Assembly: GCA_035650735.1 (NCBI GenBank)
Contig: DASRGZ010000011.1
Coordinates: 1 to 50,509, forward strand
Reading direction: 5' to 3'
DNA length: 50,509 nt
Source: Chthonomonadaceae bacterium
GTDB lineage: Bacteria; Armatimonadota; Chthonomonadetes; Chthonomonadales; Chthonomonadaceae
Shown in pieces: positions 1-50,509 of this stretch. The notes under the pieces are model-generated. The model searched no databases. It was not told the DNA's origin and saw nothing but the letters and a program-made list of their open reading frames with translations. Position 1 is the first letter of the stretch. Each line of letters starts with the position of its first letter. A program made the position numbers and the translations under genes.

Positions 1-74
1 AGGATTACACAAAGGTAGAGAAACAAGGCTTATCTGTGAGGTTGAAATCCAGTTCATCCCGTTCATCCTGTCCA
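1..74. repeat. Partial 'GGATT/AATCC' long-palindrome repeat (family B), cut by the window edge
   Basis: AGGATTACA...GAAATCCAGTTCATCCCGTTCATCCTGTC matches the arms of the copies at 16004-16132 and 47830-47989. Confidence 0.7.
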
Positions 75-167
75 AAGGCTTTTGTCTTTCTCTCTTTCTC
101 TTGGCTTTTCTCCGTGTGGCTTTTCCTCCGTGTCTCCGTGCCTCTAGCGTTAGCGGGTGGTTCACAT

Positions 168-1904
168 TTACTGCTCGTCTTCGGTGTCGTAGCAGGAGTA
201 GAAGTAGGGCGTGGCCGCTTCAAACTCCGCTGCGCACGTATCCACCATCTTATACGTGGGCACGATGCCCAACCGCTTGCGCAGCGCGCGCAGCTTCATC
301 TCCGGAATGCCCGCAAAATCGGCGATGGTTCGGTCGGCAAACCCGGCGTGCTTGGCCTCGCGCAGCAGCTTTAAGATGCGGTGATGCGCCGTCTCCAGGC
401 AGTTCACCTTCTCGCCTCCGGGCGCGTTGACCTCAGACGTGCCGTTGCCCTCCTCCGCAAGGCGCGCGATGGCGCGTCCGTTGAGCTTTAAGCGCGTCTC
501 CAGAGCTACCAGCCCTTCCAGCTTGCGCAGGAACCAGGGGTCAATGTTGCTGAGGGCCTGTATCTCTTCGACCATCATGCCGCGCCGGAAGCCCTCCGTG
601 ATCGCCCACAGCCGCTCGTCGTTGGGGACGCGGATCGCCTCCTCCAGCTGGATATCGCTCAATTGATGGCCGGTCTTGTTCGCCAGGCCGTAGATCCCGA
701 CCTCCAGAGACCGAATAGCCTTCATTAGCGCCGGCTCAAAGGCGCGATCTATCGCCATGACCTCGCCGGTCGCCTTCATCTGCGTGCCGATACGCCGGTC
801 TGCCACCGTAAACTTATCGAAAGGCCAGCGCGGGATCTTGACTACGCAGTAGTCCAGCGCCGGCTCAAAGCAGGCCAGCGTCTTCTTTGTGACTGCGTTC
901 TCGATCTCGTCCAGGCGCAGGCCGATGGCGATCTTGGAGGCGACGCGCGCTATCGGGTAGCCCGTCGCCTTGGAGGCTAGCGCAGACGAACGCGACACGC
1001 GCGGATTGACCTCGATGACGTAGTAGGCGAACGAGTTTGGGTCTAGCGCCAACTGGACATTGCAGCCGCCCTCGATGCCCAGCGCCCGGATGATCTTGAG
1101 CGAGGCCGTGCGCAGCATCTGGTACTCTTTGTCGGAGAGCGTCTGCGAGGGCGCGACCACGATGCTGTCGCCCGTATGGACGCCCATCGGGTCAAGGTTC
1201 TCCATGTTACAGACGGTGATGGCGGTATCGTTGGCGTCGCGCATCACCTCGTACTCGATCTCTTTCCAGCCGGACAGGTAGCGCTCGACCATCACCTGAT
1301 GCCGCATGGAGAGCGCCAGGCCGCGCCGGGCGATCTCGTAAAGCTCAGCCTCGTTGTGGGCGATGCCGCCGCCCGTGCCGCCCAGCGTGTAGGCCGGGCG
1401 CACGATCAGCGGCCAGATGCCTGCCGCCGCCGGCTCGGCCAGTTGCCGCTCATCGGTGATGATCCAGGATTCCGGGACCGGCTCTCCGATGGCCCGCATC
1501 AGCGCCCGGAACTCCTGCCGGTCTTCCGCCTTTCGGATGGATTCGAGCGGCGTGCCCAACAGCCGGACGTTGTATTTTTCCAGGATGCCCGCCTCGGCCA
1601 ACTGCGTCGCCAGGTTCAGTCCCGTCTGCCCGCCCAGTGTCGGCAGCAGGCCGTCGGGTCGCTCGCGCGCCATAACCCTATCGGCGAACTCTACGGTCAG
1701 CGGCTCGATGTAGACCCGGTCGGCCACTTCGGTATCCGTCATGATGGTGGCCGGGTTGGAGTTCACCAGAACGACGGAGACGCCTTCCTCGCGCAGGGCA
1801 CGACAGGCCTGCGTTCCGGCGTAATCGAACTCGGCGGCCTGACCGATAATGATCGGCCCGGACCCGATGACCATAACCTTCTTAATATCTGCGTTCTTTG
1901 GCAT
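168..1904 (-). CDS. carB: Carbamoyl-phosphate synthase large subunit, N-terminal half only (578 aa)
   Basis: Starts [27 protein letters not shown]; has [23 protein letters not shown]; ends at [19 protein letters not shown] then TAA, the junction between the two CarB halves. Confidence 0.95.
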
Positions 1905-1930
1905 AATTAGACAGAGAACTCCATCCTATT

Positions 1931-2066
1931 GACCCTAACCCTCCGGTACCGCTCCCGGTTGACCTAACCCCCCGTTCCCTTCCCTCGTAGGGAAGGGGGT
2001 GACCCGGCTTCACCTTTCCCCTCTCCCGCAGCGTGGGAGAGGGGTGGCCGCAGGCCGGGATGAGGG
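1931..2066. repeat. REP-like composite palindrome (family A)
   Basis: GACCTAACCCCC, CCTTCCCTCGTAGGGAAGG and CCCTCTCCCGCAGCGTGGGAGAGGG hairpins, ending TGAGGGC; same modules at 5876, 20077, 38715. Confidence 0.85.
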
Positions 2067-3928
2067 CCACCAGGGCTGGAGCCGAGTTCTCCCGGCACCG
2101 CGTACACGCCGACCGAAAAGCGGAGCAGACGCGGAAACAGATGCACCCGGCGCTCCGGCGCGACGAGATCCGGGTAGTGCTTCATCCACCAACGCTCCTT
2201 CCAATTGCCGTCCAGAATAAGAATGTAGCGTGGGGCCGGCGCGAACCGCTCCACCGGCTGGTGGTCGTTGCATAGATCCACCTGGACGTGGATCGCCTTG
2301 AATCGATTATTCAGGCATAAGCACGGCGCGATATCGCCCAACAGAACGCTGTCGGGCGGCAAATGCGCGGCAAGCCACCGGTCAGCCTGTTTCTGCCGAT
2401 AGGTCAGATGCAGGAGCCAGCCGCCCATCCAGTAGAGATTGATCACGGCCCACACCCCAAGCACCGCCGCCGGAAGCACCGCTCCTCTGCGGAACAGATC
2501 CTTTGGGAGCCATTGTCCGACGCGCGGCCAGGCCCACAGCAGCGCCATGACCACACCGGTAAAGACATAAAGCGCCACGTCGGTGCTCCGGCTGGCATGA
2601 TGCAGGAACGCCTCTGCCACATGGTAGGCCAGGAAGCCGCCCAGCAGCACGCGCAGGGGCGTATTCTCTGCCAGTTCCGCGCCGATCTCGCGCAGATGGA
2701 CCAGCGCCAGCGCCGCCACCGCCGCCATCACCGGATAGAACAGCACATAATAACGGCTCGGCGAGTAGGAGATCACCGCCAGCACGGCCCACATCGCCAA
2801 CAGCCACAACCCCAGGAACAGGACGCCTGCGGTCTGGGCGGGCGAGAACCGTCCCGCAGGCCGACGGCGCCACCAGAACAGTCCCGCCAGGGCCAGCGCA
2901 AACTGCACGGGCGTATGGCGGACCAGGTAGGGCGACATACCTCGGTCGTCCCCGAAGAGCCCATGGACGATGTTCTGGCGTAGATGGTTGAGGCTATGGG
3001 GCATCATCTGATTCCGGAGGTAGTAGACGTTAAAGTGCGCCAACTCCGCCCGATGCGGCGCGTACCACAGCACCAGGTAAAGTCCCAGTGCCACCCCCAG
3101 CCCGACAAGCACCGCCAGGCTGGCCCGCCTCCACGCGCTCAGCTTCATCTGCCCGCGCATCATCCACAGCGCCACCAGCGGCGCCGGCAGCAGAAACGCG
3201 CACAGCCCGCGCGTCATATAGGCCAGCGCCAGCCAAAGGCCACACCAGAACAGGGACAGCGCGGAAGCGCGAGCCGCCTTCCGTATCCCTACGCTTTGCG
3301 CCGCAACCCCTGGCTCCCGGCCCTTTTCCTCTTCCTGCTTTTCCGTTCCCCGAACGAAGGCGGCAAACGCGCAGACCAGCAGCAGAGCGGCGGGCGTGTC
3401 CATCAGGGCCATGCGGTTATAGAGCAGGTACGAATGGTCCAGCCCCAAAAACAGCGTGGCGATGGCCGCCACCCGCAACCCGAACAGTCGGCGCAGCGCC
3501 GCAAAGAATATCGGCAGAGTCAGCAGGCTCAGAACCACTGAGATCAGCCGGGCCTGCACCGCTCCCACGCCTGCCAGGGTAAAGACGGCCACTTGCAGGT
3601 AGTGGAGGGCGGGCATGATCAGCATATTATTAAAATCGTCCGTGGCCGGATGCCCGAAGAGCACCTGGTTGCGGGCGTTATGGATGTAGAAGCCTTCATC
3701 CGTCAGCAGCCCGCTGCTCCAGGACAGACGCGGGTAGGCGTCCGAGTCCAGGGCCACCACCCGCAGCCCCACCATCAGCGCCAGGATAAGGATCAGCACG
3801 CCCCCGGCCAGCAGGCCGTTCCAGGGCTTTGCCGCTCCCGGCCTGCTGCCGTCCGCAAGACCTGTCGAGTCAGCGGGACGGGCGCTCCGTTGGGCCTGGT
3901 CTTCTCTATCGGCCCGGAAGATGACCAT
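1964..3928 (-). CDS. Multi-pass membrane glycosyltransferase, GT-C fold (PMT_2/ArnT-like)
   Basis: Many hydrophobic segments, periplasmic 'TDEGFY' DE motif, ALMDT motif; start placed at the ATG just after the lepB stop (alternative start 3997). Confidence 0.75.
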   Translation of the reverse strand: MVIFRADREDQAQRSARPADSTGLADGSRPGAAKPWNGLLAGGVLILILALMVGLRVVALDSDAYPRLSWSSGLLTDEGFYIHNARNQVLFGHPATDDFNNMLIMPALHYLQVAVFTLAGVGAVQARLISVVLSLLTLPIFFAALRRLFGLRVAAIATLFLGLDHSYLLYNRMALMDTPAALLLVCAFAAFVRGTEKQEEEKGREPGVAAQSVGIRKAARASALSLFWCGLWLALAYMTRGLCAFLLPAPLVALWMMRGQMKLSAWRRASLAVLVGLGVALGLYLVLWYAPHRAELAHFNVYYLRNQMMPHSLNHLRQNIVHGLFGDDRGMSPYLVRHTPVQFALALAGLFWWRRRPAGRFSPAQTAGVLFLGLWLLAMWAVLAVISYSPSRYYVLFYPVMAAVAALALVHLREIGAELAENTPLRVLLGGFLAYHVAEAFLHHASRSTDVALYVFTGVVMALLWAWPRVGQWLPKDLFRRGAVLPAAVLGVWAVINLYWMGGWLLHLTYRQKQADRWLAAHLPPDSVLLGDIAPCLCLNNRFKAIHVQVDLCNDHQPVERFAPAPRYILILDGNWKERWWMKHYPDLVAPERRVHLFPRLLRFSVGVYAVPGELGSSPGGPHPGLRPPLSHAAGEGKGEAGSPPSLRGKGTGG

Positions 3929-3941
3929 TTGCCCAGGCGTG

Positions 3942-4706
3942 TTATGGAGATTGCGGGCGGCTCTCTTCTTGTCGGGCACGTTTCTCGTTGGGGCCATTCT
4001 CTCCCTCATTCCAGAGCACCTTGACAAACTTACCGATGATCTGGTCGCGCTTCAGCGGCCCCCAGAAGCGCCCGTCTTCGCTGTTGTTGCGATTATCGCC
4101 CAGCACAAAGACTTCATCCGGCCCCAGCTTAAGCGGATTGTCCTCGGTGGCAAAGGCATACTCCTGAAACTCCGGATGGTCTACCGGGATAATAGGATAG
4201 TTCTCGGTAAGCTTCGTGCCGTTGATATAGACATCATTGCCGCGTATCATCACCGTCTCCCCCGGCAGCCCGATGACGCGCTTGATCAGGACGTCCTTCG
4301 ACTCCTTCTGAAACAGGAAAAACTTGCGCCTGCCTCCCTCTTCGGAATTTTGATCCTGAGAGCCTTGCTCCTGGGCGCTGGCGGCGTTGTCCCCGCCTGG
4401 GCCGCCTTTCCCCTCGGGCAAAACGAAGGTGATGATGTCGCCGCGCGCCGGCATGCGTCCATTGGCAAAGGCCAGCCAGGCGCGCATGGTCAGCACATGA
4501 TCGCCCGGCTTAATGCCGGGCAACATGCTTTCGGAGGGAATGAAGTTGGTGGTAAACGCATACACCACAAACACGAGCACCAACAGGAAGGGAAAAATAA
4601 TTTTCAGGCGGCGTCGCGTGCGCTGGTTGCGTGCCTCGCGTCGCGCGCGCGAATCGGCCTGACTGCGGGGACTACCTGGGTTCACTGGAGGATTCTGGGT
4701 TTGCAT
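3942..4706 (-). CDS. lepB: Signal peptidase I
   Basis: IPSESMLP (catalytic Ser), LIKRVIGLPGE (Lys), FVLGDNRNNSEDGRFWG. Confidence 0.93.
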   Translation of the reverse strand: MQTQNPPVNPGSPRSQADSRARREARNQRTRRRLKIIFPFLLVLVFVVYAFTTNFIPSESMLPGIKPGDHVLTMRAWLAFANGRMPARGDIITFVLPEGKGGPGGDNAASAQEQGSQDQNSEEGGRRKFFLFQKESKDVLIKRVIGLPGETVMIRGNDVYINGTKLTENYPIIPVDHPEFQEYAFATEDNPLKLGPDEVFVLGDNRNNSEDGRFWGPLKRDQIIGKFVKVLWNEGENGPNEKRARQEESRPQSP

Positions 4707-5835
4707 GCGTTTCTCCCTGCGCCTGCTGCATCATCGCCACAAACTGTCGGAAGAAGTAGGCGCTGTCGGTCGGACCGGGGGATGCTTCCGGGTGGTACTG
4801 GATCGAGAAGATGGGCAGTTCCCGATGCCGCAACCCTTCGACGGTGCCGTCGTTGAGATTGATGTGGGCGACCTCCATACCATCCTGGAGGCCGTCGGGA
4901 TCTACCGCGTAGCCATGATTTTGCGACGTGATATAGACCCGCCCGGTCGTCAGGTCTTTGACCGGGTGGTTGCTGCCACGATGTCCAAATTTTAGCTTAA
5001 AAGTGCGACTTCCGAACGCATAGCCGAGGATCTGGTTACCCAGGCAGACGCCCATGATAGGCTTCTTGCCGACGAGAGCGCGCACCGTATCTACGATATA
5101 GCCGAGCTGCGCCGGATCGCCGGGGCCGGGCGAGAGCAGGATCCCGTCGGGATCGGCGCGCAGAATTTCAGAGGCCGACGCCGTACAGGGGTAGACCGTC
5201 GTTTCGCAGCCAAGATGGGCCAGGTTGCGGAGAATGTTGTACTTAACGCCGCAGTCAAGCAGCGCGACGCGCAGGGGCGGCTCGGAGCGTTCTATGGACT
5301 CCGCCTCCACTTCATGGGGCCAATCGGCCTGTACCGGCCAGCGGTAGGGCTGCTCGGTGGTCACTTTGCGCACGTAGTCCACGCCGGCGTAGTCGGGTGC
5401 CGCCTTCAGACGGGCCAGAAGCTGCGCGGGCGTATCCTCGGTGGAGATGGCGCCCATCATCACGCCGCGCACGCGCAGGGCGCGGGTGAGGGCGCGGGTA
5501 TCCACCCCCTGGATGCCGACGACGCCCCGCTCCCGGAGAAACGCATCCAGGCTTTGCGCGGCCCGCCAGTTGCTCGGCACATCGGCGGCTTCCCGCACGA
5601 TGAAGCCTTCCACCTGCACGCGCCGCGACTCGAAGTCGTCGGGATTGATGCCGTAGTTGCCGACCAGAGGATAGGTCAAGGCGACGATCTGCCCCGCGTA
5701 GGACGGATCGGTCAGTATCTCCTGGTAGCCGGTCATGCCCGTATTAAAGACGACCTCGCCGTAGGTGCGTCCCGGCGCGCCCAGCGACTCGCCCTCAAAA
5801 ATCGTCCCATCTTCCAATGCCAGAATAGCTCTCAT
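4672..5835 (-). CDS. carA: Carbamoyl-phosphate synthase small subunit
   Basis: GEVVFNTGMTGYQEILTDPSY, GVCLG, SQNHGYAVD, QYHPEASPGP. Confidence 0.97.
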   Translation of the reverse strand: MRAILALEDGTIFEGESLGAPGRTYGEVVFNTGMTGYQEILTDPSYAGQIVALTYPLVGNYGINPDDFESRRVQVEGFIVREAADVPSNWRAAQSLDAFLRERGVVGIQGVDTRALTRALRVRGVMMGAISTEDTPAQLLARLKAAPDYAGVDYVRKVTTEQPYRWPVQADWPHEVEAESIERSEPPLRVALLDCGVKYNILRNLAHLGCETTVYPCTASASEILRADPDGILLSPGPGDPAQLGYIVDTVRALVGKKPIMGVCLGNQILGYAFGSRTFKLKFGHRGSNHPVKDLTTGRVYITSQNHGYAVDPDGLQDGMEVAHINLNDGTVEGLRHRELPIFSIQYHPEASPGPTDSAYFFRQFVAMMQQAQGETHANPESSSEPR

Positions 5836-5875
5836 ACTTCCCCTAGTAATCTCAAGCTTCCTTCTCTCGTGTGTT

Positions 5876-6232
5876 ACCTAACCCCCCGGCCCCCTTTCCT
5901 ACAAGGGAAGGGAGGGACCCGGCTTTTCCTCTCCCCTCCCCTGTTCTTGGGGATCGCTAGGCGGAGTGCCGAACCGTTATAGGCCCGCCCCTGGCAGTGG
6001 GATAAAGGGGTGGGGGCCGCTCCCCTCTCCCGCAGCGTGGATCGCCAGGCGGAGGGGTGTGGCAAGGCAGAGCCGTGTCGCAAGGCGGAGGCAAGGGCCG
6101 TACCCTTGCCGACCCTGGCAGTGAGGCGAACCATGGTAGCCCCGACCCTTGCAGTAGGGGCCGGGGTGAGGGCGCCCCTACACCCTATACCCTACTCCCT
6201 ACACCCTGCATGAGGGGCCGGGGGTGAGGGCC
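5876..6232. repeat. REP-like composite (family A) with nested 45-nt cassettes and a heptamer tandem repeat
   Basis: Family A hairpins interrupted by TCGCNAGGCGGAG...CCCTNGCAGT units (5954-5998, 6042-6155); five CCCTRYW-like heptamers at 6176-6210. Confidence 0.85.
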
Positions 6233-6247
6233 ATGTCTGCTTCCTTT

Positions 6248-6988
6248 TTATGTGCGTGCAACCGCGACCAACCGCCGCGCCGTGTGGTCGTAGGGTGAGC
6301 CGGAGAGGTCGCCGTAAATCTCGACATCCCGGAAGTCATACTCTTTCAATAGGGCGTAGAGTTCCGCGCCCGAGTAGAGGCGGTGCGAGACGGTGAACTC
6401 GCGCCGCGCATTCCCCTGGATGACGATCCAGCGCCCATCTATCCAGCTCCAAAACCGGCTGATCTTCGGTTCTTGCAGGAGCAGCACGCCCTCCTTCTCC
6501 TCCCAGAACCGTTCGCGAAAGTTGCGCGCGAGCACCTCCTTGCCCACAATATCCATGACCAGCGTCCCGCCCGGCTTGAGGGAGCGGCGCAGGTTGGCGA
6601 TCACCTGGCCGTCGTCGGCAGGGTCTTCAAAGTAGCCGAACGACGTAAAGAGGTTGATGGCCCCGCCGAACGCCTCCGGGCGGCAGAATCGGCGCATATC
6701 TTCTTGAACGAACTCGACGTTCAGCCCCTCGACTTCCGCCTGAGCGCGGGCCTTTTCCAGGTGCGCCGCCGTCCTGTCCACGCCGGTAACCTGGTAGCCG
6801 CGCCGCGCCAGCTCGAGTGAATGCCTGCCGGGGCCACAGCATAGATCGAGAATGGCCGTGCCCGGTTCCAATCCGAGCAGCGTCAGCACCTGGTCCACTT
6901 CCGCAGCGGTCGCCGCCCAGCGTTTCTCATCGAACATCATGGGCGCCGTCGCCTCCCAGAAGGCGTCCAGGTCGTACCAGTCGGTCAT
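6248..6988 (-). CDS. Class I SAM-dependent methyltransferase
   Basis: ILDLCCGPGRH motif I, VTGVD, INLFTSFGYF, LKPGG; ATG (MTDWYDL) 2 nt after the upstream stop. Confidence 0.9.
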   Translation of the reverse strand: MTDWYDLDAFWEATAPMMFDEKRWAATAAEVDQVLTLLGLEPGTAILDLCCGPGRHSLELARRGYQVTGVDRTAAHLEKARAQAEVEGLNVEFVQEDMRRFCRPEAFGGAINLFTSFGYFEDPADDGQVIANLRRSLKPGGTLVMDIVGKEVLARNFRERFWEEKEGVLLLQEPKISRFWSWIDGRWIVIQGNARREFTVSHRLYSGAELYALLKEYDFRDVEIYGDLSGSPYDHTARRLVAVART

Positions 6989-6990
6989 GG

Positions 6991-8631
6991 CTAGTCCAGC
7001 GCTTCCCCGCCGTACAGGCACTCGCCGCCCACGAACGTCGCCTCCACGCGCACGCGCTCCCACTCGTCTACCGGTGTAGCCGTCGGGTCGGCGGTAAGCA
7101 GGGCAAAATCGGCCCACTTGCCGGCCTCGATGCTTCCCCGGTCGCGCTCGGTGCGGGTTGCGTAGGCAGGCGCGGCGGTATAAGCGTAGAGCGCGGCCTC
7201 CGCAGAGAGACGCTCGGCGGCATTCAGGATGCGCCCGCCCGGCGTCTTGCGCTCCAGGGCCGCGCGCAGGCCGTCCAGCGGTGCGCCCGGCACTACCGGA
7301 CAGTCCGAGCTAAACGCCTGCGCGACGTTATGCGCATCCAGGGAGGCGTAAGGCGAGAGGCGATTGGCGCGCTCCTCGCCCAGCGCCATCACATAGGCGT
7401 CGCCCAATCGCAGGATAAACTCCGGCTGGCCGATGCTCCAGATGTTCTGTCGGCGCAGGCGCATTATCAACTCGTCGTCCAACAGCATACAGTGCTCGAT
7501 GCGGTGGCCGGGGCGGTGGCGTGTGCGCTGGCGCTGCGCCTCTGCGTAGGCGGAAAGAACCAGGTTGATGGCGCGGTCGCCGATGGCGTGCGTGGCTATC
7601 TGCCAGCCCGCGTTATGCGCCAGACGGATAAGCTCGCGCAGCTCGTCCGGTGGATGCAGGGGCATCCCGAAGTTGTCCGGCATGCCCTCAAAGGGCCGGC
7701 TGAGCCAGCAGGTGCGGGTGGTGATAGCGCCATCGGAGAAGAGCTTGGCCTGCCCGACGTGCAGCCGATGCCAGTTAATGCCCAGGCCGGTCGGCTGTAG
7801 GTCGTCAGGGCCGGGCACGTTCTTCCCTCCCGCCTGCTTGACCACCTCCGCCCAATTAATCATGCAGGTTGCCCGCACCTGCAAGGCGGCGCGCTCCACC
7901 GCCTGCCGGTAGAGGTCTACATCGCTCGGCTCGGTATTGGCGTCGCTGGCGCTGGTGATGCCGCGCTCCAGCAGATAGCGATTGGCGCGGCCCAGGGCCT
8001 CCACGGCCTCGGCGGGCATCACTTCCGGCAGGATCTTATCCAGGTCGTTCCAGCTGGCCGTCTCCAGCAGCACGCCCGTCGGCTCGCCGCGTGCATCCCG
8101 CACGATCTCGCCGCCGACGGGGTCGGGCGTGTCGCGGGTGATGCCCAGCCGCTCCAGCGCCTTGCTGTTGACGACGGCGGCATGGCCGGAAGTATGGACG
8201 ATGCGCACGGGCACCTCCGCCGAGACCCGATCCAGGTCGTAGCGCGTGACGTGCTGGCCGCCCGGCAGCGCGTTTTGATTGTAGCGGTTGCCCTGCACGC
8301 ACGTCAGATCCGGCTGCGCTTCCAGCCGCTCCCGCAGCAGGCGCACGATGTCTTCCTTATCCTTGACCGGCGGAGAGGAAAGGTCTACGTGGCCGAGGTT
8401 GATGCCCAGCCACAGGATGTGCATGTGGCAGTCGAAGAAGCCGGGAAGGAGCGTGCGCCCGCGCAGGTCTATCACGCGCGTCGCCGCGTCCGCCAGGCTG
8501 CCGACCTGGCTATCCGTCCCGACCGCCAGGATGCGCCCGTCCCGCGCGACGGCGACGGCCTGCGCTTTCGGCTGCGCCGCATCCATCGTCAGGAGGTTGC
8601 CGTTCTGTAAAATCAAGTACGCCAGTGCCAT
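6991..8631 (-). CDS. Amidohydrolase family 3 (YtcJ-like)
   Basis: DLRGRTLLPGFFDCHMH, KLFSDG, HAIGD, RIEH, SSDCPV. Confidence 0.9.
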   Translation of the reverse strand: MALAYLILQNGNLLTMDAAQPKAQAVAVARDGRILAVGTDSQVGSLADAATRVIDLRGRTLLPGFFDCHMHILWLGINLGHVDLSSPPVKDKEDIVRLLRERLEAQPDLTCVQGNRYNQNALPGGQHVTRYDLDRVSAEVPVRIVHTSGHAAVVNSKALERLGITRDTPDPVGGEIVRDARGEPTGVLLETASWNDLDKILPEVMPAEAVEALGRANRYLLERGITSASDANTEPSDVDLYRQAVERAALQVRATCMINWAEVVKQAGGKNVPGPDDLQPTGLGINWHRLHVGQAKLFSDGAITTRTCWLSRPFEGMPDNFGMPLHPPDELRELIRLAHNAGWQIATHAIGDRAINLVLSAYAEAQRQRTRHRPGHRIEHCMLLDDELIMRLRRQNIWSIGQPEFILRLGDAYVMALGEERANRLSPYASLDAHNVAQAFSSDCPVVPGAPLDGLRAALERKTPGGRILNAAERLSAEAALYAYTAAPAYATRTERDRGSIEAGKWADFALLTADPTATPVDEWERVRVEATFVGGECLYGGEALD

Positions 8632-8649
8632 AGTCGCCTCTAATGAGTC

Positions 8650-9930
8650 TTACGGCTGCACTCTCTTTCCGCCGACGAGCGTGAAGACCGCCTTGCCCTG
8701 AAGCTCCCAGCCGTCGAAGGGCGTGTTTTTGGACTTGGACTGAAGGGCGTTGCGGTCCACTTTCCAGACCTTCTCTAAATCCAGCACGGCCACATCGGCG
8801 GGCGCACCGGGCTTGAGCGTGCCGACGTCCTCCGGCAGGCCGAGAACGCGCGCCGGTTCGGCAGTCATCTTGGCGATGGCCGCAGCGAGAGAGAGAATGC
8901 CGGGCTTCACCAGCGTCGTGTAGACCAGCGGGAACGCCGTCTCCAGGCCCAGGATGCCGAAAGGCGCAGCCTCGAATTCGACCTCTTTTTCGTATTCGGC
9001 GTGCGGCGCGTGGTCGGTAGCGATGCAGTCAATCGTGCCGTCTGCCAGCCCCTGCTGGATGGCCTCGCAATCCTCCGGCGTGCGCAGGGGCGGGTTCATC
9101 TTGGCGTTCGTGTTATAGTCCATACAGGCTTCGTCCGTAAGTGCCCAATGATGCGGGCAGGCTTCGCCCGTGACCTTCACGCCCCAGGCTTTGGCTTTGC
9201 GCAGGATGTCTATCGTCTTGGCGGTGGAGATGTGGAGCAGGTGCAGCCGGCAGCCGGTGAGCTTGGCAAGCAGGACGTTGCGGGCGGCAGCGATGTCCTC
9301 GGCAACTCCCGGCATGCCCGGCACGCCCAGGACGGTGGCCGTGTAGCCCTCGTTCATTGCGCCTCTGGCGGTCAGGCTCTTGTCCTCGTTGTGGGTCAGC
9401 AGCGGCAGATCGAGCATGGCGCAGTACTCCATCACGCGACGCATCGTTTCGGCGCTTTGCAGCGGGAAGGCATCGTCGGAGATGGCGACCGCGCCGGCGG
9501 CTTTGAGGTCGGCCATTTCGCTCAGTTGGTCACCCTGCATGGCGCGGGTCGCCGCCCCGATGGGATGGACGCGCGCGCTGCCGACCTGCTCCGCCCGCTC
9601 AAGGATCTGGCGCACGACCGCCGTCGTGTCAATGGCCGGATCGGTGTTGGGCATGCAGCAGACGCGGGTAAAGCCGCCCGCCGCCGCCGCCCGCGTGCCG
9701 CTTTCGATATCTTCCTTGTACTCAAAGCCCGGCTCGCGCAGATGGACATGAATATCAATCAGCCCCGGCGTGACGACCTTGCCGCGCACGTCTATGCGCT
9801 CCGCGCCGTTTGTCGCCTCTCCTGGCGCGACGATGCCGACAATGCGGTCGCCGTCAATCAAGACGTCCGCCTCGCGGTCTATATTCTGCGACGGGTCTAT
9901 CACCCGCCCACCGGCCAAAATCCGTTTCAC
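8650..9930 (-). CDS. pyrC: Dihydroorotase (type I, long form)
   Basis: PGLIDIHVHLREPG, KMNPPLR, ATDHAPH; pyr gene context. Confidence 0.95.
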   Translation of the reverse strand: MKRILAGGRVIDPSQNIDREADVLIDGDRIVGIVAPGEATNGAERIDVRGKVVTPGLIDIHVHLREPGFEYKEDIESGTRAAAAGGFTRVCCMPNTDPAIDTTAVVRQILERAEQVGSARVHPIGAATRAMQGDQLSEMADLKAAGAVAISDDAFPLQSAETMRRVMEYCAMLDLPLLTHNEDKSLTARGAMNEGYTATVLGVPGMPGVAEDIAAARNVLLAKLTGCRLHLLHISTAKTIDILRKAKAWGVKVTGEACPHHWALTDEACMDYNTNAKMNPPLRTPEDCEAIQQGLADGTIDCIATDHAPHAEYEKEVEFEAAPFGILGLETAFPLVYTTLVKPGILSLAAAIAKMTAEPARVLGLPEDVGTLKPGAPADVAVLDLEKVWKVDRNALQSKSKNTPFDGWELQGKAVFTLVGGKRVQP

Positions 9931-9961
9931 CCTTCTCTCCTCTGCGCGGCGCGGGACATGC

Positions 9962-10692
9962 CTACGCCATTCCCCACTCTTTCAGCACATCTCGCAACGG
10001 CGGCAGGGGATTCTGCCACAGCCACCCCACGCGCAGCCAGAAACCGTTCAGGATACCACTGCGATAGATACCGTCCTCACCGACCGGCACGCGCTGATAG
10101 GTTCCCTGCGGGCCAAGCTGATAGAACTCCGCCTCTTTGCGTTTGGGATCTATTATCCAGTATTCGGACACGCCTCCCCGCTCGTATTCGCGGAACTTCT
10201 CTTCCTTATCTACCTTGCGACTACCCGGACTGATGACCCCTATCACGAGGTCGGCAGGACCATCCAGATAGCCGTCTCTCATACGATGCAGGTTCTCGTT
10301 AGCGACAAAGAGAATATCGGGCGACCGTCCGGGCAGTCCGGCCCCGAGCTTCATGTTGTATGGTTCCTCGCCGATAGCTCCGCACGAGTGAACTTCCACA
10401 AATTCGGAGAGCAGTCGTACTAGTACTCCTTTACTCCTTCAAGGTAGAAAGTTTGTATGGGTAATGAGATAAGCCTAGCATTCCGTCTATCTCAAGGCTA
10501 TGCCAACGTTCTACCTGGATGGACTACTAGGAATCTGCGCACATCCTGATGCTGCTTGGTTACCGGCCTCATGGGGACGACCTCTCCGTTGACCCACTCG
10601 ACGTGCTGGTTTTCGCCCGGCCAATCGAGAAACTCCTCGTAGGTCATCTTGCCCAGAGACGGCGGCGCGATTGATGTTACGGATTGTGCCAT
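9962..10692 (-). pseudogene. Uma2/DUF820 family endonuclease interrupted by a 103-bp insertion
   Basis: N-fragment MTYEEFL..EWVNGEV..HQ and C-fragment PDILFV..DGPADLVIGVISP..EYWIIDP; removing 107 nt restores an in-frame 207-aa ORF (RRFLVRLLSEFVEVH). Confidence 0.9.
10424..10526. mobile_element. Non-autonomous MITE-like hairpin element with CTAG target-site duplication
   Basis: CTAG at 10420-10423 and 10527-10530; imperfect inverted ends TACTCCTTCAAGGTAGAAAGTT / TAGTCCATCCAGGTAGAACGTT; about 43% GC by my count. Confidence 0.8.
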
Positions 10693-10730
10693 CGTATCTT
10701 ACCTTTTCGTCCTACAGTGGCCGCATGCGG

Positions 10731-11669
10731 TCAGGCTTCGGGCGCGGGGCCGCTCTGCGGGCCCATCAGCAGGTAGAGGACGGCCATGCGGACGGCGACG
10801 CCGTTGGTCACCTGCTCCTCAATGGCGCTGCGGATGCCATACGCTCCATCGGCGACCTCCGCCGAGATCTCCACGCCCCGATTCATAGGGCCGGGATGCA
10901 GCACCAGCACATCCGGCCTGGCCGCCTTCAGGCTGTTGACGGAGACTCCGAACAGGCGAGAGTACTCCCGCAGGCTCGGCAGCAGGCCCTTCTCCATGCG
11001 CTCGGTTTGCAGACGCAGGACGTTCACGACGTCGGCCCCTTCCAGCCCCGCGCGTAGGTCGTCATAGATCTGGACGGGCAGCCGGTCGGCGTCAGGAGGC
11101 AGCAGCGTGCGCGGCCCGACCAACCGGACGTTTGCGCCCATCCTGGTCAGCCCCCAGAGGTTGGAGCGGGCTACGCGGCTGTGCAGGATGTCGCCGACGA
11201 TGGCGACCGTCAGGCCGTGGAGAGCGCCCTTGTGCTGGCGGATGGTAAGCATATCGAGCAAGCCCTGCGTCGGGTGCTCATGCCGCCCGTCCCCCGCGTT
11301 CACCACCGGAATATGTAGATGCTCTGCCGCAAACTGCGCTGCGCCGGAGGCGGAATGGCGCATCACAATGCAATCGGCCTTAAGGGATTGGAGCGTAAGC
11401 AGCGTATCCTTCAGGCTCTCGCCCTTCGCCACCGACGACTGCGCCACCGCGATATTGATCGCTTCCGCGCTCATGATCTTGGCGGCCATCTCGAAGGAGG
11501 TGCGCGTGCGCGTGGAGTTCTCATAAAAGAGGGTGATCATCGCGCGCCCGCGCAGCGTCGGTACCTTCTTGACCGGGCGCTCCAGGATCTCCTTGAACGC
11601 CGTCGCCGTATCCAGTATATAGCCGATGTCGGCGGCGGAAGTCTCGCGCAGGGTGAGCAGATGTTTCAT
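10731..11669 (-). CDS. pyrB: Aspartate carbamoyltransferase catalytic subunit
   Basis: FYENSTRTRTSFE, NAGDGRHEHPTQ, HPGPMNRGVEI; start MKHLLTL. Confidence 0.97.
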   Translation of the reverse strand: MKHLLTLRETSAADIGYILDTATAFKEILERPVKKVPTLRGRAMITLFYENSTRTRTSFEMAAKIMSAEAINIAVAQSSVAKGESLKDTLLTLQSLKADCIVMRHSASGAAQFAAEHLHIPVVNAGDGRHEHPTQGLLDMLTIRQHKGALHGLTVAIVGDILHSRVARSNLWGLTRMGANVRLVGPRTLLPPDADRLPVQIYDDLRAGLEGADVVNVLRLQTERMEKGLLPSLREYSRLFGVSVNSLKAARPDVLVLHPGPMNRGVEISAEVADGAYGIRSAIEEQVTNGVAVRMAVLYLLMGPQSGPAPEA

Positions 11670-11688
11670 CAGTGAGCCATTCTCCGAT

Positions 11689-13345
<1,657 letters not shown>

Positions 13346-13437
13346 TCACTCCTGTATAGATACAGATAGGTGCCAACCTGCGTGACGAACCAGGCCATTT
13401 TCCGGCCATACTGCCACGACAGAGTTGCACATATCGC

Positions 13438-13480
13438 CCCGCCCTTTCCAGCCTCACCGGACTCTCTTAAAAGGACGCGC
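13438..13480 (-). promoter_or_regulatory. PyrR-binding RNA element
   Basis: Minus strand CCTTTTAAGAG-AGTCCGGTGAGGCT-GGAAAGGG fits the CUUUAA..ARUCCNGNGAGGYU consensus. Confidence 0.88.
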
Positions 13481-13494
13481 TCTCAATTGTGTGG

Positions 13495-13524
13495 AGTCTA
13501 ACATATACCCGCAGGTTTTGTCAA
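13495..13524 (-). promoter_or_regulatory. Sigma70-type promoter of the pyr leader
   Basis: TTGACA-18nt-TAGACT with extended TGn, just upstream of the PyrR site. Confidence 0.7.
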
Positions 13525-13569
13525 CCCTGAGATTGGGGCTTGCACAGACTCTATCCCGTAAAGTCCTGC

Positions 13570-14631
13570 CTACTGCGCCAGGCCGCGCAGGCGCGGGTAG
13601 CGGGCGAGCATCCGGGAGATCAGCAGGCTGCCTCCCAGGGCCAGCGCGACCTCCAGAAGCAGCAACACCAGCGTTATTCCGGGAGAGATTGCTTGACGGG
13701 CCCACCTTCCCTCGCAGGCTCGTAACGGCGCCAGGATCAGCGGATGCCACAGGTAGATGCCCAGTGAAAGACCGCCGATGTAGGCGACGGCGGCGGGCGG
13801 GCGCACGTTCGCGCCCAGCGCCCAGAAGAACGCTGACACCGCTAGAAGTTCCGTGCCGGGATTATAAAAACTGCGTTCGCGCAGGCCCACACCGTAGAAA
13901 ATGGCCGCCGCGATGCCAAGCAGAAACAGGGCCTTGACCGTCCAGACCGACCAGGAGCGCACGCGCCCCGTCTGCTGCGCCGCCCAGATGCCGGTTACAT
14001 AGTAAGGGAGGCCCATCAGGATATTCCAGAACGCCACAGCGAATGGGCTGGACGCCTGAAAGCGATCAAAGTGCCCGAACGTCAGCGCGAAGAACACGGT
14101 GTAGCCGAGGAGGACAAGGCCAAATCGGGCCGGGGATGCTAGGGCGCGCAGGAAACGGTGCATCAGAGCATACGCTACTATGTTGAGCAGAAACCAGGTA
14201 TGGTAGCAGGCCTGGCCGCTGAGTACCATCGCCGCCAGATGGGTTGGCGCGAGGGGCTTATGCTGAGCCTTTGCTATGGCGAGGGCCAACAGGGTATAGA
14301 CCAGCGACGCCCCGACCAGCGGAGTCAGGTACCGCTTCCAGCGAGCGGCCCGTTGCGGCCCGCGCTCCAGCAGGCGCCTCTCGATGAGAAAGGCCGACAT
14401 CATGAAGAACACGGGGACGCAGAAGCGCAGGCAGGCCGCAAACGCATAGTAGCACGCCGCTTCGGCGGTCATCTGCGGGAAGTAGTTGTTCTTGCGCAAG
14501 GCCACATCGCTGACATGGATGCAGACGACGGCCAGAATCGCCCAGAAGCGCAGCCAGTCGAACCCGTGCAGCCTGGTGCTGGAAGCGGAGGCTACGACAG
14601 CCTCTGCCCTGCCTACCGTGATTTGCGTCAC
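13570..14631 (-). CDS. Acyltransferase family 3 (OafA-like) membrane protein
   Basis: RLHGFDWLRFWAILAVVCIH, VPVFFMMS, YHTWFL, SLGIYLWHPL; GTG start after AGGAGG (start uncertain). Confidence 0.85.
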   Translation of the reverse strand: MTQITVGRAEAVVASASSTRLHGFDWLRFWAILAVVCIHVSDVALRKNNYFPQMTAEAACYYAFAACLRFCVPVFFMMSAFLIERRLLERGPQRAARWKRYLTPLVGASLVYTLLALAIAKAQHKPLAPTHLAAMVLSGQACYHTWFLLNIVAYALMHRFLRALASPARFGLVLLGYTVFFALTFGHFDRFQASSPFAVAFWNILMGLPYYVTGIWAAQQTGRVRSWSVWTVKALFLLGIAAAIFYGVGLRERSFYNPGTELLAVSAFFWALGANVRPPAAVAYIGGLSLGIYLWHPLILAPLRACEGRWARQAISPGITLVLLLLEVALALGGSLLISRMLARYPRLRGLAQ

Positions 14632-14861
14632 CGGATGCCATGCCTCCTGAAAAAGATGCGAGCGCCAAAACCCCCTGCTCTCTCTTTTCTTCGACACGGA
14701 GCGTCCTGTTCCTGTAAAAAATGCAGTCCAACCTCGTCTTTGTTCGAGGTAATAAAGGCGCAACGAGTTCCTAGTCTAACCTACGATTTTTCTAGACGGG
14801 GCTAAGTTGTTTTGAACAATTCCCTGGCTTCTCCGATTCTAGGTTCAGAAGGGAGGAACCG

Positions 14862-15470
14862 GTGTCCCATCAGGCCGAACAGGAGCTTTTTCTTCGGGCA
14901 CGGGCGGGAGACCGCCTCGCCTTCGACCGCCTGCAAACGATGCTGGAAGCGCCGATACATCGCTTCGTGTTTCGCCTGATCGGGCGCAGTGAATCAGAGG
15001 CCGACATCGTACGCAACGTTCTGCTCGCCCTCTATATGAACCTGGAACGCATCCATTCGGTCGAGAGTCTGCGTCCCTTCATTTTTCGCATTGCCCGCAA
15101 TCTTTGCTATAACGAGATGCGGCGGAAAGGACGTTTTCAGACGGTCTCACTGGATGTTGAATCCGGCGAGATAGGGACACTCCTCGCAGCGGTGAAAGAT
15201 AGGCGTCCCTCACCGGAGGACCGAGCCCAATGGACCCTGCTCTATGCCGAGATACAACGGGCCATAGACCGCCTGCCGGAATTGCAGCGGCAGGCGCTTA
15301 TCCTCTACTGCGAAGAAGACCTCTCCTATGCCCAGATCGCCGAAGTGATGGCGGCGGACGTCGGAACGGTCAAATCTAGAATTTACTATGCCCGCAAGAA
15401 CCTGGAGAGGCTGCTGCATCCGGAAACGCTCGAAGCACTCAATCTTAACAAGGAGAACAACCATGGCTGA
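14862..15470 (+). CDS. ECF-type RNA polymerase sigma factor
   Basis: Region 2 GDRLAF..FIFRIARNLCYN; region 4 LPELQRQAL..LSYAQIAEVM..GTVKSRI; GGGAGG RBS. Confidence 0.9.
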   Translation: MSHQAEQELFLRARAGDRLAFDRLQTMLEAPIHRFVFRLIGRSESEADIVRNVLLALYMNLERIHSVESLRPFIFRIARNLCYNEMRRKGRFQTVSLDVESGEIGTLLAAVKDRRPSPEDRAQWTLLYAEIQRAIDRLPELQRQALILYCEEDLSYAQIAEVMAADVGTVKSRIYYARKNLERLLHPETLEALNLNKENNHG

Positions 15471-15918
15471 CGACACGCTACGCGCTTTGATTCGGCTCAT
15501 CCCGCCGGTACGCGCTCTCAAAGAGGATTTGGAAAAGAGCATCCATCTGGAACTCTATTCGGGAACCGGCGACCTGGCCGTGCGCAGCTTTAATGGGCTG
15601 CAAGCCAGTGTTGCCTCGGCTGCCGCCAACGACCCTTACGTGCAGACGCTGTCCCTGCAAGTCCCGGCCAATGCATCGGACAAGGAGAAAGTCTCGCTGG
15701 CACTGCTGGCTGCCGGGCAGCTTGCCGCCTACCTGGAGGGCCAGACAGGGCTGGTCAGCCTGGGCGGAGGGGGCGGCAGCAGCTATCAGACAGCGCCTAC
15801 TGTCGCCATTAACAGTATCAACGGCGTTCCGGCAGAGACGATTGATAAGATCGTCTCCATCGGCGCGGCGGCAATGGAGGGCAAGGGGACTCCGGGAGCG
15901 CAGGAAGAACAGAAGTAG
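15463..15918 (+). CDS. Hypothetical protein (151 aa) overlapping the ECF sigma gene
   Basis: AAGGAG RBS; ATG overlaps the end of the sigma gene; no family recognised. Confidence 0.75.
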   Translation: MADDTLRALIRLIPPVRALKEDLEKSIHLELYSGTGDLAVRSFNGLQASVASAAANDPYVQTLSLQVPANASDKEKVSLALLAAGQLAAYLEGQTGLVSLGGGGGSSYQTAPTVAINSINGVPAETIDKIVSIGAAAMEGKGTPGAQEEQK

Positions 15919-15994
15919 CCGCGTAAAGCCCAAAGCAGAGTGAATGCCTGGCAAGGATTGTCCATGCGCAGGAAGAACAGAAGTAGCCGCGTAA
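15898..15994 (+). repeat. Perfect 29-bp direct repeat separated by 39 nt
   Basis: GCGCAGGAAGAACAGAAGTAGCCGCGTAA at 15898-15926 and 15966-15994. Confidence 0.9.
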
Positions 15995-16003
15995 GGAGAA
16001 AAA

Positions 16004-16132
16004 TAGACAGGATTAACGGGATTTACAGGATTACAGAGAGATAGAGAAGCCTTGTTGACAACCCCGCCTTAAGTGCGCCTCGCAGAGAGAGCTGTGTGGT
16101 GGAAATCCGGTTAATCCCGTTAATCCTGTCTA
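16004..16132. repeat. Family B long palindrome
   Basis: TAGACAGGATTAACGGGATTTACAGGATT ... AATCCGGTTAATCCCGTTAATCCTGTCTA inverted arms. Confidence 0.85.
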
Positions 16133-16186
16133 AAAATCTTGTCTGCTCTCTGTCTTTGTTTTTCCTCATCTGTCTCCGTCCCTCTA

Positions 16187-16215
16187 TTGACGCCGACTCG
16201 TGTTCACGCTATAAT
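16187..16215 (+). promoter_or_regulatory. Sigma70-type promoter for the HerA-like gene
   Basis: TTGACG-17nt-TATAAT. Confidence 0.8.
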
Positions 16216-16250
16216 GTGCGCGAGACGAACACAGAGTTCAGGAGACGTAC

Positions 16251-17966
16251 TTGGGCGAGCGTAACGGGCATAACGGGCATCATGAGGGCGAAAGCCAACC
16301 GGAAGAGCTGGGCGTTATCGTGCGCGGGTCGCTGACCGAAGGGCTGGAGATGCGCCTGGCCGAAGGGAAGAGCGTCGAAGACCTGCGCGCGGGCAAGTTC
16401 GTCGTCGTACAGGGCGAGCGCAGCCAGTTTTTCGCCCTGCTCAGCGACGTGCAGCTCAGCGCCACCCATCCCCACTTCCTGCTCAACCCGCCGCGCCGTG
16501 AGGATGTTCTCAGCCGCGCCGTGCTTGCCGGCACCAGCACGTTCGGTACGGTCAAGCTGCGGCCCATGCTCATGGTCTCCCACGCCGCCCGCCCCGACGA
16601 CGAGGCCAGCCTCCAGCCCGTCAAGACCATCCCCGCCCACTTCAGCCCCGTCTACGAGGCCACGCGCGAGGACGTGGGCCGGGTCTTTGGCGACGAGCGC
16701 GGCGGCCCGAAGTTCTTCTACGTCGGGCAGCCCCTCGATATGGATACGCCCGTCTGCCTCAACCTCGACCGCTGGGTGGAGCGTTCCAACGCCATCTTCG
16801 GCAAGTCCGGCACCGGCAAGACCTTCCTCACCCGCCTCTGCCTGTGCGGGGTCATCAAGGCGGAGAAAGCCGTCAACCTCATCTTCGACATGCACAGCGA
16901 GTACGGCTGGCAGGGCACCTCCGAGATAGAGGGGCGTCCGTCGGTGCGCGGCCTCAAGCAGTACTTCCGCAACAAGGTTCAGATTTTCACGCTGGACCCG
17001 CACTCCTCGCGCCGCCGCAAGGTGCAGGCGGATTTTGAAGTTAAAATTCCCTACAGCCAGGTCACGGTGGACGATATCCTCCTGCTCCAACGCGAGTTGA
17101 ACTTGAACGCCACCGCCGTCGAGACGTGTTACCTGCTCGTGCGCAAGTTCGGGGAAGAGACCTGGCTGCAGCGCTTCCTGGAGATGGAGATGGCCGACAT
17201 CCAGGAGTTCGTCGGGGAGAACAACGCGCATCAGGGCGCGCTCTCAGCGCTCCAGCGCAAATTGCAGCGGCTCGTCGAAGATTGCAAGGACTTCCTTGTG
17301 CCCGGCGTGCCGGGCAACGACGACGCGGTGCAGCATATCCTGGACACGCTCCAGAGCGGGCGCAACGTCGTCCTGGAGTTTGGCCAGCACGACCGGCCCG
17401 TGCAGTACATGCTGGTCGCCAACATCCTGACGCGCCGCCTGCACCACATCTACGTGGAGATGACCGAGCGGGCGATGGGCGACGACGCGCCCAAGCCGCG
17501 TCCCCTAGTCATCACCATCGAGGAGGCGCATAAGTTCCTATCGCCTCACCTGGCCGGGCAGACCATCTTCGGCACCATTGCCCGCGAGATGCGCAAGTAC
17601 AACGTCACGCTGCTCATCGTGGATCAACGCCCCAGCGGCATTGATGATGAGGTGCTCTCGCAGGTCGGCACGAAAATCTGCTGCCTGCTCGACGATGAGA
17701 AGGACATGGACGCCGTGCTGACGGGCGTGAGCGGCGCCAATAGCCTGCGCAACGTGCTGGCGAGCCTGGAGACCAAGCAGCAGGCGCTCATCTTCGGCCA
17801 TGCCGTGCCCATGCCGGTCGTCGTGCGCACCCGCCAGTACGATGACGAGGCTTTCAAGCAGGCCATGCTCGGCGAGCAGGCTGCTGCTGAATTGGATGAC
17901 ACGCCGGAAGCCCGCGCCGCCCGCCGTGCCCGCCTGACCCGCGACCGCGACCGGGACTTCGCTTGA
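16251..17966 (+). CDS. HerA/FtsK-family ATPase (DUF87) with HAS-barrel-like N-terminus
   Basis: Walker A GKSGTGKT, IFDMHSEYG, Walker B VITIEEAH, IAREMRKY, DQRPS; TTG start after AGGAG. Confidence 0.88.
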   Translation: MGERNGHNGHHEGESQPEELGVIVRGSLTEGLEMRLAEGKSVEDLRAGKFVVVQGERSQFFALLSDVQLSATHPHFLLNPPRREDVLSRAVLAGTSTFGTVKLRPMLMVSHAARPDDEASLQPVKTIPAHFSPVYEATREDVGRVFGDERGGPKFFYVGQPLDMDTPVCLNLDRWVERSNAIFGKSGTGKTFLTRLCLCGVIKAEKAVNLIFDMHSEYGWQGTSEIEGRPSVRGLKQYFRNKVQIFTLDPHSSRRRKVQADFEVKIPYSQVTVDDILLLQRELNLNATAVETCYLLVRKFGEETWLQRFLEMEMADIQEFVGENNAHQGALSALQRKLQRLVEDCKDFLVPGVPGNDDAVQHILDTLQSGRNVVLEFGQHDRPVQYMLVANILTRRLHHIYVEMTERAMGDDAPKPRPLVITIEEAHKFLSPHLAGQTIFGTIAREMRKYNVTLLIVDQRPSGIDDEVLSQVGTKICCLLDDEKDMDAVLTGVSGANSLRNVLASLETKQQALIFGHAVPMPVVVRTRQYDDEAFKQAMLGEQAAAELDDTPEARAARRARLTRDRDRDFA

Positions 17967-17972
17967 TCTTTA

Positions 17973-18142
17973 AATCCACCGATTACACCGATTGACACAG
18001 ATTAAGCTAAAAACCTAAACACGGATGGGACGGATCGGACGGATAACACAGATTAAAGCCTCTTATCCGTTTGATCCGTGTCATCCGTCTAATCGGTGTT
18101 TCTCTGTCTTTAATCTGTGGTAATCGGGGTAATCGGTGGATT
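17973..18142. repeat. Family B nested long palindrome (about 170 bp)
   Basis: AATCCACCGATTACACCGATT...ACGGAT x3 / ATCCGT x3...AATCGGTGGATT. Confidence 0.85.
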
Positions 18143-18169
18143 CTATCAACTTTATTGACAGGTGGAGAC

Positions 18170-20065
18170 TTGATTTTTCTGGCATCTCAGTATTGCCGAA
18201 GGGCGTTTGTAGCCGCGCAGACACTCGGCCTTGCCGCCGGATTGAGCAGCGCCTTGCCTTTAGCCGTTCGCGCCGAGAGCGCCGCCTCCCCCTTCCTCAA
18301 CCGCAGCGCCCAACCTTCCGAGAAAAAAGAGAGTCCGTCGCAGACACAGCCGACGGACGCCCAGAACCCGCCCGCCGCGCCGGAGAATAACGAGGAAAGC
18401 ATCCTCGTGCCGTTTCCCGAAGAGGAATCCACCGAGACGCCGCCCGCCCCACGCCTGCAGCGCCCCCCTGGAGCGCCGCCTCCGCCCGGACGCATCGAGG
18501 TCCGCAAATTTCGCCAGCTACGGTGGTCGCCGGGCGGGCGCCACTTCCGTTCCCAGGGCAGCGTCCAGATTTTCTACCGCGACCCGACGAACCCGCAGGA
18601 CAAGGGCACGACCCTGACTGCCAGCGACGTGGAGGCCGACGCCGACACCGGGCAGGTGGAGGCCCGTGGCGGCGCGCGGCTGGAGCGCACGGAAGGCGTC
18701 ATCACCGGCGATCAGATCCAGTACAACTTTTATAGCCACGTCGGATACATCACCAACGCCGTCGCCGAAACCGCCTACTTCCGCATGCGCGGCAAGCGCA
18801 TTGCCACTCAGGCCGATGGCTCCTATGTGGTTGAGGAGGGCGTCTTTACGACCTGCATCCGGGCCCATCCGGACTATCAGATCCGCGCCCGGCGGCTGAC
18901 CATCTCGCCCAACCGCTATGTCGCGGCGCGCAATATCACCTTCTATGCCGGCCCTACGCCGCTCATCTCCCTGCCCTCGCTGCGGCGCGACCTGGCCCGG
19001 CAGGAGCATGCTCCGGTGCCGACGCCCGGCTACAGCAAGAGCGAGGGCGTCACGCTGCGCCTCCACGATACTCCTATCGTCCAGCCGCACCAGACCCTGG
19101 ACTACGAGATACGCGCCAACCTCCGCCGGCTGCCGTCGGGATTCCTTCTCTATCAATCGGATTTGACGCGCGATGTCCGTACCGCGCTGCCTCCGACGGG
19201 CCTGCTCCCCACGCTGCAAGATCCCTTGCGCGGCTACCTGGAGCAATTGAGCCCGCAGACCTACCAGGAATATCCCGCCAGCCAGTACCAGGAGACGTTG
19301 GAGCCGCGCGCCACGTTTTTCGCCACACTCCAGGCCAAACAGCCCGTCTACAACCGCGTCCGCACCGATCTGTTAGTCTCACGCTTCCCGGAGGTCGGCG
19401 TGCGGTTCACCAACATTTTGGGCCGCCGGCAGCCCCCGCCGCCGACAGGCTTTGCCGGCGAAGCGCAGACGCCCGCTTCGCCTCCGGCCGAAAGCCCGGC
19501 GGTCGCCCTGCTGCGCGTCCCCGGAGCGCCGTTCCTGCTGGATGTGACCGCCTCCCTCGGCGAGTTGCACGAAACGCCCACCGGCATCACCAACGGGCGC
19601 TTCTCTCTCCGCGCCGACGCCGCCACGCAGCCGATGCGCCTGGGCCGGAATCTCGTCTGGCGCGCGGGCCTGACCAACTGGTTTAACCTCTACGGGCGCG
19701 GCTCCGCCTACGACCTGCTCTCGCCCGAAGTGGAACTGGACTATCTCCCGTCGCGCACCACCCTCCTCGGCCTCGCCTATCGCTATGCGCTGGATGCAGG
19801 CAGCACGCCCTTTGCTTTCGACCGGCTGGACGTGCGGCAGGAGCTGCGCCTGCGCGCCCAGGCAGGCAGTCTGTGGGCGTTCGGCATCCAGACCAAATAC
19901 GACCTGGAGCGCGCTCGCGCTTATGATACGGAACTGGCGCTCGTCCGTAACTTCGACTGTATGCAGATCGGCGTCGCCTACCGCTTCCGTTCGCAATCGC
20001 TGAGCATCATCTTTAACCTTCTGCCCGCCACGCCCCACCGGGAGCGTCCCCTGCTAAGCCAATGA
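18170..20065 (+). CDS. LptD/OstA-like outer-membrane assembly protein
   Basis: Signal-like N-terminus, Pro-rich linker, beta-jellyroll-like region with FTTC..PDYQIRA, C-terminal beta-strand pattern with RNFDC; TTG start after GGAG (start uncertain). Confidence 0.65.
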   Translation: MIFLASQYCRRAFVAAQTLGLAAGLSSALPLAVRAESAASPFLNRSAQPSEKKESPSQTQPTDAQNPPAAPENNEESILVPFPEEESTETPPAPRLQRPPGAPPPPGRIEVRKFRQLRWSPGGRHFRSQGSVQIFYRDPTNPQDKGTTLTASDVEADADTGQVEARGGARLERTEGVITGDQIQYNFYSHVGYITNAVAETAYFRMRGKRIATQADGSYVVEEGVFTTCIRAHPDYQIRARRLTISPNRYVAARNITFYAGPTPLISLPSLRRDLARQEHAPVPTPGYSKSEGVTLRLHDTPIVQPHQTLDYEIRANLRRLPSGFLLYQSDLTRDVRTALPPTGLLPTLQDPLRGYLEQLSPQTYQEYPASQYQETLEPRATFFATLQAKQPVYNRVRTDLLVSRFPEVGVRFTNILGRRQPPPPTGFAGEAQTPASPPAESPAVALLRVPGAPFLLDVTASLGELHETPTGITNGRFSLRADAATQPMRLGRNLVWRAGLTNWFNLYGRGSAYDLLSPEVELDYLPSRTTLLGLAYRYALDAGSTPFAFDRLDVRQELRLRAQAGSLWAFGIQTKYDLERARAYDTELALVRNFDCMQIGVAYRFRSQSLSIIFNLLPATPHRERPLLSQ

Positions 20066-20076
20066 AGCTGCTGCAA

Positions 20077-20349
20077 GCCCTCACCCCCTAACCCCCTACT
20101 GCCAGGGTCGAGCCTCAACGGACTGCAAGGGTCGGGGCTACCATGGTTCGCCTCACTGCAAGGGTCAGCAAGGTTACGGCCCTTGCCTCCGCCTTGCGAC
20201 ACCTTGCGACACGGCTTTGCCTTGCGACAGCCCTCCGCCTTGCGATCCACGCTGCGGGAGAGGGGGAACGGTCAAGTTGGGTCAACCCCCTTCCCGTAGG
20301 GAAGGGGGCCGGGGGTTAGGTCAAGAAGGGACAGGGGACAAGGGGCAGG
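20077..20349. repeat. REP-like composite (family A) with multiply nested 45-nt cassettes, between convergent genes
   Basis: Three ACTGCMAGGGTC ends (20098, 20122, 20155) and four CCTTGCGA ends (20192, 20202, 20220, 20238) inside a CCCTCTCCCGCAGCGTGG hairpin. Confidence 0.85.
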
Positions 20350-21696
20350 TTAGAGCAGTTGCTGCAGACGGCCTGTGCTGTCGCCGATGGTCTCGGCATG
20401 AACGCCCATACGGTCGAGCAGGGAGAGGAGCAGGTTCGTCATCGGGGTTCCGTCCGGGTAGTTCAGATGACGCCCCGATTTGATCGTGCCCGCGCCCTTG
20501 CCGGCCAGCAGGATCGGCAGGTCGTCATGGTTGTGGCGGTCGCCATCGCTGATGCCCGCGCCGTAGACGATCATCGCATTATCGAGCAGCGTACCCTCGC
20601 CCTCGCGGATGGACTGCATCTGTTCCAGCAGGTAGGCCAATTGGGTGATATGGAAGCGGTTGATCTGGCGGATCTTCTCCTGTTTCTGCTTGTCCCCGCC
20701 ATGATGGGAAAGGTCGTGATGTCCCTCCGGCACGCCGATGGCCTGATAGCTGCGGTTGCTGCCGTCGTTGGCAAGCATGAAGGTGCAGATGCGCGTCAAG
20801 TCGGCCTGGAAGGCCAGCACCATCATATCGCACAGCAGACGGATATGCTCGGCGTAGTCAGCGGGAATGCCGGTGGGCGGATTGGAGCTGCCTCGCCTGG
20901 CCGGCATGGCGACCTGTTCCACGCGGGCCAATCGCTGCTCGATCTCGCGCACGGCGGTAAAATACTCATCCAGCTTGCGCTGGTCGTGGACGCCCAGCCG
21001 GGATTGTAGGCGTTTGGCATCTTCCAACACGAAATCGAGAATGCTCTGCTTGTCGTGGTCGCGCCGGCGGCGGCTCTCGATAGTCTCCTTCTGGTCGCCG
21101 TTGCCGAAGAGGCGCTCGAACACCGCGCGGGGGTCTACCTCTCTGGCGACCGGCGTGGTCTCCGAGCGCCAGGAGATGCTGGACGAGTAGGCGCAGCTAT
21201 AGCCGGTGTCGCAGTTGCCAGACTGCGCGCCCCGTTCGCAGCTAATCTCCAGCGAGGGGAAGCGCGTCCGGTTGCCGACACGCAGCGCGGCCAGCTGGTC
21301 CGCCGAGATGCCGTTCTTGATGTCGGCCCCATCGGTTTTGTGCGGGTGGCATCCGGTCAGCCAGGCGGCGGTCGAGCGGGCATGGTCACCGCCGCCGTCG
21401 CCCAGCGCCTCGGCGTTGTGCTGGGTCAGGCCGGTCAGGACCATCACCGAGTCCCGGACGTTCTTGAGCGGCTCCAGGATGTAGGGCAGCGGGAAGCCCG
21501 TGCCCTCCGCCGCCGGCGTCCAGTCCGGCATGTGCATCCCGTTGGGGACAAACAGAAACGCCATACGGTTCGGGCGGACCTTTTTGGCCGACTGCGCCAG
21601 CGCCGATAAGGGGAGCATGGCCTCCAGCAGCGGCAGGGCCATCGCCGTTCCGAGGCCGCGCAGGAAGGTACGGCGGGGAAGGATTGGTTCGGGCAT
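20350..21696 (-). CDS. DUF1552 family protein with Tat-like signal
   Basis: PRRTFLRG..LPLLEAM, FVPNG, HHDLSHH, HNHDDLP; ATG overlaps the upstream TGA. Confidence 0.88.
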   Translation of the reverse strand: MPEPILPRRTFLRGLGTAMALPLLEAMLPLSALAQSAKKVRPNRMAFLFVPNGMHMPDWTPAAEGTGFPLPYILEPLKNVRDSVMVLTGLTQHNAEALGDGGGDHARSTAAWLTGCHPHKTDGADIKNGISADQLAALRVGNRTRFPSLEISCERGAQSGNCDTGYSCAYSSSISWRSETTPVAREVDPRAVFERLFGNGDQKETIESRRRRDHDKQSILDFVLEDAKRLQSRLGVHDQRKLDEYFTAVREIEQRLARVEQVAMPARRGSSNPPTGIPADYAEHIRLLCDMMVLAFQADLTRICTFMLANDGSNRSYQAIGVPEGHHDLSHHGGDKQKQEKIRQINRFHITQLAYLLEQMQSIREGEGTLLDNAMIVYGAGISDGDRHNHDDLPILLAGKGAGTIKSGRHLNYPDGTPMTNLLLSLLDRMGVHAETIGDSTGRLQQLL

Positions 21697-23630
21697 CAGG
21701 GACCTCCATCGCCTCTCCGCTGGCGGAAAGGCGCGCTCTGCACAATGGCCGTAATTAGAGCGGAGAATCGGTAGTTGTTCTTCTCGACGGTTTTTGCAAT
21801 CGTGTCCACAACGCAGGTATCGGCAGGCTCCAGGCCGCGACCGAGCGCGTAGGTGAGCATCTTGCCGGACAGGCAGCGCACGAACAGCCCCTTCTTCGAC
21901 TTGAGAATGGCCTTCAATTGCGCCGGGCCGTTGAACGATTGGCCTCCGGGCAGGGTTCCCGAAGCGTCTACGGGCAGGCCCCCGTCTTTGGTACGCCAGC
22001 GGCCAACGGCATCGAAGTTTTCCAGGCCGAAGCCGATGGGGTCCATGCGCGCATGGCAGGAGGCGCACATCGGGTCCTTGCGGTGCTGCTCCATCCGCTG
22101 CCGCAGAGTTCCGACGAGCGGGCCTTTCTTGTCGTCGGCCAACTGCGTGACGCCGGGCGGCGGAGGCGGCGGGGGCGTGCCGAAAAGCTGCTCCAGCACC
22201 CACTTTCCGCGCTTGACCGGCGAGGTGCGCGTCGGGTTGGAAGTGACGGTCAGGATGCTGGCCTGCGTGATCAGACCCCCCCGCCGGCTATCCGTGAGCG
22301 TGACGCGGCGGAACTGCTCTCCCTTGACGCCGGGAATGCCATAGTGCCGGGCCAGCGGCTCGTTCAGGTAGGTATACCGGGCATCGATAAAGTCCAGAAC
22401 GCTGCGATCCTCGTTCATAACCGCCTTAAAGAACAGTTCCGTCTCGGTGCGCATAGCGGCGCGCAGCTTGTCGTTAAAGTCCGGGAAACGCGCCGGGTCG
22501 GGCGCGACGTTGGCGAGGTTGCGCAGTTGGAGCCACTGCCCGGCGAAGTTCTCGGCCAGCGCCTGCGCCTTCGGGTCTTTGAGCATCCGCCGCGCCTGTG
22601 CGGTCAGCACCTTCGGGTCGTGCAACTTGCCCTGCGCCGCCAGAGCAAACAGCTCCTCGTCCGGCATACTGCTCCACAGGAAGTAAGAGAGGCGAGAGGC
22701 CAGCTCGTAGTCGTTGACCATCCGCCTGGCCCTCGGATCGTTCGGGCGCGGATCAATTTCGACGCGGAACAGGAAGTTCGGCGAGACCAATACGGCCTCC
22801 ACCGCAAGCTGAATGCTGCGCTCAAAGCTTGCACCCTCTTTCTGGGCCAGCTTCACGCAGCGTACCAGCCGATCTACCTCCTCTTTGGTGGCGGGACGCC
22901 GGAAGGCGCGGCGGGCAAAATCCCGGAGTATCTTGCGGGCGCAGGCGGCTTCATGGCCCGGCGTCGGCTTGCAGGTGAAGAGATGCCGACGCGGTTCCGG
23001 AAGGGCAACCGCCTTCTCCGCGATCTTCTCGGCGGCAGCCAGGTACTTTTCCATCAGCAGGGGCGAGAGGGAGAGCACGTCGCCGATATTGTCGAAGCCG
23101 TAGCCTACGTCGTCGGAGGGAAAATCGTCGGCGGGATGGAAGTGGATGCCCAGGAGGTCGCGGATGGTGTTGTTGTACTCGGCGCGGTTGAGGCGGCGTA
23201 TGGTGACGCGGCCTGGGTCCATCAATTTGCAGTCGGCCTGCGAGAGCATGGATTGAATCCAGCCGACCAGGAGGTCGCGCTGCGCCTGGGTCGGCTGGGG
23301 CGCTCCGGCGGGCGGCATGTGGCCTGCGGCCACATTTTTGGCGACTTTCTCCCAGATGTCGCGCGCCTTGAGCACGGCGGCGGTATCGGCATAGGCCGCA
23401 AGCGAGAGGCCGGCGGTGGGGCTGCCCCCGCCATGACAGCCGATACAGAACTGCTTTACAAGCGGCGCAATGTCGTGGGCAAACGCGCGCTGTCCTTTCG
23501 CAGCCGGGGAAGTGGCCTGCGCCTGTTGGCGGGACGTGCCGGAACGCTCCTGCGCCGGGACCGCCGCATAGAGCAGCAGGGCCGGGGGCAGGATAAACGC
23601 CAGCCGCAGCAGTGCGGAGCGGGTCGTCAT
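21696..23630 (-). CDS. DUF1592/DUF1588-type (planctomycete PSD/PSCyt) cytochrome c domain protein
   Basis: Signal peptide, CIGCH and CASCH heme motifs, RRLNRAEYNNTIRDL, YELASRLSYFLWSSMPD, TSPVKRGKWV. Confidence 0.9.
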   Translation of the reverse strand: MTTRSALLRLAFILPPALLLYAAVPAQERSGTSRQQAQATSPAAKGQRAFAHDIAPLVKQFCIGCHGGGSPTAGLSLAAYADTAAVLKARDIWEKVAKNVAAGHMPPAGAPQPTQAQRDLLVGWIQSMLSQADCKLMDPGRVTIRRLNRAEYNNTIRDLLGIHFHPADDFPSDDVGYGFDNIGDVLSLSPLLMEKYLAAAEKIAEKAVALPEPRRHLFTCKPTPGHEAACARKILRDFARRAFRRPATKEEVDRLVRCVKLAQKEGASFERSIQLAVEAVLVSPNFLFRVEIDPRPNDPRARRMVNDYELASRLSYFLWSSMPDEELFALAAQGKLHDPKVLTAQARRMLKDPKAQALAENFAGQWLQLRNLANVAPDPARFPDFNDKLRAAMRTETELFFKAVMNEDRSVLDFIDARYTYLNEPLARHYGIPGVKGEQFRRVTLTDSRRGGLITQASILTVTSNPTRTSPVKRGKWVLEQLFGTPPPPPPPGVTQLADDKKGPLVGTLRQRMEQHRKDPMCASCHARMDPIGFGLENFDAVGRWRTKDGGLPVDASGTLPGGQSFNGPAQLKAILKSKKGLFVRCLSGKMLTYALGRGLEPADTCVVDTIAKTVEKNNYRFSALITAIVQSAPFRQRRGDGGP

Positions 23631-24087
23631 TTTCTCCACCTCGGCTGCATCTCATCCTCAGCAACGTGTCGGCTAGGGAAGATAGGCTTTTTCCGTTTCA
23701 TACGAGTTACGGTCATCGTGTGGTTAGGCCGCCCGTTATGGCGTCTATATTAGACACTATGGGCATTCCTCACCTGCGTTTACGTGGGTGTCCCCGGCCC
23801 ATTTTTTTATGACTGCCGGGCCTACTGTTGGGGTGTTACTTTGCTGTGAGACAACGAGCAAGCCCTCTTTGTAACATCCTTTTCTCCTCTTGATCCTCGC
23901 TTGTGCCTGCGCGTTTGCAGCGCCCGGTAGGAAGCTCGGTCCGCATCCTGGCCTCCGCAGCGACATTGCCCAGAAAATGGACCTATGGTCCACGGCCGGC
24001 CAGGAGAGTTTCCGGGAAGGTAGCGGGAACGCCTCGCCTTGCGGTACAATACTGCCATCTTGACAGCAAAGGATTAACTACCCGGCT

Positions 24088-25488
24088 ATGGCGGCTCAAA
24101 GCATGGAACAGCTCGTGTCGCTCTGTAAGCGGCGCGGCTTCATCTTCCCCGGCAGTGAAATCTACGGAGGATTGCAGGGCACCTACGACTACGGTCCCCT
24201 GGGCGTCGAGCTCAAAAATAACCTCAAACGCCTCTGGTGGAAGCATAACGTCTACGAGCGCGACGACATGGAGGGTATTGACGCGGCGATCCTCATGAAC
24301 CGGCTGGTCTGGCGCTACTCCGGCCACGAGGAGACGTTCGTGGATATGCTCGTGGACTGCAAGACCTGCAAGGGGCGCTTCCGGGCCGATAAGCTGGGCG
24401 AGGCGGCCTGTCTGCGGCATCCCAAGCTGCATCCCGGCCAGTGCGAAGGCGAGTTGAGCGAGCCCCGCCCCTTCAACCTGATGTTCAAAACCCAGGTTGG
24501 CCCGGTCGCCGATGCCGAGTCGTTTGCCTACCTACGCCCGGAAACCGCGCAGGGCATCTTCGTCAACTTTAAGAACGTGCTCGACTCGACCAACCGCAAG
24601 CTGCCCTTCGGCATCGCCCAGATCGGCAAAGCGTTCCGCAACGAGATCACGCCGCGCAACTTTATCTTCCGCATGCGCGAGTTTGAGCAGATGGAGATCG
24701 AGTACTTCGTCTTCCCGGAGGAGGCCGAGGCGGCGTTCCAGCGCTGGGTCGAGGATCACTTGAATTGGTGGGTCAACGAGGTAGGCTTGAAGGCAGAGAA
24801 TCTGCGGCTCTACGAGGTTCCGCAGGAGGAGCGCGCCCACTACTCGGCACGCACGATAGACATCTTCTATAAGTTCCCCATCGGCTGGGAGGAGCTGGAA
24901 GGCATCGCCAACCGCACCGACTTCGACCTGGGCTCGCATTCGCGCGACCAGGAGCGGCTCGATATCTCCGCTCGGGTGATAGAAAACGAGCACGCGACCG
25001 AGCGGCTTACCTACTTCGACCAGCCGCGCAACCGCCATATCGTCCCCTACGTCATCGAGCCCTCGGCGGGCGTTGACCGCGGCGTGCTGGCCGCCCTGAC
25101 CGAAGCCTACGACGAGGAGACACTGGAGAACGGCGAGACGCGGGTTGTGCTGCGCCTCAAGCCGGCGCTGGCGCCGATTAAGGTCGCCGTTCTCCCCTTA
25201 AAGCGGAACGCGGAGGAGATCGTCACCGTCGCCAAGCGCATCAAGCAGACCCTTCAGGCCAGCGGCGAGATGCGCGCCGTCTACGACGACACGGCAGGCA
25301 TCGGTAAGCTCTATCGCCGCCAGGATGAGATCGGCACCCCCTTCTGCGTGACGGTGGACTTCGACACGCTGGGACGCGGCGACGATAACTCCCTCAAGGA
25401 CACGGTAACGGTGCGCGATCGCGACACCATGCAGCAGGTGCGCATTCCCATCCCGGAGCTTCTCGATTATATCCGCGAACGCATCTAA
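24088..25488 (+). CDS. glyQS: Glycine--tRNA ligase, alpha2 (single-chain) type
   Basis: [57 protein letters not shown], anticodon domain [12 protein letters not shown]. Confidence 0.97.
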
Positions 25489-25535
25489 AGCCGGGCAGCC
25501 GCCGCGTCTCTGCGCCACAAAACCGCCGTTCCTCC

Positions 25536-26366
25536 TTACCAGGCCTCTTCGCCCTCCGTCCAGGGATACCATTGCCGATACCGGGACGTGGGGCCCGTTT
25601 CTGCCGCGCCGGGCAGCGCGCCCCACGCCGAGGAAGCAATGCCGTTTGGCGCCTTCGGGTCCCAACTGGCCGGCATCTTGTGCCACTTCACATGCCCGTC
25701 GGCATACAGATAGACGCTGCCTTCCCGGTGCCGACGGAATAGCGGCGGCTGCCTGTTCTTCACCAGACTCAGATTGTTCGGGCCGATCAGTTCCCTCCCC
25801 AGCATGGAAGCGCTCTCGACAATGAAGAGGCGGCTGGCAGGCTGAGGGATGCCCGACAGCACGTACCCAGCCGTGGGTTTGAAGGTGAAGGTGGAAGTAT
25901 CGTAAAAGAAATAGCGGTTCAGCGCATACGAGAGCGGCTGGAGCGGCTGGCCGAGGCCGTTGACGCCCAGCGGCAAATTGGCGGGAAGCCCGGAGCCGTC
26001 CGAGGGGCATTTGTGGATCTGGGTGCTCTTCTCATATGGCTGGAGCAGGTCAAAGCAGCAGGGCGGATAGTAGACCGCCCCGCCCGCGCCGCTGTACCAG
26101 GCGAACTGGGTGTAGGGCGGGGAGGTGACCGGACCGCCATAGTCGGCAGGCGGGAACTTCTCGTCGTAGTCCTGAAGATACAGATTCAGCCCCAGCCCGA
26201 TCTGGCGGCCATTGGACAGACAGGCTGCCTGGCGGGCCTGCTCGCGGGCCTGGGCGAAGACGGGGAAGAGAATGGCGGCCAGGATAGCGATAATGGCGAT
26301 GACCACGAGCAATTCGATCAGGGTAAACCCGAGCGTTTGTAAGCGGGGAGAGCGAGGGCTTGGCAA
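25536..26366 (-). CDS. Prepilin-type N-terminal cleavage/methylation protein (DUF1559-like, H-X9-DG)
   Basis: [51 protein letters not shown] after AAAGGA. Confidence 0.9.
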
Positions 26367-26493
26367 CGAACGTTCCTTTCTTGATTTCGGGCGGTGTGAA
26401 CGCCACAGACAGGGCTGCCTGCATAGGCCAGCCGCCGAGAGGGCAGGCAGATGGAGAAGAGCGCCTCTGCACGGTGAACGGGCAATTTGACTA

Positions 26494-26522
26494 AGTATAC
26501 AAGGACCTCTGCCGCTTGTCAA
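26494..26522 (-). promoter_or_regulatory. Sigma70-type promoter for the prepilin-like gene
   Basis: Minus strand TTGACA-17nt-TATACT. Confidence 0.8.
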
Positions 26523-26606
26523 GCCGGTTATAGGCTTTCATAGAGGCATAGGAAGACGGGATTTTCGCCAAACTTTTTTTGCGTGAATAGGTATTTTTGC
26601 GCGGTT

Positions 26607-26622
26607 TGGCATGGAATTTGCA
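26607..26622 (+). promoter_or_regulatory. Sigma54 (-24/-12) promoter, module 1
   Basis: TGGCATG-GAAT-TTGCA fits TGGCACG-N4-TTGCW; same position in module 2. Confidence 0.75.
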
Positions 26623-26647
26623 AGGCAGCTCCATGGAAGTGGTTTCT

Positions 26648-26757
26648 GCTCAGGATGTGTCAGGCACCGGGCAGAGCCCCTCTGAGTTTCTGCCGCCTGG
26701 ATGTAGCGCGCTTCTGCCTCCTGGTTGGGTGGCACCGCACGAGGCCGAAGCGCTCTC
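26648..26757 (+). ncRNA. Candidate structured 5' leader RNA, copy 1
   Basis: Highly similar to 28013-28120; two predicted hairpins (TCAGG/CCTGG; GCGCTTC..GCCTC/GAGGC..GAAGCGC). Confidence 0.4.
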
Positions 26758-26802
26758 GCCTGGCCAAAGAAACAAATCCTTGAAAGGAGCGTGTTGACAA
26801 AC

Positions 26803-27180
26803 ATGCGAAACAAATCTTCCGTGTCGCTAGGACGGATGGCGCTAGCCTTCATTGCCGTCCTAGCTGTCGCCGGGCCGGGCCTGCTGTTTGCCCAGGGCCC
26901 CGGCACCGTCTATGCGACCCCCAGGATCGCCGACATCCTCGGCCCGGCTTCCGTACCGGCAGGGGGAACAGCCACCTACCAGTTGGAGGTCATCTTCAGC
27001 GATAACACGCGGGTTACTGTGCCGAATCCGACGTTTACGGCCCGCCTGGGATCGTTCTCCGGAGATACCTATACCGCGCCGAGCCCGGCCCCCGCGAATG
27101 GGCGCGACCTGCTAACGGGTACCTTCAGCAACGCCCAGGGCTCGGTCAGGGCTAACAGGCTCATCACCATTACCCCCTAG
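26803..27180 (+). CDS. Small secreted beta-rich hypothetical protein, copy 1
   Basis: Signal peptide (..LFA-Q), AAGGAG RBS, paralog at 28169-28570. Confidence 0.85.
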   Translation: MRNKSSVSLGRMALAFIAVLAVAGPGLLFAQGPGTVYATPRIADILGPASVPAGGTATYQLEVIFSDNTRVTVPNPTFTARLGSFSGDTYTAPSPAPANGRDLLTGTFSNAQGSVRANRLITITP

Positions 27181-27273
27181 CGTTGGGGCAGAGAGCCTGT
27201 TTTCCTAGAAGAACAACAGGCTTCTTGATGTTTTTGCAATGCCTTTAAACCCACTGTGAAAGGGATTGGTAAC

Positions 27274-27741
27274 ATGAAACTTAAGCTCACGCTTGCCACT
27301 ATGGCCCTGGCTCTGTTCGGCCCGGTAGCGGCGTATGCAGGCATCAACGACGTCACGATTTCCCTGGCTCCGGTGACGGATAACACCGTCTTCAGCGCCA
27401 CGTTTACGAACACGCTGGCCACGCCGGTGACCATATCGGCGAATAGCATCTCGCCCGCGGCGGATTCGGATGATCTGGCGGATAGTCTCTTCAACAACGG
27501 CCCGCTGACGCTGGCGGCTAACGCTGTCAGCAGCCCGTTTAATTTTGATTATACGACCCCCATCGGCAGTATCAACGATATCACGTATGCGGTCAAGGAT
27601 CCGAATAACGTGATCATCGGCTGCACGGGGCCCGGCTGCGCCAACATCGTTGTTATCCCGGAGCCGGGAAGCATCGCGGCGCTGCTGGTAGGCACGACGA
27701 TGGGCGGAGGGCTATTGCTGGCGCGTCGCCGCCGCAAATAG
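27274..27741 (+). CDS. PEP-CTERM sorting-domain protein, copy 1
   Basis: Signal peptide (AAYA), C-terminal IPEPGS + hydrophobic helix + RRRRK. Confidence 0.92.
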   Translation: MKLKLTLATMALALFGPVAAYAGINDVTISLAPVTDNTVFSATFTNTLATPVTISANSISPAADSDDLADSLFNNGPLTLAANAVSSPFNFDYTTPIGSINDITYAVKDPNNVIIGCTGPGCANIVVIPEPGSIAALLVGTTMGGGLLLARRRRK

Positions 27742-27774
27742 GCTGCGCCTTCCGAAGTAGCTGCCCTCAACTAG

Positions 27775-27810
27775 AGCGGCCGGGGAGCACAAGTTCCCCG
27801 GCCGCTTTTT
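27775..27810 (+). terminator. Rho-independent terminator, module 1
   Basis: AGCGGCCGGGGA..TCCCCGGCCGCT followed by T-run. Confidence 0.9.
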
Positions 27811-27971
27811 GTGTCTGTATATCCCGCCCCGCGCTCTCACCTGCCCCGCCATCAGAACGGCGTCCCCATCCCTGCAATTCCCTCCACGCGCGTGCCCTCT
27901 CGGCAGAAAGCGCTCAGGCTTTACCGGCAAAAATACCGGTTTTCGCGGCCACACGCATTCTTGCGAACATT

Positions 27972-27987
27972 TGGCCTGGAAGTTGCA
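27972..27987 (+). promoter_or_regulatory. Sigma54 (-24/-12) promoter, module 2
   Basis: TGGCCTG-GAAG-TTGCA. Confidence 0.68.
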
Positions 27988-28012
27988 GGTCCGCAAGCAG
28001 GAAGCGGTTGCT

Positions 28013-28120
28013 GCTCAGGATGTGTCAGGCACCGGGCAGAGCCCTCCTGGGTTCTTGTCACCTGGACGTCACGCGCTTCTGCCTCCTGGTTGGGTGGCAC
28101 CGCGCGAGGCCGAAGCGCTC
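28013..28120 (+). ncRNA. Candidate structured 5' leader RNA, copy 2
   Basis: Conserved with copy 1 while the flanking non-coding DNA has diverged. Confidence 0.4.
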
Positions 28121-28168
28121 GGCTCAGGCTGCAAGGACCAACCTCGCGAAAGGAGCGTGTTGAACAAC

Positions 28169-28570
28169 ATGCGCAAATCTACCTCTCTGTCGTTGGGCCG
28201 GGTGATATTGGCCTTGATTGCTGTGCTGGCCGTGGCCGGTCCGGGCCTGGTGTTTGCCCAGGGCCCCGGGGCCACCTACCCGACCCCCAGGATCGCCGAC
28301 ATCCTCGGCCCCAGCGCTGTGCCGGTCAACGGCACCGCCACCTACCAGTTGGAGGTCATCTTCAGCGATGGCTCGCGCGTTATCGTGGATCCGAACGCCA
28401 CGTATTCGGCACGGCGCGGCACCTTTGGCTCCGATACGGCAGCGGGAGCTCCCTACACCGCCCCGAGCAGCGTTGGCAATGGCCGGGACCTGCTAACGGC
28501 TGTCTACAGCAACAGCCAGGGCTCGGTCAGGGCCAACCGAGTCATCAGCATCACCGGCGCTATCCCCTAG
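28169..28570 (+). CDS. Small secreted beta-rich hypothetical protein, copy 2
   Basis: Shares TPRIADILGP, TATYQLEVIFSD, NGRDLLT, QGSVRANR with copy 1. Confidence 0.85.
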   Translation: MRKSTSLSLGRVILALIAVLAVAGPGLVFAQGPGATYPTPRIADILGPSAVPVNGTATYQLEVIFSDGSRVIVDPNATYSARRGTFGSDTAAGAPYTAPSSVGNGRDLLTAVYSNSQGSVRANRVISITGAIP

Positions 28571-28663
28571 CCCGGGGGCCGAGAGCTTGTTTTCTTGCCG
28601 GAACAACAGGCTTTTGGTTGAGTTTGCAGTACTTTGAGACCCACTGGGAAAGGAATGTTTGCT

Positions 28664-29125
28664 ATGAAACTTAAGCTCACGCTTGCCACTGTGGCCCTGG
28701 CTCTATTCGGCTCGGTAGCGGCGTATGCTGCTAGCCCGAATGATGTCCAGATCACCCTGTCTCCGGTGACAGATAGCACAGTCTACAGCATGGTTTTGCA
28801 TAACACGCTGAGCACGCCGGTGACCATAGAGGCGGATAGTATCTCCCCAGGACCGGATACGGATCAACTGGCGGATAGCCTCTTCGACAACGGCCCGCTG
28901 ACGCTGGCGGCGCTGGGTACCAGCGACCCGTTCCAGTTCTCCTACCCCAGCCCTACCAGCATTGAGGATATCACGGTGGCCGTCAAGGCTCCCGGCGATG
29001 TTATCATTGGCTGCACAGGGCCGGGCTGCGTCAACGTCGCCGTCCCGGAGCCGGGCAGCCTGGCGCTGCTGGTGGGCGCGACGATGGGCGGAGGGCTATT
29101 GCTGGCGCGTCGCCGCCGCAAATAG
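28664..29125 (+). CDS. PEP-CTERM sorting-domain protein, copy 2
   Basis: Signal peptide, VPEPGS + TM + RRRRK; shares LADSLFxNGPLTLAA and IIGCTGPGC with copy 1. Confidence 0.92.
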   Translation: MKLKLTLATVALALFGSVAAYAASPNDVQITLSPVTDSTVYSMVLHNTLSTPVTIEADSISPGPDTDQLADSLFDNGPLTLAALGTSDPFQFSYPSPTSIEDITVAVKAPGDVIIGCTGPGCVNVAVPEPGSLALLVGATMGGGLLLARRRRK

Positions 29126-29177
29126 GCTGCCCCCTCGGAAGTCGCTGCATTTAAGAGGTGTAGCGGCTTCCAACAAG

Positions 29178-29213
29178 AGCGGCCGGGGAACTTGTGCTCC
29201 CCGGCCGCTTTTT
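29178..29213 (+). terminator. Rho-independent terminator, module 2
   Basis: Same stem as 27775-27810, with T-run. Confidence 0.9.
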
Positions 29214-29344
29214 CTGCTCTTTTGCGCTTGCATTATGAGGAAGGCCGGCTGCGCTGCCGCATCCGGGCCCCCGGAGAGCGCCACCCCGATAACCCCTGCT
29301 CCTGTTTGCTATGGCTTTTGGGCGTTCGCGCCCCCCGGAGGAGG

Positions 29345-29698
29345 CTACTCCTCCACCACCTCGACCCGGATGCCGATGGTACGGATGATTTCGGCGGCGC
29401 GCTCGCACTCCTCCCAGCTGCCATGATGCACCACCGACTTACCCAGGGTGTGTATCTCCCAGGTTTCGATGCTGGCCTCCTCTAGGGTGCAGCCGGTCGC
29501 CTTCTGCAGGATCAGAATGACCTCGGGAATGGTGTTGTAGTCGTTGTCGTAGACGATGACGATGCAGCCTTCCCCGTAGCCGGAGTTGACCTTATCCTCC
29601 TCCTGACGCGGCAATATCGGCGTTACGCGCTCCGGGGCGACGGTGGCGCCGACCGTGAGGCCGCTGCCCCGCTGCCCATCCCCAGGCCGCCTGCCCAT
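29345..29698 (-). CDS. clpS: ATP-dependent Clp protease adaptor ClpS-like protein
   Basis: VIVYDNDYNT..EV..IL, EIHTLGKSVV, E.CERAAE; start uncertain. Confidence 0.8.
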   Translation of the reverse strand: MGRRPGDGQRGSGLTVGATVAPERVTPILPRQEEDKVNSGYGEGCIVIVYDNDYNTIPEVILILQKATGCTLEEASIETWEIHTLGKSVVHHGSWEECERAAEIIRTIGIRVEVVEE

Positions 29699-29726
29699 CT
29701 TCCGTCTCCTCTCCACCCATTCCGCC

Positions 29727-32297
29727 TTACAGTAGATGTATGCGGGAGCCCTGCGCATCTTTAGTGATCTCGATCCGCTGAGAGAACGCATCTTTGAGTT
29801 CCTCTACGTGCGTAATGACCAGAATTTTCTCAAAATCGTCCTTAATGGCGTCAATAACCTCGACCAGCTTCTCGCGTCCCTTGCCGTCCTGCGTGCCAAA
29901 GCCCTCGTCCAGAATCAGCGTTTGCAGCCGCGCGCCCGACCGGTGCGCGAGCAGGCGCGACAGGGCGATGCGGATGGCAAAGTTGACGCGGAAGGCCTCG
30001 CCGCCGCTGAAGAGCTCATAGGGGCGCGTGCCGATGTCATCGGTGATCTTGATGTCCAGGGTCTCTATCTCAGCGCCGGTAGATTTGGCCGAGCGCGTGG
30101 TCTCAAAGCTGACCTGCATGGCGTTGTCGGTCATGCGGGCCAGCAGCGCGTTGGCCTCGTCCTCCAGCTCCGGGATAGCGTTTTCGATGATGAGCGCCTG
30201 CACGCCCTTCTTGCCGAAGGCCCCGGCGAGCGCCTGGTAGATACGGCGTTCCTCATCCGCCTTCTTATGCGCTTCCGCCCGCGATTTTCTCTCCAGCGCC
30301 GCCCGGTCGCACTGGTCAATAAGGTCTTCATAACGCCTGGCGTTGACCCGCAGCGCCGTCAATTCCCCCTGGAGGCGAGCCAGTTCGGCCTCAGCGACCG
30401 CCGCGCGCCCCTTGACGTTCTCGTACTGCCCCAGCTTCCCGCGCAGCCCCTCCAGCTTCTCGCGCTCGGCGGCCAGTTCCGCCTCTTTTGCCGCGATGAC
30501 CTCATCCAGCCGCGCTTTGATGGCGGCCTCCTGCTCCCAGCTCTGCTCGGCGTGGGAAAGCTGCTGGTAGCGCGTATGGCTGGATTCCAGGCGGCGAATG
30601 GTTTCGCGCACCGTCTCATACTCCGCCTTCGCCATCCCCAGGCGCTGGATTTCGGACTCCAGCCGCTCCTTTTTGGCGCGTTTCGGCCCGGCGAAGTCGC
30701 CGCGCTCCAGCCTGGCGCGCAGGGTCTGCACCAGCTTGCGCGTCTCCGTCACATCCGTGCCCTCGGCGATCAGCGTCTCGCGCCGGGCGAGAAGCTGCTC
30801 ATACCGAGTGCGCTGCGTCATCAGCTCGTCGCGGCGTTTGCCAAGCTCCCGCACCCTGGCCTCCGCCTGCCCCTGCGCCTCCTTCGCTGCCTTGCCTTCC
30901 TTTTTCAAATCCTCAAGCTGTTTGCAAAGTTCTGCCCGCTTCTGCTGCTGCCGCAGGACGACCGCTTCATGCTTCTTGCCGCTCAAGTCGCTCTCACAGA
31001 TCGGGCACTGCGCGTGCGGGCGCGCCAGCAGTTCCAGCACCTCGTCAATCTCGGCAACATCGGCCTTGAGCCTGTCGTTGCCGGCCTTGAGGCTGGCGAA
31101 CGCCTCCTGCGCGGCCTGTAGCGCGGCCTGCGCGGCCTCCCATTCCTCTGCTACCGCCGCTTCCGATTGCAGCGCCTCGGCCAGCGCGGCGATCTGGGCC
31201 TCCAGGCGCGCGCGCTCCTGGCTGCGGGCCTCAATGGCTTTGAGTTCCTGCTCGTGGAACCGCAGGTCGTTCTTAAGCTGGGTCTCTTCGACGTCAATGG
31301 CGCCGATGACCGTCTTCAGTTCGGCGTTGGCGCGGTTGAACGCCTCGATCTCCGGCTCCAACTTATCCCGCCTGCGGCTGGCCTCCTGCAGGCGCGCATA
31401 GTCGCCCAGAATGGCCTCTCGCTGCTCCAGGATCTGCCGGAGGCTTTCCAGCTTGGCTGCCTGCTGACGGCGCTCCGCCTTCCGATTGTCGATATCGGCC
31501 TCCAGGCGCAGGAAGCGCGCCTCCTCGTTGGCGAACAGGTTGGCCAGCGCGTCCAGCTTGCTCCGCTCGTTGCGAAGGGCCGCCGCGATCTGCTCCTGCT
31601 CAGCCAGGCGCTCCTCCATCCGGGCCTGCGCCGCGCGGGTCTCCTCCAATCGGGCCTGGTGATTGGGCCGCTCGGCGATCTGGGCGTCCAGCAGGCGGAT
31701 CTCGCGCTCCAATTCCTCGGCCTGCTGTGCCCGCTCCCGGAGAAGCTCCCGCGCCTTCGCCTCCAGCCGGTCATAACGATCCAGCCCCAGGATTTCGGCC
31801 AGGATTCGCTTGCGGTTGTCGGGGGTCTGGCGGGTAAACTCGTCGGCGCGGCCCTGCTGGAGATAGGCCGAGTTCAGGAACGTGTCGTACTCCATGTGCA
31901 GCAGTTGCGCAATCTGCTTGCCCGTCTCCCGCATAGTGCCGCCGCCTACCGGCACGTAGTTGCCATTGGCGTCCAGTTGGGTTAGCTCCCACTGCCCCCC
32001 GCTCTTGCCCCGCTTGCGCTTGCGCACGACGCGATACCGCTGGTCGTTTAGCTCGAACTCAAAGCGCACCTCGACTTCGTTCGCCCCCATCCTAATGAGG
32101 TCATCCTCGGAGATGCTCTTGACCGAGGAGGCGCGGGTCTTGCCCCAGAGCGCCCAGGTCATGGCGTCCAGCAGCGCGGACTTGCCGTTGCCGTTATCGC
32201 CGGAGAGGCAGGCGACGTGCAGGCCCTCCAGCGGCAGCGTCGCCCCCTCCTCTCCGTAGCTCATGAAATTCTTGAGAGTCAGCTTAATGGGTATCAT
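29727..32297 (-). CDS. sbcC: SbcC/Rad50 SMC-family ATPase
   Basis: LKNFMSY, GDNGNGKS, LQQG Q-loop, coiled coil with CPIC zinc hook, FSGGE, LILDEGFGTQD. Confidence 0.93.
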   Translation of the reverse strand: MIPIKLTLKNFMSYGEEGATLPLEGLHVACLSGDNGNGKSALLDAMTWALWGKTRASSVKSISEDDLIRMGANEVEVRFEFELNDQRYRVVRKRKRGKSGGQWELTQLDANGNYVPVGGGTMRETGKQIAQLLHMEYDTFLNSAYLQQGRADEFTRQTPDNRKRILAEILGLDRYDRLEAKARELLRERAQQAEELEREIRLLDAQIAERPNHQARLEETRAAQARMEERLAEQEQIAAALRNERSKLDALANLFANEEARFLRLEADIDNRKAERRQQAAKLESLRQILEQREAILGDYARLQEASRRRDKLEPEIEAFNRANAELKTVIGAIDVEETQLKNDLRFHEQELKAIEARSQERARLEAQIAALAEALQSEAAVAEEWEAAQAALQAAQEAFASLKAGNDRLKADVAEIDEVLELLARPHAQCPICESDLSGKKHEAVVLRQQQKRAELCKQLEDLKKEGKAAKEAQGQAEARVRELGKRRDELMTQRTRYEQLLARRETLIAEGTDVTETRKLVQTLRARLERGDFAGPKRAKKERLESEIQRLGMAKAEYETVRETIRRLESSHTRYQQLSHAEQSWEQEAAIKARLDEVIAAKEAELAAEREKLEGLRGKLGQYENVKGRAAVAEAELARLQGELTALRVNARRYEDLIDQCDRAALERKSRAEAHKKADEERRIYQALAGAFGKKGVQALIIENAIPELEDEANALLARMTDNAMQVSFETTRSAKSTGAEIETLDIKITDDIGTRPYELFSGGEAFRVNFAIRIALSRLLAHRSGARLQTLILDEGFGTQDGKGREKLVEVIDAIKDDFEKILVITHVEELKDAFSQRIEITKDAQGSRIHLL

Positions 32298-32308
32298 AAC
32301 TTCCGGAA

Positions 32309-32474
32309 AGAATCCACCGATTACACAGATTAAGGAAAAACCTAAACACGGATTAAACGGATGACACGGATGCAACGGATAAGGGTCTGGAATCCGTGGT
32401 ATCCGTTTAATCCGTCCCATCCGTGTTTCTCTTTGTTTTTTAATCGGTGTTAATCTGTGTAATCTGTGGATTCT
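32309..32474. repeat. Family B nested long palindrome between sbcD and sbcC
   Basis: AGAATCCACCGATTACACAGATT..ACGGAT x4 / ATCCGT x4..AATCTGTGGATTCT; same architecture as 17973-18142. Confidence 0.85.
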
Positions 32475-32476
32475 AA

Positions 32477-33730
32477 TTAACGATGGGCCTCTTCTTCGAG
32501 AAGCTGCTGGATGAGCGGCTCGGCGTAGGCGAGCAGTTGCTCTTTGCGGGCTTTCAGATTCTCCCGCGTGTCTATGTAGAGTTCCAGGGCCTCGCGCGGG
32601 CTTTTGGACTCGGTCAGCAGCCGGCTGCGCGCGGCGGCGTCCCGCTGCACCTTGCGGTTGATGGCGACGATCATGAAGGCCGGGGCCAGCGCCTCCCGAA
32701 TTTCGCGCTCGCGCACGAGTCCCTGCCGTCCATGCCCGATTTGGTAGGTCAGCTTGACGATGGCGTTGCGCAGGGAATGCCGCTGTATCTCAGAAATAAT
32801 CTTTTCTGTCGGCTCCTCGCAATCGGCGTCAATATCAATATCCAGCAAGGGGCGCGATTGCGGAATGGAAACGAATTTATAGTCGGCGCCGCCCTTAAAG
32901 AGATCTACCAGGACAAAGCCTTTTGGCTCGTCCTTCTCGCCAAAATCAATGCGGTCGGGGCTGCCGGCATAGACCACATGCGGCTGGCCGTTCTTGTTCA
33001 AGTCCTGATGCTTATGGATATGGCCCAGCGCCACGTAATCGAAAGCGGGGTCGGTGAGCGCCGAAAGGGGCACCTGCGGCTCGGCAAGGTTAAAATAGCC
33101 CTGCTGCCAGGAGGAGAGGCGCGCGCCATTGGCCCAGAAGTGGCCCAGCAGGATGGTGGGAATAGCGTCGTCGGCCTCACGCACCTGATCGGCCAGGTCG
33201 CGCAGGTAGTCCACGTACTTAGCCTCCAGCATCAGGCGCGTCTCGTCAATGGTCTTGCCCTGGAACTCTTCGCGCGCGACGGAGAAGCCTTTGAGAAGAT
33301 AGGGCATGGCGGCGATGCGCACCGGCCCCGCGCCTGTCTGAATGAGGCCAATCTCAGGTCGGCTGAAGACGTGGACATTGGTGACGCCGAGCGTGCGGTA
33401 GATCTCGACAGCGTTGGCGCGGCCCTTGATGCTGGGCATGTCGTGGTTGCCGACCAGCAAGGCGACGGGAATGCCCCGGTCGGTCAGGCGGCGGATGCAG
33501 TCGGCGAACTCGCGCTGGTCGGTCTGGCGGGGGTCGCGGGTCTTGTAGGCATCGCCCGCAAAAACGGCCAGGTCAATGCCGGCCTCCAGCGCCATCTCTA
33601 CTGCCTGGAGCAGCGACTGCTTGAAGTCTTTAAGCCGGGTGTTCAGGCCCGTTTCTGGATCGAGCCGACCGTAGAGTTCGACACCGAAATGCGTATCGGC
33701 GAAGTGCATCACGCGCACAGTCCGGGCCAT
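32477..33730 (-). CDS. sbcD: SbcD/Mre11 nuclease subunit
   Basis: HFADTHFG, FAGD, GNHD, ALGHIH, YAGSP..DFGE. Confidence 0.93.
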   Translation of the reverse strand: MARTVRVMHFADTHFGVELYGRLDPETGLNTRLKDFKQSLLQAVEMALEAGIDLAVFAGDAYKTRDPRQTDQREFADCIRRLTDRGIPVALLVGNHDMPSIKGRANAVEIYRTLGVTNVHVFSRPEIGLIQTGAGPVRIAAMPYLLKGFSVAREEFQGKTIDETRLMLEAKYVDYLRDLADQVREADDAIPTILLGHFWANGARLSSWQQGYFNLAEPQVPLSALTDPAFDYVALGHIHKHQDLNKNGQPHVVYAGSPDRIDFGEKDEPKGFVLVDLFKGGADYKFVSIPQSRPLLDIDIDADCEEPTEKIISEIQRHSLRNAIVKLTYQIGHGRQGLVREREIREALAPAFMIVAINRKVQRDAAARSRLLTESKSPREALELYIDTRENLKARKEQLLAYAEPLIQQLLEEEAHR

Positions 33731-33880
33731 AGCTTCCCTTTCTCATGAACGGAATTCTACCAGCATATTATATCAGTTTAGCCTGCCGAAAGCAAGCGAC
33801 GAGACGGTTCTTGCAGCGAGGGCCGCTCCCTCCCAAAACCCTTGTTTGTGAAAAATTTCGCAAGTTGCGATGAGGCTGGA

Positions 33881-33909
33881 TTGACTTGCCCTGTGCAGAC
33901 GGGTATACT
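33881..33909 (+). promoter_or_regulatory. Sigma70-type promoter of the menaquinone cluster
   Basis: TTGACT-17nt-TATACT. Confidence 0.75.
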
Positions 33910-33974
33910 TCTCGTAGCACAGGTGGCTGGCATTCTCTCTTGCCGATTGCAGCGCAAGGACGGGACGGGCAAAC

Positions 33975-35432
33975 ATGGCCTATAACGACTTTCAGGACTT
34001 CCTGGCGCGGCTGGAACGCGAAGGCGAACTCAAGCGCATCTCCCTCCCTGTAGACCCCTATCTCGAAATCACCGAAGTCGCCGACCGCGTGATGAAAAGT
34101 CCGGGAGGCGGCCCCGCGCTGCTGTTTGAGCATCCCAAAGGCAAAGACATTCCGCTGGCGATCAACGTGTTCGGCTCGCGCAGGCGCATGAGCCTGGCGC
34201 TCGGCGCGTCGGACATCGAGGACATCGCCTGCGAGATCGAGGCCATGCTCAAGCCGGAAGTCCCGGCGGGTCTGGTAGACGCCGCGCGCACCCTGCTGCC
34301 CAAGCTCGGCATCCTTGCCAAGATGCCGCCGCGCCATGATAAGGGCGACGGGCGCTGCCAGGAGGTCGTCCTGACCGGCGACGACGTAGACCTCGACAAG
34401 TTTCCCATCCTGCACTGCTGGCCGCAGGACGGGGGGCGCTACATCACTCTGCCCCTGGTCTTTACCCACGACCCCAACACCGGTAAGCGCAACGTCGGCA
34501 TGTACCGCGTGCAGGTCTTCGACAGGCGCACGACGGCCATGCACTGGCAGATGCACAAGGTCGGCGCGGAGCACGCCCGCCTGAGCGCCGAGAAGCGCCA
34601 GAAGATAGACGTCTGCATCGCGCTTGGCGGCGACCCAGCCCTGACGTACGCCGCGACCGCGCCCCTGCCGCCCGGTATAGATGAGCTGCTTTTCGCCGGA
34701 TTCTTGCGCAAGAAGCCGGTGCATCTGGTCAAGGCAAAGACGGTGGATATCGAGGTGCCGGAGGACGCCGAGATCATCATCGAGGGCCAGATCGATCCGA
34801 CGGAGCAGCGCTTGGAGGGGCCGTTCGGGGACCACACCGGCTACTACTCGCTGGCCGATATGTACCCGGTATTGCACATCACCGCCATTACGCACCGCCG
34901 CAGCCCGGTCTATCCGGCCACCATCGTCGGGCGCCCACCGATGGAGGACGGCTGGCTCGGCAAAGCCACCGAGCGCCTGTTCCTGCCGTTGCTGCGCCTG
35001 ACGCTGCCTGAAATCGTAGATATGAACTTGCCAGTCGAAGGCATCTTCCATAACATCGCGCTCGTCTCCATCCGGAAGCGCTATCCCGGCCATGCCTTCA
35101 AGGTCATGCATGCGCTGTGGGGATTGGGCCAGGCGATGTTCACGAAGATGATTTTCGTCTTCGACCAGGATGTGAACGTGCAGGACGTGAAGGAATGTCT
35201 GTGGCGCCTGGGCAATAACATTGACCCGGAGCGCGATATGTGCCTGGTACGCGGCCCGATTGATGTGCTGGATCATGCCTCGCGCGCATTGGGCTTCGGC
35301 TCCAAGATCGGCTTTGACTGCACGCGCAAGCTGCCTGCCGAGGGCTTCCAGCGCGAGTGGCCCGATGTCATCGAGATGACCTCGGAGGTCAAGGCGCGCG
35401 TGGATGCGATCTGGGGCCAGTTGGGACTCTAA
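33975..35432 (+). CDS. ubiD: UbiD-family prFMN-dependent decarboxylase (MqnL-type)
   Basis: RNVGMYR, EGPFGDHTGYYS, GRPPMED. Confidence 0.92.
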   Translation: MAYNDFQDFLARLEREGELKRISLPVDPYLEITEVADRVMKSPGGGPALLFEHPKGKDIPLAINVFGSRRRMSLALGASDIEDIACEIEAMLKPEVPAGLVDAARTLLPKLGILAKMPPRHDKGDGRCQEVVLTGDDVDLDKFPILHCWPQDGGRYITLPLVFTHDPNTGKRNVGMYRVQVFDRRTTAMHWQMHKVGAEHARLSAEKRQKIDVCIALGGDPALTYAATAPLPPGIDELLFAGFLRKKPVHLVKAKTVDIEVPEDAEIIIEGQIDPTEQRLEGPFGDHTGYYSLADMYPVLHITAITHRRSPVYPATIVGRPPMEDGWLGKATERLFLPLLRLTLPEIVDMNLPVEGIFHNIALVSIRKRYPGHAFKVMHALWGLGQAMFTKMIFVFDQDVNVQDVKECLWRLGNNIDPERDMCLVRGPIDVLDHASRALGFGSKIGFDCTRKLPAEGFQREWPDVIEMTSEVKARVDAIWGQLGL

Positions 35433-35459
35433 TTCGGGGAAATGGGGACCTAAGGAAAG

Positions 35460-36041
35460 TTGGGGGATAGTCCGCCTCTATTCGTTGTAGATATGCAGTG
35501 GGGACAGCAGCCGGTGCGCCTGACGGCATGGCGGCGCGCGACGCTGCCCACCGATGCGCCGACGACCTCGGTTCATATCGTCGCCTTCCACGGCCCGCGC
35601 GTGCTGGTGGTGCGGGACCGCAAGGGCGTCTTCGGCTTTCCGGGCGGGCGTCTGGAGCCGGGCGAGACGCAGGCAGAAGCGATGGCCCGCGAGGTCTATG
35701 AGGAGGCGCAGGCCCACCTGCGGCCCGGCTATAGTCTCTACGCGGCGATTAAGATCGAATACACTGAGCGTATTCCAGGCCGCATCTATCCCTACGATTA
35801 CAGCTATATGGCGATGTACGCGGGCATTGTGCGCGCCCTGGATCCCATTCGCACCGACCCCGCAGGCTACATCACGAGCCGCGCCCTCTTTACCCGTGCC
35901 GAGTGCGAGAAGCACCTGCTGGCGCACGACCAGATCTTGCTGCGGGAAGCCCTGGCGGCGCTTATGGCGCAGCCCCATGGGTACGGGCCGTCTCTGCGCG
36001 CCTTTCTTGCCCCGGAAGATCAGACAGGCGTACGCGGCTAA
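35460..36041 (+). CDS. Nudix hydrolase
   Basis: Nudix box FPGGRLEPGETQAEAMAREVYEEA; start could be 35493. Confidence 0.85.
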   Translation: MGDSPPLFVVDMQWGQQPVRLTAWRRATLPTDAPTTSVHIVAFHGPRVLVVRDRKGVFGFPGGRLEPGETQAEAMAREVYEEAQAHLRPGYSLYAAIKIEYTERIPGRIYPYDYSYMAMYAGIVRALDPIRTDPAGYITSRALFTRAECEKHLLAHDQILLREALAALMAQPHGYGPSLRAFLAPEDQTGVRG

Positions 36042-36143
36042 GCCACCGTGCGGAGTCCCGACGCAGGTTCTCCCTCCTGGGAGACGACGAACAAACGCTG
36101 CATGGCTGCTTAGCGTGCCCCATGCCAGAAAGAGTCCTGCGGT

Positions 36144-36764
36144 ATGTCCGAACCAGAACCGCCGCGCCAGCGTAGATTGGTAGTGGCGATCACGGGAGCG
36201 AGCGGCGCACCCTACGCCGTGCGCTTCCTGGAAGAGGCGGTAAAGCATTACGCCGAAATCTATGTCGCCGCCAGCGATCAGGCATTGCAGGTCATCCGCC
36301 TGGAGACCGGACGCGCCGTGGACGCGCGCCACCTATCGGCGGAGGCACTGCTTGGCTTCTCCACGCCGGGTCTCAAGTTCGTGGACAAGAAGGACTACTT
36401 CTCGCCTCCGGCCAGCGGCTCGTTCCGGCATGACGGCATGGTGATCGTGCCCTGCTCGATGGGCACCGCCGCGCGCATCGCCAACGGCATCAGCGACGAC
36501 CTGATCACCCGCGCCGCGGATGTCTGTCTAAAAGAACGGCGCAAACTGATACTTGTGCCGCGCGAAACGCCCTGGAACCTGATCCATCTGCGCAACCTGA
36601 CGCAGTTGGCCGAAGCAGGAGCCATCATTCTACCCGCCGCGCCCGGCTTCTACCATAAGCCGCAAAGCGTGGGGGATCTGATCGATCACATCGTCGGGCG
36701 AATCTTACAACAGCTTGGCATAGACCAGAAACTTGTCCCACAGTGGCAATATGCGGAGGAGTAA
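36144..36764 (+). CDS. ubiX: Flavin prenyltransferase
   Basis: VAITGASGA, PASGS, PCSMGT, RAADVCLKERRKLILVPRETP, PGFY. Confidence 0.95.
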   Translation: MSEPEPPRQRRLVVAITGASGAPYAVRFLEEAVKHYAEIYVAASDQALQVIRLETGRAVDARHLSAEALLGFSTPGLKFVDKKDYFSPPASGSFRHDGMVIVPCSMGTAARIANGISDDLITRAADVCLKERRKLILVPRETPWNLIHLRNLTQLAEAGAIILPAAPGFYHKPQSVGDLIDHIVGRILQQLGIDQKLVPQWQYAEE

Positions 36765-36872
36765 AGCCCGGCGCCATCGCCTTTTCCTCTCCTCACAGGC
36801 AGGCTTGCTTAACTTAATGAGAAGGGACAAGCGCTGTCTGCGATGGCCCTGGAATAGAGCCGGAGGAAGCGT

Positions 36873-37751
36873 ATGCGTGCGTTTCTGACGAAGACCCGGA
36901 TGATCCTCGATATGATCAAGTTCGAGCATACCATCTTCGCGATGCCCTTTGCTCTGATCAGCGTGCTCCTGGCCTCGCGAAGCCAGCCGCATGGGCTTCC
37001 TCCAGGCCGCACGCTCAGTTGGATCGTACTGGCGATGGTCGGGGCGCGTAGCGCCGCCATGTCGTTCAATCGCCTGGCCGATGCGGAAATAGATCGGCAG
37101 AACCCACGCACCGCCAACCGCCATCTTCCGGCGGGCCTTCTTACTTCCGCGCAGGTCTGGCTGTTCTTCGCCGCCGCTGTTGTCCTCTTCGAGATGGCCG
37201 CCTGGGAACTCAATCGACTCTGCTTCCTGCTCTCCCCGCTGGCGCTGGCCTGCGTCCTGGGCTACTCCTACACCAAGCGATTTACCTCTCTCTGCCATCT
37301 GTGTTTGGGCTTTGCCATCGGCATCGCGCCCATCGGGGCCTGGCTGGCCGTTACCGGCAAGTTCAGCCTGATTCCCGTTTTGCTGGGAGCGATAGTGATG
37401 CTCTGGATCGGGGGCTTTGACATCATCTACGCGCTGCAAGATTACGATTTCGATCTGCGCTCCTCCGTCTACTCTCTGCCGAAAGCTCTGGGCAAAGCCC
37501 GCGCCCTGCGGATCTCGCGCCTGATGCACGCGCTGATGATCGGCCTGCTTCTGGCGGTCGGCCTCTTCGATGGCCTGCACGCGATCTATTTCCTCGGCGT
37601 TTGCGTGGTGGCCGCGCTCATCGCCTACGAGCAGTGCCTGGTCAAGCCGGATGACCTGCGCCGTGTGAATGTCGCCTTCTTTACGCTCAACGGCTGGGTT
37701 AGCCTCAGCCTATTCGCGTTCGTGCTGCTGGACAGCCTGCTGCACCGCTAG
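36873..37751 (+). CDS. UbiA-family polyprenyltransferase (MqnP-type)
   Basis: IKFEHTIFAMPFA, FNRLADAEIDRQNPRT, YSYTKRF, FDIIYALQD. Confidence 0.92.
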   Translation: MRAFLTKTRMILDMIKFEHTIFAMPFALISVLLASRSQPHGLPPGRTLSWIVLAMVGARSAAMSFNRLADAEIDRQNPRTANRHLPAGLLTSAQVWLFFAAAVVLFEMAAWELNRLCFLLSPLALACVLGYSYTKRFTSLCHLCLGFAIGIAPIGAWLAVTGKFSLIPVLLGAIVMLWIGGFDIIYALQDYDFDLRSSVYSLPKALGKARALRISRLMHALMIGLLLAVGLFDGLHAIYFLGVCVVAALIAYEQCLVKPDDLRRVNVAFFTLNGWVSLSLFAFVLLDSLLHR

Positions 37752-37866
37752 CAGCTTCCCGGTCGCTGTCGGGACATCGGCGCGAGGAGCCCCACCGCAA
37801 CAGCGGTCGGAAAGTGATTGAGTATATAATTTTGGTCCAAAATCTTAAACACTGTGAGTAAGGAGC

Positions 37867-38658
37867 ATGACCCTACGGATTGGAAGCGTGCCCTATCTGA
37901 ACGCCAAGCCCCTGGTGGACTGGTTTCATAGCCCGGAGTGCGACGCCGATGTCGAGCTAACCTACGCCGTGCCCTCGCGCTTGGCGCAGATGCTGCGTGA
38001 GGATAAGCTGGACGTCGCGAACGTCTCCATCTTCGAGGGGCTGCAAAATCCCAACCTCGTCCTCGTGGATAATATCTCCATCTCGGCCTTCGGCCCGGTC
38101 AAGAGCGTGCGGCTGTTTTCCAGGGTGCCGGTGGAACAGATCCGGTCGGTGGCGCTGGATACCAGTTCGCTGACCTCGACGGCGCTGACCAAGATTTGGC
38201 TCAAGGAGGCGTTCGGCCTGACTCCCTGCTATCAGCATCAGGCCCCGAACCTGCAAGCGATGCTGGCGGCGTGCGATGCCGGGCTGATTATCGGAGATTT
38301 GAAGCTGTTCGACCTGATGCCCGGCACGGCGGTCTACGACCTCGGTCAGGGCTGGTATGACCTGACCGGCCTGCCCTTCGTCTACGCCGGCTGGCTGGCG
38401 CGCGCAGATCGCGCCTCCGCGCAGATGGCGCAGATATTGACCAGGGCCAAGGCGTGGGGCACGGCGCGGCTGGAGGAACTGGCGGCAACCTGGTCGGCTC
38501 GAATGGATCTCCCTCCCGACCGCTGCCGCGACTATCTCCTCAAGGTGATGAACTACGACCTGGCGCCCGACCAGGTGGCAGGACTGCGCTGCTACCAGCA
38601 AAAGTGCTATGAGCACGGGCTTATCGAAGCTATCCATCCGCTGCGGCTCCTCTCGTGA
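37867..38658 (+). CDS. mqnA: Chorismate dehydratase (futalosine pathway)
   Basis: IGSVPYLNAKPL, GPVKSV, SSLTS, LIIGD, DLG..W..LTGLPFVYA. Confidence 0.9.
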   Translation: MTLRIGSVPYLNAKPLVDWFHSPECDADVELTYAVPSRLAQMLREDKLDVANVSIFEGLQNPNLVLVDNISISAFGPVKSVRLFSRVPVEQIRSVALDTSSLTSTALTKIWLKEAFGLTPCYQHQAPNLQAMLAACDAGLIIGDLKLFDLMPGTAVYDLGQGWYDLTGLPFVYAGWLARADRASAQMAQILTRAKAWGTARLEELAATWSARMDLPPDRCRDYLLKVMNYDLAPDQVAGLRCYQQKCYEHGLIEAIHPLRLLS

Positions 38659-38714
38659 GCCGCTTCCCCAGTCCCCGCCAACCTTTCCCCATAGCCTCAC
38701 GACTCTCTTTCTTT

Positions 38715-38950
38715 TGACCTAACCCCCCATCCCCCTTCCCTACCCGCTCGTACCTCGCTAGGGAAGGGGGGACCCGGCTTCTGCTCTCCCCTCTCCCGCA
38801 GCGTGGGAGAGGGGGGCAGGGGGTGAGGGCGGCAACCATCTCCGGTCGGGTCCCTCCCTTCCCTCTTAGGGTCGCTAGGCGGAGGGGCGAACCATTGCAG
38901 CCCCGACCCTAGCAGTGGGGGACGGGGGTTAGGTCAAGAAGGGACGGGGA
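38715..38950. repeat. REP-like composite (family A) with one 45-nt cassette
   Basis: TGACCTAACCCCC ... GGGGGTTAGGTCA inverted ends; intact CCCTCTCCCGCAGCGTGGGAGAGGG; cassette at 38872-38916. Confidence 0.85.
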
Positions 38951-39082
38951 TGAGGATAGATAAGAGAGAACGGAATACCATACTTTCGCTTCTCTTCAAG
39001 CAGGATTCTGGGGCGTGAATGGCGAATAATCGCAGGCTGCGTGATGTTGCGGCGTTGTTGTAAGAAAGGAATGGCAGGACCG

Positions 39083-40114
39083 ATGATGGTTTTGATGCGC
39101 GCCGACGCGACGGCGGAACAGATCGAGGAAGTCATGTCGCGTATCACGGCGCACAAGATGCAGGCGTTACGGCTGCCCGGCGACGAGCACATTGCCATTG
39201 GCGTCGCCAGCGCCATTCCGCCCGACCTGCGCGAGCCGCTGACCGAGGCGCTTTCCACGCTGCCCGGCGTGGATCACGTCGTCCAGATCAGCCGCCCGTA
39301 TAAGCTGGCCTCGCGCGAGTTCCACCGCACGGATACCATTGTGCGGATCAAGGGCGTCGAGATCGGCGGGGCCGAGTGCGTGGTCATGGCGGGGCCGTGT
39401 TCGATTGAGAGCCGCGAACAGCTTTTCACCACCGCACGCGCCGTGCAAGCGGCAGGCGCAAAGGTGTTGCGCGGTGGGGCCTTTAAGCCGCGCACCTCGC
39501 CTTATGCGTTCCAGGGCCTCGGCCTGGAGGGCCTGAAGCTGCTCAAGGAGGTCGGCGACGCGCTCGGCATCCTGACGATCACCGAGGTCATGGCACCGGA
39601 GGATGTGCCGCTGGTGGCCGCGCACGCCGACATCCTCCAGATCGGGGCGCGCAATATGCAGAACTATCCACTGCTCATCGCGGCAGGCAAATCGGGCCAT
39701 CCGACCATGCTCAAGCGCGGGCCGAGCGCCTCCCTGGACGAGTTTCTGCTGGCGGCGGAATACCTGCTGCATCACGGCACGCAGGACGTCCTCCTGTGCG
39801 AGCGCGGCGTCCATCCCCTGGATCGCGCCTACACCCGCAACACGCTCGACCTGAACGCCGTGCCGGTGCTAAAGCAGGTCTCCCACCTGCCGGTCATCGT
39901 GGATCCCTCGCATGGCACGGGCGTGGCGCGCTACGTTCCGGCAATGGCGCGGGCGGGCCTGGCCGCGGGTGCGGACGGCGTGATCGTCGAAGTGCACCCC
40001 TGCCCGCAGCAGGCGCTCTCGGACGGCGCCCAATCGCTCACCCCGGAGCAGTTCGCCGGCATGATGGAGGAGCTGGGCAAGATCGCTGCCGCCATCGGCC
40101 GCTGCCTCCGCTAG
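39083..40114 (+). CDS. aroF: 3-deoxy-7-phosphoheptulonate (DAHP) synthase, type I-beta
   Basis: AGPCSIES, GGAFKPRTSPYAFQG, QIGARNMQN, CERG, DPSHGTG, LSDG. Confidence 0.95.
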   Translation: MMVLMRADATAEQIEEVMSRITAHKMQALRLPGDEHIAIGVASAIPPDLREPLTEALSTLPGVDHVVQISRPYKLASREFHRTDTIVRIKGVEIGGAECVVMAGPCSIESREQLFTTARAVQAAGAKVLRGGAFKPRTSPYAFQGLGLEGLKLLKEVGDALGILTITEVMAPEDVPLVAAHADILQIGARNMQNYPLLIAAGKSGHPTMLKRGPSASLDEFLLAAEYLLHHGTQDVLLCERGVHPLDRAYTRNTLDLNAVPVLKQVSHLPVIVDPSHGTGVARYVPAMARAGLAAGADGVIVEVHPCPQQALSDGAQSLTPEQFAGMMEELGKIAAAIGRCLR

Positions 40115-40267
40115 ACATTCCTCTGGGGTGCATGCTATAATACGTCCGTCTGCATGCGTTTTTGTGAAGAGAATTGAGATGGGAGCAACCGGATCAACGG
40201 GACCGGAGAAATAGAGAACCGAAGCCTGTTTTGGTCTGGGAAATCCTGCCTTAAAAGGAGGGCATCG

Positions 40268-41632
40268 GTGCGCAAACTCATTGGCATGGCGGCGGCTCTG
40301 CTGCTGGGCGCCGCTATCCTGGCCGGGTGCAGCGGCAAAGGCAACGAAACGTCCGGAGGAGGCGGCGCTCCCGCGAGCGCGGGCGGAGGCGGCAAGCCCA
40401 CGCTCACCATCGCCTGGGCGCAGTGGGACCCGTCGAACTACCTGGAAACCCTCTCCAAAGATTTCACCAAAGAGACGGGCATCAATGTGGTGGTGCAGCA
40501 GATTCCCTGGCCGCAGTATCAGGAGAAGATCCAGACGGGCGTCTGGACCGGCAAGAGCGATGCCTATGACATTATCGTCGGGGACAGCCAGTGGCTCGGA
40601 CGCGGCGCCACGGAGGGCCACTACGTTGACCTGACCGATTGGTCCAAGACCAATGTCAACTGGGACGAGATCTATCCCTCCGCAAAGCAGTTCTATTGCG
40701 AGTACGACGGCAAAATCTACGGCGTGCCCTGCGAGGCGGATGCCATCGGGTTTGCCTACCGTAAAGACCTTTTCGAGAACCCTCAGGAGCAGGCGGCTTT
40801 CAAAGCCAAGTATAAGTACGACCTTGCGCCGCCGAAGACCTGGGATCAACTCCGCGACATCGCCGAGTTCTTCACCCGCCCTCAGCAGAAGCTTTATGGA
40901 GCCGCGATCTTCTACGCGGGCGGCGGCGCCTATGATGGCATCACCATGGGCTTTGATCAGGTGCTCTGGTGCTATGGCGGCGAGCTTCGCGATCCCAAAA
41001 CCAACGTTGTCGAGGGCGTGATCAATTCGCCCACCGGCGTCAAGGCGCTTAGCTTCTACACGCAGGAACTCAAAAAGTTTACCCCGCCTGGCTCGGAAAA
41101 CTACTACTTCAATGAGTGCCTGGAAGCCTTCCGCAACGGGCAGGTGGCTATGGCGATGGACTGGTACACCTTCTTCCCGGCCCTGGCGGACAAGACCAAG
41201 AACCCGCTCATTGATAAAACCGGCTTCTTCGTCTCCCCGGCGGGACCCGGCGGCCACTTCATCAGCCTGGGCGGGCAGGGCATGTCCATCTCCAGCTACT
41301 CTAAGCACCAGGACGAGGCCAAGCAGTTCCTGGCCTGGTTTATCAAGAAAGAGACACAGCAGAAGTGGGCCGATCTCGGCGGCCTGACCACCACCAAGCC
41401 CGTGTTGGAAAGCGCGGATTTTAAGACGAAGACGCCTTTCAACGCGCAGTTTGCGGATAGTGTCCAATATCTACGGGATTTCTATAACATTCCCCAGTAT
41501 GCCGAGCTGCTGGAGGTCACCCAGATTGACTGGAATGCCTGCGTTGCCGGCACGCAGACTCCGCAGGCCGCTATGGACGATGTCGCCAAAAAGCATACGG
41601 AGATACTCAAAAAGGCGGGCCTGATCAAATAG
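40268..41632 (+). CDS. Sugar ABC transporter substrate-binding lipoprotein
   Basis: Lipobox ILAG-C, YRKDLF, PPKTWDQL; followed by permease and ATPase genes. Confidence 0.9.
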   Translation: MRKLIGMAAALLLGAAILAGCSGKGNETSGGGGAPASAGGGGKPTLTIAWAQWDPSNYLETLSKDFTKETGINVVVQQIPWPQYQEKIQTGVWTGKSDAYDIIVGDSQWLGRGATEGHYVDLTDWSKTNVNWDEIYPSAKQFYCEYDGKIYGVPCEADAIGFAYRKDLFENPQEQAAFKAKYKYDLAPPKTWDQLRDIAEFFTRPQQKLYGAAIFYAGGGAYDGITMGFDQVLWCYGGELRDPKTNVVEGVINSPTGVKALSFYTQELKKFTPPGSENYYFNECLEAFRNGQVAMAMDWYTFFPALADKTKNPLIDKTGFFVSPAGPGGHFISLGGQGMSISSYSKHQDEAKQFLAWFIKKETQQKWADLGGLTTTKPVLESADFKTKTPFNAQFADSVQYLRDFYNIPQYAELLEVTQIDWNACVAGTQTPQAAMDDVAKKHTEILKKAGLIK

Positions 41633-41717
41633 GCCCGTCCCTGGCCGTGAGGAGAGCTCGGAGGGTTAGGTAAGCTCGTGCGGCTTCTCTCGGCGACGGA
41701 ATAGAATTCCTTCGCTG

Positions 41718-41812
41718 GTTAGCCTTCGGCTCAGTGTCGGCCTACGCCGACACGTACAGGTAGGCAACTGGTTTCGTGTCCCCGCAGGGGGACACTGGGC
41801 CGTTAGGCCACC
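41718..41812. repeat. Palindromic intercistronic hairpin cluster
   Basis: GTGTCGGC..GCCGACAC and GTGTCCCC..GGGGACAC hairpins after the binding-protein gene. Confidence 0.55.
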
Positions 41813-41861
41813 GAGCGAGGGAATTTATTCCCTTGTGACTTCGGAAAGAGGAATTCATCGC

Positions 41862-44069
41862 GTGGATATTGATAGACCGCTGGAGCGGGAACAAACTCGT
41901 ACCAAACCGTTGGGGCTGCGTCGCGCCCTGGGCGACCGCAGCATCGCGAACGTGTTTCTGCTGCCGACCGTGCTGTTGCTCATCGCGATGAATATCTTTC
42001 CGCTGATCTGGTCGCTCTACCTCTCCTTCTGCGAATATACTGGCACGTCCAACAAGGCGGCGGTCTGGATCGGCGGCGCCAACTACACGAACCTGCTCTC
42101 CGACCCCTCCATCTGGAAGAACTTTACCGTTACGGCCCAGTTCACGCTGCTGGCCGTCGGCGTGCAGTTGCTCATCGGCTTCGGCATGGCGCTGCTGCTG
42201 CACCGGACGTTCCGCCTGAAGAGTATCGTCACCACGCTGATCCTGCTGCCGATGATGCTTTCGCCGGTCGTGGTCGGGCTGTTCTGGCGGTTTCTGCTGG
42301 ACGCCAACTGGGGCCTGGTCAACTGGATTTTACAGACCCTCCACCTTCAGGACCCGGCGCATCCGGTCAACTGGCTCAACGACCCGCAAAACGCGCTCTG
42401 GTCGCTGGTCATCGTGGATACCTGGATGTGGTCGCCCTTTGTGATGCTGATCTCGCTGGCCGGGCTGGCCGCCGTGCCGCCGCATCTCTACGAGGCCGCC
42501 GAGGTGGACCGCGCCTCCGCCTGGTTCAAGTTCCGCTACATCACTATTCCGATGGTCTCCCCGCTGGTGATGATCGCGCTCCTGTTCCGCACGATGGACT
42601 GCTTCAAAATCTTCGACACGGTCTACGTGCTGACGGGCGGCGGCCCCGGCGACGCGACCAAGACCGTCTCCTACAGCCTCTATAAGCAGGCGTTCGATGC
42701 CCACAACACGGGCTATGCCTGCGCGCTGGCCTATATCATCCTGCTCGTCATCATCGGGCTGGCCAACCTCTACATCAAATACCTGGGCCGCGTGCGCGGC
42801 GAGGGAATTCCCGACTCCTCCTCGCTCTATGAGGCCGTTGCGGAAAAGACGCGGGGCGTGCCGGGGCTTGGCTGGCTGTTCGACTCGCCCACGCGCCTTC
42901 TGGCCGCGCTGCTTGTGCTGGCGTTCTGGCGACAGATTCCCTGGCTGTTGGCGCTGCTCGCGGCCAACGACAGGCTGATCTTCGCGGCGGGCGTGCTGAT
43001 CCTGGCGGCGTGGGGCTTCGGCCAACTGCCCCGCCGCCAGAGCCTGATCCTCGCCAGCCTGGGCGTCCTCCTGGGGCTTGCTGCTCTCCTGGCACCAGGC
43101 AGCATCGCCGCGTGGCTCTGGCCGTTCGGCGTAGCCGGGGCGGTCTGGTTCCTGGCACAGACGCCGCAAACGGTGCGCAACCTGCTCGCTTACGCCGCCA
43201 TCGCCGTCGCCGCCGTGATCTATCTGCTGCCGATTTACTGGATCGCGGCCACCAGCCTCAAGCCCGCCACGCAGATCTTCGCCACGCCGCCGAAATTCTT
43301 CCCTACCCATCAGGCCGCTCTGGGCGAGGCGCCTCAGCCGGGCTACACCTTCGGCGTCACCCTCCAGAACTATGACGCGCTGATCTACAAGCGCGAGGGC
43401 AATCGCCCGGATGGCAAGATCGAAGGCTACTCCGACTTTCCGCGTCAGCTTGGCAACAGCCTGTTCATTGGCGGATTGAGCACCTTCCTGGCGGTCGCGC
43501 TGGGCACGATGGCGGCCTATGCCTTCGCCCGCTTTCGCGTCAAGGGTAAGGGCGACCTGCTCTTCTTCATTCTGAGCACGCGCATGATGCCCGCCATCGT
43601 GGTCGTCATCCCCATCTTCCTGATGTATCGCACACTCGGCCTGCTGGACACGCACCTGGGCCTGATCATTCTATACACGGTCTTCAACCTGTCGTTCTCG
43701 ACCTACCTGCTCAAGGGCTTCTTCGACGACATCCCGCACGAGTACGACGATGCGGCCCTGCTGGACGGCTACTCGCGCTTCCAGGCGTTCCGGAAGATTT
43801 CGCTGCCGCAGGCGCTCACCGGCATTGCCGCCACCGCCGTCTTCTGCTTCATCACCGCCTGGAACGAGTTCGCCTTTGCGCAGCTGCTCTCCGTGCAGCA
43901 GCCGCTGACGGCGCCGCCCTCCATCGTGGCGCGCACCGGCTCCGGCGGCACGGAATGGGGCCAGATCGCGGCGGGCGCGGTGCTGTTCCTGATTCCGGCG
44001 GCGCTGTTTACCTTCCTGATGCGCAAGCATCTGCTGCGCGGCGTCACCTTCGGCGCGATTAAACGCTAA
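41862..44069 (+). CDS. Fused carbohydrate ABC permease (MalF-like + MalG-like)
   Basis: Two EAA loops (LYEAAEVDRAS..KFRYITIP; YDDAALLDGYSRFQAFRKISLP) in one uninterrupted ORF. Confidence 0.88.
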   Translation: MDIDRPLEREQTRTKPLGLRRALGDRSIANVFLLPTVLLLIAMNIFPLIWSLYLSFCEYTGTSNKAAVWIGGANYTNLLSDPSIWKNFTVTAQFTLLAVGVQLLIGFGMALLLHRTFRLKSIVTTLILLPMMLSPVVVGLFWRFLLDANWGLVNWILQTLHLQDPAHPVNWLNDPQNALWSLVIVDTWMWSPFVMLISLAGLAAVPPHLYEAAEVDRASAWFKFRYITIPMVSPLVMIALLFRTMDCFKIFDTVYVLTGGGPGDATKTVSYSLYKQAFDAHNTGYACALAYIILLVIIGLANLYIKYLGRVRGEGIPDSSSLYEAVAEKTRGVPGLGWLFDSPTRLLAALLVLAFWRQIPWLLALLAANDRLIFAAGVLILAAWGFGQLPRRQSLILASLGVLLGLAALLAPGSIAAWLWPFGVAGAVWFLAQTPQTVRNLLAYAAIAVAAVIYLLPIYWIAATSLKPATQIFATPPKFFPTHQAALGEAPQPGYTFGVTLQNYDALIYKREGNRPDGKIEGYSDFPRQLGNSLFIGGLSTFLAVALGTMAAYAFARFRVKGKGDLLFFILSTRMMPAIVVVIPIFLMYRTLGLLDTHLGLIILYTVFNLSFSTYLLKGFFDDIPHEYDDAALLDGYSRFQAFRKISLPQALTGIAATAVFCFITAWNEFAFAQLLSVQQPLTAPPSIVARTGSGGTEWGQIAAGAVLFLIPAALFTFLMRKHLLRGVTFGAIKR

Positions 44070-44173
44070 GGCCCCTGCGCTTCACCCCGCCAGCGCCACG
44101 ATCTCACCTGGCAGAGGAAAGGGATTGCGGTAACGTAGAATCCGGCAGAACCTCCTTTTAAGGGTTTAGAGAG

Positions 44174-44475
44174 ATGAGCAAAACGACAGAGCGAGAGCCA
44201 GAAGCGCCGCATACGCCCGGAACACGGTCAATATGCGGGTGTTCCGGGCGTATGCGGCGGCGAACCCAAAATTAAGGGAACGCGCATACCCGTCTGGATT
44301 ATCGCCGGTTGGCATGGGTATGGATGCGGATGAAATCCTAACTATGTACCCGCATTTGACGGCAGCGCAGGTTCATGACGCGCTCTCCTATTACTTTGAT
44401 TATAAAGCGGAAGTGGATGCGGTACGGGCGCAAAATACGGAAGAATACTGGCAAGCTAGACAGAGCCAGCAATGA
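44174..44475 (+). pseudogene. DUF433 family (antitoxin-like) gene, frameshifted
   Basis: VPGVCGGEPKIKGTRIPV (frame of 44241) and MGMDADEILTMYPHLTAAQVHDALSYY lie in different frames. Confidence 0.8.
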
Positions 44476-44513
44476 CGGCTATCAAGCTCTACACGGATGA
44501 GGACATCACCGAT
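44472..44513 (+). pseudogene. 5' stub of a DUF5615/PIN-like toxin gene
   Basis: ATGA overlap with the DUF433 stop; MTAIKLYTDEDI resembles the PIN-like 'KLYLDED' start; similarity lost after about 13 codons. Confidence 0.55.
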
Positions 44514-44539
44514 AACCTCCCTCAGACAACGAAAAAACT

Positions 44540-45628
44540 ATGGCAACGGTACAAGTTGAGAATTTAGTCAAACGTTTCGACCAGAACATAGCTATAAATA
44601 ACACGTCGCTTGCGATAGACGACGGGATGTTTATGGTCTTCTTGGGGCCGTCCGGTTGCGGCAAGACCACGACCTTGCGCTGCATCGCGGGCCTGGAAAT
44701 CCCCGATGGCGGGCGAATCCTGATTGATGGCGAGGATGTGACCAAACTGCCTCCCTCCGCGCGGGACATCGCGATGGTCTTTCAGCAGTACGCCATCTAT
44801 CCCCACATGACGGTCGCGGAGAACCTGGCCTTCCCGCTCAAGGCCGTCAAGACCCCGCGCCACGAGATCGAGGCGCGCGTCCGTGAGGTGGCGTGCAAGC
44901 TGCATATCGAGCACCTGTTAAACCGCAAGCCGGGCAAGCTCTCCGGCGGCGAGATGCAGCGCGTCGCCATCGGGCGGGCGATGGTGCGTCGGCCCAAAGT
45001 CTTCCTGATGGACGAGCCGCTTTCCAATCTCGACGCGAAGCTGCGCGCGGAGATGCGCGCCGAAATCAAGCGCCTGCAAAGCGACCAGGGCGCGACGACC
45101 ATCTATGTCACCCACGACCAACTGGAGGCGATGAGCATGGCGGATAAGATCGCCGTGATGTACGGCGGCATCCTCCAGCAGGTCGGCACGCCCGCCGAGG
45201 TCTACGACCATCCGGCCAACCTGTTTGTCGCCGGGTTTATCGGCTCGCCGGCGATGAACTTCGTGCCCTGCCGCCTCACCGACGACCGCAGGCAGCTGCT
45301 TCTGGAGGGCAACGTGCCGTTGGCGATCCAGCCTGACGTGGTGTCGCGCCTAGCCCATGTCCCTTCCGGCCAGGACCTGATCCTGGGCGTGCGTCCCGAA
45401 GACATCGCGCTGCGTCACGACCCGCAGCCGGAGTTCGATCCGGTGGAGGTCTACGTCGTCGAGCCGCTGGGCTCGGAGAACATCGTGGACGTGCGCCTGG
45501 CCGGCAACGTCCTGAAGGCGCGCACCCTGCCGACCTTCACTGCCCGGATCGGCGAGACGCTCTATATGCGGATCGATCAGTCCCGCGCGCACCTGTTTGA
45601 CGCCCAGACGACGCAGGCGCTGACGTAA
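44540..45628 (+). CDS. Sugar ABC transporter ATP-binding protein (MalK-like)
   Basis: GPSGCGKTT, LSGGEMQR, FLMDEPLSNLD, YVTHDQ, FIGSP. Confidence 0.95.
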   Translation: MATVQVENLVKRFDQNIAINNTSLAIDDGMFMVFLGPSGCGKTTTLRCIAGLEIPDGGRILIDGEDVTKLPPSARDIAMVFQQYAIYPHMTVAENLAFPLKAVKTPRHEIEARVREVACKLHIEHLLNRKPGKLSGGEMQRVAIGRAMVRRPKVFLMDEPLSNLDAKLRAEMRAEIKRLQSDQGATTIYVTHDQLEAMSMADKIAVMYGGILQQVGTPAEVYDHPANLFVAGFIGSPAMNFVPCRLTDDRRQLLLEGNVPLAIQPDVVSRLAHVPSGQDLILGVRPEDIALRHDPQPEFDPVEVYVVEPLGSENIVDVRLAGNVLKARTLPTFTARIGETLYMRIDQSRAHLFDAQTTQALT

Positions 45629-45646
45629 AGAGGAGAGAGAAACCGG

Positions 45647-45910
45647 ATGTTTTCTGGACGGTTTGGGCAGGCGATGGAGGCGCTTTCAATAGCGTTGATA
45701 CTCCTGGGTATCGTGGCGTTATGTCAAAGTTTCTCCTTCCCTCTGTATCAAAACGGCTTCAAGATACTCATTGCCGGCTGGCTCGGCCTGACCCTCTGGT
45801 CGCACCGCCGTCCCGTGCGCCCCAAGATCGAGCAGGGCAACCCGCAGGTGACCATTGACGGGCATCCTCCTATCGAAGTCACGCTCGGCGACCGCCCTAA
45901 GAGTGCCTGA
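45647..45910 (+). CDS. Small two-helix membrane protein
   Basis: GAGGAG RBS, two hydrophobic segments, directly after the ABC ATPase. Confidence 0.7.
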   Translation: MFSGRFGQAMEALSIALILLGIVALCQSFSFPLYQNGFKILIAGWLGLTLWSHRRPVRPKIEQGNPQVTIDGHPPIEVTLGDRPKSA

Positions 45911-45986
45911 CAGAACCTTCCCGGTTGCCCTGAAAAGAACGGGCTATACAGGTTTGTTAAGCGCTTGCCGTGAGGAGACGACTACC

Positions 45987-46829
45987 ATGCCTACTTCCGC
46001 TGCCCCTCGCCTCTCCGTTTCGACCTGGAGCCTCCACCGCGCTCTCGGCGTCACCTATCCTGACGCGCCCGGCGGCAACGTGCGGCGCGGGCCAGTAGAA
46101 AGCTACGGCCCCGCCTCGCTCTCGCTGCTGGAAGTCCCGGAGCGTATCGCCGCGATGGGCGTGCATACGCTCGAAATCTGCCACTTCCACCTGCCAAGCC
46201 GGGATGCCGGCTATTTTCAAGAGCTGCAAAGCGCACTGGATGCGGCGAGAGTGGAACTGTTCTCTGTCTTGATAGACGGCGGGGACATCACCGATCCCGT
46301 CCACCACGCCCGCGACCTGGCCTGGGCTGGCGAATGGGTGGATACGGCGGCGGCGCTGGGGGCGCAGCGGGCGCGGGTGATCGCGGGCAAATCCTCCTAC
46401 TCCGAAGAGGCCATGCAGCGCAGCATCGCCGGGTTGCGCGCGCTGGCGGCGCGCGGCGCGGCGCAGGGCGTGCGCGTGACGACGGAAAACTGGTACCCGC
46501 TCCTCTCCCGGCCCGAAGCGGTGCTCAGGCTGCTGGATAGCCTGGAGGGCCAGGTCGGCCTGAACCTGGATTTCGGCAACTGGAGCGGCCCTACCAAGTA
46601 TGACGACCTGGCAGCCATCTTCCCGCGCGCCGAGTCGTGCCATGCCAAGTGCGCCTTCACCGCACCCCGTGCGCCGGATACAGAGGACTTCCGCCGCTGC
46701 CTTGACCTCTCGCACGCTGCCGGATTCGCCGGCCCCTACACGCTGATCTACGATGGCCCCGGCGACGACGAATGGGAGGGCCTGGTGATAGAGCGCGAAC
46801 TCGTCCAGCCCTATCTCCAGTCCCACTAA
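45987..46829 (+). CDS. Sugar phosphate isomerase/epimerase family TIM-barrel protein
   Basis: VSTWSLH, VTTENW, LNLDFGNW, CHAK; GAGGAG RBS. Confidence 0.8.
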   Translation: MPTSAAPRLSVSTWSLHRALGVTYPDAPGGNVRRGPVESYGPASLSLLEVPERIAAMGVHTLEICHFHLPSRDAGYFQELQSALDAARVELFSVLIDGGDITDPVHHARDLAWAGEWVDTAAALGAQRARVIAGKSSYSEEAMQRSIAGLRALAARGAAQGVRVTTENWYPLLSRPEAVLRLLDSLEGQVGLNLDFGNWSGPTKYDDLAAIFPRAESCHAKCAFTAPRAPDTEDFRRCLDLSHAAGFAGPYTLIYDGPGDDEWEGLVIERELVQPYLQSH

Positions 46830-46855
46830 AGCGATACGCACAAGGAAGGACGCCG

Positions 46856-47869
46856 ATGAATTTGCTCATCCTGGGCGGGACGGTGTTCGTGGGGCGGCAT
46901 TTGGTGGAGGCGGCTCTGGCGCGCGGGCATACGGTGACGCTGTTTAATCGCAGCCAGCACAACCCGGAACTCTTCCCAGAGGTCGAAAAGCTGCGAGGCG
47001 ACCGCGATGGCGATCTGGGCGCGCTGCAAGGACGGCACTGGGATGCGGTCCTAGATACCTGCGGCTATGTGCCCCGGATCGTGCGGGCGTCCGCCGAGCT
47101 ATTGGCCGATGCCGTCCCTCACTATACCTTCATCTCCAGCATTTCGGTTTACAAGGACCTCAGCATACCGGGCATGGATGAGAACGCTCCGGTCGGCACG
47201 TTGGAGGATGAGACGACAGAGGAGATCACCGCAGAGACCTACGGCCCGCTGAAAGTTCTGTGTGAGCAGGCGGCGGAGGAAGCGATGCCGGGCCGTGTGC
47301 TGACCATCCGCCCCGGCCTGATCGTCGGCCCGCACGATCCCACCGACCGCTTCACCTACTGGCCCCACCGCGTGGCACAGGGCGGCGAAGTTTTGGCGCC
47401 GGGCCGCCCCGAACAGACCGTGCAGTTCATTGATGCGCGTGATCTGGCCGAGTGGAATATTCGCTTGATAGAAGCCGGCCAGACCGGCGTCTATAACGCC
47501 ACCGGCCCGGACTACCCGCTGACGATGGGGCGCCTGCTGGACGAGTGCAAGGCCGTCGGTGGGAGCGACGCGCGCTTTACCTGGGCATCGCAGGAGTTTC
47601 TCCAGCAGGAGGGGGTTCAGCCCTGGACGGAGCTGCCGCTCTGGGTGCCCGAAGAGCCGGATATGGCGGGCTTTAATGCCGTCAATTGCGATAAAGCCAT
47701 CGCCGCCGGTTTAACCTTTCGGCCCCTCTCGGACACCATCCGGGACACGCTGGCCTGGGACGCGACCCGCCCCGCCGATAGGGAGTGGCGTGCCGGGCTA
47801 AAGCCGGAACGCGAGCGGGAACTGCTAGAAAAACCCTTTCAACAGGATGAACAGGATTTACAGGATTAG
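46856..47869 (+). CDS. NAD-dependent epimerase/dehydratase (atypical SDR)
   Basis: ILGGTVFVG, FISSISVY, YGPLK, RPGLIVGP. Confidence 0.9.
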   Translation: MNLLILGGTVFVGRHLVEAALARGHTVTLFNRSQHNPELFPEVEKLRGDRDGDLGALQGRHWDAVLDTCGYVPRIVRASAELLADAVPHYTFISSISVYKDLSIPGMDENAPVGTLEDETTEEITAETYGPLKVLCEQAAEEAMPGRVLTIRPGLIVGPHDPTDRFTYWPHRVAQGGEVLAPGRPEQTVQFIDARDLAEWNIRLIEAGQTGVYNATGPDYPLTMGRLLDECKAVGGSDARFTWASQEFLQQEGVQPWTELPLWVPEEPDMAGFNAVNCDKAIAAGLTFRPLSDTIRDTLAWDATRPADREWRAGLKPERERELLEKPFQQDEQDLQD

Positions 47870-47989
47870 GGCTAGACAGAGACAGAAGCCTTCCAGCCAA
47901 CGGAGTTAACAGAAACTCGGTTGGCTGGTTTGGTTTTAGAAATCCTGTTTAATCCTGATTAATCCTGTTCATCCTGTTGAAAGGGTTTT
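47830..47989. repeat. Family B long palindrome between convergent genes
   Basis: Perfect 29-bp inverted repeat 47830-47858 / 47961-47989 enclosing an inner hairpin at 47893-47928. Confidence 0.88.
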
Positions 47990-47994
47990 GTTTT

Positions 47995-49401
47995 TTAGGC
48001 GCTGGGGATACGGGGCAGCGTCCAGGGTTTGCGCGCGTCGCGGGTGAGCAGGATATTCGCCTCCCGGATCGGGCGCCCGTGCGCGTCCCGGCAGATCTCC
48101 CGCTCGCGGTCCCAGAAGAGCTTTTGCCCGGTACGGTAGGCGATATTGCCCAGGAAGCAACTGGTGGAGGAGCGGTGAGTGATCTCGACGTCGGAGGCGG
48201 GCAACGGGCGGATGCCGTTGCTGTCTTTGGGGCCTTTGACGCAGTCGAGGAAGTTGCGGACGTGCAGGTCTTTGCTATCGTAGCCGCTATGCTTCTCGGC
48301 GGGGATGCTGTTGCCCTCGGGATAGACCTCCCAGCCACTGCGATCCACAAAGAGCGTGCCGTTGGTGCCGAAAAACTCGATGCCGTAGCCGTGCCCATCC
48401 ATGCCGCGCCCGTTGCCCTTGCGCAGCGAGTAGACCAGCGTGAAGGGGCGATTGTTCACGCCGCCGCCTTTGGCGAACCCATAGACGACTTCCAGCGTGT
48501 CGGGGGTGTCGCGGTTATCCGGCAAGGCCCAGTGGCCGCCGCTGGCGCTGACGGTCGTGGGTGCGTCCACCTCCATCGCCCAGAGCGCGATGTCGTTGAG
48601 ATGCACGCCCCAGTCGGTCATCATGCCGCCAGCGTAGTCGAAGAACCAGCGGAAATTCCAATGGAAGCGGTTGGGATTGAAGGGGCGCAGCGGGGCCGGG
48701 CCGAGCCACATATCGTAATCCACGCCGGGAGGCGGGGCCGGCTGATCGGGCGGGTTGCCGATGCCGTTGCCCTCGTTGCTGGAGTTCCAGGTACGGACGA
48801 GGGTAATGTTGCCCAGCTTGCCGGACTGGATATACTTCACCGCCTCGATGAAGTGCGGGTCGGTGCGCTGCTGCGTTCCGCCCTGCACCACGCGCTTGTA
48901 ATAGCGGGCGGCGTTGACCATCGCGCGCCCCTCCACGACATTATGCGAGAGCGGCTTCTCCACGTAGACGTCCTTGCCGACCTGGCAGGCGTAGATGGTC
49001 GGCAGGGCGTGCCAGTGGTCGGGCGTGCCGACGATGACGACATCCACCTCCTTGAGGTCCAGGACGCGCCGCCAATCCTTGAGCGCCTGCGCGCCGGGGT
49101 TCTCGCTGGCCGCCTTATCCAGGTGGGCTTGATCCACATCGCAGAGCGCCACGACGTTGACTATGCCCGTTCCCTTGAACGCGCCCAGATTGCCCATGCC
49201 CATCCCGCCGCAGCCGATCAGGGCGATGTTGAGCTTTTCGTTCTGCGCTACGGGTTTGCGCTTCTTCGCTGGCTCGGCATGTACCGGCTGAATATCCAGC
49301 GCATTTGCCGCCGCCAGGCCGAGGCCGACGCCGGCGACCGTGCGCCCGGTCTTGCCGAGGAACTCCCGGCGTGAGATCGCGTCCCTCTCATCCCTATCCA
49401 T
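47995..49401 (-). CDS. Gfo/Idh/MocA oxidoreductase with Tat signal
   Basis: SRREFLG, IGCGGMG, TPDHWH, YVEKP, DWGVH. Confidence 0.93.
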   Translation of the reverse strand: MDRDERDAISRREFLGKTGRTVAGVGLGLAAANALDIQPVHAEPAKKRKPVAQNEKLNIALIGCGGMGMGNLGAFKGTGIVNVVALCDVDQAHLDKAASENPGAQALKDWRRVLDLKEVDVVIVGTPDHWHALPTIYACQVGKDVYVEKPLSHNVVEGRAMVNAARYYKRVVQGGTQQRTDPHFIEAVKYIQSGKLGNITLVRTWNSSNEGNGIGNPPDQPAPPPGVDYDMWLGPAPLRPFNPNRFHWNFRWFFDYAGGMMTDWGVHLNDIALWAMEVDAPTTVSASGGHWALPDNRDTPDTLEVVYGFAKGGGVNNRPFTLVYSLRKGNGRGMDGHGYGIEFFGTNGTLFVDRSGWEVYPEGNSIPAEKHSGYDSKDLHVRNFLDCVKGPKDSNGIRPLPASDVEITHRSSTSCFLGNIAYRTGQKLFWDREREICRDAHGRPIREANILLTRDARKPWTLPRIPSA

Positions 49402-49471
49402 ACGTGCTTGTGTGCTCCTTTTGTGCTTGCTTGATTATTAGCTTTGCCGGGCCATGAATGACCCGTCTGTG

Positions 49472-49650
49472 GGGCCTACGGCCAACCGTCCTGGCGGACG
49501 CGCCTGTCCCGAAGGGTTTTCCGTCCGCAGGACGGTTGGCGGCGCAGCCGCCCTCTAGCCGGGTACTTTCAGTGCCCGGCTAGGGCCGAGGTTTTCACCC
49601 CCCGGCGCTTGCTGGGCCTGCGGCCAAGCGTCCTGGCGGACGGAACCCCT
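49472..49650. repeat. REP-like hairpin cluster
   Basis: GGCCTRCGGCCAASCGTCCTGGCGGACG twice (49473, 49615); hairpins 49481-49540 and CTAGCCGGG..CCCGGCTAG 49555-49583. Confidence 0.65.
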
Positions 49651-49678
49651 GCGGCAAGAAGAGTGTGCGTGACGGAAG

Positions 49679-50509
49679 TTAGATGGTGTACAGTTCCTCC
49701 GGTATGACGACGCGGGTCTGGCGCACAATGGCCTCGTTGGCCTTGAGGATGGCAACCGCCGTGCGCAGGCCGACCTCCGCATCGCAATAGATGGGCTTGC
49801 CCTCCCGGATGCTGGCCGCCCAATTATAGAACTGGAGATCGTAGGCGTCCTTGCCGTCGGCAGAGGTTGCCAGCGTCGTCTCCCCGATCCGCGCGCCGGT
49901 CTTGAGCTTCTTGGTCGCGCTGGCGTTGAGGATGATGCCGACCTTGCCGTTGGCATCCTTTTCCTTCTCGGTGTATTGCGCCCAATCCAGCGTTTCGGCT
50001 TTTGGCTCGCGATAGAGCAGCCCCTTATCCTCGCCGTGGTCGCCGACGGTGGTGATGAGCGTGCCCTTGTCGCCCATGAACTGCTCCTGGAAGCCGTCGA
50101 ACTGGTTGGTGGTCAGGGATTGGTAGGTCACTTTGACGCCGTTCGGGTACTCGTAGATGACCTGGACGTTGTCCCAGACATCGCGCCCATCCTTCCAGTA
50201 GTCCACGCCGCCGACGCCCATGACGGCGCTAGGCGCGGCGTTGAGGAACCAGTTGACGACCTGGATTTGGTGGCTGCCCAGCTCGGCCATGAGACCCTGC
50301 GAGGTGCGCTTGTAGAGCCGCCAGTTGACCAGGTGCTCGGGGTCGCGCCAGTAGTCCAGGCCGGCAAGGATCTGGCCTTTGGGGATGCTGCGCCGCCAGG
50401 AGCCGTTGCGGTTCCATTGCGCCCGCACGTGCGTTATGCGCCCGCAGACCTTCTTGTTGTTCAAAAGCTCGTAGGCGTGGTTGTAGCCGACGGAAGAGGC
50501 GCGCTGATG
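49679..50509 (-). CDS. Gfo/Idh/MocA oxidoreductase, C-terminal part (5' end outside the window)
   Basis: HQR.S..Y at the edge, NWRLY..SQGLMAELGSHQI, GGVDYWKDGRDVWDN. Confidence 0.8.
   Translation of the reverse strand, partial: HQRASSVGYNHAYELLNNKKVCGRITHVRAQWNRNGSWRRSIPKGQILAGLDYWRDPEHLVNWRLYKRTSQGLMAELGSHQIQVVNWFLNAAPSAVMGVGGVDYWKDGRDVWDNVQVIYEYPNGVKVTYQSLTTNQFDGFQEQFMGDKGTLITTVGDHGEDKGLLYREPKAETLDWAQYTEKEKDANGKVGIILNASATKKLKTGARIGETTLATSADGKDAYDLQFYNWAASIREGKPIYCDAEVGLRTAVAILKANEAIVRQTRVVIPEELYTI

Follow-up and report, generated by a model that had tools for sequence, protein, structure and literature searches.

How do short sequences of nearly constant length come to interrupt the arms of repeat hairpins, and do they move in their own right? 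The question is raised by the stretch of DNA analysed here (the window; 50,509 nucleotides, contig C11 of a 6.5 Mb, 63% GC genome assembled in 224 contigs and referred to as G000). A sequence-only reading of the window had described four units of 45 nucleotides, and the coordinates and length of each were confirmed (5954-5998, 6078-6122 and 38872-38916 on the forward strand, and 20155-20199 on the reverse strand). The single unit at 5954..5998 (+), a covariance-model match of 58.2 bits, interrupts a host hairpin of DUF559 type on the same strand (5' arm 5933-5941, loop 5942-5948) within its 3' arm, which resumes at 5999; the two bases upstream of the unit, its tag, are GA (5952-5953, +). The single unit at 38872..38916 (+), also a model match, carries the tag GG (38870-38871, +) and replaces AA in a second DUF559-type hairpin, so that GGG-AA-GGGGG in the empty host becomes GGG-unit-GGGGG in the filled one.

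The remaining two units lie within stacks. The left part of an interrupted host hairpin at 6023..6041 (+; 5' arm 6023-6031, loop 6032-6038, GGA at 6039-6041) is separated from its remaining 3' arm (6156-6159, +) by two 18-nucleotide left pieces of outer units (6042-6059 and 6060-6077, +, each with TG at its end), an innermost complete 45-nucleotide unit found by both the pattern and the covariance model (6078..6122, +), and a 33-nucleotide right piece (6123..6155, +) whose partner, a 10-nucleotide left piece, is missing here, leaving the stack unbalanced. The array at 20098..20245 (-) occupies a host of the same family, with left pieces of 18, 18 and 10 nucleotides, the core at 20155-20199, and right pieces of 33 and 24 nucleotides. 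As had been read, CGTGGA is the last host sequence ahead of the interruptions at 6042 and 20245, and intact hosts are present near 2019 and 38789, as paralogous empty sites at 2019..2043 and 38789..38813 (both +). The nested stacks are indeed nested arrays, but neither 6042-6155 (18+18 against 33) nor 20098-20245 (18+18+10 against 33+24) is a clean set of brackets; in both, deletion or recombination has probably rearranged the nesting afterwards.

A repeat mosaic and a SAM methyltransferase gene (6251-6988, -) together fill 5845-7010, between carA and the upstream gene. This block (approximate limits 5845-7010) is absent in two other genomes, G001 and G002, where the flanking genes are adjacent; the state there is absence of the whole region, not an exact empty site. 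In G001, the alignment of carA is broken by a repeat block of DUF559 type (L188:1437-1620); the stretch is about 111 nucleotides longer there than in the window, so that it is possibly an in-frame insertion in carA.

A hairpin of 44-45 nucleotides

A search of G000 for both end motifs returned 481 complete units with a one-piece pattern (352 of 45 nucleotides, 117 of 44, 11 of 46 and 1 of 43). When each left motif was instead followed to the next right motif, 491 spans were obtained, 317 of them of 45 and 109 of 44 nucleotides. The length mode anticipated by the sequence-only reading is therefore sharp genome-wide, but the true length is 44-45 rather than a fixed 45 nucleotides, and outside G000 the shorter form is the commoner (20 of 31 true copies, one chance row having been removed). 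A strict form of the pattern gave 285 matches in G000 and none with either the pattern or the genome reversed; chance is therefore excluded. Stepwise collapse of inner units resolved 702 units in 425 clusters, with 12 clusters yielding none. The arrays span about 40 kb, or 0.6% of the genome, and break its assembly, with unit motifs at 77 of the 448 contig ends.

From its 5' end, the unit consists of TC, a 6-bp outer stem (GCNAGG paired with CCTNGC, one mismatch tolerated), a 4x3 internal loop, an inner stem of 5-8 bp in which sequence is free and pairing is kept, and a 3-nucleotide tail, AGT; the positions of the ends are nearly invariant. Across 39 distinct variants, selected from 50 by removing false and odd-length ones, 94.6% of inner-stem cells pair, whereas the figure for shuffles is 78.7% and that for slid partners never exceeds 47.3%; because the variants are related to each other, these percentages are not probabilities. 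Pair 17-33 is formed in all 39, by four pair types, and the covariation score is 0.376 against no more than 0.091 for slid partners. Outside G000 the inner stem is frequently a perfect 8 bp, of differing sequence. Folding z-scores of single units are weak (-2.1 to +0.1), and the structure therefore rests on covariation. The middle of the unit does form a hairpin of its own, as had been proposed; the further proposal that it holds variable cargo is contradicted, the middle being a covarying stem-loop of fixed length. Near-invariant ends combined with a covarying inner stem fit recognition by a protein. A known structured RNA was rejected, since Rfam gave no match in window positions 5800-6300 at E values up to 1.

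The unit carries no gene and amounts to a DNA hairpin of 44-45 bases, which very probably moves as a unit. The analyses support the sequence-only reading in part, namely as to a tiny gene-less element that targets structure and enters REP-like hairpins and its own copies without target duplication.

Joints, hosts and arrays

Because the hosts are themselves repeats, empty versions occur in the same genome as filled ones. In G000 the host seen at 2019 and 6023 is empty in 107 copies and filled in 42, the host type at 5933 gives empty/filled counts of 43/50 and 15/8, and the type at 38860 gives 46/23 and 9/20. Empty sites, the lack of which would have counted against the sequence-only reading, are thus numerous, as paralogous sites. 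An exact empty homologue was available for 73 of 202 distinct top-level flank pairs. The commonest gap, in 48 of the 73, was 4 bases, corresponding to 2 upstream flank bases plus 2 bases replaced by the unit; the other 25 pairs had gaps of 1-9 bases, many of them in G runs or at one GGCC-type site. Insertions of the unit into itself, which provide the cleanest test, lie at offsets 10, 14, 18 and 22 and gave left pieces of 10 (129), 14 (41), 18 (167) and 22 (20) nucleotides and right pieces of 33/32 (70/29), 29 (42), 25/24 (94/37) and 21 (24) nucleotides, left and right totalling 43 (42 for 44-nucleotide units). The innermost left and right pieces were partners in 195 of the 230 arrays having both. 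Since the piece lengths sum to 43 and the gaps between empty and filled sites agree, insertion on balance removes two bases of the target and duplicates none; the claim that target-site duplication is missing was thus correct, with a loss in its place.

The lost bases are mostly purine pairs (GA, AA, AG, GG) following G. The same rule was found in G010, where filled arms were compared with the empty arms of Y1 genes (L228/L232); in G001, by comparison with a DUF559 arm (L264); and in a third repeat family, filled at the metagenome locus L150 and represented in G000 by 22 empty copies. The copies do not count as independent events; they fall into about 13 site types in G000, with about 6 others outside it. 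No orthologous empty/filled pair between strains was seen among metagenome loci or in Logan contigs of 4 runs. The Logan contigs break at arrays; empty joints in them have about twice the single-copy depth and are for that reason read as paralogs. None of 10 patterns of excision scar occurred in repeat context among the matches listed, which fits copying in.

The two bases before the unit follow the target, yet are frequently altered. Target CG or CA becomes TG or TA, GG is kept or becomes GA, and AG and CC are kept; a C two bases upstream of the unit is usually now T. Over 971 left ends the tags were TG (472), GA (156), GG (136), CC (95), AG (61), TA (19) and CG (7). The change from CG to TG recurs at unrelated sites in other organisms, with two exceptions that retain CG. 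The change may have any of three causes: the donor brings its flank, mutation strikes the base at the joint, or copies whose joint is intact are cut again and disappear. Avoidance of a restriction site was rejected as the cause of the TG tag, CGTCGC (7571 occurrences) being no rarer than GGTCGC (7795).

Repeated DNA flanks the unit at 370 of 401 clean top-level sites, compared with 144 of 3000 random positions. With the array replaced by one fixed filler, the insertion point fell in a 3' arm at 313 of these 401 sites, in a 5' arm at 48 and in open sequence at 40, in agreement with the preference for 3' hairpin arms suggested from the window. The preference is not absolute, because self-insertion sites fall in the 5' half of the unit. 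GNA-type mini-loops were found on the unit's strand only at 238 of 468 sites and on the complementary strand only at 23. The unit inserts in a single orientation. Its target is weakly defined and rich in purines, mostly N-G|R-R, and the target 4-mers vary (CGGA, CGAA, GGAA, GGAG, AGGA, CGGG, CCGT). No replication-strand bias was detected (201 versus 187, a weak test on short contigs). The hosts do not form the single family first assumed; they belong to several unrelated repeat families. In relatives, the hairpins that serve as hosts in the window stand on either side of DUF559 genes (L260, L262, L264); other hosts are arms of Y1 transposase genes (L002, L228, L229, L232, L235). A single host site holds several unit variants.

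Among 497 arrays away from contig ends, a count made with a relaxed pattern that included some chance matches in coding DNA, 188 were single, 123 mirror-balanced, 176 unbalanced and 10 mismatched. Partners at offsets 10 and 18 were swapped in 32 of 230 arrays, the outer inner-stem arms were complementary in just 39 of 72, and each left piece, taken together with its tag, looks like a tandem copy of the start of the next unit. Unbalanced arrays would be explained by deletion between repeated ends and by exchange between arrays. Composites later spread and were reshuffled, and many identical ones were probably amplified along with their hosts.

DUF559-flanking hairpins (L257, L258, L259, L264, L267) also contain other short, variable loop inserts. 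At L257, a mini-hairpin of about 10 bases, beginning TGTC, is present in one flank and missing from the other. These loop inserts may be further micro-elements.

Candidate movers

A long copy whose ends enclose a transposase or recombinase gene, as the sequence-only reading would lead one to seek, was not found, either among orphan end pairs up to 6 kb apart or among genes between arrays. The orphan pairs, among the matches listed, were chance pairs, degenerate units and other small inserts, and the genes lying between two arrays, read by eye, were ordinary metabolic genes. Gene families enriched beside arrays were common enzymes only. Inspection by eye of 140 repeat-flanked ORFs revealed a few small nuclease-like genes, none of them flanked by the unit, and 49 ORFs beside copies outside G000 included no recurring mobile gene, one neighbour being an IS630-type DDE gene (L081).

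Searches of G000 by enzyme family gave three Y1 matches (one intact, one apparently frameshifted and one IS605-like with a stop codon), one GIY-YIG match within a 618-aa frame and one DUF559 match within a 1561-aa frame. G000 had no small GIY-YIG (Ssn) gene flanked by the unit, no reverse transcriptase, no IS110 (G001 also had none) and no IS91, for which the positive control was silent too. An integron attC cassette was rejected because G000 has no integron integrase, none of its eight tyrosine recombinases reaching the TIGR02249 cut-off. The covariance model found no unit beside 30 Y1 loci from five genomes (39 loci in all, in fragmented assemblies), eight tyrosine recombinase loci, 31 DUF559 loci or two IS110 loci (G010, G019). 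Several IS-like families in G000 are represented by termini only, common to 3-11 contig ends, with their coding parts unassembled; the absence of enzyme genes is weak evidence because the bodies of multicopy insertion sequences are missing from the assembly.

The reading we prefer, tentatively, is that of a non-autonomous micro-element which, once folded as a single strand, is recognised by an enzyme acting in trans and copied into repeats that are themselves folded. Strand asymmetry, the covarying stem and the hairpin hosts all point to recognition of a folded single strand. With similar reserve, we take the mover to be a Y1 HUH enzyme (a nuclease or transposase of the TnpA-REP or IS200 kind) encoded elsewhere, because TnpA-REP recognises folded single strands and accepts a foreign 3'-OH, and because many hosts are Y1 arms. 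The hairpins that TnpA-REP binds are folded single strands; it cleaves at dinucleotides on their 5' or 3' side, and the attacking 3'-OH that it accepts may be foreign (PMC8266576). A hairpin-binding enzyme would cut the target strand, the 3' end of the unit would be joined to the downstream target, and a second cut, or else 3' trimming, would cost two bases ahead of the sealing of the left joint. The donor would not be removed, or would be removed without a scar. Several observations count against this reading. Simple HUH strand transfer loses no target bases, and the two-base loss requires an extra step. The guide rule, as given in the part of PMC8266576 available to us, predicts a G|A cut when applied to the TGTC tag, and GA occurs in two target registers, giving no single junction. 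No Y1 gene is flanked by the unit in any of the 39 loci, G002 has Y1 genes (eight matches) and no unit, and the unbalanced arrays (176/497), the flank pairs with other gap lengths (25/73), the lack of replication-strand bias and the non-independence of the copies also count against it. The upstream change from C to T is not accounted for by it either.

It is also conceivable, if unlikely, that no dedicated enzyme is involved and that the unit is a parasite of repeat repair: nucleases of the hosts (Y1, DUF559 and others) would nick the repeats, the freed 3' end would be trimmed and switch template onto a unit, and copying would be followed by sealing through host repair or gene conversion. Such a process agrees with targets that are unrelated repeat families tied to different nucleases, with base loss and flank changes typical of repair, and with reshuffled arrays (the partner swaps, unbalanced stacks and poorly complementary outer arms counted above) in which a left piece and its tag resemble a tandem duplication. 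It accounts less well for two exact ends and a loss of two bases across many unrelated site types in several organisms, for unit ends that lack homology to most hosts, and for near-invariant ends with a covarying inner stem, which fit protein recognition. A different enzyme, unlinked or unassembled, is an equally doubtful candidate; it might be a single-strand GIY-YIG nuclease like Ssn, a DUF559-like protein, a nuclease with a 2-nucleotide stagger, or a reverse transcriptase that copies a short RNA from a primer in the target. A staggered cut would account for the two-base loss, the missing insertion-sequence bodies weaken the negative searches, and the order of tag (NNTC), stem and 3-nucleotide tail parallels CGTC-tagged REPs (PMC3733652, in part), which pair with Ssn nucleases (PMC11893778, in part). 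The stem sequences of the unit are, however, unlike the CGTC/NTS consensus in the published portion at hand, the GIY-YIG and DUF559 matches in G000 lie in large frames only, reverse transcriptase, IS110, IS91 (with its silent control) and integron integrase are absent from G000, and no unit stands beside 30 DUF559 and 2 IS110 loci.

It is highly improbable that the unit is merely a constant part of one repeat family, never mobile by itself and increased in number through slippage and passive copying. The many identical composites, probably amplified with their hosts, and the 110 same-organism metagenome loci without strain polymorphism would suit it, but the paralogous empty/filled pairs contradict it: the unit occupies three or more host families that are unrelated, and four positions in itself, each with abundant empty copies, several unit variants are found at one host site, and left and right pieces are coupled. 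A bolder reading, which we consider somewhat unlikely, would make the unit a member of an undescribed class of micro-element that parasitises mobile repeats by replacement, copying in, deleting two bases and altering the flank, with a chemistry unlike that of characterised transposases and an enzyme that reads hairpin shape across unrelated families.

Relation to known elements, and distribution

The unit is a REP-like non-autonomous hairpin element with an unusual, base-exact junction rule, and lies outside every family tested. Like the REP/REPIN-RAYT systems, in the parts of their descriptions available (PMC3116915, PMC8266576, PMC6006769), it is short, extragenic, present in hundreds of copies and strand-specific, with a folded single strand containing a bulged stem, no target duplication and a tendency to form mosaics; the high-copy extragenic hairpin with strand asymmetry that marks those systems is thus found here. 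In contrast to them, it lacks the GTAG/GTGG foot, its own foot being NNTC (971 left ends), it is a single hairpin rather than a REP/REPIN doublet, no flanked enzyme gene was found, and it enters repeats of other families and removes two bases. In layout the unit also recalls CGTC-tagged REPs and NTS/SRM repeats, in which an unpaired tag read TGTC or CCTC is followed by a stem and a 3-nucleotide tail (PMC3733652, PMC11893778, both in part). The CGTC tag itself varies to TGTC or CCTC (PMC3733652, in part), and these REP and NTS repeats pair with Ssn GIY-YIG nucleases, but stem and tail of the unit differ from the consensus in the portion of PMC11893778 available, and the unit has a second, covarying inner stem. 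In contrast to CGTC REPs, the target governs the two leading letters of its tag (TG, GA, GG, CC, AG), with CG in 7 of 971. REPs inserted in other palindromes have already been reported (PMC3733652, in part), and nesting as such is therefore known.

Recognition of a single-strand hairpin and lack of duplication are shared with IS200/IS605 peel-and-paste elements and their non-autonomous derivatives. These elements have a fixed tetra- or pentanucleotide target, lose no bases and bear two end hairpins, whereas the unit has one hairpin, a loose target and a two-base loss; an IS200/IS605 derivative was rejected because target 4-mers vary and two bases are lost. IS110 recombination retains a short core at both joints. 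The joints do not look like those of an IS110/IS1111 derivative, because in most site types of the unit the target dinucleotide is kept at neither joint (GT targets are ambiguous, as the unit ends in GT); as possible movers, IS110 and HUH enzymes are both still leads. Insertion into REP-like repeats without conventional duplication is common to the unit, to IS110/IS1111 and to ssr9, a module of ISPpu9 that has no gene and travels in trans with an IS110 targeting REPs (PMC12288879, in part); the unit differs in being only 45 nucleotides long and in having mutually unrelated hosts. IS200/IS605 elements, for their part, insert beside a guide-paired target (PMC8266576, in part). With DDE MITEs the unit shares non-autonomy, shortness and inverted ends, but its inverted repeat is subterminal and it makes no target duplication; a MITE was rejected on its net loss of two bases, a true MITE in G000 showing duplication of TAG/TAA.

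Among 42 genomes of the family, the covariance model detected the unit in four, namely G000, G001 (9 copies), G010 (7) and G019 (2), and it found none in 26 genomes from other families of the order or in 8 genomes of another class. A pattern search of 401 genomes of the phylum gave only background outside G000 (14 of the other 400 had 1-2 matches, the control level). Of 125 metagenome loci analysed (126 listed; L154 repeats L129), 110 were the G000 organism and showed no filled/empty difference; up to 15 were unmatched to G000 and had new middles with the same junction rule, although one of the metagenome loci, L120, may be unassembled DNA of the G000 organism. Viral contigs gave no match to the strict pattern, and 29 relaxed matches were judged to be chance, the inner stem being missing. 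A plasmid search gave no match, and no RNA holder of the unit was listed.

In the literature covered, we found no description of the unit or of a two-base replacement rule. For REP-like repeats, it is seldom that an inserted REP or REPIN can be studied with both its empty and its filled joint mapped. The unit offers joints exact to the base at about 19 site types, and from them a rule: two bases are lost, orientation is constant, the site is a 3' arm, and an upstream C becomes T. An enzyme proposed as the mover must reproduce that rule, so that a simple oligonucleotide assay becomes decisive. By exploiting itself as well as the arms of nuclease cassettes that are unrelated to one another, this 45-nucleotide element adds a second layer of parasitism.

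Other repeats were seen alongside the unit. The MITE, of about 100 nucleotides with TAG/TAA target duplication, is present at window positions 10421-10531 and has 11 matches genome-wide, 2 of which diverge after about 60 nucleotides; one copy lies within a unit (G000:C55, near 22170). At 16052-16091 the window has 40 letters in place of the 8 found in other copies of an AT-rich repeat family, the joint being present in all 4 runs, and this family recurs at about 1-170, 17970-18150, 32310-32470 and 47850-48000. In G000, GGACC/GGTCC is rare (7871) compared with GGATG (20516) and GACGC (25079), counts that suggest avoidance of a GGWCC restriction site. A tandem pair of paralogous genes lies at window positions 26605-29216; the two are spaced by about 1.39 kb and share blocks of 75-90% similarity.
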